A stretch of DNA of 64,000 nucleotides from a virus: IMG/VR virus record IMGVR_UViG_3300046517_000866, positions 1 to 64,000 of that record, one strand, 5' to 3'. The translations under genes and the position numbers were made by a program. Below, piece after piece: positions 1-64,000 of this stretch. The notes under the pieces were generated by a model that was given only the letters and a program-made list of their open reading frames with translations, did not search any database and had not been told where the DNA came from. The stretch's first letter is position 1. Each line of letters starts with the position of its first letter.

Positions 1-66
1 CGGAACTGCAGACGTAACGTACATCACTTTTCCGTCTTTCATAGACCCACATTTTTCTAAGGTCAT
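1..66 (-). CDS. Early hypothetical protein, N-terminal part only (MTLEKCGSMKDGKVMYVTSAVP..., runs off window)
   Basis: ATG at 66 preceded by GGAGAGAGACAA RBS, downstream of hammerhead HH1; frame open to window edge. Confidence 0.7.
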   Translation of the reverse strand, partial: MTLEKCGSMKDGKVMYVTSAVP

Positions 67-95
67 TTGTCTCTCTCCATTGATAGTTTTGGACT

Positions 96-152
96 GACCA
101 TCATCAGACACAGCATAACTGTGTGACACGGGAGTAATCCCGTGTTTCGGTC
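96..152 (-). ncRNA. Type II hammerhead ribozyme HH1
   Basis: Minus strand GACC-GAAAC-ACGGGA-UUAC-UCCCGU-GUC^-ACACAG-UUAUG-CUGUGU-CUGAUGA-U-GGUC; all core nucleotides and three stems present; predicted cut 3' of C at 125. Confidence 0.93.
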
Positions 153-325
153 TATTCGTCCTTGTCCATTTCGGACGCGACTTCTGTCAACTTGCGCCGC
201 AAACCTCGCAAGTGATCACGATAACGAATGCCAGGTTCAGTCCGAGGTTTTGCCGGTTGCTTGTCAAGCGCAACGTCAACCAAACTGAGAAGTGTGTTAA
301 CATCATAAAAGTCCAGGTCCATCAT
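152..325 (-). CDS. Early hypothetical protein (57 aa, MMDLDFYD...)
   Basis: Start reassigned to the ATG after the GGAGAGAGAGACA RBS; TAG stop overlaps stem II of HH1. Confidence 0.75.
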   Translation of the reverse strand: MMDLDFYDVNTLLSLVDVALDKQPAKPRTEPGIRYRDHLRGLRRKLTEVASEMDKDE

Positions 326-349
326 TGTCTCTCTCTCCATTTATGTTCT

Positions 350-406
350 GACCATCATCAGACACAGCATAACTGTGTGACACGGGAGTAATCCCGTGTT
401 TCGGTC
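350..406 (-). ncRNA. Type II hammerhead ribozyme HH2 (identical to HH1)
   Basis: 57-nt exact copy of HH1; cut 3' of C at 379; downstream CAUAA can pair with loop I UUAUG. Confidence 0.93.
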
Positions 407-410
407 TTTT

Positions 411-665
411 TTAATCAACTCGCCAAACCTCTAGCATTTCATCGATCGTGGCGTACTCGATCTTTTCGAGCGGCGCTATAGCATCGCTGAGCTTGCCAGA
501 TGGCAGGCCGAAGATATACCCAAGGTACACAGTCTTGCGATGCTTGTCAGCGATTACAAACCCGCAGTAATCATCACGATGAAAATCTCCGGACTTGCGC
601 TTTAAGGGGCACAAAGGCCAACGGGGCCATTCGATTGGTGAATTGATAAACTCTTTATCTGTCAT
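411..665 (-). CDS. Early hypothetical protein (84 aa)
   Basis: ORF track; AAGGAGAGAGACAA RBS; bounded by HH3 and HH2. Confidence 0.8.
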   Translation of the reverse strand: MTDKEFINSPIEWPRWPLCPLKRKSGDFHRDDYCGFVIADKHRKTVYLGYIFGLPSGKLSDAIAPLEKIEYATIDEMLEVWRVD

Positions 666-685
666 TTGTCTCTCTCCTTACTTCT

Positions 686-738
686 GACCATCATCAGACA
701 CAGCATAACTGTGTGACGGCCCGTAGGCCGTTTCGGTC
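686..738 (-). ncRNA. Type II hammerhead ribozyme HH3
   Basis: GACC-GAAAC-GGCC-UACG-GGCC-GUC^-ACACAG-UUAUG-CUGUGU-CUGAUGA-U-GGUC; stem III replaced but still paired; cut at 715. Confidence 0.93.
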
Positions 739-742
739 TTTG

Positions 743-1501
743 TTATGATGCAATTTGCCTTGTCGTGTTGCTGGTCAACTGACCATCCAACCCGATTTCA
801 CCCCCTGCCCGATATCCATCACGGACGCCAGCAGCATGGTCCGTCTTGATCGGACGCTTTTTGGTAGTCAATGCTTTGCCAGTCGCGGCGATGACAGCTT
901 CGGCTTTCACCTTTGCCTGCTCATACATGTCAAGACACATGAGTGCCTTGCCAGTCGTTTCTGACACGACCTTGCCTGCTTTTGCGTCCGCAATCCGTTG
1001 AAAGATACGCGACACCAAACGGCCCGCACACATGTTGCGGAAGGACGTCTGGTATGAGGTGCGCTCTTTCGCGGGGTATGCCAACGATCCATCGCGGGCG
1101 AGCCGATCAACAGCGGACATGAGGTATTGAAACATCATCTTCGCCACCTCGACATTGTGCGGGGCGCCGACAAACGTGTGAACGTCATGACGGATTGTCC
1201 CGTACTTCGTGTTGACCTTGATGTACTTCGACGTATAGAAGTACTTGCAGAAATAGAGCGCTCCCGTTGCATTCGCCAACTGGCGGCGCCACGGGCGGGA
1301 CTCCGTCTCGCCAACTTCAATCATGCCGAACTCGTCATCCGTTTGCACGGACTCGACTTCGCTCATTGACAAATTGTACTCGGTTAAGATCGCTTGCGCC
1401 TTCGCTGCAGCCGAAGCTGCCTCGTTTTCGTTTGGCGAAGCAGAAAGGGCCAACAACTTGCGGACCCGTTCAATGACCTTCTCCCGATCGATTGCGTTCA
1501 T
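743..1501 (-). CDS. DUF2786-domain protein (252 aa)
   Basis: N-terminus IERVRKLLALSASPNENEAASAAAKAQAILTEYNL fits DUF2786; start moved to MNAIDREK after the RBS. Confidence 0.8.
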   Translation of the reverse strand: MNAIDREKVIERVRKLLALSASPNENEAASAAAKAQAILTEYNLSMSEVESVQTDDEFGMIEVGETESRPWRRQLANATGALYFCKYFYTSKYIKVNTKYGTIRHDVHTFVGAPHNVEVAKMMFQYLMSAVDRLARDGSLAYPAKERTSYQTSFRNMCAGRLVSRIFQRIADAKAGKVVSETTGKALMCLDMYEQAKVKAEAVIAATGKALTTKKRPIKTDHAAGVRDGYRAGGEIGLDGQLTSNTTRQIAS

Positions 1502-1528
1502 TGTCTCTCTCCATTGATAGTTTGGACT

Positions 1529-1585
1529 GACCATCATCAGACACAGCATAACTGTGTGACACGGGAGTAATCCCGTGTTTCGGTC
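1529..1585 (-). ncRNA. Type II hammerhead ribozyme HH4 (identical to HH1/HH2)
   Basis: 57-nt exact copy; flank to RBS also nearly identical to that of HH1; cut at 1558. Confidence 0.93.
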
Positions 1586-1589
1586 TTTT

Positions 1590-1877
1590 TCACTTAATTG
1601 GGTGATCCATGATCCCAGCAGCATCGATGTTTAATGTGCCATCTGGCAACAATCCGGGCGGCGTATCATCGACAGGCTTTACAACCTCACGTGCAACACG
1701 GTACGTAGTCGTCGCCTTAAAGCCCAATCCGATGGACTCAAAAGGGACAACAGTATAGTGATACAATTTTGCCTTGTCGCCACGAGCAAACTCGCCCGGA
1801 GCCATTGCATTCTCAAAAGCAGCACGTTTCCGCGCGCCTTCGAACGTCTTGTAAACAGTCTTCAAAAGCTTGGCCAT
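1590..1877 (-). CDS. Early hypothetical protein (95 aa) with C-terminal VDDTPPGLLPDGTLNI motif
   Basis: Start MAKLLKTV after RBS; motif shared with the ART at 62879-63559. Confidence 0.78.
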   Translation of the reverse strand: MAKLLKTVYKTFEGARKRAAFENAMAPGEFARGDKAKLYHYTVVPFESIGLGFKATTTYRVAREVVKPVDDTPPGLLPDGTLNIDAAGIMDHPIK

Positions 1878-1895
1878 TGTCTCTCTCCATTGGCT

Positions 1896-1961
1896 TGCCA
1901 TCATCAGTGTGAGGGGAAGCCACCCCGTCACAGACTCCCCGAATGTCGGGGAGTTTCGGCA
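1896..1961 (-). ncRNA. Type II hammerhead ribozyme HH5
   Basis: UGCC-GAAAC-UCCCCGA-CAU-UCGGGGA-GUC^-UGUGA(C)GGGG-UGGCUU-CCCCUCACA-CUGAUGA-U-GGCA; all stems differ from HH1 yet pair; loop I UGGCU pairs with downstream AGCCA; cut at 1933. Confidence 0.93.
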
Positions 1962-2333
1962 TTATCCTGGAACATTGCAAAGCACACCCAAAAGGAAGGC
2001 AACGCCTAACCGTTCGATCACCGTCTTCATGACCTCAGGAACGGGCGGGGCCGTTCCATGCTTGTCATCGCCGGAAAACGGTACCAGCATTGACACGCCA
2101 TAGAGGGGCTTAAACTCCCCGTCAGTAACATGCGGGAAGCCTTCAAAATACCGACCGGCCTCGATTGTGCGGCCATGTGCCGACACATAAACTCCCACTT
2201 CGGGATTAAGCCGATCGGGCAGAAACGCAAGCAAGTCCCGGTGCGTGCCATCATGTATTGGATCGATAGTCCACGTTCCGCGACGCGAGCGCATATAGTT
2301 TGCCCATGCGTCATACTCTTCTTTCGCGTTCAT
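1962..2333 (-). CDS. Early hypothetical protein (123 aa)
   Basis: ORF track; AGGAGAGAGACAA RBS; TAA abuts HH5. Confidence 0.8.
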   Translation of the reverse strand: MNAKEEYDAWANYMRSRRGTWTIDPIHDGTHRDLLAFLPDRLNPEVGVYVSAHGRTIEAGRYFEGFPHVTDGEFKPLYGVSMLVPFSGDDKHGTAPPVPEVMKTVIERLGVAFLLGVLCNVPG

Positions 2334-2344
2334 TTGTCTCTCTC

Positions 2345-2749
2345 CTATTTCTGACCATCATCAGGCATTGCATAACCTCGGACCCAAATGCAGAATGCGC
2401 CATCTTGAAAGAACACGTCCCAACCGTCGCCGATTGTCCAAAACCTCCCGTCAATTGCGGCAGGAATTTCCTCGAACTCGGCAAAGGTGTCAGTAAGGAC
2501 TGACATGATTTTTTCAAGATCAACTTGATACACGGGACCGCCGATCAGACAGACTTTGAAGGTCCACATGACCATATCGTCCGTCTTGTATGTGTCAGGC
2601 ACAACTTCTGAGTTGTAATCGACAATCGCGTCTCCGCCCGGATACTTTATCCGGGGTGCATTGATCTTTTTGATCACTGGGTCCAAAACGTTCCGAACCT
2701 TGGGACCAAAGGTATTGTAGAGTTCTAGTCCCAATTCGTTATTGTTCAT
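2345..2749 (-). CDS. Early hypothetical protein (134 aa); C-terminus YAMPDDGQK encoded by the ribozyme remnant
   Basis: Start MNNNELGL after RBS. Confidence 0.75.
   Translation of the reverse strand: MNNNELGLELYNTFGPKVRNVLDPVIKKINAPRIKYPGGDAIVDYNSEVVPDTYKTDDMVMWTFKVCLIGGPVYQVDLEKIMSVLTDTFAEFEEIPAAIDGRFWTIGDGWDVFFQDGAFCIWVRGYAMPDDGQK
2353..2376 (-). pseudogene. Truncated hammerhead remnant HH6 (3' half only)
   Basis: GUUAUGCAAUGC-CUGAUGA-U-GGUC identical to the 3' half of HH8; GAAAC, stem III and GUC absent; lies inside the end of the upstream ORF. Confidence 0.8.
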
Positions 2750-2767
2750 TGTCTCTCTCCATTGGCT

Positions 2768-2828
2768 TGTCATCATCAGTGCATCGATAGCCAATCGATA
2801 CAGACTCCCGTTGCCGGGAGTTTCGACA
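2768..2828 (-). ncRNA. Type II hammerhead ribozyme HH7
   Basis: UGUC-GAAAC-UCCCG-GCAA-CGGGA-GUC^-UGUAUCGAU-UGGCU-AUCGAUGCA-CUGAUGA-U-GACA-AGCCA; GNRA loop III; pseudoknot UGGCU/AGCCA; cut at 2803. Confidence 0.93.
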
Positions 2829-2830
2829 TT

Positions 2831-3007
2831 TTAGTGAGTCCAAGAATGGAACCACCGATTGATCGTCGAAGTTTTGAGTCCAGCGCGACGGGCATACCGT
2901 CTCGCGACAACATCACCAGACGAAAGGAAAAGCTTGAAGGTGTTGCTCTTTCGCGTACCGTCACGGAAGCAATGGCCGGTAAGCATCGCAGTTCTGATCG
3001 TATTCAT
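2831..3007 (-). CDS. Small basic HTH-like protein (58 aa), paralog of 3337-3549
   Basis: ARRYARRAGLKTSTINRWFHSW; start MNTIRTAM after RBS. Confidence 0.75.
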   Translation of the reverse strand: MNTIRTAMLTGHCFRDGTRKSNTFKLFLSSGDVVARRYARRAGLKTSTINRWFHSWTH

Positions 3008-3030
3008 TGTCTCTCTCCACATGGTTAACT

Positions 3031-3083
3031 GACCATCATCAGGCATTGCATAACAATGCGACGGCCCTTAGGCCGTTTCGGTC
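3031..3083 (-). ncRNA. Type II hammerhead ribozyme HH8
   Basis: GACC-GAAAC-GGCC-UAAG-GGCC-GUC^-GCAUUG-UUAUG-CAAUGC-CUGAUGA-U-GGUC; stem I covaries relative to HH3; cut at 3060. Confidence 0.93.
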
Positions 3084-3084
3084 T

Positions 3085-3249
3085 TTAGATTTTAATGTCA
3101 TCCATGTTTACGCACTTGGCGATAAAAAGATCGACCTTGAATGCCGGACTCAACGACTCCAATTTGTGAGCCATCGCGACGACAACATTGCGAGGGGCCT
3201 TTGTATTGCGAAGTACTTCCGCAATCACTTCATAATCTTTCCGTTTCAT
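3085..3249 (-). CDS. Early hypothetical protein, 54 aa, absent from ORF track (MKRKDYEVIAEVLRNTKAPRNVVVAMAHKLESLSPAFKVDLFIAKCVNMDDIKI)
   Basis: Manual translation; GGAGAGAGACA RBS; exactly fills the gap between HH9 and HH8. Confidence 0.8.
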   Translation of the reverse strand: MKRKDYEVIAEVLRNTKAPRNVVVAMAHKLESLSPAFKVDLFIAKCVNMDDIKI

Positions 3250-3270
3250 TGTCTCTCTCCATTGTTTGGC

Positions 3271-3335
3271 TTGTCATCATCAGCGACAGGGGAGCCACCC
3301 CGATCGGACTCCCCTCGAAAGGGGAGTTTCGACAA
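3271..3335 (-). ncRNA. Type II hammerhead ribozyme HH9
   Basis: UUGUC-GAAAC-UCCCCU-UUCG-AGGGGA-GUC^-CGAUCGGGG-UGGCU-CCCCUGUCG-CUGAUGA-U-GACAAGCCA; cut at 3307. Confidence 0.92.
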
Positions 3336-3336
3336 T

Positions 3337-3549
3337 TTAGCTTGACCAGGAATGGAACCAACGATCGATTGTGCTGGTCTTGATCCCGGCTCGCCGCGCA
3401 TATGCGCGAGCCATTTCGGGATCGCGCACAAAGCGGGAATAAGTCTTGTTTTTGCGGCTACCTGCCCGGAACATGTCCAACTCCTCTACAACAGGAGCCC
3501 GCTTTGCGCTGGCAATAGTCGTTTTGGTTGTGTTAGTGGCCATAGTCAT
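3337..3549 (-). CDS. Small basic HTH-like protein, first gene of the ribozyme array
   Basis: ARAYARRAGIKTSTIDRWFHSW; AAGGAGAGAGUC RBS. Confidence 0.75.
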   Translation of the reverse strand: MTMATNTTKTTIASAKRAPVVEELDMFRAGSRKNKTYSRFVRDPEMARAYARRAGIKTSTIDRWFHSWSS

Positions 3550-3570
3550 GACTCTCTCCTTAATGAGCTA

Positions 3571-3644
3571 TCATCATCGGACAGCAAGTGCTCAATCTAT
3601 GCTGTGACATGCGAGCCCTTTTTGACGGGGCCCACATGTTTCGA
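3571..3644 (-). ncRNA. Variant type II hammerhead ribozyme HH10 (core CCGAUGA, 2-bp stem II)
   Basis: UC-GAAAC-AUGUGGGCCC-loop-GGGCUCGCAU-GUC^-ACAGCA-UAGAUUGAGCACU-UGCUGU-CCGAUGA-U-GA; loop I UGAGC pairs with downstream GCUCA; cut at 3606. Confidence 0.8.
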
Positions 3645-4319
3645 ATTTTTGGAGAGAGAGAGACACCCAACGGCTTCGCCTGAAATGTGCGGCCCCTGTG
3701 CCAGTTAACATGATCGAAACAGCGCATTAGTCCGACAAGAGAGCACCTTTTGGACAGGCGCCAATCGAATGGTATTCCGTTCAAAGGGAATACCGCTTTG
3801 CCCTAGGATCAATCATGGACAAGCTATGTGAGTCCACAAATCAGTTTGCCTATGCCGGTCATCGCAGACAATCAAGGCGGGGTACTGATTTTTGATTTTC
3901 CATATCGATGCAAGAGCATCGCGGCAACAATGTGCATTGTGGAAAGCCAAAAATCAGATTGCCCGATCGAAGACAACATGTCCCGATCGGAGGGGCGTCC
4001 TGATTTTTATCGCGGATTATTGACATCCGCGCGGCGGATTGGGCGTGATGCTTGGCGCATTGGCGCGCGTCCCATCATAGGCGGCAAGCAATTTTATCTT
4101 GGATATCGCACGGGAGCCCTTGTTTCGGCATCGCTGGCGGTCCTTGCTCGGTCCTTGATCAGATTGGGAGGGGAAAATCGGCCCTTTTTGAGGGGGCTCG
4201 TGCTGTCCGCATGTCCTTGTCTGATGTTTAGTAATGTAAAGCATGCGGCTCCCAAATGCAATACCTTGGACTGCTAAATTTATCACAGGACTGTGATCGT
4301 CACGGCCCACAAAGGGCCC

Positions 4320-4400
4320 CCACGGAGCCGATTTTCGTAGGGGCCCTAGGATGGCACAGGGCGCAGCCAAAAACGGCTCCCTGAGGGCCTATCGCAGGGC
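4320..4400. repeat. Diverged copy of dispersed quasi-palindromic intergenic element
   Basis: Arms GGAGCCG/CGGCTCC around a GGGCCCTA...CAGGGCGC core; ends in TATCGCAGG (reverse complement of the CCTGCGATA at 33389 and 60914). Confidence 0.45.
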
Positions 4401-4482
4401 GCGGCACCTTTCGCCAGGAAGAAAGGAGCAGCGATCCGCGGCGCTGGAATGTTGACAAATCCGATCAACATTATCCAATTTG

Positions 4483-6036
4483 TCAACAATCTGCCTTTGC
4501 CTTCCCCTCCACAATCGCGTCGAAATACGATTGCCCCTCTGCATGGAACTCCCGAATGCGCTCGTCAACCGTTCCTCGAACCATGAAGTCATACAAGAAC
4601 ACACGCCTATGCTTTGACTCCTGCCGTTCGAACCGCCTCTCCATCTGCTTTCGCAGGATGACAGCAACGGGACTTTCGTAAACAAGCCCATACTGCGCGG
4701 ACTGCAAATTCAATCCATAGAAGCCTGCTTTCGCCAGGACAAACACGCGACATGCTGGATCATGATCGAACTCGTGCAACAGCGCCGCTGCGTCCTTTGT
4801 CTTCGAGTGCAAGCGAACGTGCTTAATCCCCAACTCCGTCAAGCCGCGCGAGATCACAGCGCCGGAGTAAATGAAATCATGAAACACAAGCACCTTACGA
4901 TCGGGGCGGATCGACTCCAATGTGGACAACAGCAACTCCAACTTTGGATTTGTAGGGAACTCAAACTGTGCCCGTGTTCCTTCCTCGTCATCATAGTAAC
5001 CCACAAACCCGGATGATATCTGCCGCATCCGAAGGAAGGCATTTTTCATTTCCAAATAATTGCCTTGCGCTGCAATGACGGAGTCTCGCGCTTTTTTGTA
5101 ATACAACTCCGCCGTCTGAGGTAGCGACACAAACTTCTCAATCTGAACCAACGCTGGAAGATCAGACTTATCCGCTGCATACCTCAGCGATCGGTTTGCA
5201 ACCGTCCGGTGTAATAATCCCAATTTCTTTGGGTCGATGGCATAATTGAACCCACCCCAAAAGTTGTCACTGGCTTTGAAAAATGCCGCCCGAAAGAGAC
5301 CAAGGGTTGGGCCCAAGGTCTCCCCTTTGTCAACGAGATACATCTGGGCCCACAAGTCGATCGGATCACGCCCAAAGGGCGTTCCTGTCAAGGCAAATAC
5401 TGTAGCAACACTTTTAGAGATTTGTCGGCATATCCTATATGGTAACTTACGATGATTTTTTACAACTGTGGACTCGTCCATCACAAGCCCATCAATACAA
5501 AGCATCAACCGCTTGATCTGTTTTGCATTGGGTTTCAATCGAGGCTTCTTTTTGCCCTTCTTCGGCGCGACAAAGGTACAGACCATCCTAATGAGGCCAG
5601 CGAATGTCTCCACAACTATCAAGGCGTCTGTCGCCTCGAGCTGCTTCCATTTGTCGGCACTGGACCCCCTCAATATGCAGTATCTGGTACCGGGAGAATG
5701 CTTCTTGATCTCACGCGCCCACTCATACTTCAAAATCTTGTTCGGCACCAAGACCAAAACACGCTTGTTCTTTTTCAGCTTTGCAAAGTAACGTATCAAT
5801 GCGATCGACAGCAACGTTTTTCCGGTTCCAGTATCATTCTGGAAATAGAAACGCCCTGTCTTGGCACCTGCCAAAAAGCAGACACGCTGATGTTGTCTGA
5901 GGGGCTTCCATATCGGGGGCTTGACGGGCAACTGATCCTTCAACTCGATCAGTTGCTCCCAAGTCAGTTTTTTATACCGGCGATAATCCTCGAGTTGCCG
6001 GTCCAAAAACGCCTTGATTGCACGTTTGAGTATCAA
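4483..6036 (-). CDS. SNF2-family (SF2) helicase
   Basis: DTGTGKT, MDEST, LTGTP, LRMRQISSGF, YGLNLQ motifs. Confidence 0.9.
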   Translation of the reverse strand: MILKRAIKAFLDRQLEDYRRYKKLTWEQLIELKDQLPVKPPIWKPLRQHQRVCFLAGAKTGRFYFQNDTGTGKTLLSIALIRYFAKLKKNKRVLVLVPNKILKYEWAREIKKHSPGTRYCILRGSSADKWKQLEATDALIVVETFAGLIRMVCTFVAPKKGKKKPRLKPNAKQIKRLMLCIDGLVMDESTVVKNHRKLPYRICRQISKSVATVFALTGTPFGRDPIDLWAQMYLVDKGETLGPTLGLFRAAFFKASDNFWGGFNYAIDPKKLGLLHRTVANRSLRYAADKSDLPALVQIEKFVSLPQTAELYYKKARDSVIAAQGNYLEMKNAFLRMRQISSGFVGYYDDEEGTRAQFEFPTNPKLELLLSTLESIRPDRKVLVFHDFIYSGAVISRGLTELGIKHVRLHSKTKDAAALLHEFDHDPACRVFVLAKAGFYGLNLQSAQYGLVYESPVAVILRKQMERRFERQESKHRRVFLYDFMVRGTVDERIREFHAEGQSYFDAIVEGKAKADC

Positions 6037-6240
6037 CTAATCAACCCACTTCCAGAACCGCCATCGTCCTCCGTTGTCACCTGATCCTTCTTTCCACCCC
6101 ACACTCGCATGCTTGTCATAGCGATACTCCCCATAATCTGTAGTCACCACCCCAAAAGGGGCGTCTGTTTGATCCCAACTCTTAATAATCTCCATCAACT
6201 CCCGCGCCGACACCAATTCGTCAGTTCGAACAAAGGGCAT
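6037..6240 (-). CDS. Hypothetical protein (start MPFVRTDE)
   Basis: Tightly packed in operon. Confidence 0.55.
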   Translation of the reverse strand: MPFVRTDELVSARELMEIIKSWDQTDAPFGVVTTDYGEYRYDKHASVGWKEGSGDNGGRWRFWKWVD

Positions 6241-6245
6241 GACAA

Positions 6246-6410
6246 TCACCAATACTTCCAAACAAAGTGTGCAGTAACAGCAAGAGCAAAAGCAACAATG
6301 ACCGCATAAACACACAAGATTGGTATAACGACCCAAAGAGAGGCACGGCGAACAATCTGATTGTTGCGTCTGATACGCATAATCTCGCTGTAGGTATCTT
6401 CCTCCCGCAT
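6246..6410 (-). CDS. Small membrane protein
   Basis: GGAGG RBS; hydrophobic C-terminal segment. Confidence 0.55.
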   Translation of the reverse strand: MREEDTYSEIMRIRRNNQIVRRASLWVVIPILCVYAVIVAFALAVTAHFVWKYW

Positions 6411-6420
6411 ATGCCACCTC

Positions 6421-7875
6421 CTATTCATCGTCATCTCCATCATACGTCGATTTGTTGTCGTCGTCCTCGCCCGCATGATCGGCAAACTTACTGTAATAAT
6501 CCGATCGGAGCATTGCAGACTGAATGCAGAATTGTCCTGTCGCGTAATTCTGGGTGATCAATACTGAAAACTTGTCCATCTCGCCACGGTTCTTGGAAAC
6601 AAGTAATCTCGCCAATCCATACGCGTGCTCTTGTGCAGTTGCCGAGTAAGTCACGATCATGTCAGCAGTGCCCGTCATCGAAAAATCTTCCGCAATGTGT
6701 GTACCCTCAACTCGCCCTTGCTCATTATCGGCACCCTGCCGATTGACTTGCTGTGCCGTCACACCCGCCGCATTACGCTCGACACAGATTGCCCGAAACT
6801 CTTCAAACACGCGACCCAGCGATAGCCGATGCTGCTTGATATCGGTTTCCATGATACCCATGTAGTCCAGGATTATCATGTCGGGGATGAATTTCTCCGT
6901 CAACTCGAGGCCATCCAAGTAGGCGCGCAATCCCTGAGGGCTCAATCGCCTGGGTGGGAACCTCTTGATTATCAAACCCTCAATCCGGCGTCCGGTATGC
7001 AGCAAATGTGCTTCCAACTCTTCACCAATCAGGCTACTCTCAAATGTAAAGTCCGGAGTTATCGTTTCCGTTCCAAACCCCTCCAACTTGCCGTCATCCT
7101 GATTAAGAGTTGTAACTTCGATGATCTTGTCGGATCGCTTCGGCGCCGCGTATAGAGCCATATAATATCGCAGTGCACACTCTTCCTCGGACATTTCAAG
7201 CGAAATGTGCAGTACACGTTTTCGCAACAGCAATGCCATCTTGCCAATCGTGACCAGCCACCAAGACTTACCAGCGCCGGGGGGTGCCAGCATCAACATG
7301 ACGCCCTGTCGGAACGGTACAAAACTGTTTTGATCCAATTCCGGGATACCCGTCTTGAACTCGTTGTACTGTGTCGCCAAGAAATTCAGGACACGATCGA
7401 TCTCTGTCAATCGCATACCCAATTGGAAGTCAATATCCTGAACCCGAAGTAGATCATTCCAAATTTTCTCAATCTCTGAAATCGCCAGTTCTTGGTCCTT
7501 GTTGATCTGCTCCGCCGATCGAAGGATTGCGTCCTTAAACCGCTGCATTCTCGTAAACGTGCGGACAGACTCGACTATGTACTTCTTGTTGATGGTGGGA
7601 TGCAGCGCCGCCATCTGTGAAATGATACGCTGAAACGTCGGTGCTTTCTTGTTGCCAGGATCATCAATTATTTCAGCGAACAAGTCCGTAGTATGCAGTT
7701 TAGGAGCCTGTTGGTGCCGTTGCCAATACCTGATGCACTGTTCCGCGATATCTCGGTACTCGCCTTCGAACAAGTTGGCATTTACCAACTGCGATATCAG
7801 GCGACCAACCTCGTCATCATACGCCAGCAGTGAAATCAGATTTTCCTGCAACGTCGAGTTGAATTTTTCAGCCAT
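6421..7875 (-). CDS. dnaB: DnaB-like replicative helicase
   Basis: Walker A APPGAGKS, ISLEMS, IILDYM, TAQQVNR, HIAED, KNR. Confidence 0.92.
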   Translation of the reverse strand: MAEKFNSTLQENLISLLAYDDEVGRLISQLVNANLFEGEYRDIAEQCIRYWQRHQQAPKLHTTDLFAEIIDDPGNKKAPTFQRIISQMAALHPTINKKYIVESVRTFTRMQRFKDAILRSAEQINKDQELAISEIEKIWNDLLRVQDIDFQLGMRLTEIDRVLNFLATQYNEFKTGIPELDQNSFVPFRQGVMLMLAPPGAGKSWWLVTIGKMALLLRKRVLHISLEMSEEECALRYYMALYAAPKRSDKIIEVTTLNQDDGKLEGFGTETITPDFTFESSLIGEELEAHLLHTGRRIEGLIIKRFPPRRLSPQGLRAYLDGLELTEKFIPDMIILDYMGIMETDIKQHRLSLGRVFEEFRAICVERNAAGVTAQQVNRQGADNEQGRVEGTHIAEDFSMTGTADMIVTYSATAQEHAYGLARLLVSKNRGEMDKFSVLITQNYATGQFCIQSAMLRSDYYSKFADHAGEDDDNKSTYDGDDDE

Positions 7876-8059
7876 CTATAGGCTCCGGCAATGGTTGCCA
7901 ATGCGTGGGTTGGAAATCATCATTGGACCAGTTCCAACACTCCCTACCGCCACACTCTTTGAATATATCAATACCTACTCTGCAAACACGACTTCCCTTT
8001 GGCCGTGACACCAGCACACGAACACCTTTTGGCGCAGTATCTATTTTGAACCAGGTCAT
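7868..8059 (-). CDS. DUF551-like small phage protein
   Basis: W..IDTAPK...PTHWQPLPEP signature. Confidence 0.75.
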   Translation of the reverse strand: MTWFKIDTAPKGVRVLVSRPKGSRVCRVGIDIFKECGGRECWNWSNDDFQPTHWQPLPEPIDG

Positions 8060-8778
8060 TATGGCAACCCCGCCAACTTATGCATTTGGACTGACAATCG
8101 GTACCCATGCTTCAAACAGGCTGTTGATGCTGCCACCAAATTCTTGTAGTTCTCATGAATGTCCCCAACATCCATTGGTTGCAGATAAATGCAACGCTTG
8201 TTGCGACGAATGGGCCATGGTCTGAATATCCGCTGAGGCTTTCCTCGAATTTGAGTTGACAAAGCAGGTAACCCCTCTTCATCCATAGCGTTAAACTGAA
8301 CTATGTACTTATACGAATGAACATAGGGCTTGATCCCCTCATTCAACTCTGGAGTCTTGGGTGAACAGACGATTTTGTTTGAACCAGCATCGGCGTCGAA
8401 CACCCAAGGTAACTCTTTCAAAAATACCGTTCCTGCCGTCTCGACAGAAACATGCACCCCTTTTGCATTTAGCGCGTCCACAAAAGGAATGACATTTTGC
8501 AGCAGAGGCTCGCCACCTGTAAGTACAACAAGTGAGCATCCATGCTGTTTACATAAATGCAGCACTTCTTCGACCAATCGCCCCATAGGATATGAAACTT
8601 CTCTACTAAAATCCGTGTCACAAAACCAGCATCGCAAATTGCATCTCGCCAATCGAACAAAAACAGCGGGGCACCCAGCGTCAGGCCCCTCACCTTGAAG
8701 TGTGTAAAAGAACTCACTAACCAGCAATTCTGCGCCGTCATCGTTGAACTGACTGGCGACCTCGTTTGTCCCGTACAT
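8059..8778 (-). CDS. queE: 7-carboxy-7-deazaguanine synthase (radical SAM)
   Basis: EFFYTLQGEG, CNLRCWFCDT, LTGGEP, VETAG, CSPK, RLSVQMHK; likely start MYGTNE. Confidence 0.93.
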   Translation of the reverse strand: MYGTNEVASQFNDDGAELLVSEFFYTLQGEGPDAGCPAVFVRLARCNLRCWFCDTDFSREVSYPMGRLVEEVLHLCKQHGCSLVVLTGGEPLLQNVIPFVDALNAKGVHVSVETAGTVFLKELPWVFDADAGSNKIVCSPKTPELNEGIKPYVHSYKYIVQFNAMDEEGLPALSTQIRGKPQRIFRPWPIRRNKRCIYLQPMDVGDIHENYKNLVAASTACLKHGYRLSVQMHKLAGLP

Positions 8779-9265
8779 GCAAAGCCTCTTTTCTGATGAT
8801 CCAAGACAACATACCCGACCGAGCATATCCGGGAAAGGCACGGTTGATAAGCGAAGGAATACGGTAGGCATTGTTCATAATCACAAGCGCTGTGACTGGC
8901 AATCCCCATGACTCGAGCTGCTTGTATAGTAATCGTATACCAAGAGCTAAGACGGCACGCTGGTCAACACGATTTGTGGTTGCAGCATTCAAAAACTGTA
9001 TAATCCCCGGAACCTTCTCGCTGAACTTCTGATACCCCCTATTTTGCCGAAGCATGCTTGGACTGGCAAATTCAACACCCATGTTCCTGAGAGTAACTAC
9101 AATTTCGTCCAGTATTAAATGCTCCTGAGTATCAACCTGCTTTGGTAACTGCCGTGGCTTGCCGGGTCCGAGCATTTTCAAAGTTGTGCAAGCTGCACGC
9201 ACTTGATCCAGCTCACCTTGTGAAAGCTGGACCAACAAGTCCAAAACCTGATTGACAGGACTCAT
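8738..9265 (-). CDS. Hypothetical protein (175 aa)
   Basis: ORF track; operon packing. Confidence 0.7.
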   Translation of the reverse strand: MSPVNQVLDLLVQLSQGELDQVRAACTTLKMLGPGKPRQLPKQVDTQEHLILDEIVVTLRNMGVEFASPSMLRQNRGYQKFSEKVPGIIQFLNAATTNRVDQRAVLALGIRLLYKQLESWGLPVTALVIMNNAYRIPSLINRAFPGYARSGMLSWIIRKEALHVRDKRGRQSVQR

Positions 9266-9720
9266 TTCTGTTGGGTTGCCAGGAATGCAGCAATCCTTTT
9301 CGCCAACAACTCGTCCACAATACTAACAACTACCTGTCTGAGTTCGGCATCGATCCGCTGCCTCAGATATGCATGAACTTGAACTAGTGCGTGTTGAACT
9401 GTCTCCTTTGCAATATTGTGTGCGATTTGTTGGGCGTGGGTGACAACGATCTCACGAGAAACATCAGTCAACAGTTTCATGACAGGAGGCGGAAAACTGT
9501 ACTTTGAGGCAAGGCGTTCATCAATACGCTTCTCGACCATAGTTGCGTACTTTTCAACTTGCTGCCGATTGAACTTCGAAGACAAGCCATCCGCAACCTG
9601 CTTTGTCGCATTTTCCGTGATCTCCGCGATGATATCGGGGTGATCTTCCAACAACTGACGAATTGACACGCCAGAGATATTGATCTTGATCGATCGGGAC
9701 ATTTCCGCATCCTTTGTCAT
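9262..9720 (-). CDS. Hypothetical helical protein
   Basis: ORF track; ATGA overlaps at both ends. Confidence 0.65.
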   Translation of the reverse strand: MTKDAEMSRSIKINISGVSIRQLLEDHPDIIAEITENATKQVADGLSSKFNRQQVEKYATMVEKRIDERLASKYSFPPPVMKLLTDVSREIVVTHAQQIAHNIAKETVQHALVQVHAYLRQRIDAELRQVVVSIVDELLAKRIAAFLATQQK

Positions 9721-10007
9721 GTTGGGTTCTCGTTTACGTAATGAAGGAGGTAACTGTTTCCGGGGCCACGACCTCTTCTGCCCTTTATCACACATACTCC
9801 CTTTCTTTTCTTGTTGAATTTGCGGATCGCGCCACCAATCACTGCACGACCGCTGTCGGGACCCCCATCTGGATCATCGGCATAGACAGCGTCCAAGATT
9901 TCCGACATTGTGATGCCAGGATTGTCACGAACTAGTATGAAAATAGTGTTTTGCAAATGTGAAAGCCTAGTCATCGCAGTCATCGTCATCTCCCCAGTCC
10001 CATTCAT
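9717..10007 (-). CDS. Winged-helix DNA-binding protein
   Basis: NPGITMSEILDAVY..DPDGGP..AVIGGAIRKFNKK resembles an OmpR-type wHTH. Confidence 0.55.
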   Translation of the reverse strand: MNGTGEMTMTAMTRLSHLQNTIFILVRDNPGITMSEILDAVYADDPDGGPDSGRAVIGGAIRKFNKKRKGVCVIKGRRGRGPGNSYLLHYVNENPT

Positions 10008-10287
10008 GTTTTAGAAACTCTTCACTACAGAAACAAGCAGGATCGTCGCATTGTTCATGAGGAAAAGTAACTATGTATGCCCACACGTCAACCAAGTACC
10101 AGACACAACACAATTCGGCATAGTCTGCAACATGTGAAAAACTTATACGCCAACGCTCAGTATCAATTTCAAACTTTCTGGACTGTAAAAACGCAATGAG
10201 ATCATCGGGGTTGGTTCTATCCATCATCTTAGTAACTTCTGGATCAATTCCTATCATAGTAACTGTTCCTTTGCTGTTTCTATCCAA
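9967..10287 (-). CDS. Hypothetical protein with acidic tail
   Basis: ORF track. Confidence 0.55.
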   Translation of the reverse strand: MDRNSKGTVTMIGIDPEVTKMMDRTNPDDLIAFLQSRKFEIDTERWRISFSHVADYAELCCVWYLVDVWAYIVTFPHEQCDDPACFCSEEFLKHEWDWGDDDDCDD

Positions 10288-10680
10288 TCCGATCCTTCAT
10301 ACTCCCATCAAATCCATCCTACCTTGATCCAGTGATTGGGTACGGCAAGCCCCCAGCGAATGAACGCTGGACGCTTGCCATGACGTGCCTTGAACACAGC
10401 GACAGTCATACGGCGTATTCACTTTCGGTTCACATTCAACCGCTCACGTGCCTGAATACTTCAGCCGGCATTTGCTACTTGTGAGATCAACACCCTGTAG
10501 CGTTTGACATGGGCGGGTCGCGGGGGCGCCAATTCCATGAAAGCAGGTGGTTGTGCTAGTGGCAAATTTGCCTTTGTGCTTGTACCTGCAACAAACGACA
10601 TACTAGCAATGATTTCTTAGCTGCAATCGGACTCAAAAAATGTTAAGTATGTGTGAACATGTGATCGGAGATCAAAGGAA

Positions 10681-10968
10681 ATGAAAAGCGCGGCGTTGCA
10701 AAAGGAACTGGACGATTTGTGGTCCTCGCAAGATTTGGTTACTCTATTCAAAGTGAGTGCCATGACACTACACACATGGCGCAAAAGCCATGGGTTGCCT
10801 CACGTTGACATTCGTGGTATGACACGATCGTCAATTCGATTTGTGCCCGATGAAGTTCGTCAGTGGGCAAAGGAACACGGGAAGACCATCCATGAGCAAA
10901 AGATACTCAAACGAGCCAATCGAGTTAGAGTTGATGCTGCACAGGGAAACGCAAGAGGGACAGCGTAA
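10681..10968 (+). CDS. Excisionase/MerR-type HTH DNA-binding protein
   Basis: DLVTLFKVSAMTLHTWRK..GLP...IRF.PDEV.QW; first gene of the divergent rightward operon. Confidence 0.7.
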   Translation: MKSAALQKELDDLWSSQDLVTLFKVSAMTLHTWRKSHGLPHVDIRGMTRSSIRFVPDEVRQWAKEHGKTIHEQKILKRANRVRVDAAQGNARGTA

Positions 10969-11113
10969 CTATGGAGCTCTGTTAGTTTCTTTGACTGAAA
11001 CAACACCAATGGTTTGGCTTCCAAAATCCCAGATCGTGTTTGATGAGTACAAGCCGGAACGTGTCCGCGTCACGTTGCCTAAGTGGCTGGCAATGCGCGA
11101 AGGGCTGATATAG
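10892..11113 (+). CDS. Hypothetical phage protein
   Basis: VWLPKSQI...VTLPKWLA..EGL pattern common in small phage proteins. Confidence 0.7.
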   Translation: MSKRYSNEPIELELMLHRETQEGQRNYGALLVSLTETTPMVWLPKSQIVFDEYKPERVRVTLPKWLAMREGLI

Positions 11114-11119
11114 GACAAA

Positions 11120-11356
11120 ATGTCGAACACATTTGAGCGCATTGCCGAAGCCGGATACTACGTCAACATGTTGACGCAAAGCCGACAACTCACTTGGTAC
11201 TGTGAGTTACGTGGCGAGCGTCTTCCTGGCGAACGTGTCTCTACCTTTTTCATCAAAGGTGAAGGGGAAGGCCCTTATGAGGCCCTCCGCAACACCTTGA
11301 AACTTGCACTCAAAAAAGACCCTGCAGTTGGTAAACGCAAGCCCGTTCGGTTATGA
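11120..11356 (+). CDS. Hypothetical protein
   Basis: ORF track; AGGA RBS. Confidence 0.6.
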   Translation: MSNTFERIAEAGYYVNMLTQSRQLTWYCELRGERLPGERVSTFFIKGEGEGPYEALRNTLKLALKKDPAVGKRKPVRL

Positions 11357-12342
11357 CATTCGATTGGATTAGATTTCTCGAGTCACGCCAAATTCCCCAC
11401 TCATTGTCTGGCGCAAACGTCGCCCGTGGCAATATTGGATTGCATTGCCCATTTTGTGGTGCCCAAGATCGCTCGATGCATTTAGGCATTCATATTGCCA
11501 CAGGTTACTATAATTGCTGGCGTACCAAACAACACAAAGGACGCAATCCAATCCGGTTGATCCAGGCATTGATTGATTGCAACTACGAAACTGCCCGTGA
11601 CATTGTAGGAGGGGCAACCTATATACCCACCGATTTCCTGTCACGAGTTCAAGAGAACTTGGCTAGCCCAGCAACAGCTGACGAGCAGCTAACTCTGGAA
11701 ATGCCACCCGAGTTTAAACGTTTCACAGGAATGCCATCTAGTAAACCCTTTTCCCAATACCTTGACGATCGTGGGTTTGATGAACGTGATACAAAGCACT
11801 TCGATATCCGATACTGTACAAAAGGGCCGTTCAAAGGGCGTATAATTTTTCCAGTAGTGCATCACTACAAACTGGTGTCTTGGACAGGCAGAACGATCTA
11901 CCCCGATCAAAAACTACGTTACCGAGCGCTCACGACAGATAAAGAAAAAGCCGAACGTGACAACTTGAAACCAGCGTTGGGCGCCATCAGTCATTACTTA
12001 CTGTGGCATGATCACCTTGCGAAAGTATATGCTCATACTATTGTCCTGTGTGAAGGGCCATTCGACGCTTGGAAGGTGGACGTGTTAGGGAAAAGGCACG
12101 GTATCTGTGCAACCTGCTTTTTCACTGCGGAGCCTACAGTTCAACAAGTTGGCCTACTGCACCAACTGTTACCTAGGTTCGAACGGCGATGCCTTATGCT
12201 AGATCAGGCAGCAGAAGCCACGACAATGCGAGTAACTCGAAACCTCGCTTCATTGAATGTCGAACCAATTTATTTGCCATCAGGTATAAAGGACCCGGGT
12301 GAAATAAAACGGGAGCGGGAGCTACTCTCCATACTCTCTTGA
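11353..12342 (+). CDS. DNA primase (zinc finger + TOPRIM)
   Basis: CPFCG zinc finger, RIIFP, WTGR, CEGPFD, KDPG. Confidence 0.88.
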   Translation: MTFDWIRFLESRQIPHSLSGANVARGNIGLHCPFCGAQDRSMHLGIHIATGYYNCWRTKQHKGRNPIRLIQALIDCNYETARDIVGGATYIPTDFLSRVQENLASPATADEQLTLEMPPEFKRFTGMPSSKPFSQYLDDRGFDERDTKHFDIRYCTKGPFKGRIIFPVVHHYKLVSWTGRTIYPDQKLRYRALTTDKEKAERDNLKPALGAISHYLLWHDHLAKVYAHTIVLCEGPFDAWKVDVLGKRHGICATCFFTAEPTVQQVGLLHQLLPRFERRCLMLDQAAEATTMRVTRNLASLNVEPIYLPSGIKDPGEIKRERELLSILS

Positions 12343-12368
12343 CATTATTAAGGCGAACAACATATGAT
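12339..12368 (+). promoter_or_regulatory. Sigma70-type promoter
   Basis: TTGACA-N18-TATGAT, followed by a ~170-nt structured leader. Confidence 0.65.
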
Positions 12369-12542
12369 TGATGTGTGTCGGGAAGCCGACACATGCCCGA
12401 GCTGGACGGGCTTGTCTCTCTCTAAGCGAACGGAGTTGGGGGCCCCTTTCCATGCAGCCCCCGCCGATACTATCAGTTGTGTGCGTGCCTATGTGCGATG
12501 CCCTAGTCATCGCACTAAATTTTTGCGCATGGGAGGGACTAA

Positions 12543-13103
12543 ATGGAAATGGACAAAGGTGCTAAAGGATGGATGTACCGTACCGCCAAAAAACACCACT
12601 GGCGGGTTTTTACCTGGATGGACTTCGAAGACATGATCCAGGAAGGCTACATCGCATGGTATCGAGTCGCTCAAAAGTATCCGCACATAACACAAAGAGC
12701 GCATATCATGCGCTTGTTCCAGATTACCTACTTGAACAGGTTCAACGACCTGTCTAAGTGGCGAACACGGTTACCGGAATTTCTTGCGTGTGACATCAAC
12801 GTAACCCATGGTCGTCGCGGATTAGGGCCAGTAACAACGGAGTTGGAAATCTTTGACTTGTTGCTGGCTGCCGATCTCGAGTTGGGTACAATCCAAACAA
12901 TGTTCGCAGCCGCTCCCGCACCAGTAAAAGCAGCAGTAAAGCTTTTTTCGTGTCCGATTGGCTGTAAAAAACTCAGAGCGCTGTATAGGCGCCGTGTAGG
13001 GGGTTCAAGAGAAACTTTCAATCAGCGTCTTTGTCGCTTGACAGGATACGATCCCAACCAAGTTGACATTCCTGGACTGATGCTGCAACACTTCTCGTCT
13101 TAA
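12543..13103 (+). CDS. Phage sigma-factor-like protein (sigma70 region 2)
   Basis: DFEDMIQEGYIAW...F..YLNRFNDL pattern. Confidence 0.6.
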   Translation: MEMDKGAKGWMYRTAKKHHWRVFTWMDFEDMIQEGYIAWYRVAQKYPHITQRAHIMRLFQITYLNRFNDLSKWRTRLPEFLACDINVTHGRRGLGPVTTELEIFDLLLAADLELGTIQTMFAAAPAPVKAAVKLFSCPIGCKKLRALYRRRVGGSRETFNQRLCRLTGYDPNQVDIPGLMLQHFSS

Positions 13104-13124
13104 TCCCAAAACAACGGAGTATGC

Positions 13125-13520
13125 ATGAATAGGTACGCGATGATCACTCGACGTTACCATTTCGAGGCCGCACACGATCTACCAATGGTCCCGGATGGTC
13201 ACAAATGCAAAAGACTACACGGGCACAACTACGTGGTGGAGTTGTCCCTCACAGGTCCAATCAACGATGACGGGTTCGTCATTGATTTCTGGGAGTTGGA
13301 CGATATCATGAAGCCTCTTCTCTCAATTGTGGACCACACGTACCTCAATGGCCACGCGGATTTAGAAAATCCGACAGCGGAAAACATCGCCCTTTGGTTT
13401 GCTGGTTGGTTTGTACACGGAAAGGGCAGTACTTGTGCGCGCCTAGCGAAAAGAGAGTGCACTGTCACCAAGATTACAGTGTTCGAAACGCCGGAGTGTT
13501 CCGCAACCTACTACCTCTAA
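13125..13520 (+). CDS. queD: 6-carboxy-5,6,7,8-tetrahydropterin synthase
   Basis: FEAAH, CKRLHGHNY, VIDF, DHTYLN, NPTAENIA, ETP. Confidence 0.95.
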   Translation: MNRYAMITRRYHFEAAHDLPMVPDGHKCKRLHGHNYVVELSLTGPINDDGFVIDFWELDDIMKPLLSIVDHTYLNGHADLENPTAENIALWFAGWFVHGKGSTCARLAKRECTVTKITVFETPECSATYYL

Positions 13521-13584
13521 ACCCCTCCAAAATAAATGCGTATGTAATGACACATGCGTATTGCAATCGTGAGAAAGAACTGGC

Positions 13585-14205
13585 ATGACACATATCGTCG
13601 AAGTTGAGCTGCAAAAGGCAGTTAAGGTTAAGCAGAAATCCGGGGAAGAACGCCAATCTTACCTGGAGAGGCTTGTCCTAGCAGCCAACAAGATACCCGA
13701 GGATGAGTGGGAGATCCTTTCAACCGCGGCGCAAAAGTGGGTAGTTGCTGGCGCCGACGCATTGAATGAGGAAACCAGCATCACGGATTTCGAAGGTGGC
13801 AATACCGCCACAGCGCAAGACGAGGATACTACAATGGCACGCACTGCCGAAGACACGCAAGACGAACGCCCGAACAAGAAAAAGAAAGCCACACCGGCTG
13901 CGCCGAAGGAAAAGAGCGCCAAAGCGGAGAAGTCCAAGGCGCCTGAAAAGTCCAAGGCACCGGAGAAGACCGAAAAGGCGGCAAAGCCCGCCAAGGTTTC
14001 CGCCGCTCCCAAAGAGGACGGTATCAAGGTTCGCATCAAGAAGTTGGTAATCAAGAAGCCCAGCATTTCGGCCGCGGAAATTGTCGAAGCTCTTTCCAAG
14101 AACGGCGAGACCCCCTCGGCTCTCACAGTTGCCAGCATTCGCGCTGAGTTCCGACATTCGTTGCATGTTCTCAAAATGTGCAACTGGCCTCAGGTCGATA
14201 TCTAG
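13585..14205 (+). CDS. Lys/Ala/Pro-rich (H1-like) DNA-binding protein with C-terminal HTH
   Basis: KSKAPEK repeats; PSISAAEIVEALSKNG..PSALTVASIR. Confidence 0.55.
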   Translation: MTHIVEVELQKAVKVKQKSGEERQSYLERLVLAANKIPEDEWEILSTAAQKWVVAGADALNEETSITDFEGGNTATAQDEDTTMARTAEDTQDERPNKKKKATPAAPKEKSAKAEKSKAPEKSKAPEKTEKAAKPAKVSAAPKEDGIKVRIKKLVIKKPSISAAEIVEALSKNGETPSALTVASIRAEFRHSLHVLKMCNWPQVDI

Positions 14206-14230
14206 TTTCTACCGAGTCCTCCCCAACTTG

Positions 14231-14262
14231 GCGGGCCCCCGATCAAAGGGGCCCGTTCTTTC
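14231..14262 (+). terminator. Rho-independent terminator
   Basis: CGGGCCCC...GGGGCCCG hairpin followed by TTCTTT. Confidence 0.55.
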
Positions 14263-14294
14263 GTATGTAATAGAAAGAAAGGGGAAACTACTTC

Positions 14295-15020
14295 ATGACA
14301 AACCTTAAACTCTGGGTGGCGCGTTTTGGTGACACATCAAAACCAGCAATCGTGTTGCTGTCGGGCGGAATGGACTCCACAGTAGCCTTATACTGGGCAA
14401 AAGCCACATTTCCAAGCGTTCGTGCCCTATTCGTTGACTATGGGCAGATATCAGTGAACACTGAGTGGAAGTGTACTCAAAATATTGCACGGCTCGCAGA
14501 CACTGACGTATTTTTCGCTCGGTTCCCTGTGTTCATTTCGCCCAGTTCGATCATAGGAGTTACACCTATCGCCCATTACGCAAACGTACAAGAGGCAATG
14601 GATGATACAGCCAACGATCCATCATATGTGCCCCTGCGCAATGCCGTTTTCACAACAGTTGCAGCACATCATCTACTTGTGCGATCACCCAAGGGGGGCT
14701 CTGTTGTCCTTGGCGTTCGCTCTCGCGCGGACGGCGACACAGAGTATGCGGGATTTCCCGATTGTTCCACACAGTTCTGCACTCGCATAGGACAAGCACT
14801 TTCGATCGCAGCAAACGCTGTAGTTGACGTGCTTGATCCTCTCAATCATTTTGCGCCTACTCGTGGCAAAACCGTACAGATGGCGAGAGAAGTGGGAGCT
14901 TTCGAAGCACTCCGCTTTACGCACTCATGCTTCCATGCCAAACGGTGTGGAAAATGCCTTCCTTGCTTGCGCCGCGCCCAAGCATTCGCGGAAGTAGGAT
15001 TAGACGATCCAGCAATGTGA
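14295..15020 (+). CDS. queC: 7-cyano-7-deazaguanine (preQ0) synthase
   Basis: LLSGGMDS, DYGQ, YVPLRN, FPDC, SC...CGKCLPC. Confidence 0.93.
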   Translation: MTNLKLWVARFGDTSKPAIVLLSGGMDSTVALYWAKATFPSVRALFVDYGQISVNTEWKCTQNIARLADTDVFFARFPVFISPSSIIGVTPIAHYANVQEAMDDTANDPSYVPLRNAVFTTVAAHHLLVRSPKGGSVVLGVRSRADGDTEYAGFPDCSTQFCTRIGQALSIAANAVVDVLDPLNHFAPTRGKTVQMAREVGAFEALRFTHSCFHAKRCGKCLPCLRRAQAFAEVGLDDPAM

Positions 15021-15119
15021 GGTTGAAATGACATGGACGGCGACAGCGGTAAAAACTGCCCATGCTTTACAAGAATTGTGATAAGAGTTGGTGGTTCTAA
15101 AAAACAGAGGTAACTCTCT

Positions 15120-16409
15120 ATGACAAAGGCTTATTACCGCTCATTTTCCGATAACCTGCCTAAGGTATGGAGCGCTCACGGTCCATGGGTATTCCTTTCC
15201 GATCGGCGGGCTCGTGTCCTAGACATGTCTGGAAGTGCCTGCTTTGCAAGTCTAGGATATAGTAACGAATACGTAATACGAGCAATCAAGGAACAATTAG
15301 AAGCCATACCCCACGCTTTTGCAGGACTGGGAACTTCCGACGCAGCAGAAAAAGCGGCCGACCTGATTTCACGTCCCTTAGAAAAAGCAAACCCCGGATG
15401 GTTTGGCAAATGCTTGTTCCAGCAAGGTGGCGGCGAAACTGTTGATCTAGCGTGCAAGCTGGCCGCGCAGTATCATTTGGAAAAAGAACAGAACCATCGC
15501 CAACGCTTTGCTGCATTAGAGTTCAGTTACCACGGGGTAGGATTATTACCGTTCTCATTGTCTGGAGGTTACCCCCGATATGCGTTGATCGATCCATACC
15601 ATGGCGTCACTAACAATTGTGTCAGTAGACTAGCACACCCTATTATAAGCAATACCCAAGACAGGACAAAAGAAATCATTTACTCCGAAAAACTTGCTGC
15701 TGTCATCATCGAGCCCATTGGAGGACCCCCGCTTGGTGCTTGCCCCCTTCCCGGGTGGTATGTTAAGAAGCTACGCCAACTTTGTGATGATACAGACACA
15801 CTTTTGATATTTGACGAGATACTATGTGGCGCAGGACGTTGCGGGTACATGTCAATGGCGGAGTACTATGACGTTTGGCCCGACATTCTCTTACTGGGAA
15901 AAGGGCTGACCTCAGGCTATCAACCCATGTCCGCAATCGTTGTTTCCAAGAAGGTATGTGACAGGATCAAGCAGGGTTCAGGAACAATCATGTTCGGCAC
16001 CTGCTATGCCAATCACACAACAGGTTGCGCCGCTGTCGCAGCAACACTTGAATACTGCTACCAACACGCGTTGTTCGAAGTCGTCAGGCAAAATGGTGAG
16101 TTCATCCATAAACTTCTGTCCCAAGCATTTCAGCAACCAAAATTTCAAATCAGAGGTCGCGGTCACTTATGGGGAATTGAGTTACGCCATCCAGACGCAA
16201 CGTATTTTCAGCCGTCTACACAGTTCCACATGAAAGCACGCAAGGCCATTCTCGACGCTGGCGCGATTGTATACTCCAAAGGACAAACAGTAAATGGAAA
16301 GGGTGACTTCATCACGCTGGCGCCAATGTATGAAATGACTCATGCAGTGATGGAGATGGGAGTTGAAATAATCGCGGAAGGTCTCAAAAACGCCTATCAG
16401 GGAGTTTAG
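15120..16409 (+). CDS. Class III PLP-dependent aminotransferase
   Basis: SYHG, IIEPIGG, LIFDEILCGAGRCG, PDILLLGKGLTSGY (PLP lysine), IRGRG. Confidence 0.92.
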   Translation: MTKAYYRSFSDNLPKVWSAHGPWVFLSDRRARVLDMSGSACFASLGYSNEYVIRAIKEQLEAIPHAFAGLGTSDAAEKAADLISRPLEKANPGWFGKCLFQQGGGETVDLACKLAAQYHLEKEQNHRQRFAALEFSYHGVGLLPFSLSGGYPRYALIDPYHGVTNNCVSRLAHPIISNTQDRTKEIIYSEKLAAVIIEPIGGPPLGACPLPGWYVKKLRQLCDDTDTLLIFDEILCGAGRCGYMSMAEYYDVWPDILLLGKGLTSGYQPMSAIVVSKKVCDRIKQGSGTIMFGTCYANHTTGCAAVAATLEYCYQHALFEVVRQNGEFIHKLLSQAFQQPKFQIRGRGHLWGIELRHPDATYFQPSTQFHMKARKAILDAGAIVYSKGQTVNGKGDFITLAPMYEMTHAVMEMGVEIIAEGLKNAYQGV

Positions 16410-16413
16410 ACAA

Positions 16414-17064
16414 ATGTGGTTCCAAGCAACAGTTGACGCCCCTACAATATTCGAGGCTCGTCGGTTACTATACGACTATGAAAAGGTGCCAGAAATCGAC
16501 TACGTTGAGATCGGGGCGCCGATGCTGACCCACTACGGGGTCGACGTGATCAAGTCATTCACGGACTACATCCCCGTTGCCAAACTGTACGCTGACATTA
16601 AGTGCATCGATTTTCCAGAAATGGAAATGACTCCCTACATGGATCGTGGCATCACACGCATGTCGGCAATGGCCGTCATGAACTATCAAGCATTCGTGGA
16701 GTTAGCTCGTCTGAAAGACCGATATGGATTGACCATTCTGGTTAGTTTGATGGGTTTTCCTATCAGTTACCTACGGGATAAAATTTCGGACCTTCACAGT
16801 CTTGGTTTTTTCAATTTCATCTGCCATGGAGCAGGCGTTCGGCCCCCTGATGCCTTTCACAACATGATGCAGTATCTTGTAGTAGTAAATGAGATAAAGA
16901 AAAAAATACCCGAATTGAAAATTATCGCCGCAGGTGGCATCGATCGGCATAATGCCCCTATACTTGCTTACAACTACAAAGTGGACGGATTGATAGTTGG
17001 TCGTGGCATTGCAAAAGACGGCAACATTAGGGATGCAGTACAGCAAATCCGCAACTGCTTCTAA
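16414..17064 (+). CDS. OMP decarboxylase / 3-hexulose-6-phosphate synthase (HPS/KGPDC) family TIM barrel
   Basis: EIGAP..YG, ADIKCID, IAAGGI, IVGRGI. Confidence 0.8.
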   Translation: MWFQATVDAPTIFEARRLLYDYEKVPEIDYVEIGAPMLTHYGVDVIKSFTDYIPVAKLYADIKCIDFPEMEMTPYMDRGITRMSAMAVMNYQAFVELARLKDRYGLTILVSLMGFPISYLRDKISDLHSLGFFNFICHGAGVRPPDAFHNMMQYLVVVNEIKKKIPELKIIAAGGIDRHNAPILAYNYKVDGLIVGRGIAKDGNIRDAVQQIRNCF

Positions 17065-17072
17065 AAAGGGGG

Positions 17073-17660
17073 TTGATCATGACTGACTGGAGTATGTTTG
17101 GACTAGTTAGGTACCTCATTAAAAACCTTGACCCTAATCCAGAAAGAGAAGGATTGCGAGAAACGCCAAAGCGTTTCATCGAAGCCTGGCAATTCTGGTG
17201 CTCTGGCGCTGGGATTGATCCACAGTCAGTACTGAAAGTGTTTGAAGACGGCGCCGAGCACTATGACGAAATGATTTTTCAGGGTTCAATTCCTTTTTGG
17301 AGTAACTGCGAGCACCACATGGCTCCATTTTTTGGAGTTGCCCATATCGGCTATATTCCAAATGGTCGGATTGTAGGACTCTCCAAGATCGCACGAGTAA
17401 CCGACATTCTGGCAAGACGCCTGCAAGTCCAAGAACGTTTGACTGTTCAAATTGCCGATGCATTGATGCAGGGGTTGACTCCACTGGGCGTAGGGGTCGT
17501 GCTTCAAGCAAGACACACTTGCATGGAGTCACGAGGTGTGCAAAAGATCGGCTCAATCACAACAACGTCGTCATTGATTGGTAATTTTAGGGAACCAGCA
17601 GTGCGTGCTGAGTTCATGGGATTTGTCCACAGCGCCGATCGGGGAATTGCAAGTGTCTAA
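17073..17660 (+). CDS. folE: GTP cyclohydrolase I
   Basis: REGLRETPKR, CEHH, GLSK, RRLQVQERLT, HTCMESRGV. Confidence 0.96.
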   Translation: MIMTDWSMFGLVRYLIKNLDPNPEREGLRETPKRFIEAWQFWCSGAGIDPQSVLKVFEDGAEHYDEMIFQGSIPFWSNCEHHMAPFFGVAHIGYIPNGRIVGLSKIARVTDILARRLQVQERLTVQIADALMQGLTPLGVGVVLQARHTCMESRGVQKIGSITTTSSLIGNFREPAVRAEFMGFVHSADRGIASV

Positions 17661-18957
17661 GAAACAGTTTGCCATCAAGCTCATGCTTGATAGTGGTGTC
17701 TTTTCTGCTTGGAACCGAGGACAAGAAATCAAATTGAAAGAGTACATTGCCTACCTCAAGGACCATAAAGAATGGCTGTACTCCTATGTCAACCTAGATC
17801 AGATACCCGGCGAATTTGGACGCACCCCGACACAGGCAGACGTGGCACAATCGGCGCGCGTCGGATATGACAACTTCCAAAAAATGAAAGCCGAAGGTCT
17901 AGACCCAATCCCCGTGTTTCACCAAGGGGAGGATATTCGCTGGCTAGAACGGATGATCAATGACGGTGACAAGTACATCGGACTAGCGACACGCAAAGAC
18001 GTGTGGGCCATAGATCAGCGGCGCTGGTTGGACAAGATTTTTTCGATCATCACAAACGCCAAGGGCGAACCCCTTGTCAAAACTCACGGCTTCGGAATTA
18101 CGCGACCAGGATTTCTATTCCGCTACCCATGGTTTTCAACTGACAGCACAACATGGTCACTGACTCCTGGGTACGGACAAATTCTAGTGCCACGTTACAA
18201 GAACGGCAAACCTGATTACCTACATACGCCGCAAAAGGTCATAATGTCGGGCATTCAGCCATCAGTCCATGCACAGACAAAGAACCAGTTCGAGGCTTTA
18301 GGTCCGGCGACACAAGATCATATTTTACAGTTTCTTGACGAAGTCTGTGGACTGACGATTGAGCAAGTACGCTATCAAACAAATACTCGCCGTACTGCGA
18401 TGCTGATATACTACGTTGCATTATGCAAAGCGCTCCATCACGTAACCTTCCATGATCGCACAAGTGGGGGCCTCAATCGCGACGGGTTCAAACACAACCT
18501 GAAGGCACCACCCAAACCATGGAACTTGCAGATATTCTTTGCAACGGCTCTCAATCGATCCTGGAATAAACTCATGCTAGACACCAATGCAAATACGCGC
18601 TTGTTGTCCTACTATGAGATGCGGGAGAAGTCGACAGAATGCCTGCAACAGTATGTTGAAAATGGCGTGATCATCACGGACCCACGGAAACCACGGAAGA
18701 CAGTTACCACAAAGAAAACTCCGATTACTCAGGAACGTAAAAAGGAAGTTATTGAACTGTTGCTGGCACCTGGAGCTGACTTGGACACGATTGCACACCT
18801 AACGGGTATCAAACGATCAGCCCTTGCCTTATGGCAACGCAAAGCAGCAGGTCGGTTTGCCATCATGGCAAAATGGAAACGCGAAGTATATGTAAACATC
18901 CGTCGCGCAAGCATCGCAGAACGCAGCAAAAGGGCAGAACCAGATGGACAGGTCTAA
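17653..18957 (+). CDS. dpdA: DpdA-like DNA-guanine transglycosylase (TGT fold) with C-terminal HTH extension
   Basis: MLDSGVFS, NLDQIPG, PIPVFHQGE, KTHGFG, STDSTTW; directly follows folE; GTG start. Confidence 0.78.
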   Translation: MSKKQFAIKLMLDSGVFSAWNRGQEIKLKEYIAYLKDHKEWLYSYVNLDQIPGEFGRTPTQADVAQSARVGYDNFQKMKAEGLDPIPVFHQGEDIRWLERMINDGDKYIGLATRKDVWAIDQRRWLDKIFSIITNAKGEPLVKTHGFGITRPGFLFRYPWFSTDSTTWSLTPGYGQILVPRYKNGKPDYLHTPQKVIMSGIQPSVHAQTKNQFEALGPATQDHILQFLDEVCGLTIEQVRYQTNTRRTAMLIYYVALCKALHHVTFHDRTSGGLNRDGFKHNLKAPPKPWNLQIFFATALNRSWNKLMLDTNANTRLLSYYEMREKSTECLQQYVENGVIITDPRKPRKTVTTKKTPITQERKKEVIELLLAPGADLDTIAHLTGIKRSALALWQRKAAGRFAIMAKWKREVYVNIRRASIAERSKRAEPDGQV

Positions 18958-20038
18958 ACTCGTAGCAAAACTACAGACGATCGATCCTGCCACGACCTCA
19001 AACCAATTGATCCCGATCATGAGCCACTACTGGTTCATGGGTGATCGCGTCATGGCGTATAACGATCAAATATCAATCAGCGTGCCATGCAAAACAGATT
19101 TCACGGGTGCTGTTCCGGCGACGCTTTTGGGTTTGTTGAAATCGTCCAAGGCAAAGGAAGTTGAGTTCACAGAACAAGGTGACGACCTACTGATCAAGGC
19201 AGCAGCGACAAAGATCAAGTTACCGTTGATCCCCGCCGATGAACTTACAATGTTTACGATGCCTGAACCAAAATCCGATTTTAAGCATGTGATGGCGAAG
19301 TCAGGGAAGTTCCTCGAGTGCCTTGAAGCCTGCATGCAATCAACAACCACAGACACGTCAACTCCTGACTACCTTGGCGTCACAGCCATGGCGAAGGACG
19401 AAAGTCTACAACTGTTTGCCTGCAATGACGAAACAATGACCTACGCCAACCTGCATATCGGAGAGCTTGTCTTTAAGTCCCGTGTCGTGCTTTCAGCGGC
19501 ATTCTGTACTCAACTACTCAAGCAAATTTCCAGTGATGTAAAATTCTCAACTCTGGAACTGCACAATGATTACTCACTAGCGACAATGACAAATGGCACG
19601 ATCTTGTTCGGCCGGTTGATTGATGTTCAAAAACCTTTGGACTATGCCAGTATTATCGCACGTAACTACAACACAAGTATCATTTCAAAGCTTGTCCAAA
19701 TACCAACCAAACTGGAAGGCATTCTTGAACGGGCAGTCATCATCACAGACTCAGCAGTTGATCAGACAAAGACCTCAGTTTCGGTGCGTGATGGTATCAT
19801 GCGTTTCAAGTCCAAGTCAGCAAAGGGCGAGATTTCTGACAGTATGCAGGTTCCCAATCACCCAGATGTATCTGTCATGCTGGAAGCGCGTCGATTAAGA
19901 AAAGGACTTGAAGCAGGCTTTTCTCATATATTAGTTACCGACACATGTGCAGTAATGGTGAAGGGGGTAACAAATGACAAGGGAACACTGACCCGAGCGG
20001 AAGTGGTCTACCTTGTCGCAGCAACAGACCCCGCCTGA
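18944..20038 (+). CDS. dnaN: DNA polymerase sliding clamp (beta-like)
   Basis: 364 aa; N-terminal MDRSKLVAKLQ...PIMSH, GRLI..DY, ILERA patterns; adjacent to polymerase and clamp loader. Confidence 0.75.
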   Translation: MDRSKLVAKLQTIDPATTSNQLIPIMSHYWFMGDRVMAYNDQISISVPCKTDFTGAVPATLLGLLKSSKAKEVEFTEQGDDLLIKAAATKIKLPLIPADELTMFTMPEPKSDFKHVMAKSGKFLECLEACMQSTTTDTSTPDYLGVTAMAKDESLQLFACNDETMTYANLHIGELVFKSRVVLSAAFCTQLLKQISSDVKFSTLELHNDYSLATMTNGTILFGRLIDVQKPLDYASIIARNYNTSIISKLVQIPTKLEGILERAVIITDSAVDQTKTSVSVRDGIMRFKSKSAKGEISDSMQVPNHPDVSVMLEARRLRKGLEAGFSHILVTDTCAVMVKGVTNDKGTLTRAEVVYLVAATDPA

Positions 20039-20061
20039 TGTTGCCTTTTTGCAACATAATA

Positions 20062-20150
20062 GGCCTCTATTAGGCCCTCGCTGAGTGGCATATCATTGGA
20101 GCGCTACACATACAGCGCCCCACCCCTGAAAACCTCTGGAGCGCCAAAAT
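20062..20150. repeat. Dispersed quasi-palindromic intergenic element
   Basis: Core GGAGCGCTACACATACAGCGCCCC; reverse complement aligns over ~88 bp with 33398-33486. Confidence 0.75.
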
Positions 20151-20168
20151 TCCCGGAGAAAAAACGAC

Positions 20169-22832
20169 ATGGGCTTCGCAGGTCTTCCGCCGACAGAAAA
20201 ACTCCCGATCAGCTCCCTACAAGGCATCTCCTTTGCGACATTGCACAAGATGCAATGCCAGATTTGTCCACTCAATCACGCCAAGCACCCAAAGCATCCA
20301 CATCAAAAGCCTTGGGGTGCCACAAATCCAATAGTCTACATGTTGGGCGACGCACCAAGTGAGGTCGAGGATCGAAATGGCAAACCGTTCCAATCCAGCG
20401 CTGGCAAACTCATACGTGAGCGCATTCCAGACAAGTACGCGTCTGCCGTTAGATGGAACAACGCCACTCGAACAATGCCAGCAAAGGCCATAACTAAAGA
20501 CCCTAATACTTGGCCGTCACAAATCGTCATCGAGTGTTGTCGTCCATCAATAGTCCAAGATATTGAAGCCTCTAAACCCGAAGTCATTTTCGGATTTGGT
20601 CCTGTAGTATTACAATGGGCAATCCAGCAAACGGGTTTGGCAAAATGGAACGGGCGGCGTGTGCCGATCAAGGTGGGAAATCACAAGTGCTGGTTTTATC
20701 CCATGCATCACCCAAGGGACGTGATTGCAGGGCGTCGTGTGTTCAAGGATGGCAACAAGTACAAACCGCGAGGATTGAATGACTACGGCTCCGAACAAGA
20801 GTTCTGTTTCGCCCTTGATCTGAAAAATGCTTTCAATGAACTAGACAGTTTGCCGGAACCTATTATCCACACGTCAGAATTTGCCAACAAGAACTGTGAG
20901 TATCGAACAGGCTCGAACGGATGGAAAGACGTTGAGTGGGTTCAGAACAGATTGCGAGAATTGTATGATGAACCAATCGTTGGCATGGACTACGAAACGA
21001 ACAGATTGCGCCCATATGAGGACGGCGCCAAACTTCTGACCGTTGCCCTGTCATCAGCCCGAGGAACGTTTGCATTTCCCTTCGAACACAAACAAGCAAA
21101 GTGGACCGAGGAACAGCTTGATAGAGTTTACACGTACTTCATTAATTTCTTGCACAAAGCAAACTGCCGAAAGGTAGTTCACCAATTGGCGTTTGAAATG
21201 GAGTGGTCGGCTGTCTTTTTTGGCAAGTCAATACTACGCTGCAAGCCATGGGGCGACTCCGTTACTCAAGCATTTGTGCTTGACGAGCGTATGAAGATGG
21301 GGAAGCCTGATGCATTATCGCTGGAGTTCCTAACTGTCCAATACTTCGGCCTCAATCTAAAACACCTGTCCGATATTGATCGCTTAGACCTGGACAACGA
21401 GCCATTGGATCAAGTCCTGACCTACAATAATCTGGACGCCAAATACCATCGGTTACTGTACATTGAACAAGCAGCACGGATCAAAAAGGAAGACCTGCTG
21501 ACTGTATATCACAACCAACTACATCGTGTTCCCACAATGGTTCTCACGCAAATGAAGGGATTGCCTGTTGATCAGGTCCGCGTTATGGAGTTCAAAAAGT
21601 TCTATGAAAGCATAATCAGTAGAGTTGAAGAAGAGATTGCTGACCAACCCATAATTGCACAGTACAAAAGCCTGAAAGGGGCAAAGTTTCGTCCCTCGGC
21701 AAATGAAGATGTACTTTTCCTTGTCCGCAAGGTCATCAAACAAGGTATCAAGAACGTTGACGAAAAGTCACTAGCAGACGTTCATCATCCAGTAATTCCA
21801 CTACTGATCGAGCACCGCAAGGCATCCAAAAACCTTTCCACCTATGTCAAACCTGTGATGCCCGGAAGTCCCTGCTTGTTTCCAGATGGAAAATTGCACC
21901 CGATCATTTCCACAACACGCACTAGGACCTCGCGAACAGCATCGGACAGTCCCAATGTCCAGAACTGGCCGAAGCGAAAGAACAAAAAGATACGCTCACA
22001 AATCAGGGGCAAACTCAATCAGAAAATTGTGTCCTTTGACTATGGACAAATCCAGGCACGCAATGTGGCAATGGAGTCACTAGATAAGGCATTAGTCAAA
22101 GCATTCTGGGATCGGTATGATATTCACGCGGATTGGGTCGAGCGGATCGTCAAAAAATACCCAGCATGGGTGCCGGGCGGCGTCAAGTTCCTAAAGGACC
22201 CCGATGTTTTCAAGGCACTCCGCAACAAGGCCAAAAATGAGTTCGTGTTTCCTTCATTCTTTGGTGCACAAGCGAAGTCACTGTCCAGATATTTAGGCGT
22301 TCCTGTAGAAATAACTGAAAGACTGCATGATGACTTTTGGGAAATGTTTCCCGAGATCAAGGACTGGCAAAAAGGACTGATCAAAACGTACTTCAAAACG
22401 GGATACGTCACAGGGTTATCAGGATTTCGCCGTCGCGCGCCAATTTCCCCAAATGAATTGATCAATGCACCAATTCAAGCGGACGAGTGCTTGATCGTAT
22501 GCGATGCAATGACACGATTGTCAAAGTACGATGAACCACGTTTCCAAGCATCGATGGAAATTCACGATGACTTGACCTTCATTTGGGAGCAACAGGAAAT
22601 CGAGAAAAACGCAGAAGTTGCGATCCGAGAAATGCTGACATGCCCCTATGACTGGATCAATGTTCCAATCGTAGTTGAAATGTCGATTGGTGACGATTGG
22701 TCCAACGGTAAAGAAGTTGCACATTTTGCTTCGGACTTATGGGAAGGCAAAGACCCGTTCAAGGGAACGTGGGCAGATGGTACAGGTTGGGCAAACGCTA
22801 AGGGGATGGAAAAGGCACGGGGTAGCAAATGA
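20169..22832 (+). CDS. polA: Family A DNA polymerase with N-terminal uracil-DNA-glycosylase-like domain and 3'-5' exonuclease
   Basis: C..CPL, GDAP..ED..GKPF..AG, HP (family-4 UDG-like); DYET exo; RTASDSPNVQN, DYGQIQAR, NAPIQ, IHDD. Confidence 0.92.
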   Translation: MGFAGLPPTEKLPISSLQGISFATLHKMQCQICPLNHAKHPKHPHQKPWGATNPIVYMLGDAPSEVEDRNGKPFQSSAGKLIRERIPDKYASAVRWNNATRTMPAKAITKDPNTWPSQIVIECCRPSIVQDIEASKPEVIFGFGPVVLQWAIQQTGLAKWNGRRVPIKVGNHKCWFYPMHHPRDVIAGRRVFKDGNKYKPRGLNDYGSEQEFCFALDLKNAFNELDSLPEPIIHTSEFANKNCEYRTGSNGWKDVEWVQNRLRELYDEPIVGMDYETNRLRPYEDGAKLLTVALSSARGTFAFPFEHKQAKWTEEQLDRVYTYFINFLHKANCRKVVHQLAFEMEWSAVFFGKSILRCKPWGDSVTQAFVLDERMKMGKPDALSLEFLTVQYFGLNLKHLSDIDRLDLDNEPLDQVLTYNNLDAKYHRLLYIEQAARIKKEDLLTVYHNQLHRVPTMVLTQMKGLPVDQVRVMEFKKFYESIISRVEEEIADQPIIAQYKSLKGAKFRPSANEDVLFLVRKVIKQGIKNVDEKSLADVHHPVIPLLIEHRKASKNLSTYVKPVMPGSPCLFPDGKLHPIISTTRTRTSRTASDSPNVQNWPKRKNKKIRSQIRGKLNQKIVSFDYGQIQARNVAMESLDKALVKAFWDRYDIHADWVERIVKKYPAWVPGGVKFLKDPDVFKALRNKAKNEFVFPSFFGAQAKSLSRYLGVPVEITERLHDDFWEMFPEIKDWQKGLIKTYFKTGYVTGLSGFRRRAPISPNELINAPIQADECLIVCDAMTRLSKYDEPRFQASMEIHDDLTFIWEQQEIEKNAEVAIREMLTCPYDWINVPIVVEMSIGDDWSNGKEVAHFASDLWEGKDPFKGTWADGTGWANAKGMEKARGSK

Positions 22833-23056
22833 ACTCTGTAATACCATGCAAACGTGGGTCCAAATGTAGTTGGCCGTCTTGCAGTCTACACTGTGACGGT
22901 CGACCAGGATTGGACCCTCCGTTAGAGCACATCATTGATTGGATGGTTTATCGGGTATGTCATCTAAGACAAAAGGAAGTCAGAAATGAGTCTTTACAAC
23001 AAGTACCGTCCAAAGACCTTCAAAGGGGTAATCGGACAAAACGCAGCAATCCGTAG
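22829..23056 (+). CDS. Small Cys-rich hypothetical protein
   Basis: ATGA overlap with the pol stop; overlaps next gene by 71 nt. Confidence 0.4.
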   Translation: MNSVIPCKRGSKCSWPSCSLHCDGRPGLDPPLEHIIDWMVYRVCHLRQKEVRNESLQQVPSKDLQRGNRTKRSNP

Positions 23057-23912
23057 TTTAGAAAAGGCATTGGAAGGAGATACCCAACAATTCCTTTTCA
23101 GCGGACCATCAGGAACGGGCAAAACAACACTCGCCAGGATTGCCGCACGCACTCTGCCTTGTGAGCCACATGATATACTAGAGATTTCGGGTGCCAAATA
23201 CACAGGCATCGATGACATGAAACGGATCATGGATGGTTTAGCGTGCAAACCATTCGGTGGAGGCAAGTTCAAGGCAGTCGTTCTTGACGAGTGCCACATG
23301 TTGTCCAAATCCGCTTGGAACTCCCTTTTGAAGGACGTGGAGGAACCACCGAAACATGTCTACTGGTTCTTTTGCACTACAGAACTGGCAAAGGTTCCCA
23401 AGACCATCAAGACACGATGCCTTGCATTCGACCTCAAATCAGTCAGCGAAAAGGACTTGGCAGCACTGGTCAAGTACGTTGCAGACAAAGAGGCAATCAA
23501 ACTGCCTGCGGACGTCAGCGACATGATATGCACAGAAGCCATGGGGTCACCCAGACAGGCACTCGTCAATCTGGAAGCATGCCGCGAGGCAAAGGACAAA
23601 AAGGAAGCCGCAACTCTGCTGAAAGTGGCGCTGGAAGGTGACTCCATTCGTGAACTATGCCAGTTCCTACTCAAGGGTGGGTCTTGGATGAAGTGTGCGG
23701 GAATACTGGCGAAGTTGGCGGAAGAAAACCCTGAGTCCATACGTATTGTCGTTTGCAACTACATGGCTGCCGTCATCAGGAATGCGCGAAGTGACAAAGA
23801 CGCTTGCTCAACCTTGTCAATACTCCAAGCATTTTCCACACCCTACAATGCCGCCGAACAAATGGCACCATTGTACTTGTCTGTGGGTCAAGTCTTATTC
23901 AGGTCTGAATAA
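22986..23912 (+). CDS. dnaX: Clamp loader AAA+ subunit (DnaX gamma/tau-like)
   Basis: LYNKYRPKTF, GPSGTGKTT, LDECHMLS, LLKDVEEPP, TIKTRC. Confidence 0.93.
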   Translation: MSLYNKYRPKTFKGVIGQNAAIRSLEKALEGDTQQFLFSGPSGTGKTTLARIAARTLPCEPHDILEISGAKYTGIDDMKRIMDGLACKPFGGGKFKAVVLDECHMLSKSAWNSLLKDVEEPPKHVYWFFCTTELAKVPKTIKTRCLAFDLKSVSEKDLAALVKYVADKEAIKLPADVSDMICTEAMGSPRQALVNLEACREAKDKKEAATLLKVALEGDSIRELCQFLLKGGSWMKCAGILAKLAEENPESIRIVVCNYMAAVIRNARSDKDACSTLSILQAFSTPYNAAEQMAPLYLSVGQVLFRSE

Positions 23913-23945
23913 TCCACAGTATGTATCAATAGGAGGACCCTTGAT

Positions 23946-24254
23946 ATGACCTATAAAGCAATAGGTATTCCCGTTTCGGACTACGAACGGGAGCTGTTGA
24001 TCATTCTAATGGAAGAGTGTGCTGAGGTTATTCAGGCGTCATCAAAATTATTACGTTTTGGCAGGGGCGACAAATACGATGATGGGATCGAAAACACTGT
24101 AAAATTAGGACTGGAAATTGGTGACCTAGAGTATATGGTCACTATGATAATAAAAGCAGGACTAGTAGCGGAGTGCGACATTGACAATGGCGCAAAACAG
24201 AAGTGTGAACGCCTGCTAATGTATCTACAGACACAACAAGGAACCAGCAAATGA
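23946..24254 (+). CDS. MazG-like nucleotide pyrophosphohydrolase
   Basis: LMEECAEVIQA.SK..RFG...LEIGDL. Confidence 0.75.
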   Translation: MTYKAIGIPVSDYERELLIILMEECAEVIQASSKLLRFGRGDKYDDGIENTVKLGLEIGDLEYMVTMIIKAGLVAECDIDNGAKQKCERLLMYLQTQQGTSK

Positions 24255-24805
24255 CACAAGGAAGGATAATACCCGAAAAGTTTACCAAGAAGTCGTCTGA
24301 AATGGAAGACTTCGCGGACGAACTCGAGCAATTGCAAGAAGGTCTTGCAATCGACAAGAATGACCTTGACGAGTGTGCCATTCAACACGGCGAACTCATG
24401 TATGCTGTGTCGTCGCGTCTGGAAATGGAAATTTCACGGCGCGATGCAGCAGAACAAGAGTCAAAAGAAACTGCTGCTACCATCGACTCTGAATTGCGAG
24501 AACACGCCGCAAAGCAGCAAGTCAAGACAACGGAAAACGAGATCAAAGCGCAAATCCTGACCCATGGCCGCGTGATCGAAGCGCAAGCCAAGTACAATCG
24601 TCTGGCGTATAAGGTCGGGCAATTGACGGCACTGCGCGATGCATACAAGGCACGGGGGTATGCTTTGTCACAACTCGTTGACTTGTTTGTCGCCGGATAC
24701 TTCGACAAGGCAGGTCAGGCATCATCGACAAACAAATTGCGGGACCGCCATGCCGCCGAAAACCGAGAAAGAATGCACGAGGAACGCCAACGTCGGCAAC
24801 GTTGA
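24251..24805 (+). CDS. Coiled-coil protein, possible UvsY-like recombination mediator
   Basis: LAIDKNDLDE..., KTTENEIKAQI; context with SSB and RecA. Confidence 0.55.
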   Translation: MTQGRIIPEKFTKKSSEMEDFADELEQLQEGLAIDKNDLDECAIQHGELMYAVSSRLEMEISRRDAAEQESKETAATIDSELREHAAKQQVKTTENEIKAQILTHGRVIEAQAKYNRLAYKVGQLTALRDAYKARGYALSQLVDLFVAGYFDKAGQASSTNKLRDRHAAENRERMHEERQRRQR

Positions 24806-24985
24806 TTTAGCAAGGCTATAGGAGGTAAAGCCACATGAGCCTACTGCTTGAAGTATTTTGGTTTCTTATCACTTTGACGTACGGAATAATACTACTGTAC
24901 GTCGTAGCGTTCTGCCTTTTGGCGGAATACTTCAAGCGGAAACTGAACCACCACTTGTCTGTCTTGAAATCGGTAGAAAACAGGA

Positions 24986-26215
24986 GTGACTATGATCAAT
25001 AGGATAAAGTCAACGAAGAAGCCTGAACTGAAGGGGAAGAAATCAGGGTTCCGATACATTCCCCGTGATCCGGGTGTTTTGAAACAGCGCGCCGAACAAA
25101 AAGGGGGCCGCTTCGACTCACCATTCAAACCAAACTTCGATACCTGGCGTCCCAAGCAGGGCCAGAATTGCATTCGTATTTTGCCGCCGACGTGGGATGA
25201 CGCGAAGCACTACGCCTACGATATCTGGGTCCATCGGTTCATCGGCGCGGACAACTCAAACTATATGTGTCCGCAGAAAATGAAGCAGAAATTCTGCCCG
25301 ATCTGCAAGGCGGCAAATGAAGCGGCTGCCGCAGGAGAAAAGGACGAGGCCAAGGAACTCAGCGCCGCTCTGTTATGTGTCGTCTGGATTGTCGACCGCG
25401 ATGACGATGAACTAAAACCCGCCATCTACACAATGTCTGCAACTATGGAACGGGACATTTGCGGGCTGGCACGCAACGAACGGACCGGCAAAACGCTTTC
25501 GATCGATCAACCAGACACTGGGTATGACGTGTTCTTGAAGCGATCGGGACAGGGTATCAAGACACGGTACAACGGTATCGCCATTGATCGGGACCCAACT
25601 CCCATTTCCGAAGATGAAGCCTTGCAAGGGGAAATCCTCGACTTCATTTCGGAAAATCCGATCCCATCAACCTTCCACTATTACTCAGCGGAACACATGG
25701 AAGCAGCGATGCTGGGTTCGGTTGAGTCCAATGAAGACGATGACGAGGAAGACACGCCCAAGAAAAAGCGGCGCGAAGAACCCGAAGATGACGAAACGGC
25801 AGATGATCCACCGCCGAAAAAGAAACGGCGCGAGGAACCGGAAGACGAAACGGCAGATGATGACGAGGCGGCAGATGACGATCCGCCACCGAAAAAGCGT
25901 CGGGCAGAACCGGAGGATGACGACCCGCCACCCAAAAAACGACGCAGGGACGAACCTGAAGACGAGCCCGAGGATGAACCGGAAGACGAAGACCCCCCGC
26001 CGAAAAAGAAACGTCGGGAAGAGCCAGAAGACGAACCGGCAGATGATGATCCACCCCCTCGAAAGCGTCGCCGGGAAGAGCCTGAAGACGAACCCGAGGA
26101 TGAACCTGCTGACGATGATCCACCCCCTCGAAAACGTCGCCGGGAAGAACCCGAGGATGACGAAGAGGACCCGCCAAAGAAGTCTGTCAGTCGGGTTGCA
26201 GTGAAGCACAGGTAA
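24986..26215 (+). CDS. Single-stranded DNA-binding protein (gp32-like) with long repetitive charged tail
   Basis: IRILPP, H..., C...CPIC, GYD..L.RSG.G.KTRY; C-terminal DDDPPPKKKRREEPEDE repeats. Confidence 0.75.
   Translation: MTMINRIKSTKKPELKGKKSGFRYIPRDPGVLKQRAEQKGGRFDSPFKPNFDTWRPKQGQNCIRILPPTWDDAKHYAYDIWVHRFIGADNSNYMCPQKMKQKFCPICKAANEAAAAGEKDEAKELSAALLCVVWIVDRDDDELKPAIYTMSATMERDICGLARNERTGKTLSIDQPDTGYDVFLKRSGQGIKTRYNGIAIDRDPTPISEDEALQGEILDFISENPIPSTFHYYSAEHMEAAMLGSVESNEDDDEEDTPKKKRREEPEDDETADDPPPKKKRREEPEDETADDDEAADDDPPPKKRRAEPEDDDPPPKKRRRDEPEDEPEDEPEDEDPPPKKKRREEPEDEPADDDPPPRKRRREEPEDEPEDEPADDDPPPRKRRREEPEDDEEDPPKKSVSRVAVKHR
25735..26180 (+). repeat. Coding tandem repeats, ~8 units of (D/E)n-PPP-KKKRR-EEP
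   Basis: Directly visible in DNA and protein. Confidence 0.85.
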
Positions 26216-26318
26216 TCGAAAACCTTCGGCCTAAATAAAACATGGGCTCGGCCGAAGGTCAGGGTGGGAGTGGAGGCTGCAAATCCATTCCCACCCACCT
26301 TTTTAGGGGAGTTTGGAA

Positions 26319-27329
26319 ATGATCGCGCGCGTAAAGATCAAAGCGAAGGAAGACGGGGGCAACTACTTCGCCTCGCCAAAGAAGAACCTAACGTTCATTC
26401 CATCTGGTTGCACGACGCTCGATTTAGCGTTGGGGGGCGGGTGGGCGACAAACCGCATAGTCAATATCGTAGGCGACAAATCAACCGGCAAAACTCTACT
26501 ATGTATCGAGGCGTCAGCCAACTTCATTCTGACATTTCCCAAAGCATGGGTACGGTACAGGGAGTGTGAGTCAGCATTTGATGTACCATATGCTGGTGCA
26601 CTAGGAATGCCGCTGGATCGTGTTGATTTTGGAAGCAATACTATTGAGACTGTAGAAGATTTGTTCAAAGATTTAGTCAAGATCATTGCCAGCGCCACGA
26701 CTGAAGAGCTAGTCATAGTTGACTCTCTTGACTCCCTATCAGACGACGCAGAAATGCAACGAGACATGTCGGAAGGTACATATGGTGCCCAAAAGGCAAA
26801 AAACATGTCGCAAATGTTTCGACGCCTTGTGCGTCAACTGGCAAATTCAAAGGTTACTCTTATCATCGTATCACAGGTCCGCGACAAGATTGGCGCGATG
26901 GGGTACGGCAGAAAAACGACACGATCGGGGGGTCGCGCACTCGATTTCTATGCATCACAAGTCGTCTACTTGGCACATATCGAAAAACTCACACGCACGA
27001 TCCACAATATCAAGCGTGCCACAGGCGTACACATCAAAGCCATGGTTGACAAGAACAAGATCGGACTAGCCTTTCGTGAGTCCGAGTTCAATATCAACTT
27101 TGGCTTTGGTATCGATGACGTGACAGCATGTCTGACTTGGCTGAAAGAGGCCAAATACCTCAAGGACGTTGATATCTCCGAAAAGGAAGTCAAATCGTAC
27201 CACGAAACCCTCATGAAGGGTTCTCGCGCTGACTATGACAAAGAACTGGCATACTTGCAGCGCGCCGTCAAAAAACGCTGGTATGAATTAGAAACAAGCT
27301 TCTTACCAACGAGGAAAAAATATGGCTAA
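26319..27329 (+). CDS. recA: RecA/UvsX recombinase
   Basis: SGCTTLDLALGGG, GDKSTGKT, VDSL, SQVRDKIG, GGRALDFYAS, KNK. Confidence 0.95.
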   Translation: MIARVKIKAKEDGGNYFASPKKNLTFIPSGCTTLDLALGGGWATNRIVNIVGDKSTGKTLLCIEASANFILTFPKAWVRYRECESAFDVPYAGALGMPLDRVDFGSNTIETVEDLFKDLVKIIASATTEELVIVDSLDSLSDDAEMQRDMSEGTYGAQKAKNMSQMFRRLVRQLANSKVTLIIVSQVRDKIGAMGYGRKTTRSGGRALDFYASQVVYLAHIEKLTRTIHNIKRATGVHIKAMVDKNKIGLAFRESEFNINFGFGIDDVTACLTWLKEAKYLKDVDISEKEVKSYHETLMKGSRADYDKELAYLQRAVKKRWYELETSFLPTRKKYG

Positions 27330-27720
27330 GAACCCACGACGACGCTTAACCGAAGAAGAGATTGAAGCTCTTTTCGAAGAAGCTATGGAACCTTCCTTTA
27401 AGAAGGGCCTTATACTTATTGGTCTAGACAATCGTCTTGACCTGTATAAAGGTATAGTTTTAGGATGGTCAACTGACAAAAAACGAAACAGAGCAGCCAC
27501 AGACCTTACAGAAAGGGGCATACAATCATTAGAGCATGGTTGGATTATATACGAGTGTGAAGTCTCCCACGATGGTTGTATTACTCTAACAAACTATAAA
27601 CCCATTAAATACAGTGACTCTTTGAAAAATCGTGTCAATACGCCAGCATTCAAAAATTGCCGACTGACTATGATAGGAGGCATAGGCGGAGGCTGCCGTA
27701 AACTAAACATCAACTTCTAA
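27322..27720 (+). CDS. Hypothetical protein (AT-richer)
   Basis: ORF track. Confidence 0.55.
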   Translation: MAKNPRRRLTEEEIEALFEEAMEPSFKKGLILIGLDNRLDLYKGIVLGWSTDKKRNRAATDLTERGIQSLEHGWIIYECEVSHDGCITLTNYKPIKYSDSLKNRVNTPAFKNCRLTMIGGIGGGCRKLNINF

Positions 27721-27735
27721 AAAGGACCAACCAAA

Positions 27736-27960
27736 ATGAGTAACCAAGAAGAACGCGAGGTCGTCATAAACTATACAAACTGGAGAGGCGAACGCCGCAA
27801 CCGCCGCATCCGTCCTGTCAGTCCATACCTAACATTCACAACCAACGAATGGCACAAGGAAGCTTGTTGGATGGTTGTCGCGCGGGACCTGGACCTCGAT
27901 GCTGTCAGATACTTCCCACTAAAAAGCATCCATCACTGGGAAGAGAGGATACCGAGATGA
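27736..27960 (+). CDS. Stand-alone WYL-domain protein
   Basis: INYTNWRGERRNRRIRP...W...A.DLD..A.RYFPL..I. Confidence 0.75.
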   Translation: MSNQEEREVVINYTNWRGERRNRRIRPVSPYLTFTTNEWHKEACWMVVARDLDLDAVRYFPLKSIHHWEERIPR

Positions 27961-28481
27961 AATCAGGTGGAGGCAAAGCAAAAGGCGCTGCATTCGAACG
28001 CAAGGTGTGCCAGGAATTATCCTTGTGGATTTCAGGTGGCAAACACAAAGATTTGTACTGGCGTTCTGCCATGTCAGGGGGCCGTGCAACAGTTGCACGA
28101 AAGAGGGGCACAGCACTGGCACGACAAGCCGGCGATATCACAGCCACAGCACCCGAGGGTCACAAACTCACCGACTTTTTCTATATCGAGTGCAAGCACG
28201 TCCGCAGTTTGAAAATTGATCGGTTCATCATTGAAGGGACCGGACCCCTCGCACAGTTCTGGCACACAACATGTAAAGAAGCTAAGGCACACAATCGACA
28301 ACCCATGCTGATTGCAAAGCAAAACGGACTTTCAATTATTGTGGTAACCAAAAGCAATGACCTATACACATTTTCAAAAAAGATAACCGACTCTATGCAT
28401 ACTGTTGCAGACGTAGCGACTTCTCCCGCATCACGAATTTGTCTGTACTCCGACATGCTAACCAAAAGGATGCCTCGATAA
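27957..28481 (+). CDS. Holliday junction resolvase (Hjc/PD-(D/E)xK type)
   Basis: KAKGAAFER, SAMSGG, GDI, IECKH. Confidence 0.85.
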   Translation: MKSGGGKAKGAAFERKVCQELSLWISGGKHKDLYWRSAMSGGRATVARKRGTALARQAGDITATAPEGHKLTDFFYIECKHVRSLKIDRFIIEGTGPLAQFWHTTCKEAKAHNRQPMLIAKQNGLSIIVVTKSNDLYTFSKKITDSMHTVADVATSPASRICLYSDMLTKRMPR

Positions 28482-29113
28482 TGCACCAAGCCGCAATCTT
28501 CGATCTTGACGGCACAATTGCCGACCTTACCCATCGCCGCCCACTCCTGGACGGACCAAAGCCTAAGTGGCCGGAGTTTTCCGACCTTTGTTGGGCAGAC
28601 AAACCACACCATCACGTCATCAACTTGTGCAACATCATCGCAGCACACTACACAGTTTTCATTTGTACTGGCAGAATGGAAACCCATCGAGAGATGACGG
28701 AGGATTGGTTACGCCAGCATAAAGTACGCTACCACTCAATGCATATGCGGGCTACAGGCGACTATCGGAAAGACGAAATCGTCAAGTTAGAAATGCTGAA
28801 GCACATACGCGGTGGCGGGTACCAAGTTGAGTTTGCCGTTGATGATCGACCAACCGTTGTGAAAATGTGGCGTGCAAACGGGGTACCCTGCTTTGTCTGT
28901 GATGACACAGAGTGGATCATCGCCAAGCATGCAACCATCGAGGCTGTTCGCAAGGACCTGATGGATCGCTCCAACGCCGGGTTCCGCAAGTTTGTCAAAG
29001 ACGAAAAGAACTTTGACATTCGTATGAGTCTAGAAAAGACCTACGAAGAAACCCTCGAAAATGCCTGTGCGTTGCGCGCCGCAATCAACGCGTTACCGGC
29101 AGAAACAAAATGA
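28481..29113 (+). CDS. HAD phosphatase of the T4 PNKP 3'-phosphatase type with C-terminal extension
   Basis: IFDLDGT, CTGR, MR..GDYRKDEIVK, VDDRPTVV.MWR..G. Confidence 0.85.
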   Translation: MHQAAIFDLDGTIADLTHRRPLLDGPKPKWPEFSDLCWADKPHHHVINLCNIIAAHYTVFICTGRMETHREMTEDWLRQHKVRYHSMHMRATGDYRKDEIVKLEMLKHIRGGGYQVEFAVDDRPTVVKMWRANGVPCFVCDDTEWIIAKHATIEAVRKDLMDRSNAGFRKFVKDEKNFDIRMSLEKTYEETLENACALRAAINALPAETK

Positions 29114-30108
29114 CCGTACTTGTAACCGCTGACCTGCATTTTAGCGACAATCCCCGTGACGCCTATCGCCACGGGTTTCAAGCAACGCTGCAAGCCATCA
29201 TCAAAAAGCACAACCCAAACATGCTGTTCATCCTCGGTGACCTGACCGAGGAAAAGGATCACCACGGTGCGAAGCTCGTCAATCAGGTTGTCAATCACAT
29301 TGCCGCGCTGGGGCGGATACTCCCTGTTGTGATCTTGCAAGGCAACCATGACTACATCGATATCGCCCACCCGTTCCTCGAGTTTGTTCGAAACATCCCA
29401 AACGTTTTTTGGATCAATACACCAAAGGCAAGCACCACATATCCGAACTGGTGTGCCCACATCGGGGACTTCCTATTTCTTCCGCACTCTACCAACTACA
29501 AGCGCGACTGGCATTATCTAGGGGACTTCACAAAATACAACTGGATTTTTACCCACAACTCATTCGATGGCGCAGACATGGGTCATGGTCAGCGTGCTTC
29601 AGGAATACCAACAACTGTAATGCAGGGTGCTCGAGTTATTTCCGGCGACATTCACATCCCGCAAAAGTTCACCAACATTACCTATGTCGGTGCCCCCTAT
29701 ACTGTTGACTTCGGGGATAATTATGAACCACGCCTTTTGCTAGTTCACAAAGACAAATACGAGTCAATCAAGGTCAGCGGTCCCATGAAACGTCTAGTTG
29801 AGATTACTAGCATCGCCGATTTGAAAAACATCAAAACTCACGATGCTGATATAGTCAAAGTTCGCGTCATGCTGGACCCTGCCGAGTACGATAAGTGGCC
29901 CAACCTCAAGGACAAGATCAATGAGTGGGCGGAAGGGCGAAACGTCTGGGCACAAACGATTACGCCGAAGCTTCTCCAACCTCGTGTAGCAAAGCGAAAA
30001 ATAATTCCGGCAGTATCAGACAAACAGCTTTTACAGCAGTATGCAAAAGCGAAGGGTGTTGACGAAAGCACTCTAAAAACAGGACTCGTTCTTTTGGAGA
30101 AACAGTAA
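29110..30108 (+). CDS. sbcD: SbcD/Mre11-like metallophosphoesterase nuclease
   Basis: ADLH, LGDL, GNHD, SGDIH, YVGAPY. Confidence 0.85.
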   Translation: MTVLVTADLHFSDNPRDAYRHGFQATLQAIIKKHNPNMLFILGDLTEEKDHHGAKLVNQVVNHIAALGRILPVVILQGNHDYIDIAHPFLEFVRNIPNVFWINTPKASTTYPNWCAHIGDFLFLPHSTNYKRDWHYLGDFTKYNWIFTHNSFDGADMGHGQRASGIPTTVMQGARVISGDIHIPQKFTNITYVGAPYTVDFGDNYEPRLLLVHKDKYESIKVSGPMKRLVEITSIADLKNIKTHDADIVKVRVMLDPAEYDKWPNLKDKINEWAEGRNVWAQTITPKLLQPRVAKRKIIPAVSDKQLLQQYAKAKGVDESTLKTGLVLLEKQ

Positions 30109-30479
30109 TGACAAATAATCGATCACACTTATCAACAACCCAGGTTTTTCGAATTGGCACACTTCTAAAAGAGGGGATGGAGCTAACACTAGAAGGCAGA
30201 GCAATCCGCTACAAAGACGGATGGTATGACATGCGTATCGCCAAAGAAGTTGGTGTAAAGCACACACAAGTTGCACGTGTCCGCCTGCAACTGTTCGGCA
30301 CATTTCCGATAAGGACAAAAGGTCCCAGTCATAAACCACTAGGTGTTCAGATGGCAGAACTGGAAGAACGTATTTCAAACTTGGAACGACTTGCTAATTT
30401 CACCGCGGATGACGATGAAGAGTATGGAAAACCCAACCGAACAACTAAACGCTGTTACAAGGACGAAGAGGAAGAGTGA
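30108..30479 (+). CDS. Hypothetical HTH-containing protein
   Basis: DMRIAKEVGVKHTQVARVR. Confidence 0.55.
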   Translation: MTNNRSHLSTTQVFRIGTLLKEGMELTLEGRAIRYKDGWYDMRIAKEVGVKHTQVARVRLQLFGTFPIRTKGPSHKPLGVQMAELEERISNLERLANFTADDDEEYGKPNRTTKRCYKDEEEE

Positions 30480-30739
30480 CACGAGCCATGCGCAAATACT
30501 CACTGAACGAAATCAACGCAATGCGCGCTGCATTGCGATCTTACCGAATTTCCAGACAAATACCCACCAACTGGTTCAACGATAATCCCGGCAAGTGTTA
30601 TCTTTCCAACTCCATGTCTGACCCTGATAAAGGCATAGAGGATGAATTACGAACACTGATGACGGGCGGCGTGGAGCCATCAGAAGTAATTGAGCGTGCG
30701 CGCAAGGAACACAATCGTGTTCATGGAGAGCCAAAATGA
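30476..30739 (+). CDS. Hypothetical protein
   Basis: ORF track; overlapping start/stop. Confidence 0.55.
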   Translation: MTRAMRKYSLNEINAMRAALRSYRISRQIPTNWFNDNPGKCYLSNSMSDPDKGIEDELRTLMTGGVEPSEVIERARKEHNRVHGEPK

Positions 30740-31209
30740 AGTCCGTACTACAAGACTGGGTGATGGAATTGACGCTTAGGCAACAGGGGGTTTTAGTCCT
30801 AGCCTTGCGAGGACCCGACGGTGCACGAAAGGAAGACCCAGCAAAGCCAATAGTTCGGACATTGCGTGCCCTTGTCATGAACTCAGGTCGTGAAGGTTGC
30901 CCGATGGCAATGGGTTCCCACTTTGAAGGCGACGCTTTCATGCGTACGGATTTGATAGCCGATCCACGCACATGGATTGATGTTTGCCAACGTTTCTACA
31001 GCTCGATCGACCAATACAATATCCACTTCCTGCAACACCTCTGGCATGCATACGCACTGCTAGGAGTGTTTCATCCACTTGAAGTCGTTCAATGGCACTC
31101 TATGCAGTTCTATCTAGACGGCGCAAAGAAACTACACTTCAACCCAGAAACACGTGACGAGATCACGTATCGCCTACGTGATGGCATACGGCCGGAAAGT
31201 GACGAATAG
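30736..31209 (+). CDS. Conserved phage hypothetical protein (SVLQDWV...RGPDG family)
   Basis: ORF track; His-rich helical motif HFLQHLWHA. Confidence 0.7.
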   Translation: MKSVLQDWVMELTLRQQGVLVLALRGPDGARKEDPAKPIVRTLRALVMNSGREGCPMAMGSHFEGDAFMRTDLIADPRTWIDVCQRFYSSIDQYNIHFLQHLWHAYALLGVFHPLEVVQWHSMQFYLDGAKKLHFNPETRDEITYRLRDGIRPESDE

Positions 31210-31300
31210 GTTGCCTTCGCAGATTGGCATCAAAGAAGGCAGCCCAAAGGGGAGCCCAACATAGGGTCGCGGGCTCCCCTTCTTATTCAAAGGAAGTAAC

Positions 31301-31513
31301 ATGATGGAAGAAATCACAGTAGGTGCAATCATAATGGGAGCGTTAGCAGCAGTTTTCATGCTGGCATTCCTGATGTACAACGAGGTTACGTCCGACAAAA
31401 TTGTACTGATCAAGAATGAATGGACTTGCACCAAAAGCGTGGTATCAGTTTTGCCCATGGCAGGTGGTGGACTAATTCCGATCGATAACTGTACGCGCTG
31501 GGAAGCAAAATGA
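31301..31513 (+). CDS. Small membrane protein
   Basis: N-terminal hydrophobic helix. Confidence 0.6.
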   Translation: MMEEITVGAIIMGALAAVFMLAFLMYNEVTSDKIVLIKNEWTCTKSVVSVLPMAGGGLIPIDNCTRWEAK

Positions 31514-33378
31514 AACTTGATTTCAACTACGTCTGGCTAAAGCAGTTCAAATCATTTTCAAAAGCATGCACCTTCCGCTTGGATTTGAAACCAGGTGTGC
31601 ACTTCATTCGTGGCATCAACTCGGACAAGCCCCGCCTAGGATCGAACGGCGCTGGCAAGTCTACGATCTTTGACGCGCTATGTTGGGTGCTCTATGGCAA
31701 GACAAGCCGAGGGCTCAAGAACCCGGACGTTGCTGCTCGCAAGGCAAACGGAAAAACAACTACCGTAATCCTGGGTATCACGATCGATGATATCGAGTAC
31801 ACGATTACGAGATCAATCCGCCCAAATAAGTTACTGATTGACAACAAGGAAGTTGGACAAGAACAAATTATTGAACTGATAGGAATGGACTTCCCGGTAT
31901 TCACGCACACAATCCTGCTTGGTTCATTATGCCCGCTGTTCTTTGATTTGACGGCGCGCGACAAGATGCAACTGTTTGTTGACGTACTTGATCTGGAACG
32001 CTGGGATAACCGATCGGAAATTGCATCCAAGAAATTGCAGGAACGCGTCAGCATTCAAGTAGGAGTGCAAAGTGACCTCAGCGCCCTGGAAACTACCTAT
32101 GCAACAGTCACAGAACTGAAAAAGAGTTTACAGGAACAATCGGACGAATGGAACGCCCAACAAGAAACACGCTTGCAGGGTTACGTCAACAAACGCAAGC
32201 AGCGTTACAAAGAACTGAAAGTACAGGAAAAGCTTTATGAGGATGCACTCCTGGGTCTCGATGGCGCTGGTGTGGAGGTTAAACAACTGGAAATCGATTT
32301 GGCTAGACAGACAGATGATCTGGCCCGAGCAAAAAACGCCAGAAACAAAGTTGAGGCAGAGCTCAAAATACTACACAGCCAGTATGAACAATTGGCTGAC
32401 CAATACCATCAACTTGGAGAAGGGGCGCATTGCCCGACGTGTGGACAATCAACCAAGGGCACCGCCCTGGAAAAGCAAAAGAAGCAGATGCGTCATGACC
32501 TCGCCAAGGCCCGAGCAATCTTGGATGCTGGCATACCATCGGAAATCGACTTAGCAGTTACTACAGCAAAGAAGATAGTTCACACGACACAGGAGCATTT
32601 AGCGAACTGGCGTGCCAAGGAAGACGATGCACAATCGACAGTACGTCGTGTCGAGCCATTCGTTAATAGTTACAAGACGGAAATCGGCACACTCACAAGA
32701 CAAATCGAGGAACGCGAACACGAAAACAATCCTTATACGCTGCAAATTCGTAAACTGATCAAGCAGACCCAAAAGTTGGAAGGGGATCGCAAAGCGTTGA
32801 CGGAACGCCTTGGCAAAATGAACTCACTAGTTGAGCGGACCAAATTCTGGGTCAAGGGGTTCAAAGATGTACGCTTGTTCGTCATTGAAGAGTTGCTGCA
32901 AGAATTGGAGTTGACTACAAACGCTGTCCTGGATGATGTTGGTTTGGTTGGGTGGTCGATCAAATATGCAATCGAGCGTGAGACAAAAGCAGGAACGATC
33001 CAACGAGGGTTGACAGTATCCATCCTCGAACCGGGCAACGAAACACCAGTTAGGTGGGAGGCTTGGTCTGGGGGTGAGGGGCAGCGATTGCGTGTCATCG
33101 GTGCATTGGCGTTGTCCGAAACACTACTCAATCACGCGGGGGTTGAAACGTCCATCGAAATATTGGACGAACCGACACAACATCTAAGCGATATTGGTGT
33201 CAATGACCTCAACGATTATTTGGCCGAACGGGCAAGGCAGTTGAAGCGATGCATTTTCTATATCGATCATGCATCGGTCGAGAGTTCAAAATTTGCCTCT
33301 GTTTTGACGATCGAAAAAGGTGAAGTGGGGTCATTCCTGCGGAAATCCGGCAAAGCCGAAGAAGAGTGCCCGTTTTGA
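31510..33378 (+). CDS. sbcC: SbcC/Rad50-like ABC ATPase
   Basis: GSNGAGKS, CPTCGQ zinc hook, SGGE, ILDEP, IDH. Confidence 0.9.
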   Translation: MKLDFNYVWLKQFKSFSKACTFRLDLKPGVHFIRGINSDKPRLGSNGAGKSTIFDALCWVLYGKTSRGLKNPDVAARKANGKTTTVILGITIDDIEYTITRSIRPNKLLIDNKEVGQEQIIELIGMDFPVFTHTILLGSLCPLFFDLTARDKMQLFVDVLDLERWDNRSEIASKKLQERVSIQVGVQSDLSALETTYATVTELKKSLQEQSDEWNAQQETRLQGYVNKRKQRYKELKVQEKLYEDALLGLDGAGVEVKQLEIDLARQTDDLARAKNARNKVEAELKILHSQYEQLADQYHQLGEGAHCPTCGQSTKGTALEKQKKQMRHDLAKARAILDAGIPSEIDLAVTTAKKIVHTTQEHLANWRAKEDDAQSTVRRVEPFVNSYKTEIGTLTRQIEEREHENNPYTLQIRKLIKQTQKLEGDRKALTERLGKMNSLVERTKFWVKGFKDVRLFVIEELLQELELTTNAVLDDVGLVGWSIKYAIERETKAGTIQRGLTVSILEPGNETPVRWEAWSGGEGQRLRVIGALALSETLLNHAGVETSIEILDEPTQHLSDIGVNDLNDYLAERARQLKRCIFYIDHASVESSKFASVLTIEKGEVGSFLRKSGKAEEECPF

Positions 33379-33381
33379 TGG

Positions 33382-33486
33382 CAAAATTCCTGCGATATTT
33401 GGCGCTACAGAGCCTTTATGGGTGGGGGCGCCACCCCCCTAGCGCTCCCGATCCAATGGGCACTCAGCGAGAGCCTATCGAAGGCC
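33382..33486. repeat. Dispersed quasi-palindromic intergenic element
   Basis: CAAAATTCCTGCGATA shared with 60907; core GGGGCGCCACCCCCCTAGCGCTCC. Confidence 0.75.
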
Positions 33487-33647
33487 ACGGATAAAGGAAA
33501 AGTTTCCCATGAAGCAGGCGGCAACCTATGTCTGTCAGAACTGCGGCGAAACCTACAAGAACATTCCGGCAGTTCCGACACCGAAGTACTGTTCTAAAGT
33601 ATGTTTTTCACAAGCACGCATAAAGGCGCCAAGCAAGGAAAGATCAA

Positions 33648-33950
33648 ATGACAAACAGCGAACTGTACTTCAAAAACACGGCTAGCATACCAGTCAACAA
33701 TATGAAGGTAGCTTCCGACCCGTACCCACACCTTAGGGATGCTGATGGCTGCATCCTCGCAAGAGACTACATCAACGTGGGGAAGATGAAGTACGTACTG
33801 GAGTGTGTCTACACTCATGAAAAGTTACGAAGTGCACTAGAAACAATTGCCAGTATAGAAGGTGATTACGGATCAGGGCAAATTGCTAACAAAGCACTTG
33901 AACCATTTCAGCCCCCTGCAAACTTCAAATACGAATGTGAGCCCCAATGA
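33648..33950 (+). CDS. Hypothetical protein
   Basis: ORF track. Confidence 0.55.
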   Translation: MTNSELYFKNTASIPVNNMKVASDPYPHLRDADGCILARDYINVGKMKYVLECVYTHEKLRSALETIASIEGDYGSGQIANKALEPFQPPANFKYECEPQ

Positions 33951-34102
33951 TCCCCACATGGCTGTTTCCCAGTACATTGATCGGCGTCTCGTTCATTTCT
34001 GCCGTAGTATATGCAATTGACGGTGATTGGCGACGGGCAGCATATTGGACGGCAGCCACAGTCATCACGATCACAGTTACATTTTGAAAAGGGAAAGCAA
34101 AA

Positions 34103-34330
34103 ATGGAGCATCTAGAGCCCCGTGGGGTGGAAATCAAAAATGCAGTGTTTGAACTAGACCTCAAAAATGCCCAACTCACACTCAAGATTGGGTATGCAGT
34201 TCGTGGGTTAGAACGGATCGGCGCTGAAGTAACGAAGTTAATCCCACTATTAGGTGCTGACATAACCTGCCAACGTCTGCATGATCTGAACCAATACGTT
34301 TACACGCTTATTGCTGACCTAAAGAAGTAA
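34103..34330 (+). CDS. Hypothetical protein
   Basis: ORF track; purine-rich RBS. Confidence 0.55.
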   Translation: MEHLEPRGVEIKNAVFELDLKNAQLTLKIGYAVRGLERIGAEVTKLIPLLGADITCQRLHDLNQYVYTLIADLKK

Positions 34331-34512
34331 CTAACCATGTACGACTACAAGTTGGAGGACAGTACTGGAAAAATTACTCCGATAGCCGAAGTATCAACTG
34401 CAGAAATCACTGAGTTACTAATGTACGGCTTTCAACCTGTAGGAACTGCAGGAGTTGAAGCAATACGGGAACGCCTTCTACTTGAACTATTCATCCGTGA
34501 AAGGAGCCTACG

Positions 34513-34785
34513 ATGACCGACAAGAAAATGACTGTCAGCGAACAAGATGTGCACCTGATCAAGCTACTGCGAGCGATCGCAAGTGGTATAGACGCACAAG
34601 CCTCCGGGCACGCACTCATATTCGAGGGTGCAGCCCAGAGGCTTGAGCAACTAACGGAAGTGGTGAACAGACTGAAAGCCACGCTGTCGATGATAGGGAC
34701 GGCGATCAACGCAACACTGGAACGACTCAAGCAGGAACCGTCGCCACCAAAACCTACTTCGCAGATGAAACCAACTGCCGATTGA
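34513..34785 (+). CDS. Hypothetical protein, last gene of the rightward arm
   Basis: AAGGAG RBS. Confidence 0.6.
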   Translation: MTDKKMTVSEQDVHLIKLLRAIASGIDAQASGHALIFEGAAQRLEQLTEVVNRLKATLSMIGTAINATLERLKQEPSPPKPTSQMKPTAD

Positions 34786-34966
34786 AGACGCAGCCATCCC
34801 GCCAACAGACGATCAGTCGCCCACCTTCATTGTCAGCGCCGCACTTCGGACACGTGATCAACGTGACCGGAGTGCTTCCTTTTAACTGCCACTTTGGTTC
34901 TTGCCACGGACCATCATGGCCGAACTTTTGCAGGCATTGAACGATCCTCTTCAGCCACTTACGCAC
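34754..34966 (-). CDS. Small zinc-ribbon hypothetical protein
   Basis: CPKCG...C....C; GGAG RBS. Confidence 0.45.
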   Translation of the reverse strand: MRKWLKRIVQCLQKFGHDGPWQEPKWQLKGSTPVTLITCPKCGADNEGGRLIVCWRDGCVFNRQLVSSAK

Positions 34967-35450
34967 TTTTTACTCCAGCAACAGCAGCCACCATTGCGGG
35001 AGCACCTGTACCTGTCGCAGTTGCCGGGATCGTAAAGTGAAAGTTCGCCAGTGCTGCGGCAATTGCTGCCTGTGTGATCTGACCGGCAAGGCCGTCAATC
35101 TTAAGGCCCAACTTTGCCTGCATCAAGTACACGGCATCACGGGTCTTTACGCCATAAATACCGTCGACCACAAGATTGGGTGACGGCACCAACATTGCGT
35201 TGAGTGCCCCTTGCAGCCACTTCGTGGTGTTTGTGTCGAATGCTGCAATCGCACCGCCGACAATGTGCAAAGCCGGAGCTGCCTTCGGGAACAGCGTCGC
35301 ACCGATTTCCTCCAACATTGTCGCAACCGTCGGGGAAATTTCCTTGATCTTCGCCACCAAACCTTCGTTGGAAGATGCGATATCGATGGCAGCCTTCACC
35401 AACGGTGCAAACTGCAGCACCATTTGAATGATCGTGAAAACACTACCCAT
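34959..35450 (-). CDS. Peptidoglycan-binding (PG_binding_1) lysis-associated protein
   Basis: WLQGALN...LVVDGIYG.KT..AV..MQ..LGL.IDG.AG..T. Confidence 0.8.
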   Translation of the reverse strand: MGSVFTIIQMVLQFAPLVKAAIDIASSNEGLVAKIKEISPTVATMLEEIGATLFPKAAPALHIVGGAIAAFDTNTTKWLQGALNAMLVPSPNLVVDGIYGVKTRDAVYLMQAKLGLKIDGLAGQITQAAIAAALANFHFTIPATATGTGAPAMVAAVAGVKSA

Positions 35451-35751
35451 TGTACTGTACTCCTTCTTTCGCTGATTGTGAACTTCCATTTTTGGCAGAT
35501 TGCGTTGCAATCCCTGCCAACGTCTCTCCCTTCGCCTTTGACTCCAGGCTTGATCCGAAATAGTACTGCACAACTGTATTGGCGTTAGAGATCAAGGCAC
35601 CTGTGAGCAACGTCAACGTGTTCAGTAACGTTGGGTGCCCGTCAATCGAATTTGGAAACACAAAGATGACGATTACCAGCACGATCATGCACAGGATGAT
35701 GATCGTGCCGATAGTAGCCTTTGCATCGGGCCAATCGAAATTCCAATTCAT
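35443..35751 (-). CDS. Putative holin
   Basis: Two TM helices, VVQYYFGSS motif; adjacent to endolysin. Confidence 0.75.
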   Translation of the reverse strand: MNWNFDWPDAKATIGTIIILCMIVLVIVIFVFPNSIDGHPTLLNTLTLLTGALISNANTVVQYYFGSSLESKAKGETLAGIATQSAKNGSSQSAKEGVQYNG

Positions 35752-36458
35752 ACGTGGAACTCACGTTTCCAGATTGCCAACCAGGCACGCCGATCGGCAA
35801 GGCCGTTCAGTCCACCGTTGAGATGCCTTGTTTCGGTAACAATGTCATCGCGCAAGGAAAACGGCAGACAACCACACAGGATCAGGTCAGCAACTCCGCA
35901 CTCCAGCGCATGATCGGGATCACTCAATAGTTCTGGGTGACCCAAAAGATCAAATCCGGTCTTCGCCGCGAGTTTGCCATACCCCTCGCGTCCCGTGACT
36001 TGAGAGAAGCCTCGACCTCGGAAGTTCCATCCATCGTCGGACGGAGGGGGTGCATTCCCCATGCGACCACCGTATGCAATGTCGGCAATCATTCGCGGAT
36101 TGTGTGCGTATCGTGCTGCCATCGATCCGGTGAAGTGTGTAGGAAATATCTGGAGCAGCCGTTGCTCCGAATAGTTCATGTTCTCGACCATTTCCAACCC
36201 GGCACCACACTCTTCCGAGAACTGCGCCATGGCGTGGGCGATACTCATTGGAGAAGTATAGCCATACTTTGGAAAAACAGTCGGTGCCGCCTTGACAACC
36301 CCTTCGATCAGTCCAGGAGTATGTTGGTTTGCATGAGGCCAGCGCCTCTGTAGCATATCCAATGTCAGTATTGATGCGGGTATTGTTTGTACCACGCCCG
36401 TACTAAGTACGGGGCCTCCGATTGCGCCTGTTGCGCCTGTAACATCAGCCATGATCAC
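35748..36458 (-). CDS. Endolysin, glycoside hydrolase family 19
   Basis: AQFSEEC, ENMNYS, YGGRMGN, DGWNFRGRG..QVTGR, NGGLNGLADR. Confidence 0.9.
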   Translation of the reverse strand: MIMADVTGATGAIGGPVLSTGVVQTIPASILTLDMLQRRWPHANQHTPGLIEGVVKAAPTVFPKYGYTSPMSIAHAMAQFSEECGAGLEMVENMNYSEQRLLQIFPTHFTGSMAARYAHNPRMIADIAYGGRMGNAPPPSDDGWNFRGRGFSQVTGREGYGKLAAKTGFDLLGHPELLSDPDHALECGVADLILCGCLPFSLRDDIVTETRHLNGGLNGLADRRAWLAIWKREFHV

Positions 36459-36463
36459 TCTCC

Positions 36464-36778
36464 CTATTTGATTATCAGCATTCGACCGAATAACTGATTT
36501 AGAAACTCGACCTCAGGTTTATCACAGGTCCGAGCCAGATTAAAGAGCTTAAACATAAACTCCACCTGTGCAATCTCGTCTGGCGCTGGGTGGCTGTCAA
36601 GTATCAGTTGTTGCACATTCCTGCGACCACCTTTCAGTCCCTGCATGATTTTCAGCATGCGGGTAGCCAATCGCAACTCGTCCTTTGATATCGTGAACGG
36701 AGGACGAGGCAGCATCGACTCGACAGCTTCATCCCTCACGCTGTCTTTTATGAATTCGTTGAAATCTTTCCAAGCCAC
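36464..36778 (-). CDS. Hypothetical protein
   Basis: GGAG RBS, GTG start. Confidence 0.6.
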   Translation of the reverse strand: MAWKDFNEFIKDSVRDEAVESMLPRPPFTISKDELRLATRMLKIMQGLKGGRRNVQQLILDSHPAPDEIAQVEFMFKLFNLARTCDKPEVEFLNQLFGRMLIIK

Positions 36779-36919
36779 GACTACTTACTCCTTTTCCATG
36801 AAACCCCGCCCGTGACCGGGGAGAGTACAATCACGGGCGGGGCCGCGACACGAAGTCCCCTGCCGGGTTCAAACCATGCACGCGCAAGAATGCATGATCC
36901 AAACAGGACCTCGTGATCT

Positions 36920-37447
36920 CTAACTACGTAAAAATTCGATCGAGGGTGTGCCTAGTTGCTCGGCTGTCCAGCCTGAGAAACTGCGTGCATGCAGTTTGAT
37001 CGTTTTCATATAGGGTTCCCAACGTTCTCTAAAACGTTCGGCGCTAGGCCATGGGACTTGACGCTTGAAGTGTCTCATTTTCGGGTCCATCGGTACGCCG
37101 CAAAGAAGCACCTTGTTGAACCCCTCTTCCAACGCAACTTTGACGGCGAACAACCCAGACGATCCAGTCCAATCTGAAGTTGTGTGCGTCACACCCCTGT
37201 CGTGCGTACATGAGTAAACCTTGCCGGGGGGCCACAACACAGAGTCCTCACGCCAGCGAAGCCAAACCTCTAACTTGATCGGGTGCAGAGTAATGGCAAA
37301 ATCAATATGGTCTGGAAACAAGGCGATCATGTCATTGACGACAAAAGTCGCAAAAGCAAGATCGCCAGCATCAATGCAGAGTTGCCTTGCTCTTTTGTAC
37401 TCGTCTAGTACATTCTCGGCACCCCCGATGACAATCGCTACTGTCAT
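36920..37447 (-). CDS. Rossmann-like putative glycosyltransferase-type protein, paralog A
   Basis: AIVIGGA, VNDMI, TLHP, GSSGLFAV, LCGVPM, RSFSGWT. Confidence 0.55.
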   Translation of the reverse strand: MTVAIVIGGAENVLDEYKRARQLCIDAGDLAFATFVVNDMIALFPDHIDFAITLHPIKLEVWLRWREDSVLWPPGKVYSCTHDRGVTHTTSDWTGSSGLFAVKVALEEGFNKVLLCGVPMDPKMRHFKRQVPWPSAERFRERWEPYMKTIKLHARSFSGWTAEQLGTPSIEFLRS

Positions 37448-38007
37448 GATAGTCGTGAGTGTAGCCATGAGGCATCAGGAAAGCCAAACTCTTGCATTGT
37501 CCATCCTGAAAAACTGCGCACGATCGGCGCTATCTGCTTTTTATGGACTACCCAGCCATTCTGGAAACCGATGCCTTGGGTCCACCGCGTCTTTCTAATG
37601 ACGTGCAGCTGCTCAGGTGACATAGGCACGCCGCACAGTAGGCATGCCTGGAAGTCCAAGCGCTGTGCAACTTGAACCATGAACAATCCGACAGACCCTC
37701 GCCAACATTCGTTGACGTGTGTGACGTACTTTGCAATCCCCTGATTTCGCTTTTCAGAAAACCTGTGGGACCAGACTTGATTGGGTGCTGAGTAACCCTT
37801 TTCAAGCCTCTTTTCAATCCATGGATTGACGGAGTCTGTGTGGATCATGCATGCGTGGTCAATGTCATCTGGAAAGATCGTGCAAATGTCATTTGCGACA
37901 AATGTACTCCATCCAACGCCAACCTGCATGCACAGTTGCTTTGCTTGTTCGTACTCCTTAAATACGAACTGAGCACCCCCGATCAAGATCGCCGCTTGGC
38001 GCATCAT
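37444..38007 (-). CDS. Rossmann-like putative glycosyltransferase-type protein, paralog B
   Basis: AILIGGA, ANDI, GSVGLF, LCGVPM, RSFSGWT. Confidence 0.55.
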
Positions 38008-39539
38008 TTCAAGCCATACAAAGTGAACACGCCACCAGCTTCAAAGGCATTCGTAGTCGTGAAGGTCAACCTTGAAATTGCACTGACAGGAGTGTTATGA
38101 CTATTATCATCCCAGAAGCTAAAAGCATGACCGGCAAATTTTCCGTTGCCTGATGTGAAGTTGAAAAAGAATGCCATTATAGATTTGACCACGTTAGTTG
38201 TGTAGTTAGCGAATGTAATCTCACCATACCCGGCAAAGGCACTGCTTTGTGTAAGCAGACCAACCCATGCACCCGCTGACGTCGAAGCTAAGACGTCTGT
38301 AGCTCCAGACCCGTCAAGTTGATAAATGCGATCAGCAGCAGAATAGTCCCCAGAAGTAGCGTCATTGTTTACTTTACAACTCAAGTTCGCATAACTACCT
38401 CCCGCAGCATTATCTCTCGCGCTGTAGACAACCTTTAGACTCGTGTAACTGCCAGAAATGCTAGTGAAGTCAACAGATGATTGTCCGGCAGTTGTTGTGA
38501 TTTGTGCAAGTTGCACAAAATCGCTTGCACTGCTAGGTCCTGTCGCACCTGTCGCGCCTGTTGCACCTGCGGGTCCTGTAGCCCCTGTTGCACCCGTCGC
38601 GCCGCTTGCGCCACCGGGAGTTCCTGATGCACCCGTTGGCCCCGTGGCGCCTGTAGCTCCAACGGGACCTGTTGCACCTGTTGCCCCTCCGGGTGATCCT
38701 GATGCACCTGTTGCGCCTGTAGCCCCTGTCGGACCTGTAGCCCCTGTAACACCAATTGAACCTGTAGCCCCTGTCGGACCCGTCGCGCCTGTGGCGCCGA
38801 TTGGGCCTGTAGCCCCCGTTGGCCCCGTCGCGCCTGTTGCACCCACACCTCCCACAACAGTACTCGCAGCGACGTTTTCCCAAACTCCATACGAAGCATT
38901 ATAAAGCAGCATATCGTCATTTTGTGGACTGGAGATTGACGTATCAATCAGTTGTGCAAGGGCTGTGACACGGGACACCCATTCTGTGTCGCCGTCAACG
39001 TCACTATGCTTGACTAGTGCGTCACCTGTGGCGCCACCTGCCGGAACTCCATACACTGTATGCCAGATGAAGTCATAGTCCGTGTTGGACGCTTTTGCTA
39101 GAAGTTGCCCTGTCGTTCCTCCGATCGGCAAACCAGCGGGGATTGTGAATAGCAACGCATAGACACTATGCCCATTGCCATCACTTGCACCTGGATCAAA
39201 CAGTGTCGCGGACGTGTGATCGAAACTGACAATATATGCCGAGTTACCCTCGCCAAAAACGTCACCAACAAAGTATTGTGTATCTGGTGCCCAAATGCCA
39301 CGACCATGTATCCCCAACAAGGGCATCTTGACAAAAAACGATGACGCATCAGTCATCGCAATTGTCATTATGTCACCGTCGGTCGTGATATCCATGATCG
39401 AAACAGGTTCGATCGGATGGTTCTCGATCGCAGCGATACGTTGTAAAACTTCCCAGAAGTTCTGGTCAACTTCAAAGTCGTCAAGTAACCTATTTAGGCC
39501 ACTGCCCCAACGTGAAAAATCAGTAGTGCACCAGTACAT
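38004..39539 (-). CDS. Tail fibre with collagen-like (Gly-X-Y) repeats
   Basis: Long GAT/GPT triplet run; [16 protein letters not shown] repeats. Confidence 0.85.
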
Positions 39540-39550
39540 CGTGTTCTCCC

Positions 39551-39817
39551 TTAGAACCCTGGAAACTTTGGAAAGAAGGCAGAAGGATCAAACCCGTTGA
39601 AAGTTTGGGTGGTCTTTTCCTTCGGATATTTGATCGCATACAACTGTACTTCTAGACTATCCTCGCCAGTCAGAATTTTTGGATTGCCACCATTACCCCA
39701 AGTAACTGATACGTTAGCCGGGGATGTTGCCGGTCCCGTCGGTTGTGCGACAGGAGCTGATGCAACTGTGCTAGGAACTTGAAATGGTCTGACAAGACCT
39801 TCGAATGTGTTAGCCAT
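39551..39817 (-). CDS. Small tail-associated protein
   Basis: Start MANTFE after GGAGG; tail context. Confidence 0.55.
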
Positions 39818-42317
39818 TTGAAGGAGCCTCCAAGTCAATACCCTTTGGCAATACTAACGGACCCATAACAACAGTGGCCTCGTTATTTACCGGACCTCCG
39901 TCAACTGCTTTTAGTTCTAGGTAGTATTGACCATATGCAGAGTGGGCGGCAACTGCTGCTGCCTCTTGCTGTGCCTGCATCTCTTCTAGGCGGGTCAGCG
40001 TATCGTCTAGATTTGGGTCCGCTCCGGGAGCGCTCGCACGCGCTTTAATGAAAATATCTTCAAGCGTATTAAATAGTGTTTGTTCGCCATCGAGATTTAG
40101 ACTCGAATGCACAACTACGGAGCTTGGTTCTATTCCCCCCGTTGTTGTAGCGACGGGGAACGTCGTGTCGTCAGCAGAAAGTGTTACGGTTGGAACAGAG
40201 TATGTCGTGTTTCCAGCAACGTTTGGAACGGCTGCACCGACAGTGGTGCGATATCCACTGACGTAACCATTGACGTAGGTTGGAGTTCCGGGCGAAGTCA
40301 CAACGGCATTTCCATACCCAATGCAACACGCGATAGTAACCTCACAAGTCAGTTTGCCTGTATCACCATCGGCTGTGGCTTTGAGTTCAACAATCTTTCC
40401 AGTCGCAACTCCGCCAGGAATATGGCGGTTGTGTATTGTTGCACTCATTCTCAAAGTGAGGCCCAAGAACTGCTCAAAGAAGACTTCAGTCTTAACTAGC
40501 ACAGCTCTGGATCGGGCGATTAGGTGTTTACTGGCGACTAGCGTGAGATACTCAAACGCTGTCACCCCGGCTGAAGTATTAAAGAACGTGTTTGATGCGA
40601 TGTTAGAAAGTGCGGCCCCCGTATTTGCAGTATTGGCAACAACTCCCAAACTAACCCAAATCACGCCGCCATCAGTCGTAAAATCACCAAACGTAGAACT
40701 GAACGCTGGCACAAAAGGTTTACCATTGACGACGTTGGGCCCCGAAACTCCCGCTTGAATGCACAACTGCTTCGTGGTAACGACAGAGGTGACGCCAGTT
40801 TGGGATGTTGCCGTTTCCTTTAGGGCATAGACGACACGACCTAATTTATACGCTGTGTTACCCTGCCACGCTGCATTCTGATAGTATGGATAAGGAGTTG
40901 GGCCAATACAAGCCCACTTGACGCCCGTAGTTTCGTCAGTTTCAACGCCGATCACATTGGAAAATGTGGGTATAGTTGTTGATGTGGTTCCAGGATGGAT
41001 ACAGATTTGGTAACTCAAGTCTGGAGCTCTAATCAGCGTGCCGTACTCAACAGCCGCTGCCTGGTAGGCCGTCCAGTCTTGGATGACAGCCGTCGGTCCC
41101 GTTCCTGTCAACGGTGCCGACGCATCTTGTGACGTGAATGTCAAAATTTCAAAGTCTTGTGGTAATGAACTGTCCTGTGGACCACTAGGTGACGGCAAGT
41201 CCACCATCAGCGGCTGCATTTGGGCCGTCAACCGTGTCCGCAAATGCTCGGATCGTTTGCGATTAACGTTGAACTCTAACTCTAAAAAGAGTTTAAGCCA
41301 ATACTCGACAATCCAAACCTTTGTCGTTTTAGAACTGGCATTCGGCTGGTCCACAAGATCAGGATTGTTGGGATATAGTCTAGCAAAAACCTGTTCCGTA
41401 CTTGTCACATACGGTCCCAAAACAGGACTGCTGACAACTGGATGTGTAGTTGAAACACGGGACGAAATAACGCTACCCTCAGCATGAAACTTGGAGGTAT
41501 CCTTAAACTGCCAAGATACAGTTACCGTATGGGCTTGCGAGGAACCCCAATAATCAACAGCCGCTGCATTCTTGACGGACCATCCACCCCCGATCCCTGC
41601 TCCCGGCTTAGGCCACCCAGTAAGCAAGGAGTCTGTATATAAGGGACCAACTAACTGCCCATCAAAAAGTGTCATAGTGCCTGAAGCAGATTGCGTCCAA
41701 TTTGTTGTCGCATCAATGATGACGGTTGTCAGCGGTACTTGACCGAGTTGAATGTCCACAGAGTCTTCAAAACAATCGGACTCTTGAAAAGTTACAGTTC
41801 CATCCTCACCAGTCAGCAAGTTCGAACTGCTGACGTGTAGCGTGAGCGGATTGACGTACATTGCTACAGGATACGCGTCTAAAATAGTGTCTGGATCATC
41901 CTGGTGCGCTGGATCGATCCACAGTGGATTATAGTATGGAGGAACTTTAAGTGTTTCGACGTAGACCTGCTTTTTGCCAGCGAAACCTAGAGGCTTCGCA
42001 ACATAAACGACAGTCACGATTTCCTGGATCAGGTTACCGGGCAGACCCACGATCCGACCAAACATGAACGGTTGGACGTGCCCGTTGTCCTTACGCCGCC
42101 ACGAAAACCACGCCCATATCAACACACCGGGTGCAAGTAAACCACGCCGCGGGTTTTCGATGTTGAGCGTAATCTGCATTGCATCCCCTTCGGACCAATC
42201 GATTTCGAAGGAGTATATGCGAAAATCCTTGCGGATCATTTCGTCAGTGAACGTTGTCTCCCAAGGGTTGACAAGGGCCACGTATAATGGACCAACGAAA
42301 TCTGTAAACAGACCCAT
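39810..42317 (-). CDS. Tail tip / baseplate hub protein with inserted carbohydrate-binding-like repeats
   Basis: 835 aa after Dit; repeated W.....Y..G...C..AG.S...P.F......TDG.V.W..G. Confidence 0.7.
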   Translation of the reverse strand: MGLFTDFVGPLYVALVNPWETTFTDEMIRKDFRIYSFEIDWSEGDAMQITLNIENPRRGLLAPGVLIWAWFSWRRKDNGHVQPFMFGRIVGLPGNLIQEIVTVVYVAKPLGFAGKKQVYVETLKVPPYYNPLWIDPAHQDDPDTILDAYPVAMYVNPLTLHVSSSNLLTGEDGTVTFQESDCFEDSVDIQLGQVPLTTVIIDATTNWTQSASGTMTLFDGQLVGPLYTDSLLTGWPKPGAGIGGGWSVKNAAAVDYWGSSQAHTVTVSWQFKDTSKFHAEGSVISSRVSTTHPVVSSPVLGPYVTSTEQVFARLYPNNPDLVDQPNASSKTTKVWIVEYWLKLFLELEFNVNRKRSEHLRTRLTAQMQPLMVDLPSPSGPQDSSLPQDFEILTFTSQDASAPLTGTGPTAVIQDWTAYQAAAVEYGTLIRAPDLSYQICIHPGTTSTTIPTFSNVIGVETDETTGVKWACIGPTPYPYYQNAAWQGNTAYKLGRVVYALKETATSQTGVTSVVTTKQLCIQAGVSGPNVVNGKPFVPAFSSTFGDFTTDGGVIWVSLGVVANTANTGAALSNIASNTFFNTSAGVTAFEYLTLVASKHLIARSRAVLVKTEVFFEQFLGLTLRMSATIHNRHIPGGVATGKIVELKATADGDTGKLTCEVTIACCIGYGNAVVTSPGTPTYVNGYVSGYRTTVGAAVPNVAGNTTYSVPTVTLSADDTTFPVATTTGGIEPSSVVVHSSLNLDGEQTLFNTLEDIFIKARASAPGADPNLDDTLTRLEEMQAQQEAAAVAAHSAYGQYYLELKAVDGGPVNNEATVVMGPLVLPKGIDLEAPSNG

Positions 42318-42320
42318 GGT

Positions 42321-42761
42321 TTACTGCTCCTCGAAATCTATTTGCCAGGGCTGATCGGCTGTCCACTCATCAAGATTGTCACTCCAATCAACGATCAAGC
42401 AGTACAAAATAGGGAGGTAACGGATGAACCCAGGATCATCATTGTTTTCCGAACCGCAGACGACCTGTCTTGCTGGTGACCCACCCACAGGGTATGAAAA
42501 ATATTTGGGTAACCATAACACAACGGGGTCTCCGGGAAACACACCATCAAGTGCCGGTGGTTGCTGATCCTTGGAGGAAATCGATATCGCGTACTTACGG
42601 AATTGAGCGTAGGAAGTATTCCGTAACTCTCCATCAACAGTTCGCCGTAAGTTTTTTGATGCCTGTATTGGTTTGAGAGCAATAGTCAATCCTCGCGCGG
42701 AGTACAATGGTATACCCACACCATCCATGACCAGCATTGTACCAGTGTCAGGAAGGGTCAT
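42321..42761 (-). CDS. Distal tail protein (Dit-like)
   Basis: Immediately after TMP; LRRTVDGEL motif. Confidence 0.65.
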   Translation of the reverse strand: MTLPDTGTMLVMDGVGIPLYSARGLTIALKPIQASKNLRRTVDGELRNTSYAQFRKYAISISSKDQQPPALDGVFPGDPVVLWLPKYFSYPVGGSPARQVVCGSENNDDPGFIRYLPILYCLIVDWSDNLDEWTADQPWQIDFEEQ

Positions 42762-45700
42762 CGAATTGCACTCCCCTTGCGACCAAGTGAGGCCGTCTGC
42801 TTCTTAATGGCATATTTCGACATTTGCGAGAATGCATCATTGGTCATCGTGATGCCCGGAATTTTGTTACCGTCCAGAATGAACACGGCAGGGCGCTCAC
42901 CCGATGCCTTGCCACCCGAGGCCAATCGTGCAGGTGCCTGACTATTCATGGCTCCAGCCAATCCACCGACAGCAAATGAACTGAAGTCAACTGTTGGCAT
43001 AGGTGACGCAATCGCACGTGCGATCGATCCACCTCCGGCAAACCCACCCTGTGCCATCTTGACGACCTGATTGATCGTCTTGACAGTGTTTGCCACGTGC
43101 CTAACAAGGCCCCCGCTTTTGAAAGCGCTGACTAAATTAACTGTCGGTACTGACCCATCATAATGATACTTGGGAGTTCCGCCCAGCTCGTGATGTTTTT
43201 GATGATGGTAAATGTTTGTCGTGTCGCCAGCAGAACCCCCAGACGCCAATCGTGCGACGGCCTCATACCCGTTATGGATCACGTTACTGATGTGGTTTGC
43301 TGTTGTCGCAGCCCCACCGGCAGCCAAGCGAATGACGTTTGTCACGCCTTGTACCAAACCACCCAAATTGAACTTACCCTCATTAACTGCATGCATGAAG
43401 GGTTGTCCGTATTTTTCAACGGACTTTGTTTGCATGACAAACTCACCATGAGACAGCTTCGCATCAATGCTATCGCTGGTCGAGTGCCCGGCACCCCAAA
43501 CGGGACCACCCGCTGCTTTTCCTGCAACAGGCGACGGTCCGTCATCACTTGACGAGTCAGGAGCACTTGAAGACGTGCCACTGTCACCAGACTTCTTGTC
43601 CAAAGCGTCTAGGAAATCTTTCAGCTTACCGGTGACGCTATCGAGTGTATCACCAAGCCCTGTCCACTTACCATCAAGCCCGAGAAGAGCTTCAGTCGTC
43701 ACACCAGCTTGTGTGCCCAAGCTTTCAACAGAGGTATCGGCAGTATCTGTAGTTGTCTTGAGGCTTGTCTCAGCCGTGGCTACATCAGTACTGGCTTTTG
43801 AAAATGCAGTGTCAGTGGTATTTAGATCAGTACCAGTCTTTTCAAGTTCAGGATTAACCTTCTTTAAGCCGGCCGAAAACTCTTCAAGTGAAGCATTCGC
43901 CTCAGTTTTCTTATCGGATGACGTTGGAGTGGGAGGGGGCTGGAAAAAAGGATTGTTTTTGATAAGTCCGGGACCACCCGTAACAACATCCCCTTGTGCG
44001 TTTGGGTTATCAAAGAACGGGTTAGTTCTGATAGTCCCTTTATCCTTACTGAACTCTGAACCCTTTAACTTGTCTGTCGCACCCTTGATTTTTTCTGCTG
44101 CATCATGTGTTGCCGCAGCCAACTCATGGGTTCCAGTGACAGCACTTTTTATAGAAGCCTCATGGTCAGCTACTAATGCCTTCAACTGCTCAGTCACGGA
44201 CTTATCTGCTGCCGGTGCACTGCCGGGCCGCGATTTTGGAAGTGGGACTTTTTCACCATCCTCGTCTGGATTTGCAGGACCAGCAGAACCCAACGGTTTT
44301 GGTGCCGTCTTGTTTGACAGTAACTGCATACCTTTGATAATTGCCGTAACCAACGCAGCAGCAATGGCAAGACCTACTACTCCAATAGCTGCCTCCGCAA
44401 GACCAGGAAGACCAACTAGCGCGGTAACAAATGCTGTTGCTAAACCAATTGCCATGCGCGTGCCGATAAGGGCAATGCCGGCTAACAGGGCGGTGCCCAA
44501 ACCAGCGAGGATCACGTCAGCAGCAGACGTACCTAAGGTCTCCGCCATGTAGTTACGGAGTTCCAAGACTTTCGCCTTGATCTTCTCAAATGCCGCTGTT
44601 GCAACTTCAACTATTTTATCCCAGAACAAGTAGATACCGGCGCCGATCACAAACGCAGCAGTGATCCACCCTGGAACTAATAGCAGCAGTGAGCCTAGTA
44701 ATCCTAACGCGCCTGTCATTCTGCCAAGCGCGTACAGGAACACAACGTCCATCTTGGACAAGTTTGTGCCAAAAGCGTCATTGATGGTATTTTTGATTTT
44801 GTCTATGAACCCAATCAATAACTCGAACGCAGGAATAACAATACCCTTGATAGTACTTCCCAAGGAGTTTAGTAACTCAACTACTGTCCTTACCCATGGT
44901 GTTTGAACTTGCTGACCAGCAAGCAGCCTGAGAAGATCACCTATGACTGGTTTAACTGAACTTGTGATGAAAGACCCAAGATTACTCAACGCTTGCTGGA
45001 TAACTAAAATCCATGTGATTTTTGGTTCCTCACCGGCAAGTAAGCGAAACAAGTCCGTGATGATAGGCTTGACCTGATTAGCGATATCACTGGCAAATTT
45101 CAGTAGTTCAGGATGACTCTTGCGGATCGCTTCATCCAGTATGTTGAAGCCAGCAGTAAAGCCTGGAGCAAACAGGTTACCTATTTGTTCTGCAGTAACC
45201 TTTAGATCGCCCTGCAGTTGGTTCAAGGATTTGTGGAAGTCTTTCGCAATGTGCTCATCGTTTTCCGTCAATGCGAGTCCGGCTTCCTTTTGTGCTTCAC
45301 GGAACTCCAGAAAAGCCTTCGATCCGACAGACATTGCCGCAACAAGGTCTTGGCTTACACCACGACCAAACAACTGATGTGCGAGAGCCATCTTCTTGGT
45401 CTCGTCAGTCATATTGTGGAAAATATCCATCAACTTCAAAAAGGCAGGTTCCAGCGCTGGCTCAATGTTTCGTAAGTCAGACGCGTTGCCCTTGAACTCT
45501 TTGAACGAGTTACCGCCGTCAAGCAGGGTTGCTTCGAAACCCTTGACCATATTCTGAACGCTGAAATTAACTCTACTCAAATCCTGCGGAATACCATTCG
45601 CCAAATTCTCGACGGCACGCTGCAAGGTAGGTACGGAATTTGCGGCGTCTTCATTCGCCTTCTTTACGGCTTCGGCCGCTTTTTGGACTGCTTCTATTTT

Positions 45701-46501
45701 CTTTTGCTCGGCCTCCCGAATTGCAAGTGCAGCCAACTGCGCGACGTTTGCCGCGTTCTGGTCGTCCTGCTCCTGCTTGCGCCTTGCAACAGCCTCGGCC
45801 TCGATTGCCTGCTTCAAGGCAAGTCGGGCTTCCTTCTCTTTCAGTACTTGCTGTTCCGCAGCAGTCGGTGGATTTCCCTCGATTGCCGCCAGTGCTTGCT
45901 TTGCACGCTCAACACTCAGCACCGCACCTTGAACGGAAAAGGCGTTTGCAACCTGTGTATGCGCCGCTGCTTTTTCTGCATCAGCCGCTTTGATGTACGC
46001 CTCAGACAACTTGATTGTAGACTGCTCGACCGCTTGGTTTGCATCGATGATCTTATTGTGATCATCAACCATTTTATCCGAAGCGTCACGCGACGCTCTT
46101 GCAACGTTGGGGAAGTCATTCTCCAATCGAACGGCAAAGCGCTTGAACGCCTGCTCAAGGTTGCCGGTAGATGCTCCCAACGCACCAAGCGTTGTGATCA
46201 TTGCCGACATGTTTTCGATGGTTGATCCAGTCTGGGTAGCAAGGTGCTCCATTTCGACTGTGGCCTCGACCGAAGTCTTAGACCACTCGAACAGAGCAAG
46301 CGTTGTCCCGACAATTGCTACGCCAACGGCAGCAATGGCTTCTGCAAGTCCAGCAAATACTGTATGACTGGCAACTTCTTCCAGTTTCTCGAAAGCTGCT
46401 TTGCCAGCTTCCGCGATACTGTCGAATGCCTTTTCAATATCTTCTTGACCTTCGACTCCAATCGTTTGGACGATTGCAGGTAGGCCACTATCGCCAGCCA
46501 T
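42758..46501 (-). CDS. Tail tape measure protein
   Basis: 1247 aa, Ala-rich helical with TM segments; C-terminal AAGGPV.G.G.STSDSI.A.LS.GEFV. Confidence 0.92.
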   Translation of the reverse strand: MAGDSGLPAIVQTIGVEGQEDIEKAFDSIAEAGKAAFEKLEEVASHTVFAGLAEAIAAVGVAIVGTTLALFEWSKTSVEATVEMEHLATQTGSTIENMSAMITTLGALGASTGNLEQAFKRFAVRLENDFPNVARASRDASDKMVDDHNKIIDANQAVEQSTIKLSEAYIKAADAEKAAAHTQVANAFSVQGAVLSVERAKQALAAIEGNPPTAAEQQVLKEKEARLALKQAIEAEAVARRKQEQDDQNAANVAQLAALAIREAEQKKIEAVQKAAEAVKKANEDAANSVPTLQRAVENLANGIPQDLSRVNFSVQNMVKGFEATLLDGGNSFKEFKGNASDLRNIEPALEPAFLKLMDIFHNMTDETKKMALAHQLFGRGVSQDLVAAMSVGSKAFLEFREAQKEAGLALTENDEHIAKDFHKSLNQLQGDLKVTAEQIGNLFAPGFTAGFNILDEAIRKSHPELLKFASDIANQVKPIITDLFRLLAGEEPKITWILVIQQALSNLGSFITSSVKPVIGDLLRLLAGQQVQTPWVRTVVELLNSLGSTIKGIVIPAFELLIGFIDKIKNTINDAFGTNLSKMDVVFLYALGRMTGALGLLGSLLLLVPGWITAAFVIGAGIYLFWDKIVEVATAAFEKIKAKVLELRNYMAETLGTSAADVILAGLGTALLAGIALIGTRMAIGLATAFVTALVGLPGLAEAAIGVVGLAIAAALVTAIIKGMQLLSNKTAPKPLGSAGPANPDEDGEKVPLPKSRPGSAPAADKSVTEQLKALVADHEASIKSAVTGTHELAAATHDAAEKIKGATDKLKGSEFSKDKGTIRTNPFFDNPNAQGDVVTGGPGLIKNNPFFQPPPTPTSSDKKTEANASLEEFSAGLKKVNPELEKTGTDLNTTDTAFSKASTDVATAETSLKTTTDTADTSVESLGTQAGVTTEALLGLDGKWTGLGDTLDSVTGKLKDFLDALDKKSGDSGTSSSAPDSSSDDGPSPVAGKAAGGPVWGAGHSTSDSIDAKLSHGEFVMQTKSVEKYGQPFMHAVNEGKFNLGGLVQGVTNVIRLAAGGAATTANHISNVIHNGYEAVARLASGGSAGDTTNIYHHQKHHELGGTPKYHYDGSVPTVNLVSAFKSGGLVRHVANTVKTINQVVKMAQGGFAGGGSIARAIASPMPTVDFSSFAVGGLAGAMNSQAPARLASGGKASGERPAVFILDGNKIPGITMTNDAFSQMSKYAIKKQTASLGRKGSAIR

Positions 46502-46506
46502 GGACT

Positions 46507-47079
46507 TTATCCTTTCGGTAAGTTCTTGCTGTACTGCGAACGGAAACTACGCATTTCCCTTTCAATGATATCACGTAAGTGAAATCGTTTCTTCAATGTG
46601 ACTTCTTCGATCAGGAAGTATTTAGGTTTGCCGTCATCCTTGGAAATCAGCAAAGGTGCAGCGCCGGGCTCTTTCCGATTGAACACCGAAACAAGACCTC
46701 CGGGATAATCCCTGGCAAGTACACCCTTTGGCACGTTCGCGAACGACAACGGGATTGCCAGCCATGGGTTACCATGTATGGTTTTGCCCGTTTCGAACAC
46801 GCTGGCGTAGGGAACGTCATGTGAGACGGTGATAGTACAGTTAATTAACGCGCCGGACTTGGGGCTCACATCGACATGCAAGCCTTGCGTCCAGCGCGAT
46901 CCAAAGTTCCCACCAGCAGCAATATCGGCTTTTCCCTTTTCCAGGATTGCCGCGGCAACGTCACGAGCAGCCCCCGTCACTGCAATTGCCATGCGAGACA
47001 AGTTCTTGGTACTTGCCGCATGCCATTTCGGACCGGCGGGTTGTCCCTTGAACAAGAATTTGACTCGAACGCTGCTCAT
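46507..47079 (-). CDS. Neck/tail-completion protein (HK97 gp10-like)
   Basis: VPYASVFETG, LAIPL; structural context. Confidence 0.55.
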   Translation of the reverse strand: MSSVRVKFLFKGQPAGPKWHAASTKNLSRMAIAVTGAARDVAAAILEKGKADIAAGGNFGSRWTQGLHVDVSPKSGALINCTITVSHDVPYASVFETGKTIHGNPWLAIPLSFANVPKGVLARDYPGGLVSVFNRKEPGAAPLLISKDDGKPKYFLIEEVTLKKRFHLRDIIEREMRSFRSQYSKNLPKG

Positions 47080-47354
47080 GTTTCCTTATCCCAAGCCTCA
47101 ATTTGCTTGTCGATTGCCTCGACGTTACCCGAGGTACCCAGATTTGTCGCTGAGACAATTTCTGATAGTTCAACAAGCCTACGTCGGCTTTTCAGGAACA
47201 GATATGCAGCAATCTGCTTTGGGGTCAGGTCCCAGACTCTTGGATTGGTGGCTCCACCGAGGGCTTCGATCCCCGTGGCGAGTTCATAACCCGCGCCTTT
47301 CCAGACGCGACGGAGCCGGGATCGGACAACTCCTGGATTTTCTTGACGAAAGGG
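47076..47354 (-). CDS. -1 frameshift extension of tail assembly chaperone (gpGT-like), absent from ORF track
   Basis: -1 frame open from the heptamer to TGA at 47076: ...RVWDLTPKQIAAYLFLKSRRR...WDKET. Confidence 0.7.
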   Translation of the reverse strand, partial: PFRQENPGVVRSRLRRVWKGAGYELATGIEALGGATNPRVWDLTPKQIAAYLFLKSRRRLVELSEIVSATNLGTSGNVEAIDKQIEAWDKET

Positions 47355-47740
47355 CCGTAGCCACTTGGGAACGTGACCTCTCCAATCTTCAAGATAAAAT
47401 CAACTTGCAACTCAATCCCCAATAGTTCAGCCGACCTGACGTACCTCGGATCGATATCAAATATACTAGTCTCGATCCCATTCTGTTCCTCGATTGTGAC
47501 TTTTAGTCCGCCAGTTCCACAGGCGATGACTTCTGCAACAGCATCGGGTGCCAGTTTGACGATATCACCCATGCTCAACTTTCCTGCGGCGATCGTCTGA
47601 ATGAGTTGTGGGTAACGGTTCATCAAAAACGCGACAGCTTTTGACGGGATACCGAAGACTTCAACGTCAGAGTCCCCGACAGTCAAGAAAGCCTTTTGCG
47701 GCAGGAGATCCAATATACCAATTTGACGTTTCGAGGCCAT
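47225..47740 (-). CDS. Tail assembly chaperone (gpG-like)
   Basis: Follows the major tail gene; contains slippery C-CCU-UUC at 47354-47348. Confidence 0.75.
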   Translation of the reverse strand: MASKRQIGILDLLPQKAFLTVGDSDVEVFGIPSKAVAFLMNRYPQLIQTIAAGKLSMGDIVKLAPDAVAEVIACGTGGLKVTIEEQNGIETSIFDIDPRYVRSAELLGIELQVDFILKIGEVTFPSGYGPFVKKIQELSDPGSVASGKARVMNSPRGSKPSVEPPIQESGT

Positions 47741-47814
47741 TTGCCTTGCGCCTTTCCAGTGTGTTGCAGGAATGCAGCACCCCCGACAGCGGGACCGCTG
47801 AAATTCCTTCGATA

Positions 47815-47895
47815 GGGCGTGCTGGGGTGGTTTTTATGAGGGGAGCGCTACACATGCAGCGCCCCCATCGAAGACAAGCCCACAGGGGGCCGTAG
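47815..47895. repeat. Dispersed quasi-palindromic intergenic element
   Basis: Core GGAGCGCTACACATGCAGCGCCCC (1 mismatch to the copy at 20098). Confidence 0.7.
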
Positions 47896-47936
47896 GAAGG
47901 ATTGTAAGGAACGATCCGAACAATCCTCGATTGTTT

Positions 47937-48485
47937 TTACGGCGACTCGGACAGGGTCGCCGTGACGGACCCGAAAAAGCCTGTTGTCGGATCAGCAAGA
48001 ACGTCGGCTTCCAGTTCCATGTCACCCCACTTCGAGTTGCCGATCAAGGAAACGGCCTTTGATGGTGTGATACGGCATTTCGGGAAGATCGCAGTCCAAC
48101 GCGGACCAACGTCATTTTGACCGACGAACTTGATTGCCGCCTCGATGATCGACGCCGAGAAGATATCGACCGTGATCGATCCAGGCGGGGAGTCAATGAT
48201 CGGAATGCCCATAAACGCCATACCAACGTTGCGTCCGGTGAACTCTTCGAGTACCATCGTCAACGTTGCGTCCTTTTGGACAATCGCGATCGCATCACGA
48301 ACTTTCACGCCAGTCCGTGAACTGTAGTGGTCAAGCCTTGTCGGCTTGCACAGGAACTCGAACGTCGGTGCGTTACCGCAGTCAACATAATCGAGGTCGC
48401 CAGTCAGCTTGACCGAAACGATGCCCGTGCCAATGTAGTAGTTGTTGGTGTTGGGCGAATTGACTGAACCGAGAATGATAGGCAT
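47937..48485 (-). CDS. Major tail tube protein
   Basis: YYIGTG, DCGNAPTF, HYSSRTG, LEEF, LEADVLAD. Confidence 0.8.
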   Translation of the reverse strand: MPIILGSVNSPNTNNYYIGTGIVSVKLTGDLDYVDCGNAPTFEFLCKPTRLDHYSSRTGVKVRDAIAIVQKDATLTMVLEEFTGRNVGMAFMGIPIIDSPPGSITVDIFSASIIEAAIKFVGQNDVGPRWTAIFPKCRITPSKAVSLIGNSKWGDMELEADVLADPTTGFFGSVTATLSESP

Positions 48486-48499
48486 TTCTTTGTCCTTTC

Positions 48500-48979
48500 T
48501 TAGAGTTTGAACTCGGCAGGTATGAGGGGATATCGCGCAAACAGTTTGATACCCAACTTACCTTCCATGGTGAGGCCCTCGGCCATATCAGTCATCATCG
48601 ACTCATATCGAAGTAACCCGCCGCCTCGCGCATTGACGATTACCTCAAGCTGACTGTCGTTGAGTATACCATCGAGAATAGCAATTCGGAACGTGTTTAG
48701 GTCCCGACCCACATTCTCATTCAGCGGCTTGCGCCCTTCGAGCACAACCCAGACTTCTGTAATCATGTTCACTAGACACGGTGATCTCGACACGCGACCT
48801 GGTGTTATCTGGGCTTCCGGCTCTACAACCTCATGCCCGTCAAGTAGGATGATGCAGGGACGCTTGTCATCCGGGACCTCGCCACGGTTACGGAAGTAGG
48901 ACGGCATGAACCCTGGAACTACAAGACCACTCAGAATGGCCTCATAACGATCAAGAATGCCTGTACGACGATCAACCAT
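48500..48979 (-). CDS. Tail terminator protein
   Basis: Size and position; RRTGILD...P...LDG.E pattern. Confidence 0.6.
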   Translation of the reverse strand: MVDRRTGILDRYEAILSGLVVPGFMPSYFRNRGEVPDDKRPCIILLDGHEVVEPEAQITPGRVSRSPCLVNMITEVWVVLEGRKPLNENVGRDLNTFRIAILDGILNDSQLEVIVNARGGGLLRYESMMTDMAEGLTMEGKLGIKLFARYPLIPAEFKL

Positions 48980-48987
48980 TTTAGCTC

Positions 48988-51210
48988 CTAAGTATCTTTT
49001 GGAGGTGGAGGAATTTTACCCATCACTATTCCGGCAAACCCATTGAGCTTATCCGCGTACGGATGGGTTGTTATTTTGGTAAAAGTAACTCCGTCTTCTG
49101 ACCGCCATAGTTGAAACCCTTGTGTCACAAGAGCAGCTCGCAAGTCTGGCCCCCCTTCCGTACCACCACCCTCAGCGTCATTGTACTGTGTGTAGACCGC
49201 AAGCTGTCTCTTGTATAAAAAAGTCCCAATAGCTTGGGTGTTATCCTTGTCCTTAAAACCATTCACCTCGATTTGTGGCGGCTGTCCTGGTCTAAAATTC
49301 CCTTCCGGTCCAGGAATAGGGAGAAAATAAGCGTTGTAGTGGACAAATTGAGCGTGTGGTGGGTTCGGGTCTGTAAAGAAACTTTCGGCCACAACCTCAG
49401 CGTTATGGCTAACAATACCCCCGCAGAAGTAACCTTCCGAATTATTAACGTCAAGAACGCCTTCTTGGTCTGAGGTAGTATCAACGTGGTAGTTATTAAA
49501 TAATTCAGGCATTGTAGCAAAATGAACTGGAGGGTTGGAGATCAGGGTGAGATTTATCTCTTGCTCCAGCTTAGCAAGACTAATAGCAACTTTATCCCCA
49601 ATACAAGCAGGCCAGCCTCCGTAGTAGGATGGATTGATAAAATTGTCAATGGCAGTAATATGGGCTATTTCACCACCTGTCGCTTGGTCTATTATTATTT
49701 CGTCAGTACTAGTTTGTCCAAATTCTCCGAATTTATTAACACCATTGAATAATTTTGGATCGGATGCCTCAGCATAAAACATCACTGTATTAGCGTAACC
49801 AGCACACCCAGAAATTACAAACGTCTTACTCTTTTTCTTATAAACCATTTTGAAGACATTGACACTTGGATAAACAGGAATGTGAAACAATTCATCATCG
49901 AATGTGGCTTTCGTGATCCCTTGCAAAATTTCTGTGCCGTCATCCCAGTCTATCCCGTTTCTAGATGTGTACAACTTACAAATACCTTCGAAGGCATTAG
50001 CAGGTAAAATGTTAGGAAAACTAGAGGTATTTGGAGCATTTCCAAAAACACAGGCGTAGAAAACACCCTGAATGCAATTTATGAACAAAGGAGTCCACTG
50101 TGAAAAAACCCCATCCGTGTTGATCGTTTTTACAACTTGCCAAGAGTCACTCAAGTCTTTTGAGATATAAATCTTGAGGTGTGTGCGATCGGGAGAGCTG
50201 AGAGCTGCAAAAATGCCGTTCTTGATAATCAGTGGGTCATCGGTCAACTTAGCGTCCACGGGCATCCCATAGCATGCCCCCACACCTAGAGCAAAGATAT
50301 CGGGAGTATCCCCATCGACAGACTTCCACGTCTTAAAAAGGTCTGTCGATTTGGAGTTACCCGTTGTCCACACACCCTTGCCGTAAACTCCAGGATTGTG
50401 GTACGGAGTAATTTCTCGCCACGTTAAGCCATCGTGTGAAACAGTAAGAAAATTCTTGCGAACAGGATTAAAAACATCAGTGTTCGTCTGGTAACTACCG
50501 TGAACCACAAAGTCATTGGCTGTCCACTGCACATCGATCGGATTTTGAAAAGGATCAAACTTCCAACCAGCCGTGTCATCATCCTTTGGTGGCGAAAAAA
50601 GCTTTTCATCATCACTGTCGTCTGGCGGCGCGTCTTCCTCTTTTGGAATGTCCGAACCATCGATCGGCTGCGTGATAGTATAAACGTACTCTTGCGCATA
50701 GGACTTATTGTCAGTAACTGAAAACTGATCAATAACTTCCATCTTGATCCAAGCATCGGCTCCTGTCGGCTCCTGTGTCGGATCAGGGGCACCACCATCT
50801 GTTTTTTCAACGGCATCAGGTGGCGACGCCCAATAACGAATATGTGTCTTTTTGTGTGGACCACCCGTTCCGCCCTTGTCGTCCAAAAGGGCTTGTTCGT
50901 CATCATTGTTCAAAATGAACTTGTACTCTTGCGCATAAGACTTCGCGTCAGAAACGCCAAACTTCAAAATACGCTCAACCTTCAGATGCCCGTCGCCATT
51001 CTTGGACTGAACATCCGCTACACGAACCTTGCGTGAAGTATTGTTGTTCGTGTTTTCAAATATGAAACGATGCTCTTGCGCGTATGATTTTGCATCTCCC
51101 AACTCAATACGTTTGACGCAAGGCACAAGCACATACTGGGAGTCATCGTCTGGGTTCCTAACCTTCTTAACGATATACTGCCGGTATTTAGTGTCGATCG
51201 AGGTGGTCAT
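48988..51210 (-). CDS. Large putative virion protein: 3x D.KSYAQE repeats plus Asp-box beta-propeller
   Basis: SHDGLTW, SKDLSDSW, SRNGIDW, SEDGVTF. Confidence 0.6.
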   Translation of the reverse strand: MTTSIDTKYRQYIVKKVRNPDDDSQYVLVPCVKRIELGDAKSYAQEHRFIFENTNNNTSRKVRVADVQSKNGDGHLKVERILKFGVSDAKSYAQEYKFILNNDDEQALLDDKGGTGGPHKKTHIRYWASPPDAVEKTDGGAPDPTQEPTGADAWIKMEVIDQFSVTDNKSYAQEYVYTITQPIDGSDIPKEEDAPPDDSDDEKLFSPPKDDDTAGWKFDPFQNPIDVQWTANDFVVHGSYQTNTDVFNPVRKNFLTVSHDGLTWREITPYHNPGVYGKGVWTTGNSKSTDLFKTWKSVDGDTPDIFALGVGACYGMPVDAKLTDDPLIIKNGIFAALSSPDRTHLKIYISKDLSDSWQVVKTINTDGVFSQWTPLFINCIQGVFYACVFGNAPNTSSFPNILPANAFEGICKLYTSRNGIDWDDGTEILQGITKATFDDELFHIPVYPSVNVFKMVYKKKSKTFVISGCAGYANTVMFYAEASDPKLFNGVNKFGEFGQTSTDEIIIDQATGGEIAHITAIDNFINPSYYGGWPACIGDKVAISLAKLEQEINLTLISNPPVHFATMPELFNNYHVDTTSDQEGVLDVNNSEGYFCGGIVSHNAEVVAESFFTDPNPPHAQFVHYNAYFLPIPGPEGNFRPGQPPQIEVNGFKDKDNTQAIGTFLYKRQLAVYTQYNDAEGGGTEGGPDLRAALVTQGFQLWRSEDGVTFTKITTHPYADKLNGFAGIVMGKIPPPPKDT

Positions 51211-51216
51211 TGGGAC

Positions 51217-51564
51217 TTACTTGCGCACCTGCAACGTAAACATGATCTGTTGTTCGCCGGGTGTCAGAGGCTCCACAGTCACAACCCGCAAAGGCGTCAT
51301 TGCCGGATACTCATCATGCCCGTCAACGTACAATAGTTTGTCACGTTCCGGGTCAGGCGTTATGCCAGGAATGTACGCCGACGGTAACAAAACCTTGCGA
51401 TCATTCCACTGGATAAGGTCCCGTTCCATTCTTGACGAATTGAACATGGTCGTGATGACCTTGCACGGAAAGTCCTCGTACCCATCACGGCGCAGTATGG
51501 CTTTGGCACCCTTCTTTTCCGCCATCTTGTGGGCCAGCGCCACCTGCCGATCATAGACACCCAT
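51217..51564 (-). CDS. Head closure / head-tail joining protein
   Basis: DLIQWNDRKVL, LQVRK end; position. Confidence 0.7.
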   Translation of the reverse strand: MGVYDRQVALAHKMAEKKGAKAILRRDGYEDFPCKVITTMFNSSRMERDLIQWNDRKVLLPSAYIPGITPDPERDKLLYVDGHDEYPAMTPLRVVTVEPLTPGEQQIMFTLQVRK

Positions 51565-51568
51565 GGGT

Positions 51569-52087
51569 TTAGTACCTCACGAGCTGCCGAATGTTACTGC
51601 CACCGATCAGGCTGGACAATAACTGCTCAATCACAGTAATGCGCGGAATAGGATCAAGAGGTCCTTTGTCCGAGTATCTTGTCATGATCGGACCGACGCG
51701 TTCCTCGATTATCTTTTCCTGTGCCGGAACGAAATCAGGCGTCAAAGAAAAGGGGTCCGTGAGTTCACGAAAGACGGCCTCATTGCAAGCCTCGACAAGT
51801 TCCTTGGGCAACGTTGTACTGTCAACCAAATACCCCTCGTTGTCATAGACATTGACGCGTGGCCAGTCCAAGGCTTGGGCACGTCCATTCAGGCGACGAC
51901 CCCGCCAAAGTAACTTATACTTTGAGTCCAAGTAGATCGTACCTCGCCGCAAGGCGCCTTCGATTTGTTCATCGGTAAACTCTGTAACGTCACGACCAAA
52001 TGCAGCAGAAGCTGTCTGAAAGCCGAGTACGGATTGATAGCTCTCGGCATCTGCAAGGCCCGTTCCGTCCTCGACAACGATGGTCAT
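51569..52087 (-). CDS. Head-tail adaptor (DnaT-like family)
   Basis: IVVEDGTG.ADAESY, QALDWPR, EERVGPI...Y. Confidence 0.8.
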   Translation of the reverse strand: MTIVVEDGTGLADAESYQSVLGFQTASAAFGRDVTEFTDEQIEGALRRGTIYLDSKYKLLWRGRRLNGRAQALDWPRVNVYDNEGYLVDSTTLPKELVEACNEAVFRELTDPFSLTPDFVPAQEKIIEERVGPIMTRYSDKGPLDPIPRITVIEQLLSSLIGGSNIRQLVRY

Positions 52088-52839
52088 TTCTGTTTCTCCG
52101 CTGCGTACGCCTCAATGATTGCCAAAGCATCGTTGCGGCTGGCGGGCTTCTCGCCTGAAATGCGACCTGCAAGATTTTGCAAACTCTTCCAAGGCAGCGC
52201 CAGATAATCCCGAGGGATCACGATCGGACGCTTCAATGCGCCGGACGTTTTCGGCACAGGCTTGTTGCTTGGAACTGCTGGTTCTGCGGGAGGTGTCTCT
52301 TGATCAGGTGTTGGCTTGTCAGGATCAAGCAAACCAGGTGTTAAAACGGCACCAAGCTTTGTCGCTGCGTCACCAATCTGTTCCGGCATAGTCAACTTGC
52401 GGACCCGTTCCTTGATGACTTCAAGCGAAGGGCGATCCTGCACTTTTGCCTGCTCCGGATGCCCGTCATCTTGTGTGACGCCAGGACCAACTTCCCGCGT
52501 CGTGTTCTTTGGAGTAACTGAGAATGTGCCGGACTGCGGACCAATGAAAAACTCAAGTGGCGCTCCGGCCTCTTTTGCCATCCGTGTCGCCTTGACGACA
52601 TTTGTACGCGCCAGTTCAACGATGGCTTCGCGGTCAAACGTGTCAGGCATGAAGGGGTTGGTTTCGTGTGGAACGACGCCAGCAACTGGGTGGTCTTCCG
52701 GCAGGTCACCGTTTGCGATCATAGACGCAATGGGCGCGTCATGACCCTTGCCGATTGCAACTGCATACCTGCGCCGGATCATCATGATATCTTCCGATGC
52801 GGATGATACCTGGCGCGTAGCTCGCTTGATAATCGTCAT
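52084..52839 (-). CDS. Hypothetical head-associated protein
   Basis: After MCP; C-terminal short helical motif. Confidence 0.6.
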   Translation of the reverse strand: MTIIKRATRQVSSASEDIMMIRRRYAVAIGKGHDAPIASMIANGDLPEDHPVAGVVPHETNPFMPDTFDREAIVELARTNVVKATRMAKEAGAPLEFFIGPQSGTFSVTPKNTTREVGPGVTQDDGHPEQAKVQDRPSLEVIKERVRKLTMPEQIGDAATKLGAVLTPGLLDPDKPTPDQETPPAEPAVPSNKPVPKTSGALKRPIVIPRDYLALPWKSLQNLAGRISGEKPASRNDALAIIEAYAAEKQK

Positions 52840-52861
52840 AGTATTTTCTCCCTATGTACTC

Positions 52862-52900
52862 AAAAATGACAGGGAGCTTTTCAGTTCCCTGTCATTTCAT
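52862..52900 (-). terminator. Terminator after major capsid gene
   Basis: AAATGACAGGGA...TCCCTGTCATTT hairpin with U-run on the minus strand. Confidence 0.6.
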
Positions 52901-52914
52901 TTGTGACTTTGCAC

Positions 52915-53901
52915 TTACTGGATTTTGTGGATGAACCGGACCAGCCGGACGTTCTTGGAATTGTAGACGGCCGTCCAGTTTCCGTCATCGGCCAACTCGG
53001 CATCGGAAGGCGTCTGACTCGCAGGAACACCGTTTTGCGGAGTCCAGCGGATACCACGCGGGTGGAGGACGAAATGACGCCGATACACAAGATACTCCTG
53101 ACCGCCGTTGATCAGGGGGTTTCTGTGTGTCTCGGACGGCACCTTGGGATTGCCTTCGCCCCAACCGATAGCGCCGGGTCCGAACAGGTAGGTCGTGTAG
53201 ACGCCTGCCGTTGTCGGAGCCATCGCGTCATCAACGATGACACGCTTGCCCATGAAGGTCTTCATAACCAACTGCCCTTCGCTGTCGCGAATGAAGTCGA
53301 TCAAGTCGTTCTTGGCAAGCGAGGACTCAACCGCGGAATGCATTGCAACACCGGCAATGTTTTCCTTGGCATCGCCAAGGGACTGGGCCGCATCGATAAA
53401 CGAGTGACCATCGATGTACTGAGCACCTGCGGACAAGCCGGAGATGTCATGTGTGTTTGTCGCCGGTGACGGACCGTGCGACGCTGTTGCAAGAGCACCT
53501 TGCAGAGTCGACAGGAGCATATGATTGAACTCAGTGCTCCAGTTCTTGGCGATGCCATCGCCGATCGCCATCATCGGGTCATCCCCGGCAAGGGCTGCGG
53601 CGAGGTCCGTCGAGCCGTACACGAGTGCACGCGCATGCTGAACGGCAGTGTCCTGACCCGACTGAATTTTCTTCATGACGAGGTCTTCGGTGTCGTTCAG
53701 GAGTTGGGCACGTTCACCGAGCTCCTTCCAGTACGGCATTTCGATTTGCAGACCACCGCGTGTGCCGAAGTTGAGGTCGGCGACAGGTGCGATGATGCCG
53801 GACTGGAAAAACGCATTCAGGAGGATCGACTGCTCCCGAACGTACGGGTTGAAGATTTCCGGAACGATAACGTCCGAAACTTTCGTGGGGGTATTGGGCA
53901 T
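52915..53901 (-). CDS. Major capsid protein
   Basis: TKVSDVIVPEIFNPY, GDDPM.AI, MHSAV, GKRVIVDD, LHPRG. Confidence 0.92.
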   Translation of the reverse strand: MPNTPTKVSDVIVPEIFNPYVREQSILLNAFFQSGIIAPVADLNFGTRGGLQIEMPYWKELGERAQLLNDTEDLVMKKIQSGQDTAVQHARALVYGSTDLAAALAGDDPMMAIGDGIAKNWSTEFNHMLLSTLQGALATASHGPSPATNTHDISGLSAGAQYIDGHSFIDAAQSLGDAKENIAGVAMHSAVESSLAKNDLIDFIRDSEGQLVMKTFMGKRVIVDDAMAPTTAGVYTTYLFGPGAIGWGEGNPKVPSETHRNPLINGGQEYLVYRRHFVLHPRGIRWTPQNGVPASQTPSDAELADDGNWTAVYNSKNVRLVRFIHKIQ

Positions 53902-54013
53902 TGCTTGTTGTCCTTTTCAAGATTTCAGGGAGAAGTCAAAGGACAATCGCAGCCTTCGGCTTTGGAATGTCCACAATCGAAACTAAACTGCAGCTTCGCT
54001 GCGGGCAGATTTA

Positions 54014-54859
54014 TCAAGCCGCGACAGGGATAGTCTTGCCAGCGGCCTTCGCCAATTTCTCGGCTTTGGCACGATCAGTCATCAGTAACTGACCTTGCTG
54101 TGTGAGGTTCCAGGTGTCTTTGGACCACGGGTTCGGCTCGTTGGATTTGTTTCCGGTTCCCTGCTTGCCTGTGCCAGTTCCAGCATCGGCACCTTTTGCC
54201 GGGACAACGAAAACTTTTCCTTCGTCCGAAGAAATCCAATCAGACACGAACTTCTGAACGTCAACTGAACCCATGTCGGTCTCGACAATGGCCGAATAAT
54301 CGCCGTCGCCGTCTTCCGTCACCTTGACGTTCTCGCGCAACATGGCTTTTGCAGCCTTCAACAACTTCGGATCGACACCCCCATCCATGAGAGCCTTTGT
54401 CAATCCGTCATCGATCAGCAACTTGGCGATGAAGGTTTCCTTGCTTGCCAACTTCGCCTCGAGTGCCTTCACAGCATTCGTATGCTTCGCCTCGATTGCA
54501 GTGATCTTCTGCTCCAGCATCTTGCGCGCGGCAACGGCTTCCGCGTTCTTCGTCTTGTCTTCAGGTGTCGTGCCGCCGCCCTTGTCGAGCTCGGCCTTGA
54601 GCTCTTTCAACTGCACGTACTCTTCGGCATTGAAGTCTTCCGGCACTGACGAATACTTTTCCTTCAGTGCCTTGACTTCATCTAGCACACGCCGCCGATC
54701 CTGCTTTGTCTTTTCGTGCGCCGTCTTCAAATTGATGACCTTGGGGTGACTATCGATATCGTCCAACTGAAGGACAAACTTGCCACCATCCTCATCGTAA
54801 AACTCACGCTGGGCCTCCGGGATATCATCCAAAGAGTCCAGTACTGCTTTCAAAGGCAT
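54014..54859 (-). CDS. Capsid scaffolding protein
   Basis: Coiled coil; C-terminal NPWSKDTWNLTQQG. Confidence 0.85.
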   Translation of the reverse strand: MPLKAVLDSLDDIPEAQREFYDEDGGKFVLQLDDIDSHPKVINLKTAHEKTKQDRRRVLDEVKALKEKYSSVPEDFNAEEYVQLKELKAELDKGGGTTPEDKTKNAEAVAARKMLEQKITAIEAKHTNAVKALEAKLASKETFIAKLLIDDGLTKALMDGGVDPKLLKAAKAMLRENVKVTEDGDGDYSAIVETDMGSVDVQKFVSDWISSDEGKVFVVPAKGADAGTGTGKQGTGNKSNEPNPWSKDTWNLTQQGQLLMTDRAKAEKLAKAAGKTIPVAA

Positions 54860-54872
54860 CGCCTTGCTCCTG

Positions 54873-55415
54873 TTACGCCGACCTGTGTTTCAGCCACTCG
54901 GCTGTCGGCGCTCCGAGTTTCTCTTTTGTCCACCCACTCATTGATCGTGTGTATGGACTAAACCTATGTAAATTGACTTCCCACGCTCCGACAAATAAAG
55001 AGCGATCAGTCCATGCTGTGTGGCGCAAGAAGTGCTTACCTGAAATCGTCATAGGCACGCCACATAGTATGATCCGCTCGAACCCTTCTAAGACTGCAAC
55101 GGCTACCGCAAACAACCCCGAGGACCCCGCGCAATCTTCAACTAGCATCGTGAAGTACTTGGCAAACTGCTGTTCAATAGGCTTCAACATTGGACCAACT
55201 ACTTCAAAATCACTTGACTCAACCCACAATCGGCGTTGTGCTAACCAATCACAAATCTTCTCCGGGTGCAAGGTTATTGCGTAGTCAAGACGTTCAGTCC
55301 AAGTACCAATCATATCGTTGACTACAAAATAAGCGTCGGGCTCCACGAGCGACCGCGCCGACATGTAATCATCGATGACGCACTCAGCGCCACCGATGAC
55401 AAATGCAACTGGCAT
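54873..55415 (-). CDS. Rossmann-like putative glycosyltransferase-type protein, paralog C
   Basis: FVIGGA, VNDMI, TLHP, GSSGLFAV, LCGVPM, RSMSGWT. Confidence 0.55.
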   Translation of the reverse strand: MPVAFVIGGAECVIDDYMSARSLVEPDAYFVVNDMIGTWTERLDYAITLHPEKICDWLAQRRLWVESSDFEVVGPMLKPIEQQFAKYFTMLVEDCAGSSGLFAVAVAVLEGFERIILCGVPMTISGKHFLRHTAWTDRSLFVGAWEVNLHRFSPYTRSMSGWTKEKLGAPTAEWLKHRSA

Positions 55416-55732
55416 CAGGGATAAGGATGGCTCGGCGCCCACCCATTACAGTGTGCACTTTCATGTCGCCAGTAGAAAGCCGATTGTCCAACTGGCATAT
55501 AGAAAATGCAGTAACTACGCATAGTGAAAGTGCAGGCGTACGCCATGCCCCTGCAATGGTACATGACGCTTGCCGGACTCACCTCATAAAGGATCATCCG
55601 CTTTGTGGGTTGATGATCGAAGCGCGGAGGTATTGGAAACCTGTTATACTCCGCCCAACTACAAGTTGACATAAGCAGCAGTACAGTAATCACAGTCCAC
55701 AGAAGCAATAGTGCAGCGATCAGGGTTTTCAT
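55415..55732 (-). CDS. Secreted/membrane protein with HExxH-like motif
   Basis: Signal-like N-terminus; RHESAHCNGW. Confidence 0.55.
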   Translation of the reverse strand: MKTLIAALLLLWTVITVLLLMSTCSWAEYNRFPIPPRFDHQPTKRMILYEVSPASVMYHCRGMAYACTFTMRSYCIFYMPVGQSAFYWRHESAHCNGWAPSHPYP

Positions 55733-55735
55733 GGT

Positions 55736-56191
55736 TCACGCTCCCGATGGCAAAAAGTAGCAACGAGGTTCGCCGTTGCCATTGTTCAAGAACAGCACAC
55801 CGTGACCCGTGGGATTTGGTGGCATGTAAATGATCTTGCCTTGTGGCACAAAGTAACTACGTTGCTGTGGCACCTTCTGCCGACACGTCGTACCCCTTGT
55901 GTCCTCATCCTCATTGTACCACTCCCAGCAAGGCGGGTCCTCGTCATTGTCCGTGATGTGTGCAATAACCCCACCTTCCGTGTGACCAGCTTCACCTGGA
56001 CGCACACGATCATACTCATCTGCCAAAAAGCCATCTGCCAAAGCGCAACAAGAATGTACAGGAGCGGATTGTAGCCACTCCTGTACTTTAGGATTGTCTG
56101 ACCAACCACCAGCAAGAGTATTGTGTGTGCAATACGCTACTGCACCCGCGAGAACAACTACACAGAACAAGGCGCGAAGGTACTGCATCAC
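55736..56191 (-). CDS. Secreted Cys-rich hypothetical protein
   Basis: Signal peptide; SCC..ADG, NPTGH, CYF.P. Confidence 0.65.
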   Translation of the reverse strand: MMQYLRALFCVVVLAGAVAYCTHNTLAGGWSDNPKVQEWLQSAPVHSCCALADGFLADEYDRVRPGEAGHTEGGVIAHITDNDEDPPCWEWYNEDEDTRGTTCRQKVPQQRSYFVPQGKIIYMPPNPTGHGVLFLNNGNGEPRCYFLPSGA

Positions 56192-56202
56192 AAAGAACTC
56201 CT

Positions 56203-56430
56203 TTAAGACTTTGCTGGTGCGGGAGCGGGAGCGGCAGGTGCCGGAGCAGGAGCTGCCTTTTCAAAAGCAGCAACGGCCTTTTTCGTAGCCCGCAAAATCT
56301 TGTCGTCCGTCAAGAAGCCCTTGACTGAAGACTGTGCCCAAAACGGGATACTAGAGGACTCACTGATTTCCTCGAAAAGGTCCGCCTTGAGCGCATCAAA
56401 AACGGCATTGAGCTGTTGAGTAGTAGCCAT
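56203..56430 (-). CDS. Small protein with Ala-Pro tail
   Basis: GGAGAG RBS. Confidence 0.6.
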   Translation of the reverse strand: MATTQQLNAVFDALKADLFEEISESSSIPFWAQSSVKGFLTDDKILRATKKAVAAFEKAAPAPAPAAPAPAPAKS

Positions 56431-56452
56431 GACTTTCTCTCCACTGTTTGAG

Positions 56453-56650
56453 TTACGGTAATCTGGACACAGGAACTACAGGGTCAGAAATCGGACCACC
56501 GTCCGATTGTTCCTGATCCCAACCTTGACCAGCAGGTGCGCCGTGCGGATAGTACTCCATCAACTGCTGGTAACCCTGTTTCATCATAGTCGTATGATCG
56601 CCCGCAGGTGCGGGAGCAGGCTTGTGGATTTGCTGTGAGTACCGCGACAT
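56453..56650 (-). CDS. Small protein, N-terminus MSRYSQQIHKPAP
   Basis: AGGAG RBS. Confidence 0.6.
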   Translation of the reverse strand: MSRYSQQIHKPAPAPAGDHTTMMKQGYQQLMEYYPHGAPAGQGWDQEQSDGGPISDPVVPVSRLP

Positions 56651-56658
56651 ATTGACTC

Positions 56659-56829
56659 CTACCCTCGAATAGGTGGCCCGTACACTTGCCACCCAAGCAG
56701 AACAAACAAGATCAACTCGACAGCGCCGCTAGCTCGGGGTCCATATGTGCCACCGTACCCAAAAGATACGGCGACAAAAAATACGACCCAAACCAGCATG
56801 ATTACCCAGAAGATAAGTCCTCTTTGCAT
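56659..56829 (-). CDS. Small two-TM membrane protein
   Basis: GGAGG RBS; hydrophobic. Confidence 0.65.
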   Translation of the reverse strand: MQRGLIFWVIMLVWVVFFVAVSFGYGGTYGPRASGAVELILFVLLGWQVYGPPIRG

Positions 56830-56845
56830 GTGAAATCCTCCGAAG

Positions 56846-57190
56846 TTAGGCCGAAGTGAAACGCCCGTCATGCGGGTCATGGTTCGGATTGCCCACCTTC
56901 CCACCACCATGCTGAGGTGCCCCGATCTTCGAATGATCACCCTTCGGTCCATGCCTTGCTGGACTGATAGGGTGGGTCGTATTTGGAACGTTCAAATTCC
57001 CCGACGCCCTTTTGTTAAACTCAGGATTTTTGTAAAAGGAGGACGTATTTTTTGTAGTTGATCCATGAGCCCGAGCGTAGTAACCCCCATGATAGTTTGG
57101 ATCACGTGTCGGAAAGCTGACGCCCCTTGTGTCCACCGGCCCCAATTGCTTCCCCGCACGTGACGCCGCCAACATCTTTGAGAACTTCAT
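56846..57190 (-). CDS. Basic disordered protein ending NPNHDPHDGRFTSA
   Basis: GGAG RBS; start MKFSKML. Confidence 0.6.
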   Translation of the reverse strand: MKFSKMLAASRAGKQLGPVDTRGVSFPTRDPNYHGGYYARAHGSTTKNTSSFYKNPEFNKRASGNLNVPNTTHPISPARHGPKGDHSKIGAPQHGGGKVGNPNHDPHDGRFTSA

Positions 57191-57293
57191 TTTCGATCTC
57201 CAGGTATGGCAACGCAGCGACATAGCGCTGAGCCGCTGGAAAGGTTTCAAGTAAGCGAAGTACGTCGTCCCGGCGAAGCACGCGGATCATGAC

Positions 57294-57512
57294 TCAGCAC
57301 TTGCCGTGACGCATTGAGTCCATGGAGTCCCAAGTATCGTTGTCCCCATCGGTATCATAGGGGTCATTGGCTTGTGTCTGGAGTTTCGCCAGTCCGCGAG
57401 CCATCATGTTCTTGTGAGGGTTCGCCATCGGCGCAGCCTTCGGGTGCGTCGAGTTGATCATTCCCTTTGTGGGACGAACGGGTGCTTGCACGTTCTTTGT
57501 TGCAGACCACAT
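57294..57512 (-). CDS. Small hypothetical protein (MWSATKN...)
   Basis: AGGAG RBS just downstream of the tRNA. Confidence 0.55.
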   Translation of the reverse strand: MWSATKNVQAPVRPTKGMINSTHPKAAPMANPHKNMMARGLAKLQTQANDPYDTDGDNDTWDSMDSMRHGKC

Positions 57513-57537
57513 GATGAACTCCTGTTTCTTAGGAAAT

Positions 57538-57614
57538 TGGTGCCAGTAGCAAGGGTTCGAACCTGCGACCTGACGCTTACAAGGCGCCTGCTCTACCAAC
57601 TGAGCTATACCGGC
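57538..57614 (-). tRNA. tRNA-Thr (anticodon UGU) with encoded CCA
   Basis: GCCGGTA-TAGCTCAGTTGGTAGAGC-A-GGCGC-CTTGTAA-GCGTC-AGGTC-GCAGG-TTCGAAC-CCTTGC-TACTGGC-ACCA. Confidence 0.92.
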
Positions 57615-57628
57615 TCTCTTATAGTTAG

Positions 57629-57662
57629 AAAAACCCCGCAGGAAACCCCATTCCTGCGGGGG
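57629..57662 (-). terminator. Rho-independent terminator-like hairpin
   Basis: CCCCGCAGGAA...TTCCTGCGGGG followed by U-run on the minus strand. Confidence 0.55.
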
Positions 57663-57713
57663 TAGGGCCTAAGAGTTGGGTGTGGGGGGTGTGATCTTAG
57701 GCCGGAGTTCCTT

Positions 57714-58058
57714 TTAAGCGGACTTGTCGACCGGCGCGCCGACTTCAAGATCGGTGATACGCTGTGCCGACCTCGGGTCGAGCGTGACGTTGCAGTCCAC
57801 CGTGCCGACAACATCATTCTCGGTACCAGGAATGACCTCGGCGTCGGCTGTCACGGCAACACGTGCCGTTCCGGCAGTCACGCTGTTGATGACACCCGAC
57901 CACGTCTTGTTGTCATCGCTGGTCAAAGCAGAAACAGTAACCACCGTCTCGTCAGACGATGCGGCAGTCGGAGTGCCGGTAATAGCGACAACACGGCCTC
58001 GACCATCCTTGACCGAGAACGTAAACGGAACTGTCTGTTCTGTGGTGAAATCAACCAT
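57714..58058 (-). CDS. Ig-like domain virion protein
   Basis: SSDETVVTV, GTARVAVTAD pattern. Confidence 0.7.
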   Translation of the reverse strand: MVDFTTEQTVPFTFSVKDGRGRVVAITGTPTAASSDETVVTVSALTSDDNKTWSGVINSVTAGTARVAVTADAEVIPGTENDVVGTVDCNVTLDPRSAQRITDLEVGAPVDKSA

Positions 58059-58215
58059 GGGGTATCTCCTTGTCCATTGCCGTGCCGGGAATGATGATCA
58101 CTTCATTGGCGGCCAGCACTTTACCCACCAACGTCAGATAGTCTTTAAGCAGACCAAACTCGCCTGCTGTCGCAAGCGTATTGACTGTCGTCAAGAAAAT
58201 ACGAATGAGACTCAT
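58051..58215 (-). CDS. Hypothetical protein, 54 aa, absent from ORF track
   Basis: Manual translation MSLIRIFLTT...EIPHG; fills the gap. Confidence 0.5.
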   Translation of the reverse strand: MSLIRIFLTTVNTLATAGEFGLLKDYLTLVGKVLAANEVIIIPGTAMDKEIPHG

Positions 58216-58217
58216 TG

Positions 58218-58397
58218 TCACCGTCCCTTCGCGGCCAACTTGTTGAAGCGTTTGGCCCCGTACTTTTTGCGACCGATATAAGCGGCAAGTGCACCGCTTA
58301 TACCCTTCTTTCGAAGTGCTGCGAACCTTCCGCCAGTGCCCAGTTTTGCGTGAGGGTTCGGAGCAGGTTTATGAAGCTTCCTTGAGTAGCGTGCCAT
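58218..58397 (-). CDS. Highly basic 59-aa protein, absent from ORF track (MARYSRKLHKPAPNPHAKLGTGGRFAALRKKG...)
   Basis: Manual translation; GAGGAAAGG RBS; no acidic residues. Confidence 0.7.
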   Translation of the reverse strand: MARYSRKLHKPAPNPHAKLGTGGRFAALRKKGISGALAAYIGRKKYGAKRFNKLAAKGR

Positions 58398-58412
58398 TTT
58401 TGCCTTTCCTCT

Positions 58413-59345
58413 TTATGGATGACTACTAGCGTCGGTTAATGTACCGGTCGTCGTAAATGATCCACCCGTACCCTGATTGGTCCCGAATGCAGATGCGCTA
58501 CCACTAAACAATAGCGTGCCAGCTGTCCCAAGCGCAGCCGTAGCAACTGCAGGGTCGACCGGTTTTCCAGCCTCGTCAATAAATAAGCGCCTTGTCGCAA
58601 GTGGAATGTCACCACCCCCGTCTAGCAACGAAATGCCATAGAGTACGCGAAAATCGGCGATGTCACCGACAAAGTTGTCAAACCCGTCCGTCCCTATCCA
58701 TGTCTCCAGCCCATTACCACCGACTGTGAAAGGCGTGGTCGCTATAGCATCTACATTTGTCACGTCAACATCGTCAATATAAACCTTAATCGCCAATGAT
58801 GCCCCATCAAATCCAAGGATCATACAATGCCATAATCCATCATTCACTGCTGATGTCGAATGCGTTTCCATATTTGTGCTGACCGCAAACGGAACCGCGC
58901 CGACCTCATTATAAAGTATACCACTAATCAAGTTAAAATATGGATCAACGTCGTTTTCCGGGTCAACCACATAAAAGACGCCTCTCGCCTGCGTTGTCTT
59001 AAACCAGATGATGCTAGAAAATAAAGCACTAGCGCTTGCCGAAAGACTCGCAATCCGCAAGGAGGTCGATCCATCAAAGTGAACCGCTGAAGCAACGTAA
59101 GGTGGAGGAGTACTAAGCGCCAAGACGATGGCCGCCTCCCAACCAACTCCAGGATATTTTGCTTCCAATGCCTCACGCCAATCCACCGGACTAGCCGTGC
59201 TACTGATGAACGTCAACAAAGCTTGGCGCCAATCAACAGCCGACAAAGAACTTCCGGTCAAGCTAATGACAGCTTCACGCCAATCGACGCCACGCATCCC
59301 TGCCAATTCGGCGAGCGTTTCACGCCAATCAACATCCGCCATCAC
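58413..59345 (-). CDS. LamG/concanavalin-like virion protein with N-terminal VDWRE repeats
   Basis: HFDGS, VNDGLWH, YIDD, GDIADFR; four VDWR(E/Q) repeats. Confidence 0.7.
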   Translation of the reverse strand: MMADVDWRETLAELAGMRGVDWREAVISLTGSSLSAVDWRQALLTFISSTASPVDWREALEAKYPGVGWEAAIVLALSTPPPYVASAVHFDGSTSLRIASLSASASALFSSIIWFKTTQARGVFYVVDPENDVDPYFNLISGILYNEVGAVPFAVSTNMETHSTSAVNDGLWHCMILGFDGASLAIKVYIDDVDVTNVDAIATTPFTVGGNGLETWIGTDGFDNFVGDIADFRVLYGISLLDGGGDIPLATRRLFIDEAGKPVDPAVATAALGTAGTLLFSGSASAFGTNQGTGGSFTTTGTLTDASSHP

Positions 59346-59974
59346 GGAAACCTTTCGAATGCTATCCAGGTCCCCTCGACCCGGAATATAGTGCGTCCTT
59401 GTGACACGAGCTTGTCAATCACAGGCTTCACCTGGACAACCGGCATGTCATGATAATCATGCCAGATAATCGTACCACCAGGTTTGATTGCTGCAAGAGC
59501 CAACTCTGTGTCGTGAGTAACGCCACGTGCACTATGGTCACCATCGATAAAGATTACATCCGCAGGGGGCAACTCGCCCACCTTGATATCCCCGGAACCA
59601 TTTGCGCTGACCAGCAGTTCAAACCGCCGATCATTTACGCAGTGCCTACCGGGCGCTCCGGGTACTTCCCTTCGTTGGACGGGAAGTAACTTCGAACTGT
59701 AACCCGGAAGTACGTCGATACCTATATAACGTTGAAACTCAATGTGATCAAGGACCATTCGTGCAGTCCGCCCGGAGTTTACACCGATCTCGATCATCGT
59801 GTGTTTCGTCTGTGCAGTATTCGCAACTGCAAGGATCATCTCCATTTCGCCTTGGTTCAAGTAGGGCAGTCGAGACAATCCAGGCGTCCAACGAAAGTCT
59901 TTGGGCATGTAGCACTTCAACGCCTTTTGTTGAACGACCATCGGCGTTGTCTGTGGCCTCTTCACCGGGATCAT
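59342..59974 (-). CDS. Class I SAM-dependent methyltransferase (Methyltransf_24-like)
   Basis: IEIGVNSG, IFIDGDHS, PGG.IIWHDY. Confidence 0.85.
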   Translation of the reverse strand: MIPVKRPQTTPMVVQQKALKCYMPKDFRWTPGLSRLPYLNQGEMEMILAVANTAQTKHTMIEIGVNSGRTARMVLDHIEFQRYIGIDVLPGYSSKLLPVQRREVPGAPGRHCVNDRRFELLVSANGSGDIKVGELPPADVIFIDGDHSARGVTHDTELALAAIKPGGTIIWHDYHDMPVVQVKPVIDKLVSQGRTIFRVEGTWIAFERFP

Positions 59975-60885
59975 CTCAGGAACTCCATCAGCCTCTTGGT
60001 TGCATTGACCATGTCGATTTTCTTGTTGCAACTGTGCATGGCAGACCAACAGTTGCAAGGATTGATCGGGTCGATACCCAGGAATGGTGCCCATACAGTT
60101 GATGATCTATGTGCATATGAACTCTCCATTCCACCAAAAACAATTACAACTGGTGTCCCTGTCGCTTGGGCCATTGCAAGGGCGAAGCCTGGCGCTGCCA
60201 TTACAAGATTGGCAATCGAAAACAATCCAATCAATGTCTCAGTTGGTAAAGGATGTTCATAAAACTGGTGATCTGCCCATAGTTCTGGACCAATCAACCA
60301 CTCACGATCCTTTTCCAAGTCAGCAACAGAAACGACATGGAAATACTTGCGAATGGAGTTGTAAAGAGCAAAATAGTGGTTTGTATCTGGATTGCGTTGC
60401 GTAATCGGGTTCCATTCTGTTCGAACAGTCAATGGTCGGACAACAAGAATTGGCTTTTCAGGATACCCGATCAACTTTCGTGCAGCCTCCTGCCATGCTG
60501 CCGGAACCGTCATTCTGTAGTCATAGTCTGTTTCAATGTGAGTGACTGCAGCCATCGCTTGCGGCAGTCCACCTAACTGAACGGCGATTGGAAAGGGATA
60601 ATGAACTCTAACTTCTTGCAATGGGGTTGTCCCCATCGGATTTCTAACAAAGTACTTTAAGTTCTTGTTGACGCTTTTTGCCTGAGTCCGCAGTCGCGTA
60701 TTGGACGCAACGAACTTCAACCGAGGCATGTCGTGATAAATTGCGGGCCACGATGTCTCCAACCACACGTCTTCGGCCTTTTCCAGGATAGGCTTGACAA
60801 CTGCACGTTGGTAGAAACTGTCACCCATCCCCTGCATTCCATGGATGAAAACACGCCTTTGGATCGTGACATGCATGATTGCCAT
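59971..60885 (-). CDS. GT-B glycosyltransferase (GT9/heptosyltransferase-like)
   Basis: GMGDSFY, MAQATGTP.V.VFGG, PCNCW...C.K. Confidence 0.75.
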   Translation of the reverse strand: MAIMHVTIQRRVFIHGMQGMGDSFYQRAVVKPILEKAEDVWLETSWPAIYHDMPRLKFVASNTRLRTQAKSVNKNLKYFVRNPMGTTPLQEVRVHYPFPIAVQLGGLPQAMAAVTHIETDYDYRMTVPAAWQEAARKLIGYPEKPILVVRPLTVRTEWNPITQRNPDTNHYFALYNSIRKYFHVVSVADLEKDREWLIGPELWADHQFYEHPLPTETLIGLFSIANLVMAAPGFALAMAQATGTPVVIVFGGMESSYAHRSSTVWAPFLGIDPINPCNCWSAMHSCNKKIDMVNATKRLMEFLR

Positions 60886-60906
60886 CCGTGTTCGGATCAG
60901 GGGTGC

Positions 60907-61002
60907 CAAAATTCCTGCGATAGAGCGGGCTACAGAGGTTTTTGGGAGGGGAGCGCTACCTCCCTAGCGCCCCCATGCGAAAGGGCGCTGTAGCCCGCTC
61001 TA
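60907..61002. repeat. Dispersed quasi-palindromic intergenic element with perfect 15-bp arms
   Basis: TAGAGCGGGCTACAG / CTGTAGCCCGCTCTA flanking core GGAGCGCTACCTCCCTAGCGCCCC. Confidence 0.75.
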
Positions 61003-61037
61003 ATGGAGGGTCCGTTTGTTGTATTTTTGCAACACAC

Positions 61038-61475
61038 TCAGTACCCATTGAACAATTGATGCTTGAAGGACTCCAGCAAGAACAGCCCTGTCGCAAGGTC
61101 CAGATCATCGTCATGAATGAAGTGTGCATAACCGTCGTCATTCTCAATCAACACAATAGTATGCTTTGCCTTGTGCTCCGCTGCAGCCTCTAGAACAGAC
61201 TTTACTGCTCGCACCCGTTCGGGCAACTTGACTACAACATTGTCGGAAGACGCGCCAGGAGGTATGAACACACCACCCGCAGCATATTTGGTTTTGGATA
61301 CAGCATCATTATGACCAACTGCTGCAACCAACTGTGTATTGATCTCGTAAATCTGCTTACTCAACCATTCGTTAACTCGACAATCAATGTCGCCTGATTG
61401 CGCGTTTCGATTAAACACACGAGTTAGATAAGTCAGCAGGTCATAACGCTCGCGCAGTTGCTCATAGGTCATCAT
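61038..61475 (-). CDS. Hypothetical protein
   Basis: ORF track. Confidence 0.6.
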   Translation of the reverse strand: MMTYEQLRERYDLLTYLTRVFNRNAQSGDIDCRVNEWLSKQIYEINTQLVAAVGHNDAVSKTKYAAGGVFIPPGASSDNVVVKLPERVRAVKSVLEAAAEHKAKHTIVLIENDDGYAHFIHDDDLDLATGLFLLESFKHQLFNGY

Positions 61476-61702
61476 CGGATTATCTCCACACGTCGTAGCT
61501 TGCTTTGCGCTGGTTGCTTGTCTTTTGGAAAGACGCCGGGTCGCCGTAATGCAGCGTGACCTTTAGACGTTAAACTGTAACACCCTCGAAAATGGAATAA
61601 GTAACCCCTAATGACTAGTTGCGCCAATCGGCTTGGCGCAACGTATAGTCCAGTATGCCAACGCTTGAGGTCCCAAGTCGCGGGACCTATTCCAGTTCCC
61701 AC
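61472..61702 (-). CDS. Hypothetical protein
   Basis: ORF track; GAGG RBS. Confidence 0.45.
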   Translation of the reverse strand: MGTGIGPATWDLKRWHTGLYVAPSRLAQLVIRGYLFHFRGCYSLTSKGHAALRRPGVFPKDKQPAQSKLRRVEIIR

Positions 61703-61874
61703 ATCAGGCCTCTACAACAGGAACGTCTTGCCAGTCACGAACAATCCTAATCCACCCCTCTTTTGTTAGCATGGCTCCAGGGGTGTCCTCGTCAGCAAAC
61801 TCCCAGGTTTCTATGTACTGCTGGAGTCGATCACCGTCCTTGGTTCGGAGTATTCGTAATTGCATCTTGCAACC

Positions 61875-62510
61875 TCATGCCTTGGGAAGCACAATACCAA
61901 CTTGATCCTGGTACTTCCCCTTTCGATCGGCATACGATGTCTCACAACCCACCACATCAACACTCTCCAGCATTGGGTGACCCACATGCTTGGGTCTAGA
62001 AACAATATGCCGATGAAAGGTCAACTGCAGAAAACCCTCGCCAGCATACATACGCACGGGCAAGGGCGAGGTGTTAGCAATTTCTGTAGTGATCTGCCCA
62101 ACCCACTCCGGCTCGAGGGGCGTCACATTACAGACAATGCCGCAACGGGCATAAGTGGACTTGCCGATACATATGACCAACACGTCACGAGGAACTCGGA
62201 TCGTTTCCATGCTGACACCCAAAGCAAACGAGTTCGGAGGTATCAGTATCTCATCTGCCTCAACATCAACGAAACAACTATCGGCCATACTCTTCGGATC
62301 GATAACTGAATTGTTGACGTTCGTGAATACCTTGAACTGGCGACCCAGGCGAACGTCATACCCATAGGATGACAACCCATAGGAAATGATGCGGCCATTG
62401 CGGGTGAATACCCCGTGCTTTTCCTTGACCTGTGTTGCCGAAAACGGTGCAATCATCGGCACGTTTCCATAACAACGATCCTTGATTTCCCAGTCAGCCA
62501 TGATAGTCAT
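61875..62510 (-). CDS. dcd: dCTP deaminase
   Basis: [45 protein letters not shown]. Confidence 0.95.
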
Positions 62511-62624
62511 TCTTGCGCTTCCTTTTTCAATGAGACAAGACACGTTCCAGCAGCATACCCATTGACATACCAAACACCGCCGACGCAGCGCATAGCAACA
62601 ATATTCGAAAATGAAGATCAGTCA

Positions 62625-62849
62625 TCAGTTCACCGTTTCGTCATGACGCACAACAAGTGCTCCCAAACAATTGTAGACATGAGTCAGTAACACCTCCCAA
62701 TCCTTCTCGTAGTAGCGGCAGTGAATGTAACCAGCCATAACGCTTGTCAATGCCGACAAAGCAATATCGGGGTCATGATCTTCCAGTACTAGACAAAGTT
62801 GCAATGACAATTCATTGATGGACGCTACCCGCTGTTTCACATCAGCCAT
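62625..62849 (-). CDS. Hypothetical protein
   Basis: GGGAG RBS. Confidence 0.55.
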   Translation of the reverse strand: MADVKQRVASINELSLQLCLVLEDHDPDIALSALTSVMAGYIHCRYYEKDWEVLLTHVYNCLGALVVRHDETVN

Positions 62850-62878
62850 TTTTTGTGGACTCCCTTCATCCTCACATA

Positions 62879-63559
62879 CTACTTAATGAGGCGGGTCATG
62901 TGGACAACAACGTCAAGCCGACCACCGTCTGCCCCCCGACCTTCGGATCGAGTAACGGACTTGACCTTAAAATGATTGCCACGTTGAAACAAGAACTCGA
63001 ACTCCCTTGGATTGTAAATTGCCTTTGGGTTTTTAACAGTTGATGGGATCACCTGCAACAGCACATCAGTTTCGCCAAGGTTCCCCTTCAAAGCATGCTC
63101 CGCCCATGCTTTAGCGGTGGTAGTTGCAACGTAACCCTGGTCTACAAAAACTCCACCAACTTTTAATTTATCCAGCAATGGATCATCTTCCGGCAAATGC
63201 AAGCCACGCCACAATTTAACTCCAGCAGGAACAGGTCTTCCATTTTCGGCAAGGTCTTTGTCGATCGCTGCAACCTTAGTATCCAAATCTCGTCGCTCGT
63301 CTGAATACCCACCGTTGCGGAGATAGTCATTGATCTTTTCAAATTCAGATGAAAACATGTACTGCTTAACTGCGCCGTCAGATGTAGCAAAGCGGCCCTT
63401 CTCATCATGATAGGGGTTCATACCCAACTTATGTGCACCAAGAGGATGACGCGTTGCAAAGAAACTACCCACCTTCTTCGGCTCGTCCTCGACTATGTTC
63501 AAAGTTCCGTCTTCAAGCATGCCGGGCGGAGTATCGTCAACTGACTTGTTCATGATCAC
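62879..63559 (-). CDS. ADP-ribosyltransferase (VIP2/C3-like, R-S-E clade) with N-terminal NPYHDEKGRF motif
   Basis: INDYLR, LWRG, GYVATT, EFEFLFQRG..FKV. Confidence 0.8.
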   Translation of the reverse strand: MIMNKSVDDTPPGMLEDGTLNIVEDEPKKVGSFFATRHPLGAHKLGMNPYHDEKGRFATSDGAVKQYMFSSEFEKINDYLRNGGYSDERRDLDTKVAAIDKDLAENGRPVPAGVKLWRGLHLPEDDPLLDKLKVGGVFVDQGYVATTTAKAWAEHALKGNLGETDVLLQVIPSTVKNPKAIYNPREFEFLFQRGNHFKVKSVTRSEGRGADGGRLDVVVHMTRLIK

Positions 63560-63999
63560 ACCTCTCGCAACACTGTATCATACTTGCCGTCTTTTGCTTT
63601 CTTGACGGAAATGACTTTGAACCGTGTACCACTCCTGAATAGAACCTCCCGTTCCTCAGGATTAAAAGCAATTCGTGCAATGTCCTTGCCAGTCTTGCCT
63701 TGGATCGTGAAATTGACAAGTGGCCGATGCCCCGGGTCAAAACTACTGTCCGATCGTTTTGTACTCAAGAACGCCCGTTCCTCAATCGTCTTTCCAACTG
63801 CATCCTGATAAACCTTCAACACGTCTGGATTGTTGGACCCGACACGATCGGTCGTTCCTTCATAATTAGGCATACGCCCCAGTGCTGAGTTCAGCTTTTC
63901 GACGTAATCCTGCTGCTCAGGAGTCAACGTCTGGCGCCGCAATGAATTGTTTATACCGAGGTAGGACGGACCCGTGTAGTCATGAATGATGTTGCGCTC
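63556..63999 (-). CDS. ADP-ribosyltransferase domain, C-terminal part of a gene starting beyond the window (possibly a MuF fusion)
   Basis: Frame open to the edge: DYTG..Y..INNSLR, FLST, EREVLFRSGTRFKV. Confidence 0.82.
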   Translation of the reverse strand, partial: ERNIIHDYTGPSYLGINNSLRRQTLTPEQQDYVEKLNSALGRMPNYEGTTDRVGSNNPDVLKVYQDAVGKTIEERAFLSTKRSDSSFDPGHRPLVNFTIQGKTGKDIARIAFNPEEREVLFRSGTRFKVISVKKAKDGKYDTVLREV

Positions 64000-64000
64000 A

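Follow-up and report, generated by a model that had tools for sequence, protein, structure and literature searches.

A Dense Array of Type II Hammerhead Motifs between the Small Genes of an Uncultivated Soil Phage

Introduction

At one end of a 75.6-kb contig from an uncultivated soil phage, small genes follow one another with a hammerhead-like motif in nearly every gap, which raises the question of what these motifs are and what a phage could gain from placing them at gene after gene. The role of bacterial and phage hammerheads was still called elusive fifteen years after their discovery (PMC6765202). Our analysis of a 64,000-nt window of this contig (herein, the window), extended by searches of the remaining contig and of other viral contigs, identifies the locus as a dense example of an arrangement that is already known and whose purpose is still unproven. 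A preliminary description of this DNA had held that a gene-by-gene ribozyme array was undescribed; this claim fails because Perreault et al. (2011, PMC3088659) had already described and tested such phage arrays, and comparable arrays exist in other viral contigs. Among the latter, copy numbers of 7 and of at least 9 were found, and the array leaves knowledge of such systems, as a kind, unchanged.

Detection of the Hammerhead Array

A motif scan found CUGAUGA preceded by GAAAC at eight sites between 95 and 3335, every one on the minus strand, and no such pair elsewhere in the 64 kb. Covariance searches used the Rfam family Hammerhead_II (RF02276, curated gathering score 37 bits) and a dedicated model, R1, derived mostly from hammerheads of unrelated viral contigs. 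R1 recovered nine loci (E from 1e-16 to 4e-3) plus a half copy and had no further matches in the window or the rest of the 75.6-kb contig, confirming that all ten elements lie on the minus strand at the positions given in the preliminary description and nowhere else in the contig. The array spans 3.6 kb between small genes and comprises eight intact copies, one doubtful copy and one half copy:

3569-3647, minus strand: leader hammerhead-like copy; core CCGAUGA (U4C), core-adjacent stem II of 2 bp, stem III of 12 bp; predicted C17 at 3606; R1 21.5 bits (E 4e-3, whole window), absent from the Rfam matches; hammerhead fold (3569-3646) 2.4 kcal/mol above the MFE
3271-3335, minus strand: type II hammerhead, pseudoknot subclass; loop I UGGCU, 3' tail AGCCA; predicted C17 at 3307; RF02276 39.3 bits (match 3264-3334), R1 27.7 bits; hammerhead fold 0.5 kcal/mol above the MFE
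3030-3084, minus strand: type II hammerhead, short subclass; stem II GACC/GGUC, loop I UUAUG; predicted C17 at 3060; R1 75.8 bits, RF02276 26.1 bits (match 3023-3083); MFE is the hammerhead junction
2767-2829, minus strand: type II hammerhead, pseudoknot subclass; stem III loop GCAA; predicted C17 at 2803; RF02276 34.1 bits (match 2761-2828), R1 33.8 bits; MFE is the hammerhead junction
2353-2376, minus strand: half copy within the 3' end of ORF 2345-2749; stem I 3' half, CUGAUGA-U and GGUCA, without GAAAC, stem III or cleavage site; R1 10.2 bits (2352-2384)
1895-1962, minus strand: type II hammerhead, pseudoknot subclass; predicted C17 at 1933; RF02276 40.4 bits (match 1889-1961), R1 36.1 bits; MFE is the hammerhead junction
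1528-1586, minus strand: type II hammerhead, short subclass, identical to 95-153 and 349-407; predicted C17 at 1558; R1 68.1 bits; MFE is the hammerhead junction
685-739, minus strand: type II hammerhead, short subclass; stem III loop UACG; predicted C17 at 715; R1 75.0 bits, RF02276 27.4 bits (match 678-738)
349-407, minus strand: type II hammerhead, short subclass, identical repeat; predicted C17 at 379; R1 68.1 bits
95-153, minus strand: type II hammerhead, short subclass, identical repeat; stem II overlapped by 1 nt by the upstream stop codon; predicted C17 at 125; R1 68.1 bits

Rfam had been expected to return nine type II matches, which proved only partly correct: RF02276 detected five of the nine loci, two above the gathering score (40.4 and 39.3 bits) and three below it (34.1, 27.4 and 26.1 bits), the other four not being listed. 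Two structural subclasses are mixed in the array. The three pseudoknot copies share with RF02276 the core, the three helices, the open stem II and the pseudoknot (34-40 bits), whereas the five short copies (stem I of 6-7 bp, loop of 5 nt, no clear or consistent pseudoknot) reach at most about 27 bits or do not appear among the matches. Hammerheads at 14 other viral loci score 57-75 bits with R1, and none reaches the RF02276 gathering score. Such arrays are under-annotated in phage genomes because RF02276 at its curated threshold misses the short subclass.

The earlier statement that a ribozyme stands before every gene is true of nine of the ten consecutive gene junctions, which carry a full motif on the coding strand (one of the nine being the doubtful leader); the remaining junction has only the half copy, in place of which DNA contigs of three runs have a full copy. 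Because copies 95-153, 349-407 and 1528-1586 are identical 57-mers (two with nearly identical tails), the array amounts to six distinct good copies rather than nine independent ones, and part of its apparent conservation is recent duplication.

Core, Fold and Covariation

CUGAUGA, GAA, A15.1-U16.1 and GUC are present in eight copies, each of which keeps all 13 conserved core nucleotides (C3 U4 G5 A6 N7 G8 A9, G12 A13 A14, A15.1-U16.1 and H17), and in the ninth (3569-3647) position 4 is a C; the core is thus invariant with one U4C variant, as first described. The core-adjacent pairs of stems I, II and III, the screening rule of Perreault et al. (2011), are likewise intact in eight copies. In all eight, a single additional U separates A9 from the 3' strand of stem II. 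This insertion is a documented active variant, which the CChMVd hammerhead tolerates and which can even raise its rate (PMC3705267), and it may be compatible with activity in the present subclass too. The hammerhead three-way junction is the unconstrained MFE structure in seven of the nine copies, and both the folds and the RF02276 alignments have stem II open and stems I and III closed by loops, which is the type II topology.

Helical pairing is kept while the sequences change. Among the seven distinct sequences in the window, 107/107 cells pair (100%) and 13 of the 16 pairs have changed on both sides, against 24-44% pairing in slid-register controls; in a wider set of 19 copies from 14 phage contigs, 300/300 cells pair (100%) and 11/16 pairs are doubly changed, against 29-45% in the corresponding controls. 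The type II pseudoknot, at least 4 bp between loop I and the nucleotides immediately 3' of stem II, is formed by UGGCU and AGCCA in three window copies and covaries in relatives (10 U-A, 7 C-G and 0 mismatches in 17 copies; Fisher p = 5e-5), where three further loop/tail combinations also pair. The preliminary description regarded the stems as unrelated between copies and often capped by UNCG or GNRA loops: pairing is indeed retained, but the stems mix a small number of types and are in part related, and among the six distinct loops on stem III only three are such caps (UACG, UUCG, GCAA). Taken at the level of sequence, the motifs are genuine type II hammerheads, and their structure appears to be under selection. 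The predicted activity of the leader copy is doubtful.

The junctions with a full copy follow one layout, as had been proposed: stop codon, stem II, GAAAC, stem III, GUC, stem I, CUGAUGA-U, stem II', RBS, AUG. Stem II lies -1 to 4 nt from the stop codon, and an RBS and AUG come after every copy. The predicted C17 positions agree with those originally given, as do the units that cleavage there would release (299, 247, 257, 870, 375, 843, 336 and 254 nt), each of which would begin at a stem I hairpin and end just past a stem III hairpin.

RBSs, Genes and Upstream Gap

The ribozymes are fused to an RBS that is confined to the array: GGAGAGAGNC has nine matches, all within the array and on the minus strand, where 0.38 per 64 kb would be expected by chance. 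The genes of the cluster (start codons corrected from the sequence) and the elements around them are as follows:

69-3559, minus strand: ten module-specific RBSs, each 1-2 nt before AUG
69-78, 668-677, 1503-1512, 1879-1888, 2336-2345, 2751-2760, 3009-3018, 3251-3260 and 3550-3559, minus strand: RBS GGAGAGAGNC
327-338, minus strand: RBS variant GGAGAGAGAGAC, read from the sequence
1-3549, minus strand: ten small cassette genes (ORFs), namely the following
3337-3549 (70 aa), 3085-3249 (54 aa), 2831-3007 (58 aa) and 2345-2749 (134 aa), minus strand: cassette genes
1962-2333 (123 aa), 1590-1877 (95 aa), 411-665 (84 aa) and 152-325 (57 aa), minus strand: cassette genes
743-1501 (252 aa), minus strand: cassette gene with DUF2786 and DUF7168 (Pfam); phrog_421
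1-66, minus strand: cassette gene cut by the contig end
3651-3658, minus strand: CUCUCUCC tract 5' of the leader copy, pairing with the first RBS (3552-3559)
3665-4482, minus strand: untranslated stretch of about 820 nt that separates the array from the SNF2 helicase gene (4483-6036)

A PHROGs search of the cassette genes returned only phrog_421, for the 252-aa protein. The CUCUCUCC tract and the first RBS pair into an outer helix around the leader copy in both the MFE and the centroid structure of 3540-3680 (-49.4 kcal/mol, z = -3.0). Within the upstream gap, which probably holds the promoter and operators of the array, four AAAAATCAG(A/T)TT motifs (3834-4008) are accompanied by hairpins that resemble terminators (4313-4347, 4429-4446); a convincing sigma-70 promoter for the array was not found.

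Function of the Array

The sequence shows hammerhead motifs of conserved structure, set in the gene junctions and fused to the RBS; from this we infer that the leftward RNA of the cluster is probably cut by the eight type II hammerheads into single-gene mRNAs that are independent of their neighbors. The cluster would be transcribed leftward as one or a few long RNAs, in which the eight intact ribozymes, one per intergenic gap, would cleave 3' of GUC. Each upstream message would then end about 30 nt past its stop codon with a stem III hairpin bearing a 2',3'-cyclic phosphate, and each downstream message would start with a 5'-OH right at a stem I hairpin, with the strong module RBS 15-30 nt further on. 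The likely outcome would be that each gene has its own mRNA, stable and translated independently of adjacent messages; the genes themselves may be early ones. The U4C core and 2-bp stem II of the leader, together with the junction that retains just a half copy, indicate that not every gene needs cleavage. RNase J1 of Bacillus degrades the glmS ribozyme product that begins with a 5'-OH, and protection of the mRNA is not guaranteed.

Cleavage could instead be real and have the opposite effect, marking messages for decay or tuning them down, possibly under regulation through a slow leader copy in the manner of glmS. The role of bacterial hammerheads is open, processing could alter transcript stability or translation efficiency (reviewed in PMC6765202), and the leader combines the weakening U4C with an RBS that pairs with the upstream CUCUCUCC tract; however, both post-cleavage ends would lie directly at stable hairpins, a geometry that usually protects against exonucleases and would presumably do so here, and a strong RBS after every copy fits expression and not silencing. 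We regard this alternative as unlikely.

It is also improbable that the modules act mainly as DNA-level homologous linkers for the swap, gain and loss of cassettes among related phages, with RNA cleavage secondary. The three identical 57-mers with their two nearly identical tails and the half copy at a fused junction are of the kind that such exchange would leave. Additionally, assembly paths in the DNA contigs of 3-4 runs diverge exactly at the modules (loose ends at 689, 2330 and 3084; a joint from 2356 to 3039 that restores a full copy), and eight related soil contigs have modules of 77-92% identity with only one gene in common. Nevertheless, recombination alone does not account for a catalytic core that stays constant while stems and pseudoknot covary freely, and any conserved functional sequence in a mosaic phage becomes a passive point of recombination. 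De Bruijn contigs moreover break at repeats anyway, so that some of the assembly forks may be graph ambiguity.

The same covariation bears on whether the modules are non-catalytic structured spacers (hairpins that act as terminators or attenuators, are cut by RNase III/E or insulate translation, or else relics of decayed hammerheads kept as repeats). On the plus strand, the complement of stem III with an A-run is terminator-like at 379-400, 725-739, 1558-1579 and 3070-3084, and one copy is degenerate and another halved; yet in eight copies all 13 core nucleotides persist although the stems have undergone compensatory change, and a role as mere hairpins would preserve neither GAAAC, GUC and CUGAUGA nor the covariation of a pseudoknot, which makes such an explanation very hard to credit. 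Least plausible of all is that successive cleavage and ligation by neighboring hammerheads yields circular or spliced single-gene RNAs, a possibility raised by Perreault et al., who looked for such products and did not find them (PMC3088659): each unit would have compatible 5'-OH and 2',3'-cyclic-phosphate ends, but cleaved type II halves would be joined only by a 4-bp stem II.

The hammerhead-RBS unit might, more speculatively and with the balance still against it, be a portable "expression adaptor" that is at once the junction of a cassette system, operating at both the RNA and the DNA level. Were this true, recombination inside modules of about 80 nt would let natural populations of this soil phage group trade, acquire and shed small accessory genes, and every incoming gene would therefore automatically receive its own processed 5' end and RBS, an integron-like outcome without an integrase. 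That soil phages have modules in common around unrelated intervening genes bears on how phage accessory-gene regions are assembled. The locus is also a compact 3.6-kb test system, with eight good ribozymes of two subclasses, a natural weak variant, a natural deletion and the same RBS throughout, in which the half-life and translation of an mRNA could be compared cleanly between cleaving and non-cleaving versions.

Comparison with Known Systems

The same array grammar recurs in unrelated viral contigs and in soil relatives. RiboJ, an engineered insulator made from the sTRSV hammerhead, cuts between a variable upstream context and the RBS and so gives defined 5' ends, and T7 early mRNA is divided from a polycistronic RNA into hairpin-ended units by host RNase III. 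The window array would resemble both, with defined 5' ends before the RBS and hairpin-ended units from a polycistronic RNA; unlike the engineered RiboJ it is natural, and unlike T7 RNA, which needs RNase III, its RNA would process itself.

Type II hammerheads of Desulfovibrio vulgaris likewise adjoin hypothetical and phage-like genes and cleave in vivo, their 5'-OH and 2',3'-cyclic-phosphate products having been detected in cells by cyPhyRNA-seq; they occupy three dispersed loci in a cultured bacterium and form no array (PMC8782182).

The closest parallel is that of Perreault et al. (2011), in which prophage hammerheads flank single genes and clustered copies cleaved polycistronic RNAs of about 2 kb in vitro and in Escherichia coli (PMC3088659). 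Self-processing of a polycistronic RNA, as the preliminary description envisaged it, is the published reading of such arrays, with evidence from those other examples (PMC3088659); its extension to every gene is the part that does not stand. Both cases have same-strand hammerheads in the intergenic gaps of small, variable phage genes, a type II topology with a pseudoknot between loop I and the 3' tail, and a proposed role in converting long phage RNAs into single-gene mRNAs. The window array is denser (nine motifs and a half copy in 3.6 kb vs. about three in the tested examples), mixes two subclasses, and has one module-specific RBS fused to every copy.

Organization of the Array

The parent contig is a linear IMG/VR virus contig of 75.6 kb (completeness ~73%, CheckV), with the window covering its initial 64 kb. 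DNA of this phage is present in rhizosphere and soil metagenomes (runs X1-X10), whereas no RNA run is listed as containing window 1-4500. Genes run leftward from ~9795 down to position 1, and the last 3.6 kb encode ten small minus-strand ORFs (herein referred to as cassette genes) separated by gaps of uniform grammar: a stop codon, a 53-66-nt element that follows within 0-4 nt or overlaps the stop codon by 1 nt, a short tail, GGAGAGAGAC and, after another 1-2 nt, an AUG. A family could be assigned to a single cassette gene, encoding a 252-aa protein (DUF2786 + DUF7168, phrog_421; Pfam, PHROGs, NCBIfam); the other cassette proteins received no family name from Pfam, PHROGs or NCBIfam, and two of them matched only unnamed clusters in the protein atlas, with scores at chance level. 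The proteins encoded at 2831-3007 and 3337-3549 are paralogues (59% identity over 44 residues) with a common C-terminal ...KTSTI(D/N)RWFHSW motif. Contigs from two DNA sequencing runs containing the phage reach past position 1, the one in X9 by 494 nt or more and the one in X7 by 75 nt, so that the genome, and possibly the array as well, continues to the left.

The Array Elements Are Hammerheads

In a plain motif scan, CUGAUGA cores preceded by GAAAC occur eight times in the 64 kb, every time on the minus strand between 95 and 3335. The preliminary description had anticipated type II matches at nine loci from the Rfam Hammerhead_II model (RF02276, gathering score 37 bits). This model detects five copies, two above the curated score (40.4 and 39.3 bits) and three below it (34.1, 27.4 and 26.1 bits), and lists no match for four: the copies at 95-153, 349-407 and 1528-1586, which are identical in sequence, and the element before the first cassette gene (3569-3647; herein the leader copy). 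Because these four were not listed, we constructed a dedicated covariance model (R1) from 19 hammerheads, 3 in the window and 16 in 13 further viral contigs that had been retrieved with a pattern fixing only the core and stem II. All 300 helix cells of the R1 alignment pair (300/300), with changes on both sides in 11 of 16 pairs, and sliding the partner by 1-3 columns reduces pairing to 29-45%. R1 recovers all nine hammerhead loci at the places originally claimed (E 1e-16 to 4e-3) plus a half copy, with no further matches in the window and no hammerhead in the 11.6 kb of contig beyond it.

The three identical copies are repeats and therefore not independent evidence. Among the seven distinct window sequences, 107 cells pair at 100% and double changes occur in 13 of 16 pairs. 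The stems combine a small number of types in mosaic fashion and are not all unrelated to one another. The three-way junction is the unconstrained minimum free energy (MFE) structure in seven of the nine copies and lies 0.5 kcal/mol from it in the copy at 3272-3334. The array elements are hammerheads.

The rule of one hammerhead before every gene does not hold throughout: nine of the ten junctions have a full motif, and one of these nine is doubtful. At the junction at 2353-2376 a hammerhead is present only as its 3' half, which now forms the end of ORF 2345-2749, and the doubtful leader copy has a CCGAUGA core (U4C) and a stem II of only 2 bp, at a cost of 2.4 kcal/mol. The U4C change cuts hammerhead activity considerably in vitro (PMC3088659). 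In the predicted fold of the region around the leader copy, a CUCUCUCC tract upstream of it (3651-3658) is base-paired to the first RBS, and the core can form pairs with a UCAUUA that comes after it; the leader copy may be inactive, slow or regulated. Its stem III loop region, CCCCGUCAAAAAGGGC (3615-3630, minus), recurs as CCCCCUCAAAAAGGGC at 4172-4200 (minus), ~560 nt upstream.

Two Structural Subclasses

Stem I is longer in three copies (1895-1962, 2767-2829 and 3271-3335), and its loop (UGGCU) is complementary to AGCCA directly 3' of stem II; this is the pseudoknot on which rapid cleavage by type II hammerheads was shown to depend (Perreault et al., PMC3088659). Across the eight related soil contigs, covariation of the pseudoknot has no exceptions (10 U-A, 7 C-G, 0 mismatch; Fisher p = 5e-5), figures that refer to a strict Watson-Crick table, as a control allowing G-U did not discriminate. 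On inspection, 18 of the 20 elements in this comparison have the hammerhead shape, and three further complementary loop/tail pairs occur among the related soil contigs.

The five short copies (stem II GACC/GGUC, stem I of 6-7 bp, loop UUAUG) are members of a widespread subclass with a conserved AGACC...GGUCA frame, and inspection of these five revealed no consistent pseudoknot. In an alignment of the short subclass from unrelated phages (A2), loop I is always 5 nt and U-N-A-N-G-like and stem II nearly always AGACC/GGUCA; such constancy hints at a tertiary contact in place of the pseudoknot. At its gathering score, RF02276 misses every short type II hammerhead in 14 viral contigs (L007-L020), although R1 scores these hammerheads at 57-75 bits; the Rfam model is tuned to the pseudoknot subclass, and short copies therefore go unannotated. 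Between A9 and the stem II strand, each of the nine window copies has one additional U, a residue present in some other phages and absent from others; in the CChMVd hammerhead, a U at the position after A9 raised the cleavage rate 3-4 fold (PMC3705267).

Predicted Processing and Transcription Signals

The cleavage positions and fragment sizes first proposed (299, 247, 257, 870, 375, 843, 336 and 254 nt) agree with our recomputed predictions. The predicted sites and the terminator-like hairpins upstream of the array are as follows:

3606, 3307, 3060, 2803, 1933, 1558, 715, 379, 125, minus strand: predicted cleavage sites (C17, the nucleotide 5' of cleavage)
4313-4347 and 4429-4446, minus strand: hairpins of terminator type, immediately downstream of the SNF2 helicase gene (4483-6036)

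Cutting at a type II motif would give an upstream RNA that finishes with the stem III hairpin and a C bearing a 2',3'-cyclic phosphate, and a downstream RNA whose 5'-OH lies where the stem I hairpin begins; only the 4-bp stem II would join the two halves. From this geometry, hairpin-ended single-gene mRNAs would be expected; whether cleavage would stabilize or destabilize them should depend on the RNases of the host.

All nine occurrences of the RBS GGAGAGAGNC in the 64 kb lie in the array (0.38 expected), and the tenth RBS is GGAGAGAGAGAC at 327-338. Since this RBS is confined to the array, ribozyme and RBS make up a single recurring module of ~80 nt that differs from the translation signals used elsewhere in the phage. 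An untranslated gap of 820 nt lies upstream of the array, after the hairpins behind the helicase gene, and contains four AAAAATCAG(A/T)TT-containing motifs (15-17 nt, at 3834-4008) in alternating orientation with a spacing of ~114 bp, which resemble operators or iterons recognized by a DNA-binding regulator. Together, the hairpins and motifs in this gap suggest that the array is a separate, regulated transcription unit, and early timing of its genes is plausible. A sigma-70 promoter scan returned 8 sites against a background expectation of 6.3, with none upstream of the array. On the plus strand, the stem III complement and the T-run derived from sense-strand AAAAAGACC score as an intrinsic terminator at 379-400, 725-739, 1558-1579 and 3070-3084, and these sites could stop convergent antisense transcription.

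Soil Relatives and Possible Cassette Exchange

The RBS of the window's array also occurs in eight metagenome contigs from soil and rhizosphere, together with 2-4 hammerheads per 1-2 kb. Their DNA similarity to the window is limited to 35-70-nt module segments (77-92% identity), the only gene in common being the DUF2786 gene (45% amino-acid identity), and modules are almost the only DNA that the eight share with each other. Within the phage itself, DNA contigs of four runs follow paths that diverge at modules: the hammerhead at 685-739 is followed by a different tail, RBS and gene in 4/4 runs, the RBS and AUG at 2333 are followed by a different ORF in three runs, and at the window's half-copy junction three runs show a variant in which the hammerhead is complete and the upstream gene is another one. 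Forks are seen at 689, 2330, 2356/3039 and 3084. This pattern fits conserved modules with exchangeable cassettes. However, de Bruijn contigs break at repeats and a conserved functional sequence is a passive recombination point, and a dedicated shuffling role is therefore unproven.

Cultured relatives are remote at best (helicase 33% identical to that of an Edwardsiella phage; DUF2786 protein 27-29% to those of two phages). The array has no blastn match among cultured phages, the DUF2786 gene no close relative in viral contigs, and an exact 33-mer (stem I + core) no match in metagenome contigs. The sole module-pattern match in the genome collection, in a Spongiibacteraceae MAG (L146), is due to chance, as are pattern matches at four other loci (L136, L138, L140 and L141); R1 finds no hammerhead in any of these.

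Comparison with Known Ribozyme Arrays

A gene-by-gene ribozyme array had been thought undescribed, but this arrangement is already published (Perreault et al., PMC3088659). Native fragments of ~2 kb from Clostridium scindens, Azorhizobium caulinodans and Agrobacterium tumefaciens cleaved completely, and cleavage also occurred in E. coli (Perreault et al., PMC3088659); in Desulfovibrio vulgaris, type II hammerheads close to genes of phage type are active in living cells (PMC8782182). Self-processing as published is the most likely mechanism for the array, and we consider it probable with good confidence; we hold far less confidence in any particular benefit of cleavage, and a 2019 review still termed hammerhead function elusive (PMC6765202).

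The proposed search of other phages likewise yielded similar arrays. Among the matches listed, a 6.1-kb viral contig (L058) carries seven same-strand hammerheads, another (L049) four copies ~350 nt apart and several others three, all with the stop-hammerhead-RBS-start grammar, and the full 77-kb record of L025 has at least nine hammerheads across 13 kb. Another phage contig (L007) has a mixed-class ribozyme cluster, in which one hammerhead shares its strand with two Twister-P5 ribozymes over 3.6 kb (1197-1255, 2354-2410, 4726-4785). The array and its hammerheads are real and well supported; nine motifs in 3.6 kb are dense but not a record, and the array is a further example of a known arrangement, of moderate interest as a compact experimental system.
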